From Octopus vulgaris (Eukaryota): a DNA stretch of 64,000 bases. Position numbers and translations under genes: made by a program. Location of the stretch: contig OX597835.1 in NCBI GenBank assembly GCA_951406725.2, positions 4,340,001-4,404,000 on the forward strand, read 5' to 3'. Under the pieces are notes generated by a model. That model did not search any database. It saw only the letters and a program-made list of their open reading frames with translations, and had not been told where the DNA came from. Shown here piece by piece: positions 1 to 64,000 of the stretch (position 1 is the stretch's first letter; the number at the start of each line of letters is the position of its first letter).

Positions 1-410
1 AAGCCATGTGCTAGTTATCTTGATATGAGATCACCATGTCGCGCACATGTGGCTGTGATGCATGTGCTTAGTGTGCCCTTAGCAGACGGGTAGTCATGAT
101 GGGCATGCTGGGTCTCGTATATTTTACCCCAGTCTCACTTCGATAGCAAGCACTGCCATCAATTTCAAGGGAGTGGTAAGTCGATTACATCAACCCCAAT
201 AATCAAACAGTAATTCTTTCAACGTTCCCGCAAGGACAAAAGCCAAATGTGACCTAGGCAGAATTTGATCTCACAGCCTAAACGGACGAAATGCAGCAAA
301 ACATTTTGTTCGGGATGCTAACGATCCTGCCAGCTCACCTGCTTAACAATGATGATGAGGATGACGACGACATGGTACATATGATACATATGTGTGTGTG
401 TGTCTGTCTG

Positions 411-481
<71 letters not shown>

Positions 482-533
482 GTCTGTCTGTCTGTCTGCC
501 TGCCTGCCTGCCTGTCTGCCTGCCTGCCTGTCT

Positions 534-578
<45 letters not shown>

Positions 579-869
579 ATGTCTGTCTGTCTGTAAGAGA
601 CACTACCACTCTGGAAATAGCAGTCAAAACTTGACTCTAAAATCTCTTGCTTAAGAACACAACACACAACCAGGTCTGGGAATCGAACTCATTTCCTCAT
701 GATTGTGAGACCGATGCTCTAACTACAAAGCCATGTCCCTTCATATGTGTGTGTGTGTGTGTGTGCATTAAAGCAATGCACCTTCGTCTTCCAAAAGCCA
801 TAAACTGTTACAATGTTCTATTTCTCTCCGCTATAACACAGCAAATTTATTAACTAATTTATTAACTGG

Positions 870-1338
870 GATGATCCGTGGTTGATATCTATAATATATG
901 AACAGATAAAAAAGGGTACTTTGGGTAATGTGGTCCTAGATGGACTGCGCCCAGAACACATAGCTGATCACTCCAGCAGACATGGCTTTCATCTTAGACG
1001 TGTTCGACTGGGTTTGAGTAGAATCTGAAAGACGGAGCAGCGTTTCGTGGCCATGGGTGTATAGACAATACAGAGATATTACTGGTTCCCTGCACACACA
1101 GACACACACACACCAATTGAAGGCATGAACAACACAACATCTTATTCCTAGACTGTAAAAAAACACGAGCAATATTTCACAGTCTTTTGTGAGCGTCGCA
1201 GCTGGTTTCTTTGTTGCGTCCAGAAACAGTCGATTCGCAGAACTGTAGATTTGTTACCTCAAAGACGGCTTCGTTTCTGTTGAAATAGGTGCTGCCACCT
1301 AGTGTAAGTCCATACTTCTACGCAATGTGTTGTCGTAC
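870..1338 (-). mobile_element. Decayed mariner-type transposon fragment
   Basis: Minus ORF 936..1172 reads HGHETLL...KAMSAGVISYVFW, resembling mariner TGDETW...SAGKVMAxVFWD; ends in CGTA at ~1338; interrupted by a (CA)n tract. Confidence 0.5.
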
Positions 1339-1567
1339 AGGGTGGGCGTGAATCATGTATTTATTTGAGATATTATTCAAAAATGGAGGGCAATCCAAAT
1401 TTATGTTTTTTCTTTAACAATGTGTCTCCAGATAATAAAACACAATAAAAATATTTCGCTGGCCGCCATCTTAACAGCCGCCATGTATTTAACCAATGAC
1501 TGTCCTCGCCAATCGTTAATAGTTTTTATGACAACCAGATGCTAGAAAGGAAGGGCGGAAAGGAGAC

Positions 1568-1608
<41 letters not shown>

Positions 1609-1829
1609 CATCACTCCCTCCTCTCTCACTTTTTCTCTCTCTCTCTCCCACCTCTCTATCAAGATATCAGTCTTCACTGCTTGTTACCACGGACAGCTCT
1701 GACATGATTGGGGCTTAGAAGAAGAGTGATATATACTTTTACTACTGTAGGACGTATGCCAGACGAAATACGATTCTCTCTCACTCCTTTATACACACAC
1801 ACAGATACTTATCTATATATATATACTCG

Positions 1830-1873
<44 letters not shown>

Positions 1874-1980
1874 TACAAATACACACGCATCCCAAAATAT
1901 GAATATATATGTGTGTGTGTGCGTGTGTGTGTGCATGAATGAATGTATGTCCGTTTGTATGTATACAAATGCGTATGTAT

Positions 1981-2026
<46 letters not shown>

Positions 2027-2159
2027 CCATCTATCCATCTATCCATCTATCTATCCATCTATCTATCTGTCTGTGTGTGTGTGTCTGTCTGTCTGTCTGT
2101 CTATCTACAAACGCAAACACACACACACACACACACACACACGCACTCATACACGCATA

Positions 2160-2356
2160 TACGAGGTTTTGAGTAAAAGAAAACACAGGAGGATCAATTA
2201 ATTATAATTTTACTCAACATATTCCGCCATCTGATTTACACACTTATTGCAGTGGTCCTTCAGCCATTCTAAGCCCTGCAAAAGAACTTGGAAAGTTAAG
2301 TCTGCAAGCAAGCCTTTCGCGATACACCTAAGGCCAGGAGCTTTTCAGTATCCCGC

Positions 2357-2359
<3 letters not shown>
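2160..2359. mobile_element. Mariner-derived MITE, copy 1 (left TIR partly deleted)
   Basis: TACGAGG...GCCAGGAGCTTTTCAGTATCCCGCGTA, homologous along its length to 20870-21094; TA-flanked. Confidence 0.7.
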
Positions 2360-2413
<54 letters not shown>

Positions 2414-2417
<4 letters not shown>

Positions 2418-2822
2418 GGGGTATTCAAGCTAAATTTCACAGTTTGCAGAAAGGAAAAGAAAGCACAATATCTCAGTGAAAAATAAAAGTATTAAAAAAA
2501 AAATCCCTAAAATATCAACAAGATTATGGCTAGGAGATAACAGTTTACTCAAAGTAACCGCCTCCAGGTTCCATCGCGACTTGAAGACGGTTTCGGAATC
2601 TAGTGCATGCGTTCCTCATCGTGTCTCTAGGAGGGTCTTCGAACGCTGCCTTGATCTAGGCCACCATCTCCGACTTGGTGTTGTAGGGAGAGTGATCGAT
2701 GTCTTACTATGTGCTCCACTCATGGTAATCAATGGGATTACAATCAAGGGGATTAGGAGGCTAAACATTGGGGATGGTGAAATCGAAGAAAATCTCCGAC
2801 AATCACTTCTGACTCTCTTTCA
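2414..2822 (-). mobile_element. Tc1/mariner (maT/DD37D-like) transposase 3' fragment
   Basis: Minus strand reads V*PPNPLDCNPIDYHEWS (cf. WPPNSPDxNPLDYxVW); its terminus (TTCAAGCTAAATTTCACAGTTTGCA) is shared with the copy at 27609. Confidence 0.7.
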
Positions 2823-2829
2823 ATGTATG

Positions 2830-2888
<59 letters not shown>

Positions 2889-3029
2889 TTATATGTATGT
2901 ATGTGTCTGTTCTCCCTTCATCGATACCCCCTCCATCCACACCCCACCTCCTCACATACCACTCCCACATACCCCACATTCTCATCCCAAACCCACACCC
3001 CAACCTCACATACACACACGCATGCGCAC

Positions 3030-3238
3030 CTTCGTTTTGAGATCACGAATACTTTATTATCTCTCCTTCCTAGCTCCCCTGTCTAACTACCTGTTTATTT
3101 CCTCATGTTCCTTTCTGCTGAAGAGCGTAGGCTCAAAAGGTAAAAGACTATCTAACCCTCCCGAGCGTCAAACTAATACACCTGCTTGTTGTTTATACAC
3201 CTGTCTTAATCTTTTATTTTCCTGTAAATTTCAACTAT
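3030..3238 (+). repeat. Hammerhead-bearing dispersed repeat family H1 (PLE pLTR-like), copy 1
   Basis: CTTT-CTGCTGA-A-GAGC-GTAG-GCTC-AAAAG-GTA-AAAG at 3111-3146; downstream CGAGCGTCAAACTAA...CTTGTTGTT...TAAATTTCAACT is shared with the 36568 and 13960 copies. Confidence 0.7.
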
Positions 3239-3249
3239 ATATATATAGA

Positions 3250-3704
3250 GAGAGAGATTCAGATGAATATGGTACTTAAGTTAAAGGCACCAGAATTTAG
3301 TACGGTATTATCCATACAATTTCAAAGTAAGGTGATTAGAATCAAAATAAGCAACAAGGATATCCAGAGGTAATGCAGTACGATCGTTTCATGCAACTCC
3401 ATTTAATTGAACAATGCAATCATTACATCAATTTAAAATGCAGAGCAATCTTCAGCTGTACAAAGACATAGAATTTAATTAAATTACTGGAGTGAGACAG
3501 CATTTTCTTTGTCTATCTCCTTAACATCTTGGAGGTTTTACGTATAATTATTCTAATGTGTCCATCTGTTCTAATTTAATTAAATTCTATGTCTCTGTGC
3601 AGCTCTGCATTATTATATTGATGTAATGATTGCATTGTTCAATAAAATGGAGTTACATGAAACGATCGTACTGCATCACCTCTGGATATCCTTGTTGCTT
3701 ATTT

Positions 3705-3708
<4 letters not shown>
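3250..3708. mobile_element. Inverted-repeat element (Penelope-like inverted pLTRs) containing a hammerhead motif
   Basis: Arms ~3341-3486 and ~3573-3708 are reverse complements; hammerhead core on the minus strand at 3374-3461; a truncated copy of the left flank lies at 57421-57495. Confidence 0.65.
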
Positions 3709-3752
<44 letters not shown>

Positions 3753-3927
3753 ATGTATTTATGCATGTGTGTATGTCTGTATGTATGTATGTATGTATAT
3801 ATATATATATGGATACATATACATATATTGTGCATGTGTATGTGTGTATATATATATATGCATCTATGTATATATGTATTTACAGACAGACACAGATACA
3901 GACACAAGTACACGCGCGCACACACAG

Positions 3928-3958
<31 letters not shown>

Positions 3959-4097
3959 AGATTAAAAGGATCTTTTATCCCTTTCTTTGACAAGATGGAC
4001 ATGGCTCACATGTAATGTGCTGCAATATTAAACAGCCCTTATTCATATTCATGATGTGTAACAGTATCACCGCCATTCTTGGACTTACCATTTAAGT

Positions 4098-4141
<44 letters not shown>

Positions 4142-4222
4142 AGTGGTGGTAAACATACAAAGAAATAGACAGAGACAAATATGTAGCAAAAAGGAAGGAT
4201 ATATATATATATACATATATGC

Positions 4223-4272
<50 letters not shown>

Positions 4273-5044
4273 GTAGAGAGAGAGATACACATAGAGGTAG
4301 AGAGAAGGAGAGAGAGAAACAGAGATAGAGAGAGAGATGATAGTTGAATAAAAACCTTGTCCAATTACTTTTGCACCTGCCAGCTTCTTCTTTTATCCGA
4401 ATGGTTCCTTTGTTTCCAATATTTACCAGTCTGTAATCGTTCCAGTCATCCTATTTAACATTTTTACGTCTTCATTCGTCCATTTTCTCCCTTGCTTGCC
4501 TTTCTTCTCTTGCTAAGGATCTCTTTCTTCCCGCTTTCTCTTTTTCAGCCACCAATCACTTACCAAACAATCCTATGTGCTACCAGAATCTGTGGTTACC
4601 TCTTACTGGGGCAGCGAACAAGAACGGGAAACGGCTGTTACAATAGCCGCTATTTTACGACTTCGTCTCTCCTGACAAACAGCAGCCATATTTGTGAAAT
4701 ATAGCAGCAGAGGTGGTAGCGCTCGCGGGATTATATTTCATTTAAGAACAGGCAAAGGCGGAATTTAAAGAAGGTCGTTTGACAATCATGAGGGTTAGGG
4801 TTGAGGGTGCTAAGTCACACCATGGGAGGCAGTCTTCAGTTATAGCCTACGGTGCTGATGCAAGTTTTCGAAGGGAAGTTTAGTGGACAATAACCAGTAC
4901 CCCGCTTCTCTGTTATACATACATACATACATATGTGTATACATATAGCAATATAAATAATATATAAATATATGCATATATACATACATATATGTACATA
5001 CCTACATATATATGTATATATACGTGCATATGTGGAAACAGGAC

Positions 5045-5260
5045 ATCATAAAAACGTGAATAAAAAGAGAAACGAGAACAACGAAAGAAACAAATATAGA
5101 AACGAGACAGGCAACATAAAGAACATTCCCTTCATCAGTTGTCTCCTGTTCTTTCTACACTGCGTTTCGAAGGTAGGGACAAGACGCGACTTCGTTAAAA
5201 CAGTCCTTCCCGCAAAGCAAATTAAATACAATTTGGGATTTTTTGCAGCGGGTTAAAGTG
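5045..5260 (-). repeat. Dispersed repeat homologous to 51535-51760 (PLE pLTR-like)
   Basis: Reverse complement TTAACCCGCTGCAAAAAATCCCAAATT...GACTGTTTT...AACTGATGAAGGG aligns with TTGACCCGCTATAAATCCTAAATT...AACTGTCTTT...AACTGATGAAGGG at 51537-51660. Confidence 0.55.
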
Positions 5261-5562
5261 ACACACATGCATACATACATACATACATACATACATACAT
5301 ACATACATACATACATACACACATATATATACATACATGTATACATGCATACATACTTACACGCGCTAAACGGCCAACAAAAGAACTTCAATAGAGCTCA
5401 GTGGATCAGAAAACCGACAGAGAAATATGATCGATACAAAATGCAATGTTGCTCAGTCTTCATGCAGTTAACCAGCGCTCTTGGGATTATCCTCATCACA
5501 TCACGTGATTTATAGACGCAGGGATAAAGAGTCGAGTCAAACCTTGTGGTATTTACAATAAA

Positions 5563-5783
5563 GAAGGCGGCGAGCTGGCCGGGCGAAATGCGTAGCCGTA
5601 TTTCGTCTGCCCTTACGTTCTGAGTTCAAATTCCGCCGAGGTCGACTTTGCTTTCATTCTTTCGGGGTCGATTAAATCAGTACCAGTTACGCACTGGGAT
5701 TGATATAATCGACTTAATCCGTTTGTCTGTCCTTGTTTGTCCCCTCTGTGTTTAGCCCCTTGTGGGTAGTAAAGAAATAGGTA
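5563..5783 (+). mobile_element. tRNA-derived SINE, family A
   Basis: GGCGGCGAGCTGG head, B-box GAGTTCAAATTCC, central GTCGACTTTGC..TTCAT..TTTCGGGGTCGAT domain (Meta/Sauria-like from memory); ACAATAAAGAA repeated on both sides. Confidence 0.85.
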
Positions 5784-7130
5784 TCTATAATAAAGAAACT
5801 TTATAAAGATACAATAAAGAAACTTTAATGTATCTAATTCGTAGCTAAGCACCGAACTAGATGCATTAAAGTGTTTTTTAGTATTTTAAGAGAAGGCTGA
5901 GACTGTTCTGTGTTTGCCTTCAATTTTGGGGTTTATTCTTCAATCTAGGTTCATCAACAGCAACATTTGTTTGATAACAATTTATTCCCCTCTCTCACAC
6001 ACATTCTTTATTTCAGTTACCCCTAACCAGGATAACGATAACTATCTGCTTGCGAGTTGGCGCCATATCCTTCACAAGCGACCACCGTTTACGTATTCCA
6101 TCGTTGAGTGACCAAAAGAAAGAAAAGAAAGATAACTTCGAAATAACCTCCAAATTGTTGCGTATCGTCGTATGAGATGAGGTGTCCGTGTAAATGAGAA
6201 ACTAAAACCAAACCAAAGAAAATAGAGAAGCGCGTGAAATATATTAGATTTACTTCTCTGATAAGAGTGATTAACGAACTAATAAGGCGAAACTGGGGCG
6301 CTGTATGACGCCATTTTGGAAACGCTTGAGTTGGCAGCCATATCATCTCTATGCATTTCGCTTTTAACAAACATTCTTTATTAGACTTCCGTTGAAGAAA
6401 AAGAAAGAAAGAAAAAATGTAGAAAATAAATGGCACTTTCGTTGTTTTATCATATTTGTTTATTTTCTTACTTATCGTGGCATCACTGAGTGAAATTTCG
6501 AAGCCGAAGTTTAACAATGCTTGTAAATAGTATATTATGACAGGTTCGGCATCGTATTTCTGACACCTCACTTAATAAAGCAACCAGCAAAATAAATTGT
6601 ATTTTAAGCGGATCAAGTCCTGAATAAACATCTTAAATATAAATGATTTCAGGGTTTAAAGATCAAGGAGGGTTTCTCATGTAATGAGATGGGAAGAGAA
6701 GGAGCGAAGATACCTCATTAACTTGTTTACCAAGTTTAAATCTGATATTAATTTAAGCATGTTTATAAGAGACAACGTATATATATATACACACACCCAT
6801 AAATATATACACACATTCGCGGCATGCATGTGTGTGTGTGCGTGTGAGTACATATATGTGTGTTTGCGTGTGCGGGTGGGTACATATGTGTAAACATAAT
6901 GTTTATACATTTTCTTATATATAAAAGATTTTGTGATATAAATATGCATAGACATGAAAGCATATACACACGCATATGTATACATGCATATGCATAAGTG
7001 CATATATATGGGCGTAGCCGGGATCTGGACTGGGTGGATCATTAAAATGCAACCAATTTTTAAACACTAAATTCATGAAAAAAAAATGATTACACACACT
7101 CACACAGACACAGACACAGACACACACTCA

Positions 7131-7175
<45 letters not shown>

Positions 7176-7671
7176 ATACATACACACACACTGCAACACC
7201 TTAACCATTAGGCGTGTGGTCTACTGGTTAGGGTATGGCGCTAACGATAGCCTGATCGTGGGCTCGATTTCCGAGTCGGGTGGCGTGTTGTGCTTTTGTG
7301 CAAAACACTTCATTTCACTTTGCTCTTGTGGCTGGCAGAAATGTAGAATCGTTGGAGCATCTGCAGAAATGCTTTATCGTATATCTTCCAGCTCTCCACA
7401 TTCAGAGTTCAAATCCCACCTGCCTGGAAAAGGTAACGGGAAGTACTTCAGTATACATCCAAAGTCAAGTCATGGTAGCCAAAGTTCTAGTAATCTACAT
7501 AACGGTGAGGAGGGAGGGCATGGACCATCTCAAGTCGTCCAGAGAGTAAGGAACCGAAACAATGAAGTATGCCTTCACAGTCAAGACTCTTTATAAATTC
7601 CATTATTTCCTTTCTGGAACTTCATAAATGATCATTTCACCTCCATGAACGATATACTAGTAATGGACACC

Positions 7672-8085
7672 TTACATGTCTTATGAAGAAAGGCTGAAGA
7701 CGCTCGACCTTTATTCTCTAGAAAAACGACGACGCCGTGGTGATCTCATTCTTGCTCACAACATCATAAGCGGAAAATGTAACATCTCGAAAGAGCTGTT
7801 CTTCACTCCTGCTCCAGAGCGTAGGCTGCGGGGTCACTCCGAAAAGCTCTATCTGCGACGATTTCATCTCCGTCCGGGTTGCGGATCCGTGGAATAAGCT
7901 GCCGGACGAGATAGTGAATATGCCGACGACCGCTCGGTTCAGTCTCCCTTGACCGGAAATGGCCTGAACTCTTTGCATGAACACCATCCTATACATAACT
8001 CCATGTCCCCCTACATGGCCTTGCTTTTTGCTTTTTGAGCCAAAAATTAACTTAACTTAACTTAACTTAACTTAACTTAACTAAC
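7672..8085 (+). mobile_element. 5'-truncated CR1-group LINE (ORF2 C-terminus, 3'UTR, (TTAAC)n tail)
   Basis: YEERLKTLDLYSLEKRRRRGDLI matches the CR1-type ORF2 C-terminal motif; short tandem tail; second copy at 31308-31598. Confidence 0.85.
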
Positions 8086-8354
8086 ATCACAAATTTATCG
8101 GCAGGGCTCATTCTACTCCTACAATTTTGTTTAGTGATCAGTTCATATCCAGAAATTCCTCACGCGTGACTACTGATTAGGGTAATTTGGCTGATGGTCA
8201 TAGTGTCATTATTTCGATACTTGGAGCGAGTGGCGAGTCGTGTCCTGGAGTAAAGCAATTCATCTCACGCTGCTGCTCCACTCTGCTCAGTTGTTAATGA
8301 GTACAAACCGGGCGCCTGTGCAGCTCCCTCTGTCTCCAGCTGTTAAATACTAGA

Positions 8355-8595
8355 AATACCTATTTCTTTACTACCCACAAGGGGCTAAACATAGAGGGGA
8401 CAAGCAAGGACAGACAAACGGAGATTAAGTCGATTATATCGACCCCAGTGCGTAATTGGTACTTATTCAATCGACCCCGAAAGGATGAAAGGCAAAGTCG
8501 ACCTCGGCGGAATTTGAACTCAGAACGTAACGGCAGACGAAATACGGCTACGCATTTCGCCCGGCGTGCTAACGATTCTGCCAGCTCGCCACCTG
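8355..8595 (-). mobile_element. SINE family A, full length with target-site duplication
   Basis: Reverse complement of the family A sequence; GTTAAATACTAGA duplicated at 8342-8354 and 8598-8610. Confidence 0.9.
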
Positions 8596-8747
8596 CAGTT
8601 AAATACTAGATATACCACTGGATCAAGAGTGAGATAGCTGAGACTTTCTCTATGTCTGCAGAATCATCTAAAACAATTAGCGAAAGTATGGAACATATTA
8701 CCAAGCCATACTCGCTCGCGAGTGACGGCTTGCTGTCCATTATTTCC

Positions 8748-8985
8748 CACAAGACTCCCTATTAATATTTCTAAAATTTATCCATAAATCTCCTTATCAA
8801 CAATGGTAATATAATCACCATAAATCCGTTATCCATATTAGTAGTTTCACTCCCACAAATGCTTAGATTAACGATGGTTAATTTCAACCGTCCCAAATTC
8901 CCTAATTAACAGCGGTCGCTACATTCACAGAATACCCCTAATTTACAGCGGTCATTGATACCTCTAATTAACAGTAATTATTTCA
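8748..8985. repeat. Degenerate ~35-bp minisatellite (6-7 units)
   Basis: Recurring CAyAAAT.CC.TAATTAACAG.GGT..TTTCA-like units. Confidence 0.55.
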
Positions 8986-9646
8986 CCTCACTTTTATTTG
9001 ATCTGTGTTCATATTTACAGAAAAGAAAAAAAATTCTGTTCGTTAACATTTCTTCAGTTTGACTGTAATATCAACCAAACGGTGTCGACACATTTGCAGT
9101 TATAAATTTTCAATAAGTGACTCTCACATGAAGAAGTTGACAGTTAATAAATTATGTACGACATTCCAATGAAAAAGATACTATTAATTAATCCAATAAA
9201 AAGAAAAAAACTATAACTACAAATTTCCACTGTGACAAAGATACTGTTGATTGTTACCAATAAATGATATTATTAATTGCTTTAACGATTTAGCGACGAA
9301 GCTCTTCTAATAACATTCCTCTTAATTGTTATTTATTTGAAAGTTGAAGATACAGTAGCAGTGCAGTTGATCTTGTCTCGTTGGGAAAGTAAGTAAATTG
9401 TTATCGTTATGAATAATTCTTAAAAAGAGAGCCAAGGGAGGTAAATCTGAATTTGAATTTAAATTAGGACTTGAATTTATGTTGATCTATGTCGAGTGAA
9501 TCTGGTTCCAGAGGATTTCTTGATCGATTTTTCAAAATATGAACTGTTATTATTAATACAGTCAATACTGCATATGTGTGCGTGTTGTTGTTGTTGTTGT
9601 TCTTGTTGTTAAGTAACAAGACCGGTAAGGGTGATTAGGTGATGGT

Positions 9647-9801
9647 CTAGGGCTTAGGGGCGGGAGACCCCAGACCGTGGAAAAAAAAATTTGGTCGTCT
9701 TGTTGTTGTCGAGGGCACATCGTTGACGCCCGACACTTCTGGGAGGTGGCCCTCGAAGTCGCTGGAAATGGAGATATCCAGGTCCAAATTCTTGAACGGC
9801 T
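9647..9801 (-). CDS. Candidate terminal coding exon of an unidentified host gene
   Basis: Unique GC-rich island; CAG acceptor (phase 1) then EPFKNLDLDISISSDFEGHLPEVSGVNDVPSTTTRRPNFFFHGLGSPAPKP* with many C/G-ending codons; in-frame alternative acceptor at 9897; AT-rich downstream region has minus-strand AATAAA near 9335 and 8995. No homology recognised. Confidence 0.35.
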
Positions 9802-9829
9802 CTGTGTGTGTGTGTGTGTGTGTGTGTGC

Positions 9830-9885
<56 letters not shown>

Positions 9886-10014
9886 TCAACATATTATCTG
9901 TAACAACAACGTAAGCAACAACATCAACAACAACAAAATAGCAACATAAGCCAACAAAAAGAGTATTTTATTAGATTATTCGATAAGCTAGAAGTAGCAA
10001 CCAAATCATAGATT

Positions 10015-10051
<37 letters not shown>

Positions 10052-10073
10052 GTAAATAGATAGATAGATAGAT

Positions 10074-10265
<192 letters not shown>

Positions 10266-11212
10266 AAACAGATTCGTTGTTTACAGAAAATTATTTCGGT
10301 TCTAATGGACAAAATCGTACAGAAAACCTTTTTGAAATTACTTATTCTGCGTCAACAGATTTTAAAAACTAATTGTTTTCGCACGAACCACAGAACAAGA
10401 AAATTGATATCTTTGCTAAAACTATCAAACTCATTTAGATATAATTTCTCATATAGCAATAATTTATATATTTATTTTTAATGAGTCCTGGTATATTGTA
10501 TATTCCATGAACGTCTAATCGCTGTTGTTTTACAGCATCGGAGAACACCTCTCCCATTTTGAAGACGATTTGTGTTCATAAGACGCGTCATTCATCAATG
10601 TGGGGGAGATTTTGAGACACAGTAGTGTTTCGATCTCACAATGGTTTTGCTCAGTCGAAGATCCTCCGCCGGATCGATGAGTCTAGCGAAATCAGTAGCA
10701 CATTCACACACACACACACAGAAATCGTTCGAAGACATTCATCGTTCCATTTTCAGGATTTAGTGGTGTTGGTCTGTTCTACAGCCTCTTTATAGTCAAC
10801 TGGTCCAATGTGTTTGATGTAGTCATTATTATCAGTGTTTTAATGTATGAACTTGAGATTTTAAAGGTTGTGTAATGGCCAGCAGCATACGCTAACGTCA
10901 TTTCATCCAGAAGGTGAGACTACGATTTATGATTTATGATTGTTGATAGTGGCCATGGGAACTATATGGTAAGGAACTCAGGAAATATGAAAATACTTTG
11001 GGAAATTAGACTAAATCTTCGTGTGCAATCGTCTCTTACGAAATGTGGGACTCAGTGTCACTGTGCACAGCTTTATACACACACACACACACATACACAC
11101 ACACACACACACACACATACACACACACACACTCACACACAGATATACACATAGGCAACCGCGCGCATATACACACTCAGACACATACACACTTTCCACA
11201 CGTTTCTTGTTT

Positions 11213-11630
11213 TCTTATTTCTTTACTGCCCACAAGGGGCTAAACACAGAGGGAACAAACAAGGACAGACAAAGGGATTAAGTCGATTACATCGACCCCA
11301 GTGCGTAACTGGTACTGATTTAATCGACCCCGAAAGGATGAAAGGCAAAGTCGACCTCGGCGGAATTTGAACTCAGAAGGTAAAGACAAACGAAATACCT
11401 AATTCTTTACTATCCACAAGTACTAAACACAGAAAGGGCAAACAAGGACAGACAGACGGATTAAGTCGATTATATCGACCCCAGTGCGTAACTGGTACTA
11501 AATTTATCGACCCCGAAAGGATGAAAGGCAAAGTCGACCTCGGCGGAATTTGAACTCAGAACGTAACGGCAGACGAAATACGGCTACGCATTTCGCCCGG
11601 GGCGCTAACGAGTCTGCCAGCTCGCCGCCC
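11213..11630 (-). mobile_element. SINE family A head-to-tail dimer
   Basis: GGCAAAGTCGACCTCGG at 11344 and 11527 (183-bp period); single tRNA head at the right end. Confidence 0.85.
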
Positions 11631-11729
11631 TTGAAAAGGGGCATATATATATATAGCGTTGATTGTGTAGAAGTGTTGTTCATGGTGGCTATTGACGGCG
11701 AGGTAAAACAATGGCAGAGGCGTTGGTAG

Positions 11730-12370
11730 GGGATGTTGTTGTTGATGATGATGATGGTGGTGATGGTGATAATGATGGTGATAATGATGACGATGGTGGT
11801 GGTGGTGATGATGATGATGGTGGTGGTGGTAGTGATGATGATGATGACGGTGATGATGATGATGATGACGGTGATGGTGGTGGTGATGTCGATGGTGATC
11901 GAAACGATTGCTTGGTCAAAGGTTAAAGGTAATTCAATCATCTTTCGATTAACTTCAATCAGTCACGTGTTTATGTTACAGCGTGTTGGTTGTAGTGGTG
12001 GGTGTTGTGGCGGGGTGGAGGGAAAATTACCATCTGGTCATTGAATCAAGTTTTGGTGATTCTTATAGTATTGGCAGTAGGCATAGTGGTGGTAGTGATG
12101 GTGGTGGTATTAGTAGTAGTGGTGATAATGGTAGCAGTGGTGGTGGTGGTAGTGGTAACGGTGGTGATGGTGGTAGTAGTGGTGGTGGTGATGGTGGTGG
12201 TAGTGGTGCTGTGGTGGTAGTAGTGGCAGTGGCGGTGGTGATGGTGGTGGTAATGGTGGTAGTAGGGATGATGGCGGTGATGGTGGTGTGGTGGTAGTGG
12301 TGGTGGTGATGGTGGTGGTGGTGGTGGTGGTGGAGGTTGTGGTGGTGGTGGTGGTGGTGGTGGTGGTATG
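11730..12370. repeat. Compound (GAT/GGT/AGT)n trinucleotide low-complexity tract
   Basis: Directly visible. Confidence 0.9.
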
Positions 12371-13668
12371 ATTGTTGTTTAACCCCGGTCAGTCCTGATT
12401 CTATGAACCAGTAACGAAAGACTTCTCAGTCGTGACCATCTCCACTTTTTATTTATACATTTAAGATTACAGCCGCCATTGCAGGATTCCTTTTCTAAGA
12501 CGGTAGAGTGTAGACGAAGAGATCTTGGCTACTGTTTCTAACATATCGAACGACCCCATCGATGTTACCTCATTGTTCCGTTGTCATTGGTGGCGGCGGT
12601 GGTGACGGGGCGAGTGACATTGATCTATTCACTGTTGTTTTGGTGTGGTGCTGATGTTATAGACGCGAGTTATTTACATATGTGCTAATGTTAGTGGTTG
12701 TGGTGGTGGTGGTGGTGGTGGTGGTAATGGTGGTGGTGTGCATTGGTGATGCTAATGAAGACGGCGGGTGTTAGATGTGTTCTTCCGCCTCTTATTTAAA
12801 AATGAGGGTGGCAAAGGTAAGCTGTTTGATGGATGAACTGTCAGGACGAGTCTAAGTCAAAAGTAGGGGTGGGTGGAGACAAAGGTGTAAAGTTAGACTT
12901 CTCACATGTGGTGGTTGTGGTAGTGGTAGTTGTGGTGGTGGTGGCGGTGGTGGTGATGGGGTTGTGAAGGCTGTTGGTATGTTAATGTTATCTGTTAATT
13001 TATCATTAATGATCTTCCCTTCTCCCGCTCTCCTGTGTTTAAATACAAACCCGAAGTGTTAAGTTTATTAAGGGACAGAGATTGTGTGTGTGTGTCGGTA
13101 GCAGTTATCGGAAGAGTTCAATAAGTTCATTGAGTTTGCGGTGGGACAGGGGTGGAGGTGCGTCTGATATTTTGGGTCTTTGCTCTTCATCTGTGAGTGA
13201 GGAGAAAATCGTGTTATCGTTTTGTTTTAGTCGAAGAAAGTGGGGCAATTGGGTGCGGATACAGGAAATAATTTCAGTTCTAAAATGGATTCCTCATTAA
13301 ATTATAAAGTACAATAATTGGAAAAGACTGGAGTTGGTTGTTCGATTTAGTAGAAATAGCAACTAAATCATTTCCTCATGAACAAAGACGATGGATGGAT
13401 TGTCAAGGATTATAAATCTGTCCAATGAAAATTGACGGAGAGGCCAGACCACAACAACAGCAATAGGAATAGAAAGGTACAGATAACCCACCCTCACAAC
13501 CATCAGTAACAACAACAAAAACAACAACAACAAGATGATAATGAACAGCCAGAAACCAACAATAATGTTAAATACAACGATTTGAAATGAACTCGGGAAA
13601 TGAAGTCTTTTTACAGTTCACTGAATTAAGGACTCTTATTTTTGTCTCTTACTTTCTTTCCCTCTTGC

Positions 13669-13769
<101 letters not shown>

Positions 13770-13959
13770 ATGTATGTATGTATGTTTGTCTGTCTGTCAG
13801 TCTAGTAGCATAGATAGACATATGTGTCTGTCTCTCTCTCTTTGTACATATGTATATACGCGCACATATATACACGCATATGTATGTATATATATACATA
13901 TGTATGTGTGTGCGTATATATGTATATGTATATATATATGTATATATATATAAAATCAT

Positions 13960-14150
13960 ATTGAACCGTTATTTCCTACACTTTTTTCTCTCGTTTTTTT
14001 AAATTTTTTTCATTCTTACTTCATATTTTATCCTCTAAACTCTTTCTGCCGAAGAACGTAGGAACGAAACATCAAAGACTTTTAAAACTTGTACACCTGC
14101 TTGCTGTTCCCTCATCCGTCTTCGTCTTTAGTTTTCTGTAAATTCGAACG
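13960..14150 (+). repeat. Family H1, copy 2
   Basis: TCTTT-CTGCCGA-A-GAAC-GTAG-GAAC-GAAAC-ATC-AAAGA at 14041-14078 plus the shared 3' flank. Confidence 0.65.
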
Positions 14151-14218
14151 ATATATATATGTACACACACTCACATATATATATATATATACATATATGT
14201 ATGCGTGTTTATATATGT

Positions 14219-14257
<39 letters not shown>

Positions 14258-14449
14258 CACACTCACACAGACACACGCACACACACATTTACATATATAC
14301 ACATACATATACGCTCACACACGCGCATGAATAGATGATTGAAATTTATGAAAATTCCCAAAAGAAGCTACTAATATAAAACTTAAAACACATTTTTTAC
14401 ATTTTCTAACAAAAAAAAAAAACAAAAAAAGAATTCTCCAAATCCAATA

Positions 14450-14580
14450 GGCGCAGGTGTAGCTGTGTGGAACGAAGCTTGCTACCCAACTACATGGTTG
14501 CAGGTTCAGTTCCACTGCGTGGCAAATTGGGCAAGTTTCTTCTACTACAGCCTCGGGCCTAGCCGCCTTATTGATGCATA
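14450..14580 (+). mobile_element. tRNA-derived SINE family B, 5' part
   Basis: GGCGCAGGTGTAGCTGTGTGG...GGTTCAGTTCCACTGCGTGGC...TTGGGCAAGT (CORE-like). Other partial copies at 35240-35410(-), 43490-43640(+), 53750-54200(-), 61405-61500(-). Confidence 0.75.
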
Positions 14581-14672
14581 CACACACACATATATATATA
14601 GCTTTATGCATATAGATATACACACACATACACATACTCACACATACACACACACAAACATACATATATACG

Positions 14673-15898
14673 CACAGACATGACTGAAGTAAATAGACAT
14701 ACCATAAAACATCGTTTATGTTTATCATAAAAGGGTTTATATTTTCTTATTAATTGACATCTTTGTTTCGGGTTCTATATGTAACTGTTAAATCCTGCCA
14801 CATACAAAAGAAGCTTTGGAACTGTCTGAATTTCAAAGAGGCCATTCTGTGGATGAATCTGAATTGGGACATAGCGAAAAATTGCAGAAAACCTTGAGAT
14901 CTCGCTTTCACAGTGATTGTGAAAGTCAACAAAGAGGAGAAGGAGTCCACATCACCTCACCCAGGTTAACTACGGCTTTCTGACAGGATCCTTCTCTTTG
15001 TTAAGAGAAGTGTGGAAGATAATCCTCGTTGCAAGGCTCCTAACATAGCAGAACAAGTTGGTCTCAGTCCCAGAACACTGTCAGGCATCTCCATAAACTT
15101 GGCTGTTATGGCAGAGCAGCAAGAAGGAAGTCATTTCTTCAAACATCCAATATAAAGCGGGGAACAACTTGGGCCAGTGAGATGATGGAAAGGCCACTAG
15201 CATTTTGGGACACTGTCATAATCTCCAGTAAGTCCAGATTTGTTGCATTTCCTGACAGTGGTCGAGTGTGGATCTGGAGACTCTGTGATCAAGAATTTGA
15301 TGTGAAAAGATTGCAGCCAACAACGAAACACGGCTGCTATTCTGTGATGGTCTGGGGAACAATTTGGAGAAATGATTGGTCAGATCTGGTAGAGTGTGAG
15401 GGAAGCATAAACTCAGATAAATATGTGTCCATATAGCAGAAAGAACTCCTTCCAATATTCTCCAATGGTGAAATGATTAAAGAAGATTATTTATGGAAGA
15501 TGGGGATCTTTGTAACACGGCTAAAATGACCCGAGGTTTGTTAGATGAAAATGGCATTAAAAAGCTTCCATGGCTAAGCCAGTCACCAGATATGAACCTT
15601 ATCCAACACCTCTGGGACATAATTGACAAGACACTTCATAAAAAGAACAAGAAAGCATCTTCAAAGCCAGATCTTTTGAGATTACTGCATGAAACTTGGC
15701 AAGAAATTCCTCAAGAGACTATTCTTCATCTGATCAGTAAAAAAGCCTAATAGGGTCCTTTCATTGAAAAAATGCAGAGGGCATGTCTACTAAATATGAA
15801 ATATTCTTCTAATAATTAATTAGTAATTTGAATGTATAATTTCTGATTTAAATACACTTTGATTGTATGGGTGTCTATTTACTTCTGTCGTGTCTGTG
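14673..15898 (+). mobile_element. Full-length decayed Tc1 (DD34E-type) transposon
   Basis: TIRs CACAGACATGACTGAAGTAAATAGACAT (14673-14700) and GTGTCTATTTACTTCTGTCGTGTCTGTG (15871-15898), 25/28 match; right end followed by TA. Confidence 0.9.
14790..15800 (+). pseudogene. Tc1-like transposase pseudogene
   Basis: Motifs ELSEFQRG, VIISSKSRF, SVMVWG, MEDG and WLSQSPDMNLIQHLW, spread over frameshifts and stops (ORFs 15182..15436, 15493..15750). Confidence 0.9.
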
Positions 15899-16123
15899 TA
15901 TATACATCATATATATGTACATATGTACGTATACGTACATATATACATTAACACGCACACGCATAGACACACGGGTTCTGCAAGAAATTTCCGAGGGTGT
16001 TTTCCATGTTGTCCCCACCCCTTCACATCTTTCTCCCCCCCTCTCTCTTTGTCTATCTTTCACACACGCACAATGTCTGTATGTCACCTGACAACATTAG
16101 CATATCTTTCTCGTACATCGGTG

Positions 16124-16154
<31 letters not shown>

Positions 16155-16520
16155 GTCATGTGGAGGTATACATGTGAGGCTGAAAGCCTATATGTCTACA
16201 TGTGGGTGTGTGTCGGTGTGTCTACATGTCGGTGTGTGTAGTAGTTTACATGTAGAAGCGAAAGAAATCTATGGCCATGTGTGTATGTGTTTGTGTGTGT
16301 ATGCGTTTGTGTGTGTGTCTGTGTGTGTGTGTCAGTGTGTCCGTGTGTCTGTGTGTGTCAGTGTGTGCGTGTGTGTACAATAATTTACGTGTGTGTCAGG
16401 TTGTATGTCTGCATATCTGTAAGTCAGTGTGTGCGCAAATAGGACGGACGGCGTTCTTGGCTACATGTCTATGTACAGTTGTCTACATGCAGACATGATT
16501 GTGTATGTCTATATGTATGT

Positions 16521-16573
<53 letters not shown>

Positions 16574-17857
16574 TGTGTGTGTGGGCATATGTGCATGTAT
16601 ACGTGTTTATGAGTGTGTATGCGTGTATACGCGCGCGTGTGTGTGTGTGTGTATGTGTGTGCGTACCATCGTAATCTACATGGCTTTTGTAACGGGAAGT
16701 ATTCGTTTGATTGATGATGGGTCTCGTCATCAATCATGAATCATCATCATCATCATCACCAACATCAGAACCAACACCAGCAGTACTCGCTCTACCAACT
16801 CCTCCCCCTTTTGAACAGCACCAGCACAATCATCATCATCATCATCATCATCATCCTCATCATCACCATCGTCCTCATCATCATCATCATCATCATCATC
16901 CTCATCCTCATCATCATCATCATCGTCGTCGTTTCCATTAGCGGGTTCTTCATCTTGCCCCCTACTGAAGGACCCATCACCTGTTATTTCACTTAAAGAA
17001 ACACGGAAAGAGTGAGAGTGAGAGAGAGAGAGAGGGGGGAGAGAGCGAAAGAGGGAGAAAGAAAGGGAGAGAGAGTGAAGGAGAAAGAAAGGGCGATGAG
17101 AAAGAGAGGGAGCGATCATGTGTGCGTGTACGTGTGTGTACGTGTGTGTGTGTGTGTGTGTATGAGAGATAGAAAGAGGGTGGAAGTGGGTGATTTATTC
17201 TTCGAGGTCAATAAAGAATGTTTTGGTGAGAAATAACTTATTGAAATCTAAGAACCTTCCAGTTTTGTTGTTGCTGAGGTATGTGTGTGCGTGTTAATAT
17301 GTATGTGTACATGTGTGTATGTGTGTGTGTGTGTGTATGTGTGTGTGTGTGTGTGCGTGTGCGTGTGTGTAGGTAGGTGTTTGTGTGTGGGTATATATAT
17401 TAGTATCTGTAAGGGGTCCTGCTCACATTTCCTTTCGATGAAAAAAAATACGCGTAAATTAAGAAGAAAACATATAAACGGCACCAAAATATATTGGTTG
17501 TCTTCTGGAGAATGTCCCATTTTGTGTAAAATTAATTGAAAATAGAAATATGAAAAAAAAAAAGAGCAAGACTAAAATAAATTAAAATACAAATAAATAT
17601 GAATAAATAAAAAATAAATAAATAAACAGTGTACATAAATACAAAAAACATGTTATAAAGCGTGACGAACAATTTAGCAGACACCTCTGTAAATGATCGT
17701 TCATTTAGGAATATCACTTCTCTATGTTTAGAAACGTCTGTTTCGGAATATTATCATCAGTAACACACATCAAACGGTAACCACGCCGTTGATTATAACA
17801 CACCCAATACCGATTCTTAAATATACACTTACATACTATACATACGGATATGCAGAC

Positions 17858-17929
<72 letters not shown>

Positions 17930-17958
17930 GTGCATATCCGTGTGTGTGTGTGTGTGTG

Positions 17959-18010
<52 letters not shown>

Positions 18011-18049
18011 TATGTATACTGATGTTTATATATGTATGTATATATATAA

Positions 18050-18124
<75 letters not shown>

Positions 18125-18748
18125 TATATATGTATATACATATATAAATGTATATATATACATATTTGTATGTATAAGTATATAAATGTGTACGTGAATA
18201 TATACATGTAAATATGTATGTCTTTGTGTGTGTATGTATGTGTGAATGTCTGTACAGAAGACTCGGTTAGTTGAATATTGTTAACATGATATCAAATAAT
18301 ATCAACAGTTCCAAGATGAAGAATACATGAATTTCTTTTGGTAACAAATTTAAACGAGGGAAGGAGAGAGAGAGAGAGTGAGAGAGAAAAAGAAAGAGAG
18401 AGAGGGAGAGACAGAGACAGAGAGAAAATGGGGGAAAATGAAAGAGAGAAAAGGCCCCCCATCGCTTTTCTGATTGTATAACCATCGTTGTAAGAAGCCG
18501 ATACCTTGGAGAACCCATTCGTGCACAGACACAATTGCCTGTGTGTGTGAGTATGTTTGTGTATAGTTACATATATACATACATACACACACATACACAG
18601 ACACACAAATATACATATATATATATAAATGTACATAATATATACATATAAACATGTATATAATATATAGATATATACATATATATGTATTTATATACAA
18701 TTATGCCTATATATATATATATATATAGATAGATATATAGATAGATAT

Positions 18749-18794
<46 letters not shown>

Positions 18795-18887
18795 TTGTGT
18801 GTGTGTTAGATAGATGGATGGATAGATAGATGGATAGATAGATAGATAGATAGTTAGATAGATAGAAAGATAGATAGATAGATAGAC

Positions 18888-18947
<60 letters not shown>

Positions 18948-19326
18948 TTGTGTGTTTGTCTTATATGCGTTCGTACGTACATAAATATATCGGTACAAGA
19001 CTCGTTTTATAAACAGGCACACACATAAGCCTCCAAACACATACATACCTACATAGACATACATACAGGCAGCAACATTAACTCAGTACAAAATAAAAGA
19101 AAAGAGAAAAAGAACGAAAAGATAAAAAAAAAAAGCTTCTCGTACCAAGTTTCAGAATTTTGACAAGTTATTAAGGTGTGTGTATATGAAGCGTAATGGG
19201 AATGCGTGTTGAATGTAATGTGTGTATATGTAAAGCGAAAGCTATACACCTCCTACATACATATATATATACAAACATACATACATATGTATATATGTGT
19301 TTATATATTTCTCTCTCTCTCTGTCT

Positions 19327-19411
<85 letters not shown>

Positions 19412-20084
19412 GGCAAGTAATATGTATTTTTAAGTGTAATGTATATTAACAGTAATATGCAGATTTCTATATTTAATTAACAGAAATAAGTTTGAATGCT
19501 ATCAGTAAGTAATACATACGTTAGATTACAGTGTATATATATATTAAAATTAATATCTATAAATGCGTCAGCAGCAACATATACACATCTAAGTGTGTGC
19601 GTATGTAAGAATGTATGTACTGGCAGCCATATCTGTATGTGTTAGAAGTAATGTGTGTATGTTAATACTTATATGTCTGTACTTTTAAGTTTAATGTTCG
19701 TCCCTCTAGTGTTTACAGCTCAGTGAATAGGGGTTTGGTTAGAACAGCTTTCAAAATCTGTTTTGATTCCCTGCGGTTTAAGCTCAAATCCCGCCCAGAT
19801 AAACTTTACCACGCATTCTTACGGGCTGGCCGTGTTTCTGTCTGTATGGATGTAATTAACTCACAACACTGGTCCTCATTTAAAAATATCAGCTCGGTTT
19901 CTGTTGTCAAATAATTCTATCCACACACATCTATGCTCACATTCACACATTCAACTTCCAGATTATAAACATAGCTTTGTATTCTTTGCATCACCGAAAG
20001 TTAAATGAGCAGCAACTAATGTCTGATTTTTAGACTGAAACGATCGTGGTTAGACAGATTGTGCAACACAAAACCTGCCTTAGA

Positions 20085-20245
20085 TGCCGGCGTGGCTGTG
20101 TGGTAAGAAGCTCGCTTCTCAACCGCATGGTTCCAGGTTCAGTCCTACTGCGTGACACCTTGGACGAGTGTCTTCTACTATAGCTTCGGGCCACCTAAAG
20201 CCTTGTGAGTGGATTTGGTAGACGGAAACTGAAAGAAGACCGTCG

Positions 20246-20294
<49 letters not shown>

Positions 20295-20307
20295 TATATA
20301 CACATAA

Positions 20308-20392
<85 letters not shown>

Positions 20393-20615
20393 TGTGTTTG
20401 TGTATCTGTGTTTGTGCCCCCAACATCACTTGACAACCGATGCTGGTGTGTTTACGTCCCCGTAACTTAACGGTTCGGCAAAAGAGACCGATAGAATAAG
20501 TACTAGGCTTACAAAGAGTAATTCCTGGGATCGATTTGCTCGACTAAAATCCTTCAAGGCGGTGCTCCAGCAGGGCCGCAGTCAAATGACTGAAACAAGT
20601 AAACGGATTAAAGAA
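20085..20615 (+). mobile_element. SINE family B, full length with internal (TA)/(CA) microsatellite
   Basis: 5' tRNA/CORE-like half 20085-20247, microsatellite 20248-20395, 3' half ending ATGACTGAAACAAGTAAA; same layout at 57248-57890. Confidence 0.85.
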
Positions 20616-20869
20616 TAAATGAAAATGAACAAGAAACAAAACTGGTTTCAATTACTGGTGAAAGTCCAGTATTGGGAGTGGGTTGGTCGATTACATCAAC
20701 CCACGTACACAACTGGTACGTATTTTGAGAAAGGATGGAAAGCGAAGTGGACTTCAGTGAAGTTTGAACTTCGAATCTGATGGCCAGGAAGGAGAGCCGC
20801 AGAGCATTTATGTCCGACGCATAAACGATTCTGCTGGTTTCTCCGGCTTCGAATTAAAACCTGATAATA

Positions 20870-21094
20870 TACGAGGGATGCTGAAAAGTTCCTGGCTTGG
20901 GGTAAAAGAAAATATAGGAGGATCAGTTAATTATGATTTTATTTAACATATTCTCTTCTCAGATTCATAGGCTTATTGCAGCGGCCACTTATTGCAGTTT
21001 TTTTGAGCCCTGTCAAAGAAATTGGAAGGTTGGGCCTCCGACCAGACCTTTCGCGACACCCTTATAGCCAGGAGCTTTTCGGTACTCTCTCCTA
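20870..21094. mobile_element. Mariner-derived MITE, copy 2
   Basis: TIRs TACGAGGGATGCTGAAAAGTTCCTGGCT and AGCCAGGAGCTTTTCGGTACTCTCTCCTA. Confidence 0.8.
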
Positions 21095-21405
21095 CATTCT
21101 TTCGACTTAAACGATATGTACATGTACGTGTACATGTATTAACAGTAATACTTATGTATATTTATGTATATTAACAGTAATATGTATGCATGCATGTGCG
21201 TATGTATTTATATATATGTATATATATATATATTAATGATGCGCATGTTAACAATTATTTTAAATATGTTAATATATATATATATTTTATATGTGTGTGT
21301 GTGAATACCGTTAATTTAAACATGCGTACATACGAGTATATATACATATATATATATATATATACATACGAGTATATACACGCGCACACACACACACACA
21401 CACAT

Positions 21406-21450
<45 letters not shown>

Positions 21451-21660
21451 CGAGTATATACGTATATATATATATATATATATATAAATTCAAGGCTATT
21501 AACACTTCTGTATATGTGAGCATGTGTGCATGTGCTTATGTGTGCGCACGCGTTAACATAAATGTATTTATTAGCAGTAATATGTATGTTAACAATATTG
21601 ATAGCAAAATATGCCTTAGCAGTAAAATGTCTATTAAGATTAATGTGTATACATTGTAAT

Positions 21661-21697
<37 letters not shown>

Positions 21698-22049
21698 CAC
21701 ATACAATGGAGAATAAAACGATATGTTATCCCCCGCCCCCGGCTGCCTCTCTCTCCCCCATCCGTTTCTTCTCCCCTCCATCTTCCCATCTTACTCCCTC
21801 CGCTATCCTGTCCCTGTTAGATGAATTCCTGTTCTTCTACCAGAGAGGTTCCTCCAATTGCGATGAACAGTATCACTGCGTCGCATGTCTTCGAACTGAG
21901 AGCTCTACTTCTTCATAAACAATGTTGTGTTCTTCTTGTTGCTGTGGCTGCTGCTGCTATTGTTGTTGTTGTTGTTGTTGATGTTGCTGCTGTTGTCCGA
22001 TCAGTTAATCACACTGGCCATTATTGCTGATAATAATTAACTCACAGAG

Positions 22050-22460
22050 AAAGGCGGCGAGCTGGCAGAAACGTTAGCACGCCGGACGAAATGCGTAGTC
22101 GTATTTCGTCTGCCGTTACCTTCTGAGTTCAAATTCCACCGAGGTCGACTTTGCCTTTCATCCTTTCGGGGTCGATAAATTAAGTACCAGTTACGTACTG
22201 GGATCGACTTAATCCGTTTGTCTGTCCTTGTTTGTCCTCTCTGTGTTTACCCCTTCTGGGCAATGACGAAATAAGAATCGTTAGCACGCCGGATAAAATG
22301 CTCAGTGGCATTTCGTTTGTCTTAACGTTCTGAGTTCAAATTCCGTCGAGGTCGATTTATCCTTTCGTGGTCGATAAAGTAAGTTGAGAACTGGGATAAA
22401 TGTAATTGACTAGTCCCCACTCCGAAATTGATAAACAAGGGCCACAATTTGAAGCCAGTA
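22050..22460 (+). mobile_element. Two adjacent SINE family A copies
   Basis: Family A sequence twice; the second copy is 5'-clipped and has a different 3' tail. Confidence 0.85.
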
Positions 22461-23002
22461 ATTAATTCGGCTTCTCTCGTTTTTCACCGTTTTTTTTTTC
22501 TGATCTCTACTTCCACATGGAAAGTCATTAATATGTATGTTGTGGCAGATTTGCCTGCTATTTCTAGTAGGTTGACCAATCGTGCGGTAGGGGTAAAATT
22601 GAGGAAAGGGATAAAGACTACGATAAGGTTTACTAACGTCAGTGTTTTTCTTTTATTAAATAGAGAAAAAAAAGAAGAAAACCCACAGCGTGTGCGCGGT
22701 TTGTGATAAAATCAATCAGAAGCATGCTTTGATGTGTTGGCTGTGATGTTGAAATGAACACGTGATACAAATATGAGTGAATCTGTCTTGTCTTTTTTGA
22801 TTTGGCCAAGTATTTTCAGCTTGATGGATTAGCAGCTTTGACACAAACAAATGTTCAGACAACCACCACATACCAAACAAGACGGATGAGGAGGATTTCA
22901 AAAGCACTAGAATTTGTACATTACACCATCGAGTTTCGAATCACAGTTAAGATGTCAATCTGCCTGCCTGACTGTCTGTCTCTCTGAATGTCTGTCTGCC
23001 TG

Positions 23003-23123
<121 letters not shown>

Positions 23124-23176
23124 TTTCTATCTATCTCGCTGTCTGTCGGTCTGTCCATCTGTCTGTCTGTCTTTCT

Positions 23177-23213
<37 letters not shown>

Positions 23214-23520
23214 CTGTCAGTGTGTCTATCTTTCCAATTATTTAATAATCGGAATAATCGGAAAACGAGACAGTGTTGCCTATATGATATCATCACACAC
23301 ACACGCACACATGCACACACACATACGCACGTACACACACGCACACACGTACACACATACTCACGCACGCACACACACGCACAAACACACTCACGCACAC
23401 TCACAAACACTCACACAGATGAATAAACAAATAGAAGTAAATAACTATATACAATTTTTATTATTATTATTACTAGTATTGTTGTTATACATAGATACAT
23501 ACATACAAGCATACGTAATA

Positions 23521-23557
<37 letters not shown>

Positions 23558-23699
23558 GTGGGTGTAAACACATGAACAAAATAAGAATAAACAAAAAGAA
23601 GAAACAAATTACACGAACGTATATAAACAGAAGATAAAAATATTACAGGTATCCCCCCCACACACTAACTAAACATAGACGCACATAGAGATATACGCA

Positions 23700-23943
23700 T
23701 GCGCAAATGAAAACACATACAATAGAAATACAAAATGGCTGACGGTTAGTAAGGAGAGACACACAAATAAGAAAGAAGAAAGCAAAGGACCACTGATGCG
23801 GTCACAGGAGTGTGACGAAAGAACTCTGGCCGAAATAAGATTAAGATTAATATAAAAAATAAATAACACTGAAGCAAAGTAACACCAAATATATAGTGCG
23901 TGTGTTTTTATTGGCTAAACTGGCAAAATGACCATTCCGAAAT

Positions 23944-23952
<9 letters not shown>
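23700..23952 (+). repeat. PLE pLTR-like segment with hammerhead motif
   Basis: CCA-CTGATGC-G-GTCAC-AGGAGT-GTGAC-GAAAG-AA-CTC-TGG at 23790-23829, followed by AATAAA and ending in (TA)n. Confidence 0.5.
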
Positions 23953-23993
<41 letters not shown>

Positions 23994-24884
23994 ATACGAA
24001 TATATTGTGAAAATGAAAGATAGAGACAAAGTGGAAGATGAACAGGCACACGCACACACGTACGTGTGTGTGTGTGTGTGTGTAAACACACCTATCTAAA
24101 AGAAGCATCAGTGTTATTATTCAACAATCTCCACCTTCACACATCCCGTGTTACCGTCATATAAATCTATGATTTATGGCCGACAGTCGACTCAATTCCG
24201 GGCCAATGGCTGACAGGAAACAAGCCTAATCTACACAGGTATTTTACTAGTTATTAGCAACTAATAAAAATATTCTGCTGCGCTTCTCTCGCTCTCTCTT
24301 CCTCTATCTCTCTCTTTCTTTCTCTCTCTCTCTAATAATTCCATCTTCATAGAAATGGCGGCGACCAATATATCGGGTTTCATTGACGTGGAATAATTTC
24401 TACAATGGCAATTATGAAGACATTTGTTCTCTTTCATCGTCTTTATATCGCCACCAACAAAGATACCTCTATACCCCTACCCTGCCAGCAGCAGCAGCAA
24501 CAACAACAACAACAACCTCAACAGCAGCATCACTGCTATTATTACCGTTACCACATCCAATATCAGCGATGTCAGCATCACTACCACTACCACAACGATC
24601 AACACCACCAACATAAGCTCAGTATACTAGTATCATCACCACCAACATAAGCTCAGTATACTAGTATCATCACCAACAACAGCATCACCATCATCATAAA
24701 CATCACCATCACCATCTACAGCCACAAAGCCACCAACATCACACCGGAACCAGCGTCCCTTGCACCACTACTAATGGTATTACCGATCCCACTCGCTGCC
24801 GACACCATCATCATCACCATCACCATCAACTTTACTAACATCATCTCATCAGAGATACCAGGACATCACCACAGACAGTAGGGT

Positions 24885-25160
24885 TATCTTTCCCAGGCAA
24901 GGTTGTTTATGGAAGACCAGCAGTCACCCATGCATACCAGTCTCCCCTCTTCACCACAAATGTTATTCAAGGGAGAGGCAAAAGTTGATACAGCTTGGCA
25001 CTAGTGATGTCGCAACTCATTTCTACAGCTGAGTGAACTGGAGCAACGTGAATTAAAGTGTCTTGCTCAAGAACACAGCACACAGTCCGGTCCGGGAATC
25101 GAACTCACTACATCATGATTGTGAGTCCGACGCTCTAACCACTGAGCCATGCGCCTTCAC
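24885..25160 (-). mobile_element. tRNA-derived CORE-like SINE, family C
   Basis: Reverse complement GTGAAGGCGCATGGCTCAGTGGTTAGAGCG...GAGTTCGATTCCC (A and B boxes), then TTCTTGAGCAAGACACTT. Partial copies at 645-745(-), 7210-7325(+), 8170-8300(+), 63533-63640(+). Confidence 0.85.
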
Positions 25161-25971
25161 TTGTGATCACTACAAAACGTTCATTTCGCAAAGAAGCGAA
25201 AGTAATTTTCGTTTGTCTGATGGCTACGGTTAAAAAGGCGTAACATAAAAATGAACGACATTGACAGAGGCCGACGTGTGTGGGTGAGAGGAGGACATCC
25301 TGAAGATATCCTGAAATCTCTGCTTTAACGTTAGACCAAGATCGATTTTAATTGAATGAATCCTTGATCTAAATCCCTCCACCATTGACGTCTTGTCTCT
25401 ATAACTACATTATCCAATATTTGGTTTTTCAAATAATTTATTTCGACCCTCAAATGGCAAAAAATTGTAATGTTATAAGTTAAGGGAGCGGCAACTTGGT
25501 AGGATCGGATAGAATATTTTATGGTATTTGTTTCGGCTTTCCGAGTTCAATTCGCATCCTGGTTCAATTTATCTTTCATTTCGGAATCGATAAATAAAGT
25601 ACTGATCCATTACGGTGGATAGATGGTGGACAGGGTTCCACGTGGTGTCTGTTTCGGATCTGAAAGTTCCCAGTTTACACCTCATCTCATCTGTCACCGG
25701 TAAAAAAAATAAACGACGGCTCTTCTATGAGGAGGTGATATACCCGGACTGATAGAATCAATCATTCACAAAAAAAAAAAAAAACACTAATGGCAACAGG
25801 ATAATTGGTTCGATCGGAAGTTTGGATGCCACCAAAATCACACAATTTATAGAAAAGCAAAATAATAAATACAACATTTAGGTTCGAGTTTTAGTAACAG
25901 AGCCTTCCTTATCTGAGAAGATGGAGGGCGATTTGCTTGCTATTTCTAATATCAAAAGTGACCATCTAGAG

Positions 25972-26172
25972 CAGTGCTTTTCAAACTTTTTGCTGGAGTG
26001 GAACCCCAAGGAAACATTCCACTGGCTCGAGGAACCCGGAGCAATAATTTAATTGTCTTATGCACACATATCTGCACAGAAGAAATAAAAAATTACTGTC
26101 GATTTTAGCATTTTTGTAACTTCTTGCGGAACCCCTGGACTGTACTGGTGGAACCCTGGTTGAAAACCACTG
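25972..26172. mobile_element. hAT (Charlie-like) MITE
   Basis: TIRs CAGTGCTTTTCAA and TTGAAAACCACTG; exact 8-bp TSD ATCTAGAG at 25964-25971 and 26173-26180; subterminal GGAACCC repeats. Confidence 0.92.
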
Positions 26173-26848
26173 ATCTAGAGACTTCTACGGTTCATTCCTC
26201 TAATGATGTTAATTTTCCGACATAGTATATCTAGGATTACAGTACCTCATGTACGCGTTTCACTTCATGGACGTTGTGTGTAATAAGCAGCGATGTGACT
26301 ATCAGGTCCGACCACAAAAGAGACCCCTTCATCAAATCGTCTTGTTATTATTGTTGCTGTTGTTTCGGCTACCGCTGGGGCTGGCTGCTTCCCCTGTATC
26401 GTTTCGTTATGTTTTGAAATCCAATCCGATATTTAGCCTATTAACTATCAGTAAAAAGCTTTACCGGAAAATTTCAGATTAGGAAATGTAACTGAAACGA
26501 GTTTGTTTGTCGTTGGGTTTGGTTGGGTTTTTTTAAAAAATTGGTTGGATGGGTTTCACGGCCGTAGTTTGATCTCGCGGATATTGAAGAATTATCACGT
26601 TCTTAAGCATCTACGCCACATCTAGCCCCCCGCCCCACACCATCACGTCCCCCAAACCCATAACCATCTTGGGTTACCTCGTTTATCTACACCGTTTATC
26701 TGTAGACACTGAAAGATAAGAAAGGGAATGGGAGTAAACCGATGCTTATGAATGTCTGTGTTTGTATGTGTGTGTATAGGTATGTGATTATGTGAGTGCG
26801 TGCTTGTGTAGTCATGTGTACATACATTTATGCTTTATAAATGGCTGC

Positions 26849-26881
<33 letters not shown>

Positions 26882-26904
26882 AGAACAAAGTGTACGTACG
26901 CCGC

Positions 26905-26936
<32 letters not shown>

Positions 26937-26939
26937 GAA

Positions 26940-27087
26940 TAAAATACAAAATGGGACAAGAACGCAAAACATCCGGACAACTAAGTGATATAAAAGGGAA
27001 CAACAAAACATCCAGAGACGATACAAAAAAAACACGGACCGGTCATTTTATCTTTAGTCAAGAACCGGATCATCCTCGCAATTTCGG

Positions 27088-27090
<3 letters not shown>
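26940..27090 (-). repeat. Dispersed repeat, truncated copy of 61082-61385
   Basis: ATGGGACAAGAACGCAAAACATCC...GATACAAA...GGTCATT...GCAATTTCGGCT shared; both copies abut (TA)n. Confidence 0.75.
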
Positions 27091-27135
<45 letters not shown>

Positions 27136-27517
27136 CATACACATATATATGTGTGTATGTGAGTGTGTGTGTGCGTGTTCAAGTCTTTAGCAAGTCTTCA
27201 TTTTATTCAGTCGGTCATGACGTAAACTCCACATTAAATATTAATTAATTACTAAAGTAAACTTTATATTATAATTATAATTGCATTAACAAAAGTTTGT
27301 CTTTAAAACGGTTTGTCCGCCGCTTGCTAATAATCTAACGCTGTTAATATTGTGTTCCAAGATTTGAAATCAATATTATGGTACTTGACTAAAAAACAGC
27401 TGTGAGGTGAGATGTAGAGGGGATTGGAGTTCTTGTTAGCGAAGTCCGCAAGAATTATCAATAAGATGGCTCGGTTCTCATGGTAACCAACAGTTGTATA
27501 CGCGCAAATATATATGT

Positions 27518-27594
<77 letters not shown>

Positions 27595-27604
27595 TGTGTG
27601 TGAA

Positions 27605-28450
27605 TGTTTTCAGGCTAAATTTGACAGTTTGCATAAAAGGAAACAATATCTCATCTCAAAATTAAAGTATCTAAGAAAAACCAAAACGTATCAACTAGAT
27701 TATGGCCAAGAGATAAGTGTTCACTCAAAGCAGTCAGTTTACTCAGTTTCCATCATGGTCAGCTGATAGCTCCGGAACCTGGAACATACGTTCCTCACTG
27801 TGTCCTTGAGAAGATCTTTGAACACCTCATTGATCTTGCCCAACAGTTTGGCTTTGGTATTGTAGGCGGAGTGATAGGTGTCGTTCTCAACCGCGCCACA
27901 CACATAGTGACCCATGGGATTACAGCTTGGGGAATTAAGGCTAGAAAATGAAGCTAGCGAAGTCGAGGAAATTCTCTGTCAACCATTTCTGACTCTTTCT
28001 GGGGACATGGCAAGGAGTCGAATCCTGCTGTCACACATATAGCCTTCTGGCAGCAACATTCTCTATTCAGGGTTTGACCAGTTTCCAGCAGCTTAACAAA
28101 GCAGTCTAAATTGAGGTTAATACCCTGTTCAAATATGCCGAGATGAACTGAGGCGTGCAGCTGAAGTCAGAACGCCTACTGTGTCCCTTTCTGCTGACCA
28201 CGGCTTAGTAATCTCCGATGCAGCTGTCCGAATCATGTCTTACCATCTTTACAGTATCCACAGAGAACTGAGCAGCAGTTGCGGATGCCACCGATATACG
28301 AAGTTCCCTATCTTATCGTTAACGTCACGAGACTGGGTGCTAACATTTTTGGTCGATGACCGAGGAAGGATGGGGTCCATGTGTCTGTCCTACGTGTACG
28401 TTTTGTAGTATTTAATGAATTATGTATAGCTGTAGGTCAACAAAGCAACC
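27605..28450 (-). mobile_element. Decayed maT/DD37D-like transposon
   Basis: Minus strand reads V*QQDSTPCH ... NSPSCNPMGHYVCGAVE; the second and third catalytic positions are ~112 nt apart (about 37 codons); homologous to 2414-2822. Confidence 0.7.
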
Positions 28451-28799
28451 AATGGTTTCATGTGCAGTGATCTTCACAATTGTTCGAGCGTGTCACAATA
28501 TAAGCATACATATATGCATTTACTGTTGAATATATAGGCTCATATTTGCTTTTTGCCGCAACACTGTCAACTCCTCCCTCTTGGCTCTATTCTATTCTAT
28601 CACTTTTCGCTTTCTTTTCTTTCCGTTTCGGTGTTTGTGTCTATGCATATTCTTTTCTCTTATCCTCTCGCCTCTCTCCACTCTCTTCTCTCCTCCCTTC
28701 AACGCTTTCTTTCTGTCACTACTCCTCATGTTGCCTCGTACTTCCTTTCTCTGTGTTTCCCGTCTTATCGTCTGCTTCCTTCTTACCACCACCATATCC

Positions 28800-28927
28800 A
28801 ACATCACCATCATCACCATCATGCCACCACCACAAGCTGCACCACCACCACCACCGTGTCGTCATCGTCATCAACATCATCATCATCATCATCATCATCG
28901 TCGTCGTCATCATCGTCATCATCGTCG

Positions 28928-28990
<63 letters not shown>

Positions 28991-29040
28991 ACATCATCAC
29001 CACCATCATCATCATCATCATCATCCTTCATACCATCATT
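28800..29040. repeat. (CAT)n/(CAC)n microsatellite
   Basis: Directly visible; source of the poly-H/S/I/D ORFs. Confidence 0.95.
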
Positions 29041-29358
29041 GCCTCTATCGCCATCTTTCTTTTGCATCCTTCGTGTTCCGCTCCTCCACCCTGCATTTTG
29101 CTCTACCCCTCCTCCACCGCCCCATCCACCACTTCACCTGCCCACCCCTACACACCCGCCACTACAATTCTCATCTATCTGTCTTATTAGTAATGCAGTT
29201 CAGCATGGATTTCAACACGGGGCAACAATCACTTCCGGAAGTACTCTGTGCGGCGGCGCGTGATGGAGAAAGAGAGAGAGGGCAAGTTAATGAAAAGCTC
29301 AGTGTTTACAACACATGTATACACACATCTATATAAATACATACATATTTATATATGC

Positions 29359-29443
<85 letters not shown>

Positions 29444-29499
29444 ACACAAACATGCACACATACACACACATATATAGAAATATATAGATATATACATAC

Positions 29500-29562
<63 letters not shown>

Positions 29563-29819
29563 TATATTCACACACACACATATATATATACACCTCTAGC
29601 TCTGTCTCTTCACACAATAGTAACATTGATAGCCTGTGCAGCTGTTTAACACATGGACCGCTACTCTTACATACTTCATCTCCTCTTCACTCCTCCTCCT
29701 CCTCTTCCTTTTCACCATCAACACAATAATATCCCACAAATATACTTCTTTTTATATACATCTGCATGCATACATACATTACTTACACTCATACAGAATC
29801 TCTCACACAAACACGAATG

Positions 29820-29911
<92 letters not shown>

Positions 29912-29951
29912 CATATATATATATTTATTTATATATATATGTATATATATG

Positions 29952-30023
<72 letters not shown>

Positions 30024-30045
30024 AATAATATATATATATGCATAC

Positions 30046-30088
<43 letters not shown>

Positions 30089-31307
30089 GACGTATGCAGA
30101 TACGTATGCGTATGTGTCTATGTTTGTATGCACGAACATACATACCTATATATGTGTCTTTGTGTATGTGTGTACTTTTATATGTATGTGTGTGTGTGTA
30201 TTGTAAAATAATTTCTATTTCATTAATTAAATAATACTTAATACAGACGCAAATTATATAATCTGCTATAGGTCAGACTATGCAAGAAATATGTGTGTGT
30301 GTATTTATACATAATCACACACACACACACACCATACACACGCATGTAGACATGTGTGTGGTGCGTGGGTATGTGTTGTGTATGCACTAACATATATGCG
30401 TATTTGTTTGTGTGTGTGTGTGTGTGATTGTGCTTGCTGTGTGCATGCATGTGTGTGTGTGTACAGTGTTGTTCTATGGTTTGTTTTGCTAACGTGACAG
30501 ACGTCATACAAAGTCAAGCACTTATTTCTTCGGCGTTCAAAGATGCTCCATCCATGTCTTACCAGTTTATTTTTTTCGTCTTTGTTTAAAGACAAGTGTG
30601 TTATTCCCGAATAATTGAACAGCTAATACAGGCGTGTCAGGTGACTACGCAGAACCTCCTTCATTGGTTGGTTCATCTGCCTGTTATACATTCACTGATG
30701 CAACCTGGTGGACTCACTACGACGACCTTACTTCAAACGGTTATCAGGTTTCTCTGTCCGTCGATGTTTAATGCAGTGTTGTTGTTTGTTATTGTTGTTG
30801 CTTTTGTTTTTGGTCGTTGGTGGTGTTTTTGATAATCTAAATAACATGGCAGCAATGTGACTGAGGTATTGGAGACTCAGAATTACTTGTAGCACCTGTT
30901 TTGGCCTTTGGGCCTCTGAATTCAAATCCCTCTTTCAATGTTCTCAGCAGAACTAGATCTGGTTCTGCGCCTGGTTCCTTTTTGACGTATGGCATTTGCT
31001 TGATCATTCTTAAATTTTAACTTTGTTCGCATACTTCATATACTGCTTTTGTACAGAAAAGCACCATTTCCTTCGCTCTATTGCATGGCCTTGATATATT
31101 TCTGTCCTTAAATACATCTTCAGCGCACAAAAAAAAAAAACGCATCACTGAACGTTGATTTTTTTTACTAGAGAAGAAAACGAAAGCGGAGCGGCTCTGG
31201 TTGCCGTATGAACTACGACAGCATCATTGTCGCTTCAAGTTCAAACCAGTAACGAAGTGACGAGGTACCACGTTTCATGAGGGATCACATAACTTACTTA
31301 CCTATTA

Positions 31308-31598
31308 ACACTTCTGCTCCAGAGCGTCGGCTGCGGGGTCATTCCGAAAAGCTCTATCTGCGATGATTTCATCTCAATCGAAGGAGAGGGGCATTCTCCG
31401 TCCGGGTTGAGGATCTGTGGAATATGCTGCCAGAAGAGATGGTGAAGATGCCGACGACCGCTCGGTTCAAAGTCTCCCTTGACCTCAAGTGGCCTGAACT
31501 CTTTACATGAACACCACCCTATACATAACTCTATGTCCCCCTACATGGCCTTGCTTTTTGCTTTTTGAGCCAAAAAAATAACTAACTAACTAACTAAC
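31308..31598 (+). mobile_element. CR1-group LINE 3' end, copy 2, (TAAC)n tail
   Basis: Highly similar to 7803-8085; retains 23 nt that are deleted in copy 1. Confidence 0.85.
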
Positions 31599-33117
31599 AG
31601 GGAAAGCAAAAAAGAAAATCTTTCTACATTGCGGATAATTGATGACTCGTACTCATATTTGTGTGTGTCTGAATATATGTATGTATCTTTGCGTGTATGT
31701 AGACAAGTGTGTATGTGTGATGTGTGTGTGTATGTGTGTGTGTTAGAAATGTTCCCCTGCAAGAATGCATATTAACGTTTTCTGTTTGTCTATTGTTCTA
31801 CTCGTTGAACCTGGTTTACAGTCCCCCTCCCCCCGGTTCAGCTGAAGTCGATGGGGTTAATGTTCGGGTTTAAACAATTGCAGGCTAACACTTCCGAGAG
31901 AGACGTTAGCAAGGACAAAATGCCAAAGTAATAAAGTTCTGAAAACGAAGGAGCAGATATGGTGCTTAACGGTGGGGACAAGGGCTTGGACACCACAAGA
32001 GAGACAGCAGCGGGGATGGGAAATGAGCAGCTGAGAAGCGCCAGAGGGAATGGCGGTATAAGACCAACCAGTTCTAAGAAATAAAGGTCATTATATTTGC
32101 GAGAGAAAAGAGAGAAAAGACAGCACTCCTGTTGGCCAGAGACTAGATTGGTTCGTTATGGTAAATAAAATTATAATTATCATAATCGTTATTAACATTA
32201 TCATTATCTACAGTTAATTAGTTTTATCGCAATTTCATATTTTTTACTCATAATGATTATGTTTATCCTTGCTTTTGTGTTTCACCATTTTTTCCACTTG
32301 CTTCTAACCGGAAGTGGTAGAATATTGCAACATAATTGGACATACTGCACCCAGTGCACTGACTGCATGCAGAACAGATTAGATTTAATGCTTCCTCCAC
32401 ACCTCTTTTCCTCATATTTCGCTGTTCTTTAAGCTCTTTTATGCTGCATTATGGTACCCCAACATATTCATCATATCGCTATTCGCGAAATAGCTCCAGT
32501 AACTTCCGGTTTCCTGTAAATCGACATTTTTCGGTAGATTTTCGATTACGCTTTTAATAACAATAACAGCAACAACAACAATAAGGGGCGGTTAATGTTT
32601 TGTCATGTGTGTGAGTGTGTGCGTGTGTGTGTGTGTGTGAGTGTGTGCATTAAATAAAACAAACCCCGTCAAGAGTTGTAATATTTTGTTAACTTGAAGA
32701 AAGAGTACCTTAAAGTTGCTGTGTGGGATGAAATATCTAAAGTTTCGACCGACTCCTTTTTCATTCTTATGGTAACAGTAAAGGGACGAGGAAATATAGC
32801 TTTAGAGGGGATGTGAAGCAGGAACTGATAGAAGAATATGTGTATACATATATATAACCAAACATGCATACATACGTACGTACGTACATACATATATACA
32901 TACATACATACATACATACATACATACATACATGCATACATACATACATGCATGCATACATACATACATACATACACATACATACATACGTGCATACATG
33001 CATATATGCATGCATACATACATACATACATACATACATACATACATACATACATACATACATACATACAAACATACATACATACATGCATACATACATT
33101 TCTATTCTTTTATTCGC

Positions 33118-33350
33118 AGCGGCGGATGAAATACCTATTTCTTTACTACCCACAAGGGGCTAAACGTAGAGGGGACAAACAAGGACAGACAAAGGGATTA
33201 AGTTATTTACATCGACCCCAGTACGTAACTGGAACTATTTATATTGACCCCGAAAGGATGAAAGGCAAAGTTGATCTCGGCGGAATTTGCACTCAGAACG
33301 TAACGGCAGACAAAATACGGCTACGCATTTCTTCTGCCAGCTCTCCACCT
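33118..33350 (-). mobile_element. SINE family A
   Basis: Family A sequence; its 3' end runs into the start of a second unit. Confidence 0.85.
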
Positions 33351-33359
33351 TACGATATA

Positions 33360-34330
33360 AATCTACCATAATATATAAAGTACATGGAATAAATAGATGT
33401 AAAATCTGAATATTTGGAATTACAATAACATATTAAGACAACTTAATATGTTAGAACAAGGAAGAAGGATGTTAACGAAAGCTTGAATTGTTAATATGGA
33501 ATGTAAGTTTGAAATGTATAAGGCTTAAGGGGATGCGGGGATAAGAGCGGGGGTGGGATGAATACAAAGGTAAGTATAATGAATATGAATTAAGATATTA
33601 GTTATGAAGTGTATTAAGTAGGGAAAAGTGAAGTGGAGAAAATTAAATTTAAAAATATTAATGTAATAGGATTAGTGAAAATTATTGTATAGTATATAGG
33701 ATTAAGAGTTCTATAAATGCCCAATCTAGGGTTATTAGTAAGGCCGTTAATATTGGTGATTCTATTTTTTTATAACATACATTGAGGGGAAGATATTCTA
33801 AAGGAGTAAATCAAAGCAAAAGGAAGGTTCTGAAACGAACAATTTGTAATGAATGAATGTCAAAGAAATACTTAATTATTATTATTATTATTATTATTAT
33901 TATTGTTTATATTTTTGAGCAACGATATACAAATTAGTAGCTCTGGTGAATATGGGCAGTAAATGATGTGTTTCATTGATTTATCCTGGTTTTCCGGATA
34001 CGGGAGTGTGTGTTGTTCGTAAAATATAGCTGTCCTGATTAAGTAATAAGTTGGAAGCATTTATGTTTCTAAAAGCGTATCTGTGTTGATGAAACCTTAC
34101 TTTAAATGATTGGCTGATAATTCAAGGCAGAATATTTATGTAGAATTTGTGTTAACAATGAAGTAAAATTAATAATTTGTAAGACAAATTGAATCTTCCT
34201 AATAGGTGTTGAATACTTTAGATTGCCTTATATTTTAAATATATATTGATTCATGTATAAATAATGCATAATACTAAACACTTTAAAAATGGAAAATCTT
34301 ATATTTTGTACGATATATATCAAAACACTT
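33360..34330 (-). mobile_element. Highly decayed Penelope-like element (GIY-YIG endonuclease relic and AT-rich flank)
   Basis: Minus strand ~34110-34066 reads SFKVRFHQHRYAFRN, matching the FKxRxxxHxxSF helix of PLE GIY-YIG endonucleases; boundaries are approximate. Confidence 0.45.
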
Positions 34331-34408
34331 CTATTGCAGAACTCAATAATTCTTTGCTTATCATGAATGTGCAATTGAGTATATTTGCATAAATGTGTGT
34401 ATTCTTGT

Positions 34409-34473
<65 letters not shown>

Positions 34474-34516
34474 CATTTACATATATACATATATATTTGA
34501 AATATGTATAAATGCG

Positions 34517-34570
<54 letters not shown>

Positions 34571-34728
34571 TCTCTATGTATCTACACACACAAGTAAATA
34601 TATATGTGATGATTCACTTGACTGGAACTTCAGGTTACACCTTTTGGGTTTATCAAACAAGTTGACTTGTGCAATTAGGTTGTATATACGTATACATGTC
34701 TATAACTGTGCGTATGTGCATGATTGAA

Positions 34729-34763
<35 letters not shown>

Positions 34764-34802
34764 GTGTGTGTGAATATTGTTAAAACTCGACAATAAATGA
34801 AT

Positions 34803-35025
34803 CAGTTACGACGACGAGGGTTCCAGTTGATCCAATCAACGGAACAGCCTGCTCGTTAAAATAAACGTGCAAGTGGCTGAGTACTCCACAGACACACGCA
34901 CCTATTATGTAGTTCTCAAGGAGATGCAGTATGATACTGAAAGTGACAAGGCCGGCCCTTTGACATACAGGTAGAAATCATTTTTTCTACCTGAATGGAT
35001 TGCAGCAACGTAAAATAGAATGACA
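34803..35025 (-). mobile_element. SINE fragment related to family C with a different 3' tail
   Basis: CTGAATGGATTGCAGCAACGTAAAATA resembles family C CTGAGTGAACTGGAGCAACGTGAAATA; the rest is distinct. Confidence 0.5.
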
Positions 35026-35072
35026 CAATGACACAATGAACTACCAGGAATGAACTCACGGCCTTCACGTAC

Positions 35073-35117
<45 letters not shown>

Positions 35118-35406
35118 CATATATACATATATACATACACATATATATACATATATACATACATATATATATATATATATATACATATATACATACATAT
35201 ATATATATATATAATATAATATATATATATATGTATACATATATACGACGGGCTTCTTTCAGTTTCTATCTACCAAATCCACTCACAAGGCTTTGATCGG
35301 CCCGAGGCTATAGTAGAAGACACTTCCCCAAGTTGCCACGCAGTGGGACTGAACCCGGAACCATGGGGTTCGTAAGCAAGCTACTTACCACACAACCACT
35401 CCTATG

Positions 35407-35454
<48 letters not shown>

Positions 35455-35468
35455 CATACATACATACA

Positions 35469-35500
<32 letters not shown>

Positions 35501-35892
35501 AACATGCATATATTATATTATATTATTTTATGTTGTTATATATTTTGCATTCAGCGTTATAATTGCTTCTTTTCACCTCACTCTCATTCTCTCTTTCTTA
35601 CTTTTCCTCCAGTTTGTCTGTCTGTCTGTCTGTCTCTGTCTGTCTGTCTGTCTCTGTCTTTGTCTCTCTCTACCGCTTCAGTCTTTTTCTCTTCCTTTGG
35701 TGTCTCTTGCCTTCATTTCTGTATTCGTTACCTCGTTTACACTCCATTGCAAACTAGTCCAGGGTTTTTTTTCTTCTGGAGCCTCGATTTAGTCAAAGAC
35801 CAATGAAAGACAAGCAAATACACAACGAATATGAAACATGGTGGAAAACTTATTGTGATGTATTTAGAGAGAGAGAGAGAGAGAGAGGAGGA

Positions 35893-35933
<41 letters not shown>

Positions 35934-36323
35934 CCAAGACATAATGGGAAATATTGTTTGTTGTTTCGTGTTATAAAAGATTGTCGTTATTTGTAGGAAG
36001 AGGTTGAAGGGAGGACGGAGGAGGCAGAGTTTAGATTTAGCGATCGGTTTAGGGTCGAGGCGGCTAAGGAGAAAAACAAGCAAAATAAATACACTGACTG
36101 ACATACGCATACGCACACGTTGGCAAACTCACACCTACACACGGATACACACACACACAGGGACACAGGGACGCATGCACATGCACACACATGCACACAC
36201 AGGGACGCACGCATACACACACACATACCCGTAAAATAGCTTCAAAAATAATAATTATTATTATGATTGTATCGTTTTGTCTATTTGCTGACGTCTGTGA
36301 TTGACGAACATGTTATGGATATG

Positions 36324-36387
<64 letters not shown>

Positions 36388-36480
36388 GGAGAGAGGAGAA
36401 AGAGCGTGCGCGCAAATATATGTGCACAGTCATACATATATATTTATGAACAAGAATCATCGACATTCAAGCGTGTAAAA

Positions 36481-36512
<32 letters not shown>

Positions 36513-36567
36513 ACAGACACACACACACAGACGCACGCACACACACACACGCGCGCGCGCACTCACT

Positions 36568-36764
36568 CCCATTTGTTTTAGGCCGCTGAAATCTACAAGT
36601 TTTTTTTTCATTCTCTCTCTGTTTTTCTCTTATTCCTTTCTGTTAAAGAGCATAAGTTCGAAACGTAAAAGACTTGTTCATCTTTCTCGAGCGTCAAACT
36701 AACACACTTGCTTGTTGTTCATACACCTGTCTTCGTCTTTTGTTTTTCTATAAATTTCAACTGT
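36568..36764 (+). repeat. Family H1, copy 3
   Basis: CTTT-CTGTTAA-A-GAGC-ATAA-GTTC-GAAAC-GTA-AAAGA at 36636-36672 plus the shared 3' flank. Confidence 0.7.
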
Positions 36765-37458
36765 ATATATATATATATATATAGTTTTATTTATAGAAGT
36801 ATATGCACACATATATGCATGCATATAGATATATATACATATATATCGATATCCTTTGTTTGCACTCTTTATGTATGTGTGTGGTGTGTGTGTCTGTGTG
36901 TGTGCGTGTGAATATATATATTAACGATTTTTTTATACGAGAATATATGTATACATACGCACATATACATACAGCGACATAAAGTCAGCCTCATCCCACT
37001 CCCAATCGCAAGCGTGAAAATCCAAACCGAAAAAGAACTCGTCATGTTTAGGTCTAACACGCCGCCATGTAGACACGATGTATTACAATATTATTTTGTT
37101 ATTACAGCACAAGATAATCACAAAGGCACAGCTCACGCCATAAAACCTTTCAATCCATACAAAGATATTTGCGCGGCGTATATAGACACTAGCACCGGAT
37201 CCAAACGGAAGCACACACTCACGTACACAATCGTAAGAACACACGTATTGTAAAGAAATTCATGCATACATTCATACATACACACGCATATTTATGTACA
37301 CATATATAGGAATACACACACACAAGCACGCACGCACGCACGCACGCACGTACGCACGCACGCACGCACGTACGCACGCACGCACGCACGTACGCACATG
37401 AATATCCGTGTAGATCCGTATTTATATCTTCAAGTACATATACCTATGTGCGCACTGT

Positions 37459-37519
<61 letters not shown>

Positions 37520-37585
37520 ATCTATATCTATATAAATACACACGCACACACGAACATATATATATATATGTTATAACCTTCCCGT

Positions 37586-37618
<33 letters not shown>

Positions 37619-37824
37619 CAATGCGTACAGGGATACATACATACACATACATATACATATATATATATACACACACACACACATTCATACATATAGTCAC
37701 GCTCACTGTGTTTGGATATCTACTTACCACGTTTTACGAAATGTAAACAAAAATGAGAAATTGTTTAAGCAATCCGTGAAACACACTCGCTATTCACCTA
37801 CTCATACACACTCATATACACACA

Positions 37825-37912
<88 letters not shown>

Positions 37913-38839
37913 GCACACACACAAACACATAACAAAGGTAAACTAAATAAACATGAGTTAAATGTAAAATGGATTAAAACAACTCTGACTCCTAAAGAAA
38001 CATTTTCCGTCTTTGGATAAATATTTCTTTTACGTACTTTCACTTTACACATTCTATACCCACAACACATTAACACTCTACACCCTTTCTTGCAATCAAC
38101 ACGCTTACACTTTACACACGCTTTAAGTGTTATTCAAGTGTACATTATACAATTAGTAGCTATTCTTTCACTCTCTAACATTGTTTATACAAACACATAC
38201 ATATATACACATAAGGTGTATCAACAAAGCACTTCGTATACATACATAAGCACTATCTAAACTACGTCTCCATACACGTACGCATACGGACATACACACG
38301 TCTATATATGCAGCGAAAGAGAGAAAGAGAGAGAAAAAGAGAGAGAGTAATAGTAGTAGTAGTAGTAGTAGTAATAGTAAATACAACTTATACACTTGTT
38401 TATATATATATATATATTTATATATATATGTATGTATGTATTATGTATGTATGTATGTATGTATGTATGTATGTATGTATATGTATGAAATTGTGTGTGT
38501 ATAAAGGGGAGTTAGAAGACTAATTCGAGCTGACTTCTGAAGGTGGGTGGCACTGCCCCCGGATGTGGGGGTGTTGGGGAGATCTAATAGCAAATTTTGT
38601 ATGGTACTGGGGCCGAAAGGGGCGGGTCCCTAAAAGCATCTGTTCTATTATTTTAGGGTTTGTCTCTTATTTAAAGAATTAAGTTGAAAACGAATTGCCA
38701 AGATGCATTATAAGGAGTTGACTGTTAATTACAGTTACAACAACAACGATATCAGCAATAATAATAAACTTCGAAATGTGAAATAATTAAAAAAAATAAT
38801 ACAAAAAGATATATATATATATAATATATATATAAATAT

Positions 38840-40790
<1,951 letters not shown>

Positions 40791-41020
40791 TCACAGTATT
40801 TAACTTGTAGCTTATTTGTAGATCCCAGAGGGATGAAATTCAAAGTTAACTTCAGCAGAATTTGAAACCAAAATGTGAAGAACAGAACAAATATTGCTTG
40901 GTGTTTTGTCTGGCGCTTCAGTGATTTTGCCATTGTACCATCCTTATGAGGTCACAATAAAACCGGAACGTGTCAGAGGTTGTATCCCTTGTTTGCTGAA
41001 AACAAAAACTAAAGACAATG

Positions 41021-41138
41021 TTTCTTCTTCTTCTTCTTCTTCTTCTTCTTCTTCTTCTTCTTCTTCTTCTTCTTCTTCTTCTTCTTCTTCTTCTTCTTCT
41101 TCTTCTTCTTCTTCTTCTTCTTCTTCTTCTTCTTCTTC
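41021..41138. repeat. Pure (TTC)n microsatellite
   Basis: Directly visible. Confidence 0.97.
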
Positions 41139-41154
41139 ATCTTACGTTATGTGA

Positions 41155-41432
41155 AAAGAAAAAAAAATTAAAATACAGGTGTAGTAATCGTTCTCATATC
41201 GACAACCCTCTTCTCAATACATGTGACGTACCAGCTAAAACAATCTTTTGCACTTCTTACAAGGAATGGTAAGCCAGGATCATTCTCAAATAATTTTCAC
41301 TTCCTTTCTAGATCATTCCTAGTGCTCCTACAATCAGTGGTATTGTAACCTTCTTGGGATGCCACATTTGTTTTCAATTTCAATGAGCAAATCTTTATAT
41401 TTTCTGAGTTTCTCACATTCTTTGGCCGATAT
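41155..41432 (-). mobile_element. R4/Dong-like LINE 3' fragment (restriction-like endonuclease C-terminus)
   Basis: Minus translation AKECEKLRKYKDLLIEI / MWHPKKVTIPLIVGALGMI / EVQKIVLAGTSHVLRR matches the KExEKxxKY...P.VIGALG...QK..L.GT..ILR pattern; the 5' junction abuts a short ATA repeat. Confidence 0.8.
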
Positions 41433-41977
41433 AATAATAATAGATCTTCAACCTCTCCATCTTGTTTCGACAAATACGCCTCTTCAATGTACTGTTCACG
41501 TTTAAAGGCAAAATTTGGTAATTGTTGTACAGATCGGAAAGAAAGCCAAGCAGTAATAAAACGGAATGTAATTATTTCGAGGAATCAGTTAAAATATTAT
41601 AGTGTTTCAGTTAATTAATTAAATGTTTTGCGACTATGCAAACTGGAGCAAAACAAACGACTTCTATTCTGTATACTGTTAATTAGCATCAATTACTATA
41701 TTGTCTTTGAAGTCGATCTCTGATGAAGCAGCTAAAACAACTGAGATTGGTGAGGCCAATCTACAGGTGATGGCCACAGAGACGAATTGGTGTAAGAGCA
41801 ACACTTAGTTCTCACAACGTGGCTGAAACTGAGTTGACCAAAATCACAAACGTGTGCTTATCTAAACGCCGTCGATTGCTAAGCTAATGCACACACACAC
41901 ACATGCACACACACAAACACACATACACACACACACACACACACAGACACACACATGAGGAGCCTCCGAACGAGGTG

Positions 41978-42398
41978 CTTCACATTGTCGTGCAGCTACC
42001 GTTTATACCTCATTCAGAGATTTATTATTGTTTGTTTACACTTTTTCGAGATCAGTGACTTTTCGTCACCGGAAAAAGGATAAATGTATTTGCATTGAGA
42101 GCCACTTCGCATCGAAGATCGGTGATTGTCGTGCGCTGACGACGGGTAAATACTCAGAAACCCGGGTCCGTGCGTATCACGTCAGGTCGACGATGGGATG
42201 GATGGCTTCCCTTTGCAAATACTGATAGAGCACAGAAAGTATGTCAATAGCCAGCTGGAGAAGATGTTCTCCTGGGGCTACAAGCTACAGTAGCATTCAC
42301 CTTTAGTGGTTAGCCACATTTAAGTGGCAAATATACTTCACATTGTCGTGCAGCTACTGTTTATACCTCGTTCAGAGATTTATTATTGTATGTATACA
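41978..42398 (+). mobile_element. Candidate non-LTR retrozyme / PLE-type partial tandem (358-nt unit, 1.18 copies)
   Basis: 63-bp direct repeats 41978-42040 and 42336-42398 (59/63 identical) enclose a non-coding, heavily base-paired sequence with a hammerhead. Confidence 0.65.
42122..42180 (+). ncRNA. Type I hammerhead ribozyme motif
   Basis: Stem I GTGAT..CGTGCG / CGTGCG.ATCAC; core CTGACGA (42136-42142); stem II GGGT-AAAT-ACTC; GAAA (42157-42160); palindromic stem III ACCCGGGT; GUC cleavage triplet ending at 42168. Confidence 0.7.
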
Positions 42399-42957
42399 TT
42401 GATAGATATATATATATACATACATATATACATATATGTGTGTGTGTGTGCTCATGTGTGTGTGTGTGTGTGGACTCATGGGAATGTTAGTTAACGCTAG
42501 TATGTAATCCTATTCTATAAAATTCATCTGAGGATGTAACTGAACGAAACCAGCAACCAGCAACCAGCCGACGATTCTGATCAGTCGAACAAGCCAAGCC
42601 GTCTATTTGTCTGTCTGCCTGCCTGCATGCCTGTCTGTCTGTCTGTCAGCCGGGCACTCAGTGAGGCAACTAAGCGGAAAGCTACCTAAACTGTAATCTT
42701 TATCAAGAGTAGACAGTTGTAGAATCCTGCTAACTAATCTGTATATTAATAGTTTATAGAGTTATTAATCTTTAGACATGTGTGTGTTGCATATTTATAT
42801 TTTCAACTAAGCAACGTGGATATATAAATAGTTGGGGGATTTAAAACTGTTATTATTCTGATAAGATGACACCATACGTTGGATAAAAGACTATGAGTGT
42901 TTAGAAAACGGGGTACATGATGCCAGGGAAACAGTATATATACATACATACATACAC

Positions 42958-43011
<54 letters not shown>

Positions 43012-43169
43012 GCACAAATATAAAGGGAGAGAAAGAGAGGGTTAGAGAGACAGTGTGGTGAAAAGGTGTGTGGGGGCTTGTTTCTTTGTGCCTAAGTGCA
43101 TAGAAAAATCCACCAGACAGGTATGGCTGAAGTAGTAATTTGCTTCTACTTGACTGCACACAGACACGG

Positions 43170-43286
<117 letters not shown>

Positions 43287-43381
43287 CACACACACACACA
43301 TATAGACACAAATATATACGTATTCCATTTTCCGTCTCCATCATTTGTTATATATATATGTATACATATATATATATATGT

Positions 43382-43445
<64 letters not shown>

Positions 43446-43706
43446 ATGTATGTATGTATGATGCATGTATGCACGTATGTATGCATGTATATGGCTGTGT
43501 GGTTAGGGATCTTGCTTCCTAGCTACATGGTTTCGAGTTCAGTCCCACTGCGTGGCATTTTGGGTAAGTGCTTTCTGCTATAGCCCGGGGCCGACCGAAG
43601 CTTTGTGATTGAATTTGGTAGGCGGAAATAACTGCCGTGTGTGTATATGTGTGTGTGTGTAGGTGCTTGTGCCTCTCCGAAAGAGAGAGAGGGAATATAT
43701 ACATAC

Positions 43707-43760
<54 letters not shown>

Positions 43761-43873
43761 ATATATATATGGGGCAAAGACCCTGAAACATGCGTGTCTC
43801 TAGATATATATATATAAATATATATTTACATACATATTAATACACACACAAATTTATACATACATACATACAT

Positions 43874-43905
<32 letters not shown>

Positions 43906-43996
43906 GAGAAGGAGAAGCAGACATCAGACATTCGAAAAAGTGTGATAAATCACGAAGAAACTATCCGTTTAATGAATGACTGATTAGAAGATGCTG

Positions 43997-44123
43997 GGAA
44001 GGAAGGAAGCAAGGAAGGAAGGAACGAGGGAACGAACGAATGCAAGAAGGAAGGAACGAAGGAACGAACGAATGCAAGAAGGAAGGAACGAAGGAACGAA
44101 CGAATGCAAGAAGGAAGGAACGA
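43997..44123. repeat. Purine-rich minisatellite, ~32-bp unit (GAAGGAAGGAACGAAGGAACGAACGAATGCAA)
   Basis: About three copies visible. Confidence 0.85.
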
Positions 44124-44804
44124 GATTGAAATGGATTATATTTAACAGCAGTTATTGAAACCCGGAAACCAGGCATTAAGAGATCGGGTTTGTAAATGTT
44201 GCGCAGTCTTGAATGAAACTATTCTTATTTATCAGTTAACGGACTTAGCAGAGAAGGTTCTAGATTGATTTAATGACGTGGATACTGAATAAAAAAAATG
44301 GACTTCTGTCGATTTTTTTTCGCGAACGAGGTTTTCATTTGTTGAATCACGAGATTAAACTAAAATAATTAAAAAGCTTAGCACACCATAGACACATACT
44401 CCTCATTATATCCTCAGTTAGAATCAGAAGGACTAGTTTGTGCCATAATTGATCAGCTGAATTTCAAAGACCCCATGAAGAGTCCCTATACACTTACTTT
44501 CTGCTCATACAATTTCATTCACAAATCTTTGGACGAGTCGGGGCTATGACAGAGCTCTAATCTCCCTAGGCTGTTGGTCTAGGGAAATTTCATATTGACA
44601 CCGAATTGTCTAAAATAAAACAGCGACCACACTTTAGTTAAAACTTTTAAAGTATTAGCAGAAACGACAGAGAGCTACAATTTCTGCCTTTAAATATTTT
44701 AAATATCAACATTGGTGGAATTTGAACTCAGAACGTAAAGACGGACGAAATGCCGCTAAGTATTTTGTCCGGCATACTAACAATTCTGCTGGATCACCTT
44801 AATA

Positions 44805-45130
44805 ATGGTGAATGGTGACCCCCTTCGGTCAGACACTGACCATGGGTTTGCACCTAGAGAGTTACCATCTGAGGCACAAGTCTGGGCAAGGTTGTTTTAT
44901 GGAAGACCAGCAGTCGCCCATGCATACCGGCCTCCCCCCTCCACGTCACCGATGTTGTCCAAGGGAAAGGCACCTTGACACCTGTGACGTCGCAACTCAT
45001 TTCTACAGCTGAGTGAACTGGAGCAACGTGAAATAAAGTGTCTTGCTCAAGAACACAACACGCAGCCCGGTCCGAGATTCGAGCTCACAACCTCACGATC
45101 GTAAGCTCGACGCTCTAACCACTGAGTCAC
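44805..45130 (-). mobile_element. SINE family C
   Basis: Homologous to 24885-25160, with a longer 3' tail. Confidence 0.85.
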
Positions 45131-45199
45131 GCTATCGACTATAAATACAGCACACAAAACAAAGAGGATGATACAAAAACGTGTGGGCAGTGAGGCTCT

Positions 45200-45540
45200 A
45201 TCTAAAAACACGTCTAAAAAATAAAAAACAAAACAATAGAAAACAGTAAAATTTTAAACAATGAAATTCCCCAATAGGGAGGAGCGCCACCTAGGGGCGA
45301 TTAAGGAAGCTCATAGATCCCGATTCACTCTGACTCACCAGGTGCACTCTGTAAGTACTCCTCTTTCCTGTGTAAATCTGGCCTACTGGCTCATGCTTAG
45401 AGTAGGTACGTCCATTTACTCGGGCCATCTTCACTAAATTTACCCATTTTCAAGAAATTTACTGGGAGACGGCGCCCCCCCTCCACCTTCACTTTCCATT
45501 CCGAGTGGAAAAACAGGAAAGTGCCTTCTTCAGCCCTTCT
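45200..45540 (-). mobile_element. Possible L1/Tx1-like LINE 3' end
   Basis: Minus strand gives degenerate WKVKVE...SPSKFLE..WVNLVKMARVNG across frameshifts, then a T-rich 3' region; family assignment is from memory only. Confidence 0.35.
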
Positions 45541-45865
45541 TTTTCTACATTTTTACTTCAAATTTTGTCATGTTTGACTTCAACATATTTTTGGTCTGTG
45601 GTCCTATGAAAGAAGGCATTTTAAGAATGTCTTGTAATGGCTGGGATGTGCCTCTTGAGCAAGAGTTATCGAAGCAAAATAGCCACAACCAACATTGTAG
45701 GATGTTCTGTTCCTTTGGTATTCGACTCTGGCGGTTCTAGGAGTGTTATCACGGGAAAATAATACTGTTCGCTGCTCCTTTTGTATCTAACTCCACACAC
45801 CAGCAAACAACATCTTACCACAGCACAAAACTCTCCATCATGAATACACACACACACACACACGG

Positions 45866-45919
<54 letters not shown>

Positions 45920-46020
45920 ACACAAACACTCCAAGTGCGCAATTGCCCCCGTTAGCGGGTGCAAACCAGCATGCTCACCAGCATCCTGACAATGTACTAT
46001 TGCTACTCCTGCCGTCTCTA

Positions 46021-46058
<38 letters not shown>

Positions 46059-46059
46059 T

Positions 46060-46114
<55 letters not shown>

Positions 46115-46261
46115 GCTACTACATAAAATGCTAACGACCATCTGATTAGATTTGTTAATTTGACTAGTGTTGAGTTTCCACTTAAGTTTGCTTTGTTAAA
46201 TGTATTTTATTCCAGAGCAATATTCTGCTTGTTTCTGATTATTATTATTATCATTATTATT

Positions 46262-46710
46262 TAAGGCGGCGAACTGGCAGAAACGTTAGCTCGCCGGACG
46301 ATACGCTTAGCAGTATTTCGTCTGCCGCTACGTTCTGAGTTCAAAATCCGCCGAGTTCAACTTTGCCTTTCACCCTTTCGAAGTCGATAAATTAAGTACC
46401 AGCGAAACACTAAGGTCGATGTAATCGACTAGTCCCCTTCCTCCAAAATTCAGGCCTTGAGTCTTTAGTAGAAAGGGTTATTATCATTATTATTAAAAGG
46501 CGGTGAGATAGCAGAATCATTAGCACACCGGGTAAAATACTGAACGACATTTCGTCCGTCCTTACATTCTGAGTTCAAATTCCGCCGAGGTCGACTCTGC
46601 CTTTTATCCTTTCGGGGTCGATGAAATAAGTACCAGTTGAACACTGGGGTTAATGTAATGGACTCACCCTCCCTCAAAATTGTTGCCCTTGTGGCAAAAT
46701 TTGAAACCAT
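46262..46710 (+). mobile_element. Two SINE family A (short-tail variant) copies in (TTA)n
   Basis: AAGGCGG.GA..TGGCAGAA heads at 46263 and 46497, each followed by ATT repeats. Confidence 0.85.
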
Positions 46711-46740
46711 TATTATCATTATTATTATTATTATTATTAC

Positions 46741-46781
<41 letters not shown>

Positions 46782-46936
46782 TATGTTTGACTTTTGCTTT
46801 ATGTCTGTACAAGTTGGCTCCAAGTCTCACCCAGAGGAGACCTCAAGAGACAACAGGTTGGAAGTTCTGTGCCATATATTTGGGGTTTTTTTTTTTTTTT
46901 TTTTGGTGTTGTACTAGTGAAAATAAAAAAAGTTTG

Positions 46937-47008
<72 letters not shown>

Positions 47009-47059
47009 CATTATTTAAGACGTCATACAGTATCCAATATCGTTATGTTGTAGATTGAA

Positions 47060-49140
47060 ATTAATGTGTCTACCGGGGTTTTGCACGGTCTATCAAGTCT
47101 TTTTAGCCGGTTTAAATGTCTTTTGTGTTCCCATTTTCCGCCTCTTATCATATATGTCATTTTGCCTATTTTTTTTGTTAATATTCCGTCTTCCCAACCT
47201 TGTCTTCCATTTTCATATGTTTTGAAAAACACCTTGTCATCGATATTAAAATGTTTTGTCGTATATTTGGTGTTTTCCCTTTTTGTTTTTCCTTCTAGGA
47301 ACAGCTTGGCAAAAATTGACTTTATTTTTCGAGCAAACCTTAGTTCCATAGGCGAATTGCATGAAAATGTGTTTGGATTTGGTGTTATCCTATAAACCCT
47401 CAAGAATTGTGTCAATGCTGCATCGTCGACTTTTTTAATTTCTTTAATGCTCTTTTTAATGTATTCGCGCACCTTTCCGCTTGCCCGTTTGATCTTGGGT
47501 GATACGGAGGAGTAGTGATATGTTCAACTGAGTACGTCTTGCAAAATTTTTTTAATTCATTCGCCGTGAATTGTGTACTGTTATGGGAGACTATGGTATC
47601 TGGGATACCGGACATAGCAAAAAGCTCATGTAGAAATAGCACTGTTAATGTGGGTGTCGGTTTTCGACATTTACACATTTCTGGCCATTTTGTAAAGCTA
47701 TCTACCACAATTAGATAACATGATCGGTTTAACGGTCTTCCGAAGTCTATGTGTAGCCTGGACCATGGAATATCGGTCTTGGGCTAAGGTTGGAATTTTA
47801 TAGGTGGTGATTTCGCTGCAGGATTTTACCAACTTCACGATATCTCAATCAATTTTTGGCCAGTAAACATAACTTCTCATAAGCGACTTCATCCTAGAAA
47901 TTCCTGGATGTCCAGTGTGGAATTCCTTTAACAGTCGACCTTGTAGTGACGAAGGCATTACAACCATCTGAGCATACATAAGCACATTATCACATATCGA
48001 ATACAAATTCGAAACTGTGTTACATCCAACCACACGTACATTTTTGTTTCTTCTGACCTCACTACTTTAAAACAGTTTTATGATAAACTCATCCGTCTCT
48101 GCCGTAATTTTTATTTCCTCCAACGTCACAGGTAATTCACGCACAATATTGCACAATATATTTTTAACTTCATTTTCGGCTTTTAACGCTGCTATCACTG
48201 TGTTCTTCTAGTGGTTCACTGTATTCTGTTATTCATCTTGACAAGCCATCTGCATGTTGCAATTTTTTCGATGGCAAATTCTCCATTTTGAAGTCGTAAT
48301 TCAGTAGGATCGTTCCCCATCGCCGCAATCTGTCGGTTGTATGTCTTGAAATATCGACAGTATTGGGCGGTGGTTTGTCTGCAGACAGAACCTTCTTCCA
48401 TGTATAAATTTATGAAAGTGCTTTACCGCAAATATGATGGCTAATGCCCCTTTTTCTATTTGACTGTAACTTTTCTCAGCCGGCAATAATGAATGCGAAA
48501 CAAAAGCTACTGCTTTCAGGCTACCATCTTCATATTTGTGCAAAATCACAGCTCTAACATCACTTTCACTAGCATCTGCTGCCATTACTATTTCTAATTT
48601 CAGGTCAAAATGTGATAACGACAGTTCCGAGGTTAAGACGTTTTTAATTTATTCAAAAACTTTTTGGCATTTAATAGAAATATTAAAATTACTAAGTCTC
48701 TATAAAAGAGATTATGGCAGCGTTTACTGGAAATTAATTGTTATCGCCATATTAATATGGCATTCTTATAGATATAAGAATAATCGCTGCCGGGCAATAC
48801 CCCGAAACGCGTCTGTAGCTGTCGGACTGGCAGTGTGAAGCGGCTGACCTCCCTTGTTCGAAGGTTATAATGGATACAGATCGTGTATCAATAGCTATCT
48901 TGATGGCGGTGGCCTCATGGAGCTGACCAGCGGCAGCGATTATTCTTATATCTATAAGAATGCCATATTAATATGGCGATAACAATTAATTTTTGGCATT
49001 TGTCTGACTAAATCAACTTAACGTCTTTTTTTAAACAATTTATTCAAGGTTGCTCTTAAATCGTGCATATTCGGTATGTAGAACTAGTAGTAATTTGCGA
49101 GCCCCAAGAATGCTTGTAACGTTATAATGTTTTTCGGGTA
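47060..49140 (-). pseudogene. Ty3/Gypsy pol relic (RT end, RNase H, integrase)
   Basis: Minus-strand motifs AFLGLANYY*FYIPNM, AADASE..AVI.H, EKSYSQIEKGALAIIFAVKHFH, HTGHPGISRMKSLMRSYVYWP, VDSFTKWPE, TPPYHPRSNGQAER, FLRVYRITP; many stops and frameshifts; no LTRs seen. Confidence 0.93.
48673..48989. mobile_element. Penelope-like insertion with internal inverted repeat, nested in the Gypsy relic
   Basis: 12-bp TSD TTTTTGGCATTT (48661-48672 and 48990-49001); ~61-bp perfect inverted repeat 48732-48792 / 48932-48992; half hammerhead at 48792-48813; homologous to 59590-59818. Confidence 0.75.
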
Positions 49141-49187
49141 CAATACTTAAATTCATTCGCCGTGAATTGTGTACTGTTATCAGAGGT

Positions 49188-49446
49188 AAAAGTCCAGGCA
49201 AGGATGTTTATGGAAGACCAGCAGTCGCCCATGCATATCGGCCTCTCCTCTCCACGCCACCAGTGTTATCCAAGGGAAAGGAGCTTGGCATCTGTGATGT
49301 CGCAACACATATCTACAGCTGAGTGAACTGGAGAAACGTGAAATAAAATGTCTTGCTCAAGAACACGACACGCAGCCCGGTCCAGGATTCGAACTCACAA
49401 CCTCACGATCGTAAGCTCGACCCTCCAACCACCGAGCCATGCGCCT

Positions 49447-49450
<4 letters not shown>
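49188..49450 (-). mobile_element. SINE family C
   Basis: Homologous to 24885-25160. Confidence 0.85.
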
Positions 49451-49521
<71 letters not shown>

Positions 49522-50057
49522 TTATATATATATAAATATGTGAATGTGTGTGTATGTATAAGAATGTGTTTTCACACATACACATATAAACACACACGCA
49601 TACATAGACCTATACATATGAAATATGTATGAAGTAGGGGCGTCAATGTTGACAATTAATAACGAACACACACACACACACACATAGAGAATCAACCGTA
49701 AATATTACCTCAGCAGACTTCGAAACACAAACAAGTAGAATGCACAAGTAGACTAAATTTATAAAGACATTAGCCAAATGTCTCACACGTACACATCCGC
49801 GCGCACAATCATATACACAGACTCGGGCACATAAACACACACATATGTACAGAGACACACTCCTACACACTCTCTTACCACTTGGAGTAAGAAATGTTCA
49901 GTACAAGCCATGTTCGTTTGAATTATTCATCACTATTAGCAAAATTAATTAAAACCTAATATGTTTATACATATACATCCACGCACACACACACACACAC
50001 ACACGCGTGCGCATATATACACATATATCTAAATATATACATACATACATATATATG

Positions 50058-50183
<126 letters not shown>

Positions 50184-51263
50184 ATATATATATTGCTATA
50201 TGTATATGATATATAGATTATAATTCACGCATGGATATATCTGTATATTATATATATTAATAATAATTAGTATATGATTATGCAAGTAAGTTATGTGTGT
50301 GTCTGTGCGTTTGTATATGTGAGCGTGTGTGTGTGTGTGTTTGTGTGCATGCGTGTGTGTGTGTGTGTATGTCTGCTTGTGCATGTGAGTAGCCAAAGCT
50401 AATTAGGGATTAAGCATAAACGTAATTAATCTGCATTTTCAGATTTGGTTCCGATTTCAGTCGCTGCTTAGCACCAGCCGTCCCCACTTGGAAGCTCACT
50501 AAATTTACGACTAAAATTAATAAAATAAGTCTATATTAATGAGTGTAGAGTGCAAGAGTATTGCCTCAACCATTGTTAAGACCCTCTCTATTAAGTTAAC
50601 CATGGGTGTGAGAGGGGGAGGGAAGGGCATGAAAGCCACTCAATGTTGCTATCAATACAGAACTGTTGCCAAACATTGCAATTTGATATTCGTGCAGGAT
50701 ATTTATCACCTCAGAATGGCAGCCAGCATTTCACGAGGAAATTATACTGCTATGGGTGTATGGGGGTTGGGTGAGTGAAGGTGTGCGTGTGTTAGTGAGT
50801 GTGAGAATGAGTGGGCGTGTGTGTTTGTGTCAAAGAATGGGTGCGTGCGTAAGTGAGTGAGTGAGTGCGTGTGTGAATGAGCGCGTGTGTGTATGTGCTC
50901 GTGTGTGTACGAGTGAGTGTATGTGTGTGTGAGTAGGTGCATGTGTGGGTGAGTGGGTGAGTGGGTGAGTGTGTGTGTGAGTGAGTGTGCGCATGCGTGA
51001 GTGGGTGCATGTGTGAGTGGGTGCATGTGTGAGGGTGCGTATGTGAGTAAGTATGTGTGCATATGTGAGTGTGTGTGTGTGAGAGTGGGTGTATGTGTGG
51101 GTGAGCGGGTGAGTGCGTGAGTGAATGTGGGCATGTGTGTGTAGGTTCGTGTGTGAGTGAGTGTGAGTGCGTGTGTGAAAGAGGCTGAGCGTGTGTGAGT
51201 GTGTGTGTGTGTGTGAGTGGGAAAATATGTGAGTGAGTGTGTGCGTGTGTGAATGTTTATGAG

Positions 51264-51306
<43 letters not shown>

Positions 51307-51534
51307 ATTTCATTCAACAGAGTAGCAGATGACTGGTGACAATTATCAAGACTAATCTTTAGGTTGGGAAGCAAAGAAGCAAGGTTCTTAGCTCACAGCC
51401 ACTCCCGTATATATATGTGTTTGTGTGCATCTCACTGCGTTCATTATTTTCCCCACGTGCCGGTCTATTGACCCTCCATGCTTGTTTTCGTTCGGTTTCC
51501 TTATGTGTCTCCACTGTCATGTTTTTGTTTCCAT

Positions 51535-51760
51535 CTTTGACCCGCTATAAATCCTAAATTTTATTTTAGAATTTTATGGGAGCAACTGTCTTTGAAGACT
51601 CATATTGTCGTTAAATGCTTGAAATGAGGAGTAGTTAGGCAGCTGAAAACTGATGAAGGGTCCTTTATCTGTGTTTACTTGTTTTGTTTTCCAATTTTTT
51701 CTCGTTGTTTACGTATTTCATATTTGCACCGTTGGTAACGTCCTGTACCCATATGTGCAT
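51535..51760 (+). repeat. PLE pLTR-like repeat with degenerate hammerhead
   Basis: CTGTCT-TTGAAGA...GAAAT...GTT-AGGCAG (51586-51642); homologous to 5045-5260(-). Confidence 0.45.
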
Positions 51761-51822
51761 ATATATATATATACATTATCTAATATTTATATCATAATTA
51801 TAAAAATTTTAATAGTAATAAT

Positions 51823-51887
<65 letters not shown>

Positions 51888-52449
51888 TAATAATAATAAT
51901 AATGATAATAATAATAATAACAATAACAAAAGAATGAGACGTCGATATTAGATAACTAGAAGATTATTTATATATGTTATAATTTAGTACAAAGAGTAAA
52001 AGGTTGTCATTATAATACTCGGAGTTTTGAATGTTGGAATGAAGAGCTACAACACGTTCTCGTCGGCTATTAACGGCAACAGAATCTATGAAAAGCCGTT
52101 GAATAAAAGGGAAGTTACTCTACTAGGAAGAATAGGAAAAAAGAAAATAGATAAAAAAATACACGCAACCATATTCTCACGATATATACACATAAACCTC
52201 CTGCGTTCACAACGTCTACATACGTACACACTCACCAACACGTATACATACATGCACATACACACTCACAAACACATATGTATGTACGTACTCTTACATA
52301 CACACATATCCACACACACACACACACACACATGCACACACATATATATGTATATATGTACGCAACCTTATCCTCATATACACATATGTGCTTATCCGCA
52401 TACATGCAACATAATACATATGTATTTAGATTTATACGTATAAATATAC

Positions 52450-52485
<36 letters not shown>

Positions 52486-52502
52486 GTATGTGTAGGTATC
52501 TG

Positions 52503-52619
<117 letters not shown>

Positions 52620-53149
52620 TTATGTATATATATATATATATATATACATAAGGAGAGAGAGGGAAATTCATTTGCATATACACATATATAAATAAATATT
52701 TTACACATTCACACTGCTCTCGACTCACGCACACCATACCCTCAGTCATATGTAGAACTCTCATTAAATGTATATCGAGGCATGCATGCACATTTTTACA
52801 CAGGACCTACACGTCCATACATCTCTATACACGCACAAACACGCACAAACATATTTATATTACATACCGTATCAACAATTTCCTCTCTCGCTTTCTTTTG
52901 GTTCTTACCTCTTTCTCTCTGTCTCTTTCTCTTTCTATCTATTTCTCTCCCTCTCAGCGCCAAATATTTCCCGCCTGGACCTTATCACGTGGAATTCTTC
53001 ATCCCTGCCATAAACCACTGATCGCTGTAAACGATAGACCAATTATTCTGTTCAAATTCTTTGCATTAACAATGTACAAATCGCAATAAACAAGACGGAC
53101 AGATACTTCTCTCTACAGAGATTCGCACCTCATATAAATATGTGTGTGA

Positions 53150-53153
53150 TTGT

Positions 53154-53218
<65 letters not shown>

Positions 53219-53244
53219 TGTGTGTGTGTGTGAGTGTGTGTGTG

Positions 53245-53316
<72 letters not shown>

Positions 53317-53327
53317 TGTGTGTGTGT

Positions 53328-53398
<71 letters not shown>

Positions 53399-53471
53399 AG
53401 TGTGTGTGTGAGTGTGTGTGTGTGTGTGAGTGTGTGTGTGAGAGTGTGTGTGTGAGTGTGTGAGTGTGTGT

Positions 53472-53530
<59 letters not shown>

Positions 53531-53543
53531 TGTGTGTGTGTGT
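53150..53543. repeat. ~390-bp (TG)n tract with interspersed AG
   Basis: Directly visible; a more degenerate TG/GAGT tract lies at 50770-51305. Confidence 0.97.
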
Positions 53544-54227
53544 ATAAATATAAATGTATGTATATACACAAACACACTGAAGTACATACAAATGGTTGTA
53601 CATAGTTGTATAATGTATGTGCATACATTCTTTTGACACGCATATATGTGTGCGTTTCTGTATGTGTATGTGTGCGCGTTTCTGTGTGTGCGTATGTGTG
53701 TGCGCACGCGCGCGTGTAAATATATGAATATCTTTTCTTCAGTTATTTGTATCAGTCACCGAATTGCAGTCATACTGGAGCACAGCATTAAAGGCTCGAG
53801 ATATTTTAAAAGCCTGATTGTTGTTATTCTATTGTTACTTTTTACGAGGACATAAGCAAACCAGCATCGGTTATCAAAGGAAGGGAAGATAAAGGGCTCT
53901 CACACAGTTTTCTCTCTCTCCCTCCTTCTCCCCTCCCTCTCCCTATCTCTCTCCTCTCACCTTCCTTCCTCCCTTCCTTCCTCTCTCGCTACATAAGCTC
54001 ACACGTGATGGACTTCCGTACAGTTTGCACTGTATAACAAATTTCACTCGCAATTCTGCAATAGTGGACCACTACAGCAAGACATTGGTCGGCCCAGGGT
54101 TATATAGTTAAAAGCAGTTAAGATGTCGTGCAGTGGAAGAGAACCCGAAGCTACATGTTTGTGAAACGGACTTCTTTCTCACACAGTCATGTCTGCACCT
54201 ATATATGTATACTGGTGAGTGTGAGGG

Positions 54228-54273
<46 letters not shown>

Positions 54274-54551
54274 TATATATATATTCATATATACATAAAA
54301 AGATAGAGAAAGAGAGAGTAAAAAAAGTACATTTGCACATACACATATATATAAAATATATTATACACATTCACATTCCTCTCGACTCACACACAAAGTA
54401 TGTATATGTATATATACATACATATGTATGTATGTACGTACGTACGTACGAATGTACGTATGTATGTATGTGTGCATGTATGTATGCAAGCATATGTATG
54501 TATATATGCTTACATTAATATTATGTAAATGGGAATGTATCACTCCCTATG

Positions 54552-54606
<55 letters not shown>

Positions 54607-54639
54607 ATACATATATATATATATATGTATGTCTATATA

Positions 54640-54743
<104 letters not shown>

Positions 54744-55169
54744 CATACACACATCCATACATGAAAAGCGCTTGAGTTGCAATGTCAGTTTCCATGAATA
54801 TTTTCCACAATAAGATGACACAGACGTCAGAAGCCCTGATTACGCTACATGAAAATATTTCTTCGCCATTCCTAGACCCTAATCTCTAGCAAATGTTGCT
54901 GTTAGTTCTAATAAAACAATGAATTTCACAGCTGGCCTGGTAATAAACTGGGACCCCGACGCTCAAAGCAACGAAACCCCTTTTCAATCTCCAGTCTCTT
55001 CCTGCTGTGTTTTAGGAAACGATACAAACCGCATGGTACATCTTATAAAGACTTCTATAGAAATTATAGAGTTTTAGTGAAATCAAGACAGAAGTAATAT
55101 CTATGAAAAGAACCACCTAAGGATGCTCTCTGTAACTGTTCGATCTACTAATGCGCATTTCTTCTTTTA

Positions 55170-55800
55170 AACTTTGGCAGAAGGTTTGTAGTTGTAAAAG
55201 GAGGGGCAAGTCGATTGCATCATGCCCAGTGTGTAACTGGTACTTATTTTATCGACACCGAAAGGATGAAAGGCAAAGACATCCTCGGTGGAGTTTTAGA
55301 CTTTGAACGTAAAGTGTCGGAAGAAATGCCGCTAAGCATTTCTCACTCCGATGCACGTTGACGATTCTTATTTCTCTATGTTTAGCCTACAAGGGGCTAA
55401 ACATAGAGGTGACAAACAGGGACAGACAAAGGGATTAAGTTGATTACATCGACCCCAGTGCATAACTGGTACTTAATTTATCGACCCCGAAAGGATGAAA
55501 GGCAAAGTCGACCTCGGCGGAATTTGAACTCAGAAGGTAAAGGCAAACGAAATACCTATTTCTTTATTACCCACAAGGGGCTAAACATAGAGGGGACAAA
55601 CAAGGACAGACAAACGGATTAAGTCGATTACATCGACCCCAGTGCGTAACTGGTACTTAATTTATTGACCCCGAAAGGATGAAAGGCAAAGTCGACCTCG
55701 GCGGAATTTGAACTCAGAAGGTAAAGGCAAACGAAATACCGCTAAGCATTTCGCCCGGCGTGCTCACGTCTCTGCTGACGATTCTGCCAGTTCGTTGCCT
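55170..55800 (-). mobile_element. SINE family A cluster including a 184-bp dimer
   Basis: GGCAAAGTCGACCTCGG at 55501 and 55685; an older diverged copy at 55170-55365. Confidence 0.85.
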
Positions 55801-56409
55801 GCTAATAATGGTAGCCAAATCTCCATCAACTTATGTCTCAATAAAGAGCATGTACTCCTAGATAGATGATGCCTGAATGATGGATTTGATAAGGGATTTT
55901 AACATCTTTGCGTTATGAGCAATAATAACTACAACCACCACAACAACAACAAACAACAAACAACAAACAACTACCGCAACACCGCAACAACAGCACATCA
56001 AACAGCAACAATAAAACACCAATCACAGATGAGAGGATGATGAAAGGGTGGTAAACGGGTGGAGGGGTGGAGAGGGGGAAGAGTGAGATGAAGAGAAGAA
56101 AGGAATCAGTGTTTACACAACTGTGGAAATGATCGTCGAAGAATGAGCCTTTGGTGGTGTTGGGGAAGGTAGAGATGGTGGTGGCGGCGATTGTGTTGTT
56201 TTTGTTGTTGAGTGTTTGTGACGGTGTTGGGGACCGTGATGAAGTCGGTGGCATTGGAGGTAGAGCTGGTGGTGGTGGTGGTGGTGTGTGTAATAATGAT
56301 GTAGCGGTAGTGATATTCGTTGAAGTGGTTGTGATGGTGTGATGGTGGGGTTGGTGATGGTTGTGATGGTTGTGGTGGTTGCGGTAGTAAAGGAGCAGAT
56401 AGTGTTAGT

Positions 56410-56995
56410 ACACTTTTCTACTCTAGGTACAGGGCCCTAAATTTGGGGGTAGGGGGCCAGTCGATTAGGTCGACCCCAGTACACAACTGATACTTAATTT
56501 ATCAACCCCGTAAGGATGAAAGGCAAAGTCGACCTCGTCGGAATTTGAACTCAGAAGGTAAAGGCAGACGAAATACTTATTTCTTTACTACCCACAAGGG
56601 GCTAAACACAGAGGGGACAAACAAGGACAGACAAACGGATTAAGTCGATTATGTCGACCCCAGTGCTTAACTGGTACTTATTTAATCGACCCCAAAAGGA
56701 TGAAAGGCAAAGTCGACGTCATCGGAATTTGAACTCAGAATGTAACGGCAGATGAAATACCTATTTCTTTACTACCCACAAAGGGCTACACACAGAGGGG
56801 ACAAACAAGGACAGACAAACGGATTAAGTCAATAGCATCGACCCCAGTGCGTAGCTGGCACTTAATTTATCGACCCCGAAAGGATGAAAGGCAAAGTCGA
56901 CCTCGGTGGAATTTGAACTCAGAACATAACGGCAGACGAAATACCACGATGCATTTCACCCGGCGTGCTAACGTTTCTACCAGCTCACCGCCTTA
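56410..56995 (-). mobile_element. SINE family A head-to-tail trimer
   Basis: GGCAAAGTCGAC at 56522, 56706 and 56890 (184-bp period); single tRNA head at the right end. Confidence 0.9.
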
Positions 56996-57247
56996 AATAG
57001 TGTTGGTACCGACTGATGTTGGGAGTAGCAGTGATGGTACTGGTGGAACAGCATTTCAGAATTATGCTCCAGCAGACTTCGAATGGTGACCCATCGGTTT
57101 GGAAGCGCTGACAAAATGGTTTCTTTCTCTCTTTTTCTCATCCCCTTCTTCATTTTACTATCGTTTCTTCTCCTGTTGCTACTTCTATTAAACAAATAAA
57201 GAATGTTTCAATTCTGCATTTGTTTTGCAAACTTATACATGTATTAT

Positions 57248-57512
57248 AGGTGCAGGCGTGGGTGTGTGGTATAAAGCTTACTTCCCAGCCATATGGTTCT
57301 GAGTTCAATTCCACTGCACGGCACCTTGGGCAAGTGTTTTGTACTGTAGCCTTGGGCTGACCAAAGCCTTGTGAGTGGATTTGGTACATAGAAGCTGAAA
57401 GAAGCTTGTTGAATATACATATATATAGAGAGAGATTCAGATGAATATGGTACTTAAGTTAAAGGCACAAGAATTTGGTATTGTACTATCCATATAAATA
57501 TCTATCTATCTG

Positions 57513-57560
<48 letters not shown>

Positions 57561-57890
57561 CCTACCTACCTACCTACATACCTACCTACCTATCTATCTA
57601 TATATATGTGTGTGTGTGTGTGTGTGTATGCATGTATGTATGTATGTTTGCATGTATGTATATGTATATGTATATGTATATGTGTGTGTCTTTGTATCAG
57701 TGTTTGTCTCCCGCCACTGCTTGACAACCGGTGTTGGTGTGTTTACATCACTGTAACATAGCTGTTTGAGAAAAAGAATAAGTACGAGGCTTAAAAAAAT
57801 AAGTCCCGGGGTTGATTCATTTGACTAAAAATTCTTAAAGGCAGTGCCCCAGCATGGCCACAGTCTAAGGACTGAAACAAGTAAAAAGGA
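57248..57890 (+). mobile_element. SINE family B, full length, with expanded internal microsatellite and nested fragment
   Basis: Same 5' and 3' halves as 20085-20615; 57421-57495 matches 3243-3320. Confidence 0.85.
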
Positions 57891-58548
57891 TAGAAACATA
57901 TTTTGTAGAATTACATTTATTTTCGTTTAAGTCGTTGCTTTGGCACGACGGGCAAGGCATGAACATCACAATACCTCATTCTTCCCCTTCTTTAAAGACA
58001 GAAGGCATTTGTGCTTATATATATATATATAAAGACAAACATACAAACAGACCATTATAATAAATTGTTATAGTTTTTCTATATTTCTTCAAAGTTTTGG
58101 GTCCCTGGGGAAAACCCATTTGAATGTTTAACACAAGAAAATTCAATTCAGTTAAATAGAAAACGAAATAAAAGAGGACGGAGGTGGGCGGGGCGGGGAG
58201 AGACAGAGAGGAAGGGTAAGTGTTCGGGGTGGGGGCGATGAGGAGTGTGAGAATGATGAGACGAGGATAGGTATGTGTGTGTGTGTATAAGAAAATGTAG
58301 GATAGTTCTTGGCTTGTAAAATTACTTTCCCAAGACATATTATTGTGCTGCAACTGTTGGCAAGGGATTGAAAAGGACCCCTGTCGGGGCCTTTAACAAA
58401 CTGACTTTGCACGACCATCTATGGCACGCTTAAGTGCGAATTAACACATTCTGGATGGAAAACCCAGCACGGGTGCTTCAACGGGGAGATTCTTATCCAA
58501 GCCTGTTCATATCCGGTCGACATGAAAATCCCACTACAGTATGTGACG

Positions 58549-58625
<77 letters not shown>

Positions 58626-58750
58626 TGTGTGTGTATATACACACATATAAATATGCATAATATTAATATAAGTATGTATAGAAGCCAACATATATGAATG
58701 CGTGTTGAAATAAATATATATATATACACACACGCACACATATATATGTA

Positions 58751-58802
<52 letters not shown>

Positions 58803-58828
58803 TACATATATATGTGTGCGTGTGTGTA

Positions 58829-58884
<56 letters not shown>

Positions 58885-59118
58885 TATATATATACACACA
58901 TAGATACATTTTCCTTTTAGGGCTTTAAAAGTTCTCTTCATTGGCAACTTACTTTTCTCAGCGTTCTCTTCTCCCTACTTATCGCGTCCCCCCTCTCCCC
59001 CTTTCCCCCCCTCCCAACAATTCCCTTGTTTTTTTCTTTGTCGCTCATGTTGTTTTCACATCATCTTCTTGCGAACACCTCTTCATTCTGATAAACATAC
59101 GCACACACACGCACACAT

Positions 59119-59162
<44 letters not shown>

Positions 59163-59427
59163 AAACACGCATATTCCCTTACACATGGAGAGAAAACATT
59201 TACACACACAAATAGATATGCAGTATATGTATGTATATAATATGTTATACATACATTTAGGCTCATATATATATATATATATATTTCAAATTTGAAATAT
59301 ATATATGTTTGTATATATATATATATATAATACCTATATATATATATATATATATATAGTAATACCAGCGATTATAATTATTTTTATTTTATCTCAATTT
59401 GATTTGTTTATATATATATATAGGTAT

Positions 59428-59518
<91 letters not shown>

Positions 59519-59519
59519 C

Positions 59520-59818
59520 TATTAGCCGAACAAATTGGCCCCAGGACTTATTCTTTGTAAGCGAAGTACCTATTCTATTCTTTCGGCTACTCCACATTAA
59601 TAAGATGCAAATACTCCGAAACTAGTTTGTGGATGTTTGAACTAGCATGGAGAAGCTGTTGACCTCCCCTGTTCGAAGGTTGTAATGGATACAGGTTTGT
59701 GTATCACATAGCTAGCTAGAGGCGATGACCTCTTGGAGCTAATCTTGGAGCTAATCAACGGCAGTATTCGTCTTATTTTCCTGGGCTGCCATGTTAGCTT
59801 GGCGATAACTATTAATAT
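59520..59818 (+). repeat. PLE pLTR-like repeat with degenerate hammerhead (same family as 48673-48989)
   Basis: TGACCTCCC.TGTTCGAAGGTT.TAATGGATACAG is shared; TCCACA-TTAATAA...CGAAAC-TA-GTT-TGTGGA at 59591-59633. Left boundary approximate. Confidence 0.65.
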
Positions 59819-59978
59819 ATATATATGAAAGATGCATATACACGTACAAGTAAGACCGACACAGAAGGACCCTAATCCTTCCTCAGTTATCGACCAAAAA
59901 TACTAATATCCAATTGTAAATTGTAGCTTTCCACTAGTATTCGTTTGTCATTTTGCTCAAGTGGACTAAGGTGTTATA

Positions 59979-60941
59979 ATGGAGGTAGTTGAATGCAGAT
60001 CAGTAATCAAGTTCTTATACTTGAAAGGTCGTACACCAAAAGAGAGGTTTGATGAGATGAAAGGAGTTTATGATGACGATGCACCATCATACAGTATAGT
60101 CAAACACTGGCATCGCTAGTTCAAATGTGGTCGGATATCGGTGGTATCTGCTCCTATTCCGGGATGACCACATTCCACCATTGATGATGACAGCATCCAT
60201 AAAGTAAACACCACCATTTTGGAGGATCGCCGCATAACTATTCGACAAATAGTCCAAGAAGTGAAGGACCCGTGGAAAATATCATTCATCCCATTTCCAC
60301 ATGCGGAAGTTGTCTGTACGATGGATTCCTCAGATGTTCACAGCTTTTCAGAAGCAGGAATGAGTTAATTGCCCCCAGGATCTTTTGGCAATGTGCCAAG
60401 AAAACGAGGAAGTCTTTTTCGGCAGACTTATCACACAGATCCTGGGACTAAAGTCCAGTCGAAGCAATGGAAGCATGATAATTTACCACCTCCAAAGTAG
60501 GCTCATGATGCTCAAAGTCTTTCGGGACCAGTGCGAAGTAGCGATGATGGATTATCTAGAAAAGGGCACCACAATTAACCGGGCTAGCATGCTGACCAAA
60601 GCAGAGAGGCATGGCATGCTAACCAAAGGAGACTGCATGCTCCAAGACAAAGTCCCCGTTTACAATGCACATGTTGCCCAGATGAAAGCACACTCCTGCG
60701 GCTATGAAATTCTTCCTCACCCCCCTTACTCTCCTGACCTCGCACCACCTGACTTCAACCTCTTTCCAACTATGAAGTCTTTTTGAAAGGAAAGCACTTT
60801 TCGGATGATGAACTTATTTCCGGGGTAAAATCTTAGTTCCAGATGCAACCTACCGACTTCTACAGACGAGGTGTTCACAGCTGCATAAAGCGATGGAGGA
60901 AGTGTATCATCCTTGATGGTGGGTATGTAGAGAAGGACTAA
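59979..60941 (+). pseudogene. Mariner transposase pseudogene
   Basis: MEVVECRSVIKFLYLKGRTPKE... HPPYSPDLAPPDFNLF ... GGYVEKD*; several stops and frameshifts; right TIR ...TAATAAACACCCCTCGTA ends at 61013. Confidence 0.92.
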
Positions 60942-61081
60942 TTATGTCAAGTTTCGTTAATCGCACTCCTTGGGAAGTGGGTCAGGGGAAATCTTTAATA
61001 AACACCCCTCGTATGTTTTATATATATATATATATACATATATAACACCCCTCGTGTTATATATATATATATATATATATA

Positions 61082-61385
61082 ATACACAATGGGACAAGAA
61101 CGCAAAACATCCAGACTGTTAGGTGATACAAAAAACGGACAACAAAACATCCAGATAGATGATACAAAGAAAACAAGGACGGGTCATTCGGAGTTTTCTT
61201 TCCTCAGTCGAGTTCCAGATTATCTTTGCAATTTCGGCTGGTTATACTCGAGATTGCTCCAATCTGGCCAGCCCCAGGGAAAAACTAAGCTAACAGCATT
61301 AGATTCCGTGGAAGAAAGCAGCGAATGTATACGGAAACAAGGACGGAATAAAAACGGAACATTCAAGGCATTTTTAGTCGGATGA
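61082..61385 (-). repeat. Dispersed repeat (PLE pLTR-like), longer copy of 26940-27090
   Basis: Shared sequence; the minus strand has hammerhead-like CTGGGGC..GGC...GCC-GAAATT...AATC-TGGA. Confidence 0.6.
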
Positions 61386-61535
61386 ATCCATTCCAGGACA
61401 TTTTAAAGCCTAGTACTTATTTCATTGGGCTGTTTTCTCGAACCGCTAAGTTACGAGGACTTAAACACACCACCAGCGATCGTCAAGCGGTGTTGAAGGA
61501 GACACATACAGACACACACGCACACGCACAAACAC

Positions 61536-61566
<31 letters not shown>

Positions 61567-61830
61567 TACAAACACACATAGACACATATACCTATGTGTA
61601 TGCGAGCACGTGCTTCTATGAAAATATGTAGATATGCGCGTGGGGCTGCTGTTTATATATATATAGCTAAACGCACACACATTCACAATGAATTATTTAG
61701 ATATGTATATATATATATATATCACAAGCATGTACACCTACCTATCTATGCAGCTATATGTCTGCTAGCCTGAATCTATGTACGTATATGTATGCTTGTC
61801 TGTCTGTTCGTGTATGTGTGTGCATATATA

Positions 61831-61917
<87 letters not shown>

Positions 61918-62357
61918 TACACACACAAAGACATTTATATGTAATATATATTTGTGTGTAAATGTATGAGTGTGTGTGTATATGTATGTGTGTGTGTGTA
62001 GTTATGTATGCATATATATATATATATGCTTGTATAAATTATTCTCATCAAACTGGGTTGAGATGCTAAGGTCAAAAATATTTCGGTACTAAACCATTTT
62101 TCAGCCCCGAAAATCTACAACAGTTCATGTTGTATGCTGTGGATTCTTGGCTGATGTTGTTGTTGTTGTTGTTGTTAGTGGTGGGGTGGTGGTGATGGGG
62201 GTGGGGTCGGTGGTTGTTATGGTAATGATGACGGTCGTTGTAGTAGTAGCAGAATTTTTGGTGGGTTGGGGACGCTAGTGGTGGTCATCATGTGATGTTT
62301 GTTTTTCAGTTTTGGTGGTGAAACACATCGTGGAGGTATTGTTACTAAGGGTGCTTA

Positions 62358-62409
<52 letters not shown>

Positions 62410-62667
62410 TGTAATAGTAGTAGTAGTAGTAGTGTAAAAGCGAGAAAACCTCACAGGCTGGTATTTCTGAGAAATCAGAGGTGGCAAACAAAATACCTGC
62501 TGGTATTCTGGTCCATCCGTTTATGTTTTGGATTCAATCCCGCAAATGTCATCTTTGTCTTTCTCTGTTCCAGGGTCTATAAAATCAATGCCCCAATGTC
62601 GATATAATCGATAGACCTAAACCCTGTTTATAGAATTTTAAGATTTCCTTAATATTGGTTTGTGTGC

Positions 62668-62733
<66 letters not shown>

Positions 62734-63225
62734 GTGTGTGTGTGTGTATGTGTGTGTATGTGTGTGTGTGTGTGTGAGTTTATGTATGTATGAATGAATA
62801 AATAGTGTTGTTTATGCAATTACATGTACACGCATGCATGTTCTTACAAGTATGTGTGTGTGTATGTGCATTTAAACGCCTGTATATGTATATATTTGCA
62901 TGTCAGTATGTGTGTGTCTGTATACACCCGTGTGGGTGTATGTATTTACATGCCTGTCTATGGTGTTTGTGCGTGTATTTATACGTTTATTTGCTTGTGT
63001 GTGGTGTGTGTTCCAGATGTGGAGAAGGTATGAGAGGACACATCAATAACTGCCACCCCTGTAAATACCCTAACTACGCCAGACCACCTCGCCCGGGTAC
63101 GCAACTCAAACATTACTAAATGACTTGATGTCTTTCTACAGATGCTGACAAAACTCTTTCGGGGTGGAATATTCGAAATAGTTATAAGTGTTTGTGTTGT
63201 GTGGGTGGGTGTATTTCCCCTTATA

Positions 63226-63258
<33 letters not shown>

Positions 63259-64000
63259 GTATATATGTGCATACATATACACAAATATATTCGCATATAT
63301 ATCAGACACATAAATGTGTGTATATATATGTGTATGTATATATATATATGCATATATATATATATATGTATGTGTGTATGTATGTATATACATGTATATA
63401 TATATGTATACACACACATATACATGTGTGTATGTGTGTGTGCGTACATGTATGTGTGTATGTATTTATGTATGCGTATGTGTGTGTGCGTACATGTATG
63501 TGTGTATGTATTTATGTATGCGTATGTGTATGGGGTGGCAGCACTTGGCTTAGTGTTAAGGAACTAAAACTCAGGATTGTAAGATTGTGGTTTTCATTCC
63601 TGGGCCAAACGAGGCTTTGTGTTCTTAAGCAAAACAGTTTTTTCCACGGAATCCGGGAAACCGTCCTAATATGCCTATAAGCGAAGAAGGACCTTTTCGT
63701 TTTATCTATGAATTAAGCAGTCGAGGTGTCTGATCCGGCAGAAATTCGTACCATTAAATTTGAGTTGATGAAAATTTAAAATTAAAGTTTTACTTTCTAT
63801 CGCCCTTCTAACTACACTTTGGGGTCATTATAATCATGACCCGGCACAATAGCGATAGGGGTTGACCCGAGTGGAGTCAGGAAGAAGGTAAGTTTTCGAC
63901 ACAAGTTGTGCTCCTAACAATACAACTCTTCTATTTCCTGCCCTGACAACTAAACCATTGTGAAAGAAATGTGTTAAACTATGCAATCCTAAAATACATT

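Follow-up and report, generated by a model that had tools for sequence, protein, structure and literature searches.

An isolated copy of a non-coding 358-nt hammerhead unit in Octopus vulgaris, probably a high-copy animal retrozyme with insertion ends of Penelope-like type

Canonical metazoan hammerheads that cleave as dimers are described as possessing helices of 6, 4 and 1-2 bp and a palindromic loop (PMC4209133). The pair 10.1-11.1 at the base of stem II is counted among the most conserved of all hammerhead pairs (PMC3088659), and U·U is reported to occur there naturally and to be active (PMC3088659; PMC7229834). With regard to animal retrozymes, one of nine Xenopus dimers is stated to have cleaved in vitro while eight did not (bioRxiv 2026.07.22.740005). 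For Penelope-like elements (PLEs), the characteristic traits given are partial tandems, a 5' copy that is inverted and truncated, a tail of 30-40 bp and microsatellite targets (PMC8557442; PMC3846280). According to one biochemical account, a PLE protein in purified form nicks both strands and extends them, and it initiates cDNA within the RNA at two sites that lie downstream of the hammerhead and bound the tail; uncleaved RNA is its main substrate (PMC11167929). Among cephalopods, 235 Hammerhead_1 loci have been counted in the giant squid genome (PMC6962438), and we found no description of a cephalopod retrozyme family in the open-access literature.

The locus studied here lies within a window of 64,000 nt, the whole stretch of Octopus vulgaris DNA that was analysed, and its features are compiled in Table 1. 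An initial annotation had proposed a structured hammerhead unit present as a 1.18-mer. The two 63-bp direct repeats that it listed do exist at an offset of 358 nt (59/63 identical, BLAST E 2e-22), with no further copy elsewhere in the 64-kb window, and every one of its hammerhead motifs, four nested helix arms and three hairpins was recovered in its place. The last ten letters of the second repeat match the first at eight positions (P about 0.003) and also resemble the flanking TATG/TACA microsatellite, so that the true right end is to be sought between 42388 and 42398. In agreement with the claim that recognisable coding content is missing, none of the three ORFs tested in or overlapping the unit had a Pfam match; length and GC content likewise fall within the range of retrozymes (150-450 bp non-coding, GC under 50%).

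Table 1. Coordinates of features at and around the locus (positions within the 64-kb window).
Feature	Position	Strand	Remarks
(CA)n microsatellite, left target DNA	41886..41954	.	sequence
Short inverted segment from the tail region of the unit	41955..41977	-	core 41964-41976 matches 42365-42377
First direct repeat	41978..42040	+	5'-truncated start of second pass through unit
Non-coding unit, 358 nt, 44% GC	41978..42335	+	joint 42335 -> 41978 in 4/4 runs
Hairpin GUGAC/GUCAC	42054..42070	+	pair probability 0.998
Rod of nested helices bearing the hammerhead	42086..42222	+	base helix conserved, middle varies between subfamilies
Type I hammerhead	42122..42180	+	predicted cut after C42168
Self-complementary 8-mer ACCCGGGT	42160..42167	+	8-bp stem III in double hammerhead
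Hairpin	42248..42280	+	pair 42261:42268 A-U here, often G-C or G·U in other copies
Hairpin GCCAC/GUGGC	42313..42328	+	just before first 3'-end cluster; pair probability 0.999
Second direct repeat, holding PLE-type tail	42336..42398	+	tail lies between the two clusters of 3' ends
TA/TACA/TG microsatellite, right target DNA	42399..42472	.	sequence
Integrase remnant, two frames	47023..47783	-	Pfam rve, E 5e-11; probably decayed LTR retrotransposon
Tc1/mariner-type transposase remnants, weak	15044..15436 and 60364..60786	+	HTH_Tnp_Tc3_2 E 0.004; DDE_3 E 0.003; both below cut-off

The hammerhead located between the repeats exhibits the complete type I core (C3-U-G-A-N-G-A9, G12-A-A-A15.1 and U16.1-H17, flanked by stems I to III) in the form of CTGACGA (42136-42142), GAAA (42157-42160) and GTC (42166-42168). 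Stem I proper, absent from the initial list, comprises 42130-42135/42169-42174 (6 bp, two of them G·U) and is followed by an internal loop and 5 bp formed by 42122-42126/42176-42180. The four pairs of stem II (42144-42147/42152-42155) stand on a C42143·A42156 mismatch, with a G-C pair directly next to it, instead of the standard pair closing this stem at 10.1-11.1. Stem III consists of 2 bp with a CCGG loop and is contained in the palindrome. The resulting helix sizes of 6, 4 and 2 bp and the palindromic loop are those of the canonical metazoan class cleaving as dimers. A type I descriptor scan of both strands of the 64 kb gave this single match, and 2 of 100 shuffled windows yielded a descriptor match with a 6-bp stem I. 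The type I hammerhead claimed earlier is borne out by its motif positions and its conservation in other copies, while the search of Rfam that had been suggested returned no hammerhead at E values up to 10, neither among 64 matches over 5 kb nor among two matches over 301 bp. The locus carries one complete hammerhead and is a solo copy; release of a unit-length RNA from it is therefore impossible, and it constitutes a dead-end product rather than a source.

The stretch is present in 20 of the 24 listed public runs, under five organism labels, and eight of the 24 were aligned to it (run and organism labels are coded, here X and A to E). The aligned contigs number 5777 (X1), 5377 (X4), 659 (X12) and 80 (X19) over 41957-42345 as well as 1222 (X2), 1246 (X6), 988 (X8) and 533 (X9) over 41957-42200, and summed depth over the hammerhead exceeds that of the unique left flank by a factor of about 500-1600, a crude ratio that is not a copy number. 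In all four runs able to show it, contigs step back by 358 nt at the head-to-tail joint 42335 -> 41978 (7, 8, 5 and 1 contigs), some of which may in DNA runs derive from the locus itself; the same joint occurs in two runs guessed to be RNA that have no depth on the left flank of the locus. With 533-5,777 contigs per DNA-type run and recurrent junctions, the sequence belongs, as the initial annotation had supposed, to a repeat family with tandem copies and is not single-copy. The letters preceding 41978 in other copies are the unit's own 3' part in eight of eight runs, which identifies 41978 as a truncation point and not as a fixed end. No contig spanning two hammerheads, or the whole stretch, was seen among those aligned and listed for the eight runs. 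None of the listed runs bearing the stretch is recorded as RNA; the two runs guessed to be RNA, which may be DNA and are not taken as evidence of transcription, contain contigs of the family, among them the tandem junction and some that cross the cut site. A pattern scan for family copies gave zero hits each in metagenome contigs, viral contigs and prokaryote genomes. Summed depth over 42200-42342 is roughly tenfold that over the hammerhead arm, which may reflect either many truncated copies or a 3' part common to several families.

Compared with the bulk of the depth, the locus differs at about 10 positions within 42008-42307, i.e., roughly 3%, none of them in the hammerhead. Depth over its left insertion junction is found in X1, X2 (both organism A) and X4 (B) but is zero in X6, X8 and X9 (C, D and E), a blank that is not proof of absence. 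The divergence and the presence of the junction in organisms A and B indicate an older insertion. With regard to the accessory helices, most other copies contain one additional pair (U at 42070) in the hairpin 42054-42070, the loop of which is inverted in some; in X6 and X12 the 5-nt loop within 42055-42069 appears in this inverted form, a micro-inversion typical of template switching. Among the listed loose ends, those at 42105 and 42198 fall within the rod of nested helices. The pairing GAGCCA/UGGCUU, put forward as one of its arms, is not supported as a family helix, as all five listed variants, which are common in other copies, break it.

The mismatch beneath stem II had been taken as a sign that this particular copy is impaired. 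Private damage is rejected: C42143 accounts for about 90-96% of the depth in X2, X6 and X8, three different organisms, and A for 75% in a fourth (X9), which creates A·A. The mismatch at the base of stem II is a family trait. As the pair at this position is so widely conserved, cleavage may be slowed or abolished by C·A or A·A. Among the variants listed for the eight runs, N7 is the sole variable core position (C42140U, 13-66%), and a further 42 variants in X1, X4, X12 and X19 and 12 in X2, X6, X8 and X9 may include G or C changes in the core; the tallies leave no room for an additional core A change at 5% or more in X6, X8 and X9 and contain no additional core T change in X2, X6, X8 and X9. 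Conservation of the core across five organism labels while N7 varies suggests selection for cleavage.

Variation in the stems mostly maintains pairing. U42154C (24-90%) converts a G·U into a G-C pair, and C42134U, C42153U and C42173U turn stem pairs into wobbles; G42135A, found at 4-7% in three runs, breaks a pair of stem I. In organism E (X9), C42162U (36%) and G42165A (26%) occur within the palindrome, their linkage not being visible in the table. Together, these two changes would keep the 8-mer self-complementary, and the pair in question can form only between two hammerheads. Covariation, which had been named as a means of checking the structure, was judged from per-position tables that show no linkage: most stem variants preserve pairs; G42135A and the variants of GAGCCA/UGGCUU do not. 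RNA editing as the cause of the excess of A>G and T>C relative to other copies was set aside, both directions occurring on one strand.

For the circularised 358-mer, a minimum of -105.5 kcal/mol was predicted (z -3.2; 1 of 100 shuffles as low); the opposite strand folds better (z -4.4; 0 of 100), so that stability is not strand-specific. In the predicted circle the catalytic core is paired off and the active shape does not form: the pairs of active stems II and III have a probability of 0.0 and those of stem I of 0.11-0.13. For the monomer, the models predict a block in which 42143-42147 pairs with 42160-42164 (probability 1.0), with the active fold 11.8 kcal/mol above the minimum. A lone hammerhead is thus predicted to fold shut, its palindrome pairing with the stem II strand and blocking the core, although the models ignore tertiary contacts and the shut monomer is a prediction only. 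The double hammerhead was calculated at -40.3 kcal/mol, not far from the -43.2 of two shut monomers and the -46.6 of the best dimer fold.

Information on the mode of insertion comes from the ends of the copies. Among the loose ends listed (24 of 698 for X1, X4, X12 and X19 and 24 of 500 for the other runs), copies stop at two places, behind 42342 (25, 10 and 3 contigs in X1, X12 and X19) and behind 42028/42030/42033 (16, 22 and 12 contigs in X6, X8 and X2, respectively). These clusters are 44-49 nt apart on the unit, the outer one being equivalent to about 42386-42391, and the sequence that follows both is AT-rich and of low agreement. At 42029, depth drops by half in X2, X6 and X8 and hardly at all in X9. 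The copy at the locus ends at 42388-42398, at or just past the outer cluster, and its two ends both lie near the outer site, while a PLE tail is usually found at one end only. A depth trough at 42087-42112 was considered as truncation at the cut site and rejected, as it is confounded by subfamily divergence. Other copies show recurrent, differing continuations behind 42082 and 42320, which may represent sister subfamilies or a link to a partner Penelope sharing the tail.

On its left side, the locus copy is preceded by a short inverted piece, noticed after the fact, with a 12/13 match; of 3000 non-simple 23-mers drawn at random from the window, 17 reach as much. A weak extension of the piece (16/22) leads to the equivalent of unit position 42028, i.e., to the outer cluster. 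No target-site duplication was seen at the insertion, and a poly(A) tail is absent. The motif CACACATGAG at 41950-41959, left of the element, and its reverse complement at 42451-42460, 53 nt to the right of the element, each occur once in the 64 kb and form a 21/22 inverted match together with the adjoining CA/TG runs; possibly, this reflects target DNA copied in inverse during insertion, or chance, and it is a rival to the inverted left piece in its longer version. Taken as a whole, the locus is a 5'-truncated partial tandem with an inverted, albeit short, 5' piece in a microsatellite target, as in PLE insertions.

The initial annotation had treated a retrozyme and a PLE pLTR as alternatives. 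This opposition is not supported, since the listed 3' ends cluster at two places as in PLEs and since animal retrozymes have been described as non-autonomous PLE derivatives (bioRxiv 2026.07.22.740005). No Pfam match to a reverse transcriptase (RT) or GIY-YIG domain was obtained for 44 ORFs from 39.4-45.7 kb, out of 104 in total, simple-repeat and more distant ORFs being mostly set aside. Thus, the locus does not present RT and GIY-YIG ORFs between pLTRs as an autonomous PLE would. The nearest Pfam-supported mobile gene is the integrase remnant, about 5 kb away.

We consider it likely that a high-copy, non-coding animal non-LTR retrozyme of 358 nt is represented at the locus by one isolated copy, probably inserted by a Penelope-like RT/endonuclease acting in trans. 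Tandem arrays elsewhere would be transcribed in the plus sense, and two hammerheads would pair via the palindromic stem III and cut, a lone hammerhead staying shut. Ligation of the unit-length RNA would produce a circle. A PLE enzyme would then nick the microsatellite in trans and prime cDNA internally on the RNA, at the outer of the fixed sites (about 42390); synthesis would cross the cut site, still intact, continue beyond the start site again and end after 421 nt. A second priming on the other strand is likely to have left the inverted piece of 13-22 nt. As to the template, a circular RNA and an uncleaved linear multimer appear about equally probable. The deduction that a 1.18-mer implies a circle cannot be upheld, because a PLE RT starting internally on uncleaved linear tandem RNA would, as can be gathered from PMC11167929, leave an identical scar; the 1.18-mer is thus no proof of a circular template.

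The most serious alternative is nested in this explanation and differs in the template only: a PLE RT primed internally on an uncleaved linear tandem transcript would have stopped after 1.18 units, and the hammerhead may be weak or protein-assisted, without any role in mobility. We regard this as quite possible, if somewhat less likely than not. The reported preference of PLE RT for unprocessed RNA in vitro and the normal insertion of hammerhead mutants (PMC11167929) point in its direction, as do the tandem junctions in DNA runs and the predicted shut monomer, while conservation of the core alongside a variable N7 argues against it. A further point concerns 42031/42389, where both repeats carry T and C makes up 95-99% of the depth. 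The common T fits a single template unit, which counts against this alternative without being decisive, since a homogeneous array or letters derived from the target would also explain it.

A more elaborate version of the circular route would involve a built-in switch. The kept mismatch and a stem II strand identical to one half of the palindrome would lock monomer and circle, palindrome pairing would open the multimer, and Penelope RT would copy the protected circle from two fixed internal sites. This proposal is tentative and in our view rather doubtful. If it were true, it would explain how animal retrozyme circles escape self-cutting and would show an RT running round a circle directly.

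We deem it unlikely that the locus is the stump, i.e., pLTR plus tail, of an autonomous Penelope-like element and not a free-standing unit. The apparently fixed ends and the inverted piece are of PLE type, and the continuations behind 42082 (19-39 contigs in five runs) and 42320 (9-17 contigs in two runs) among the listed loose ends could lead into a PLE body. On the other hand, a 358-nt period separates the tails and no ORF gave a match, the best-supported upstream continuation is the unit's own 3' part in all eight runs, just 1-4% of the aligned contigs in six DNA-type runs continue unlike the stretch, and PLE hammerheads are described as usually minimal (PMC4209133; PMC7229834), in contrast to the canonical one found here. 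The element could also be a satellite or SINE-like repeat that recombination or LINE machinery has dispersed, its 63-bp repeats being a local duplication and its hammerhead a relic without activity. This reading would be in keeping with the missing Rfam match and PLE partner and is nevertheless highly improbable in view of the 358-nt junction recurring in independent copies, the two apparently fixed 3' ends, the lack of a poly(A) tail and target-site duplication, and the pair-preserving variation of the hammerhead.

From the original retrozyme proposal, the high-copy non-coding unit, the conserved hammerhead, the tandem junctions and the lack of an RT gene are retained, whereas the inference of a circle, the concern about the C·A mismatch and the opposition to PLEs are not. 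Judged by the testable sequence criteria, the family fits the animal non-LTR retrozymes, a known kind, and is not an autonomous PLE. The copy at the locus is itself an inert scar. The dependence of retrozymes on Penelope-like elements has so far been proposed from co-occurrence and pLTR homology, to which the family adds evidence from insertion ends. It also offers a natural hammerhead variant that is missed by Rfam, with C·A/A·A conserved at a position that hardly ever varies, and a simple test of the idea that monomers are shut and dimers active.

Metazoan non-LTR retrozymes as characterized in PMC7229834, e.g., those of mussels (350-390 bp) and Rtz_353 of the axolotl with its hammerhead HHR_Amex2, are likewise non-coding, have a GC content under 50% and are arranged head to tail. 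Shared features include a canonical type I hammerhead with a 2-bp stem III and tetraloop and a predicted circle that is self-paired. The octopus locus deviates by possessing one hammerhead only. In the same account, most metazoan circles leave the core free, some mussel ones excepted, while the core of the octopus circle is predicted to be blocked. HHR_Amex2 is also mismatched at the foot of stem II, by U·U as compared to C·A or A·A in the present family, and its cleavage is described as better in dimeric form. The portrayal of retrozymes as PLE derivatives by Li, Clavereau and Pollet (2026, bioRxiv 10.64898/2026.07.22.740005) agrees with our findings in the link to PLEs and in dispersed solo "monomer" copies being inactive offspring, as is the case here. 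Their argument, as laid out in that preprint, is derived from co-occurrence and pLTR homology in 31 vertebrates, three insects and a coral, with no mollusc among them, while ours is derived from insertion ends.

Endonuclease-bearing PLEs (PMC8557442; PMC3846280), including Poseidon PAc (PMC11167929), share the 5'-truncated partial tandem, the inverted 5' piece and an AT-rich or microsatellite target with the octopus insertion. The 3'-end clusters on either side of the tail would be a further likeness to the pair of start sites known from PLEs (PMC11167929), although the tail measures 44-49 nt in the present family as opposed to the published 30-40 nt. The octopus unit differs from these elements in the absence of an RT-GIY-YIG ORF, in a period of 358 nt instead of kilobases and in a canonical instead of a minimal hammerhead. 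What is distinctive here is the conserved C·A/A·A mismatch in combination with a fold that is predicted to block itself.
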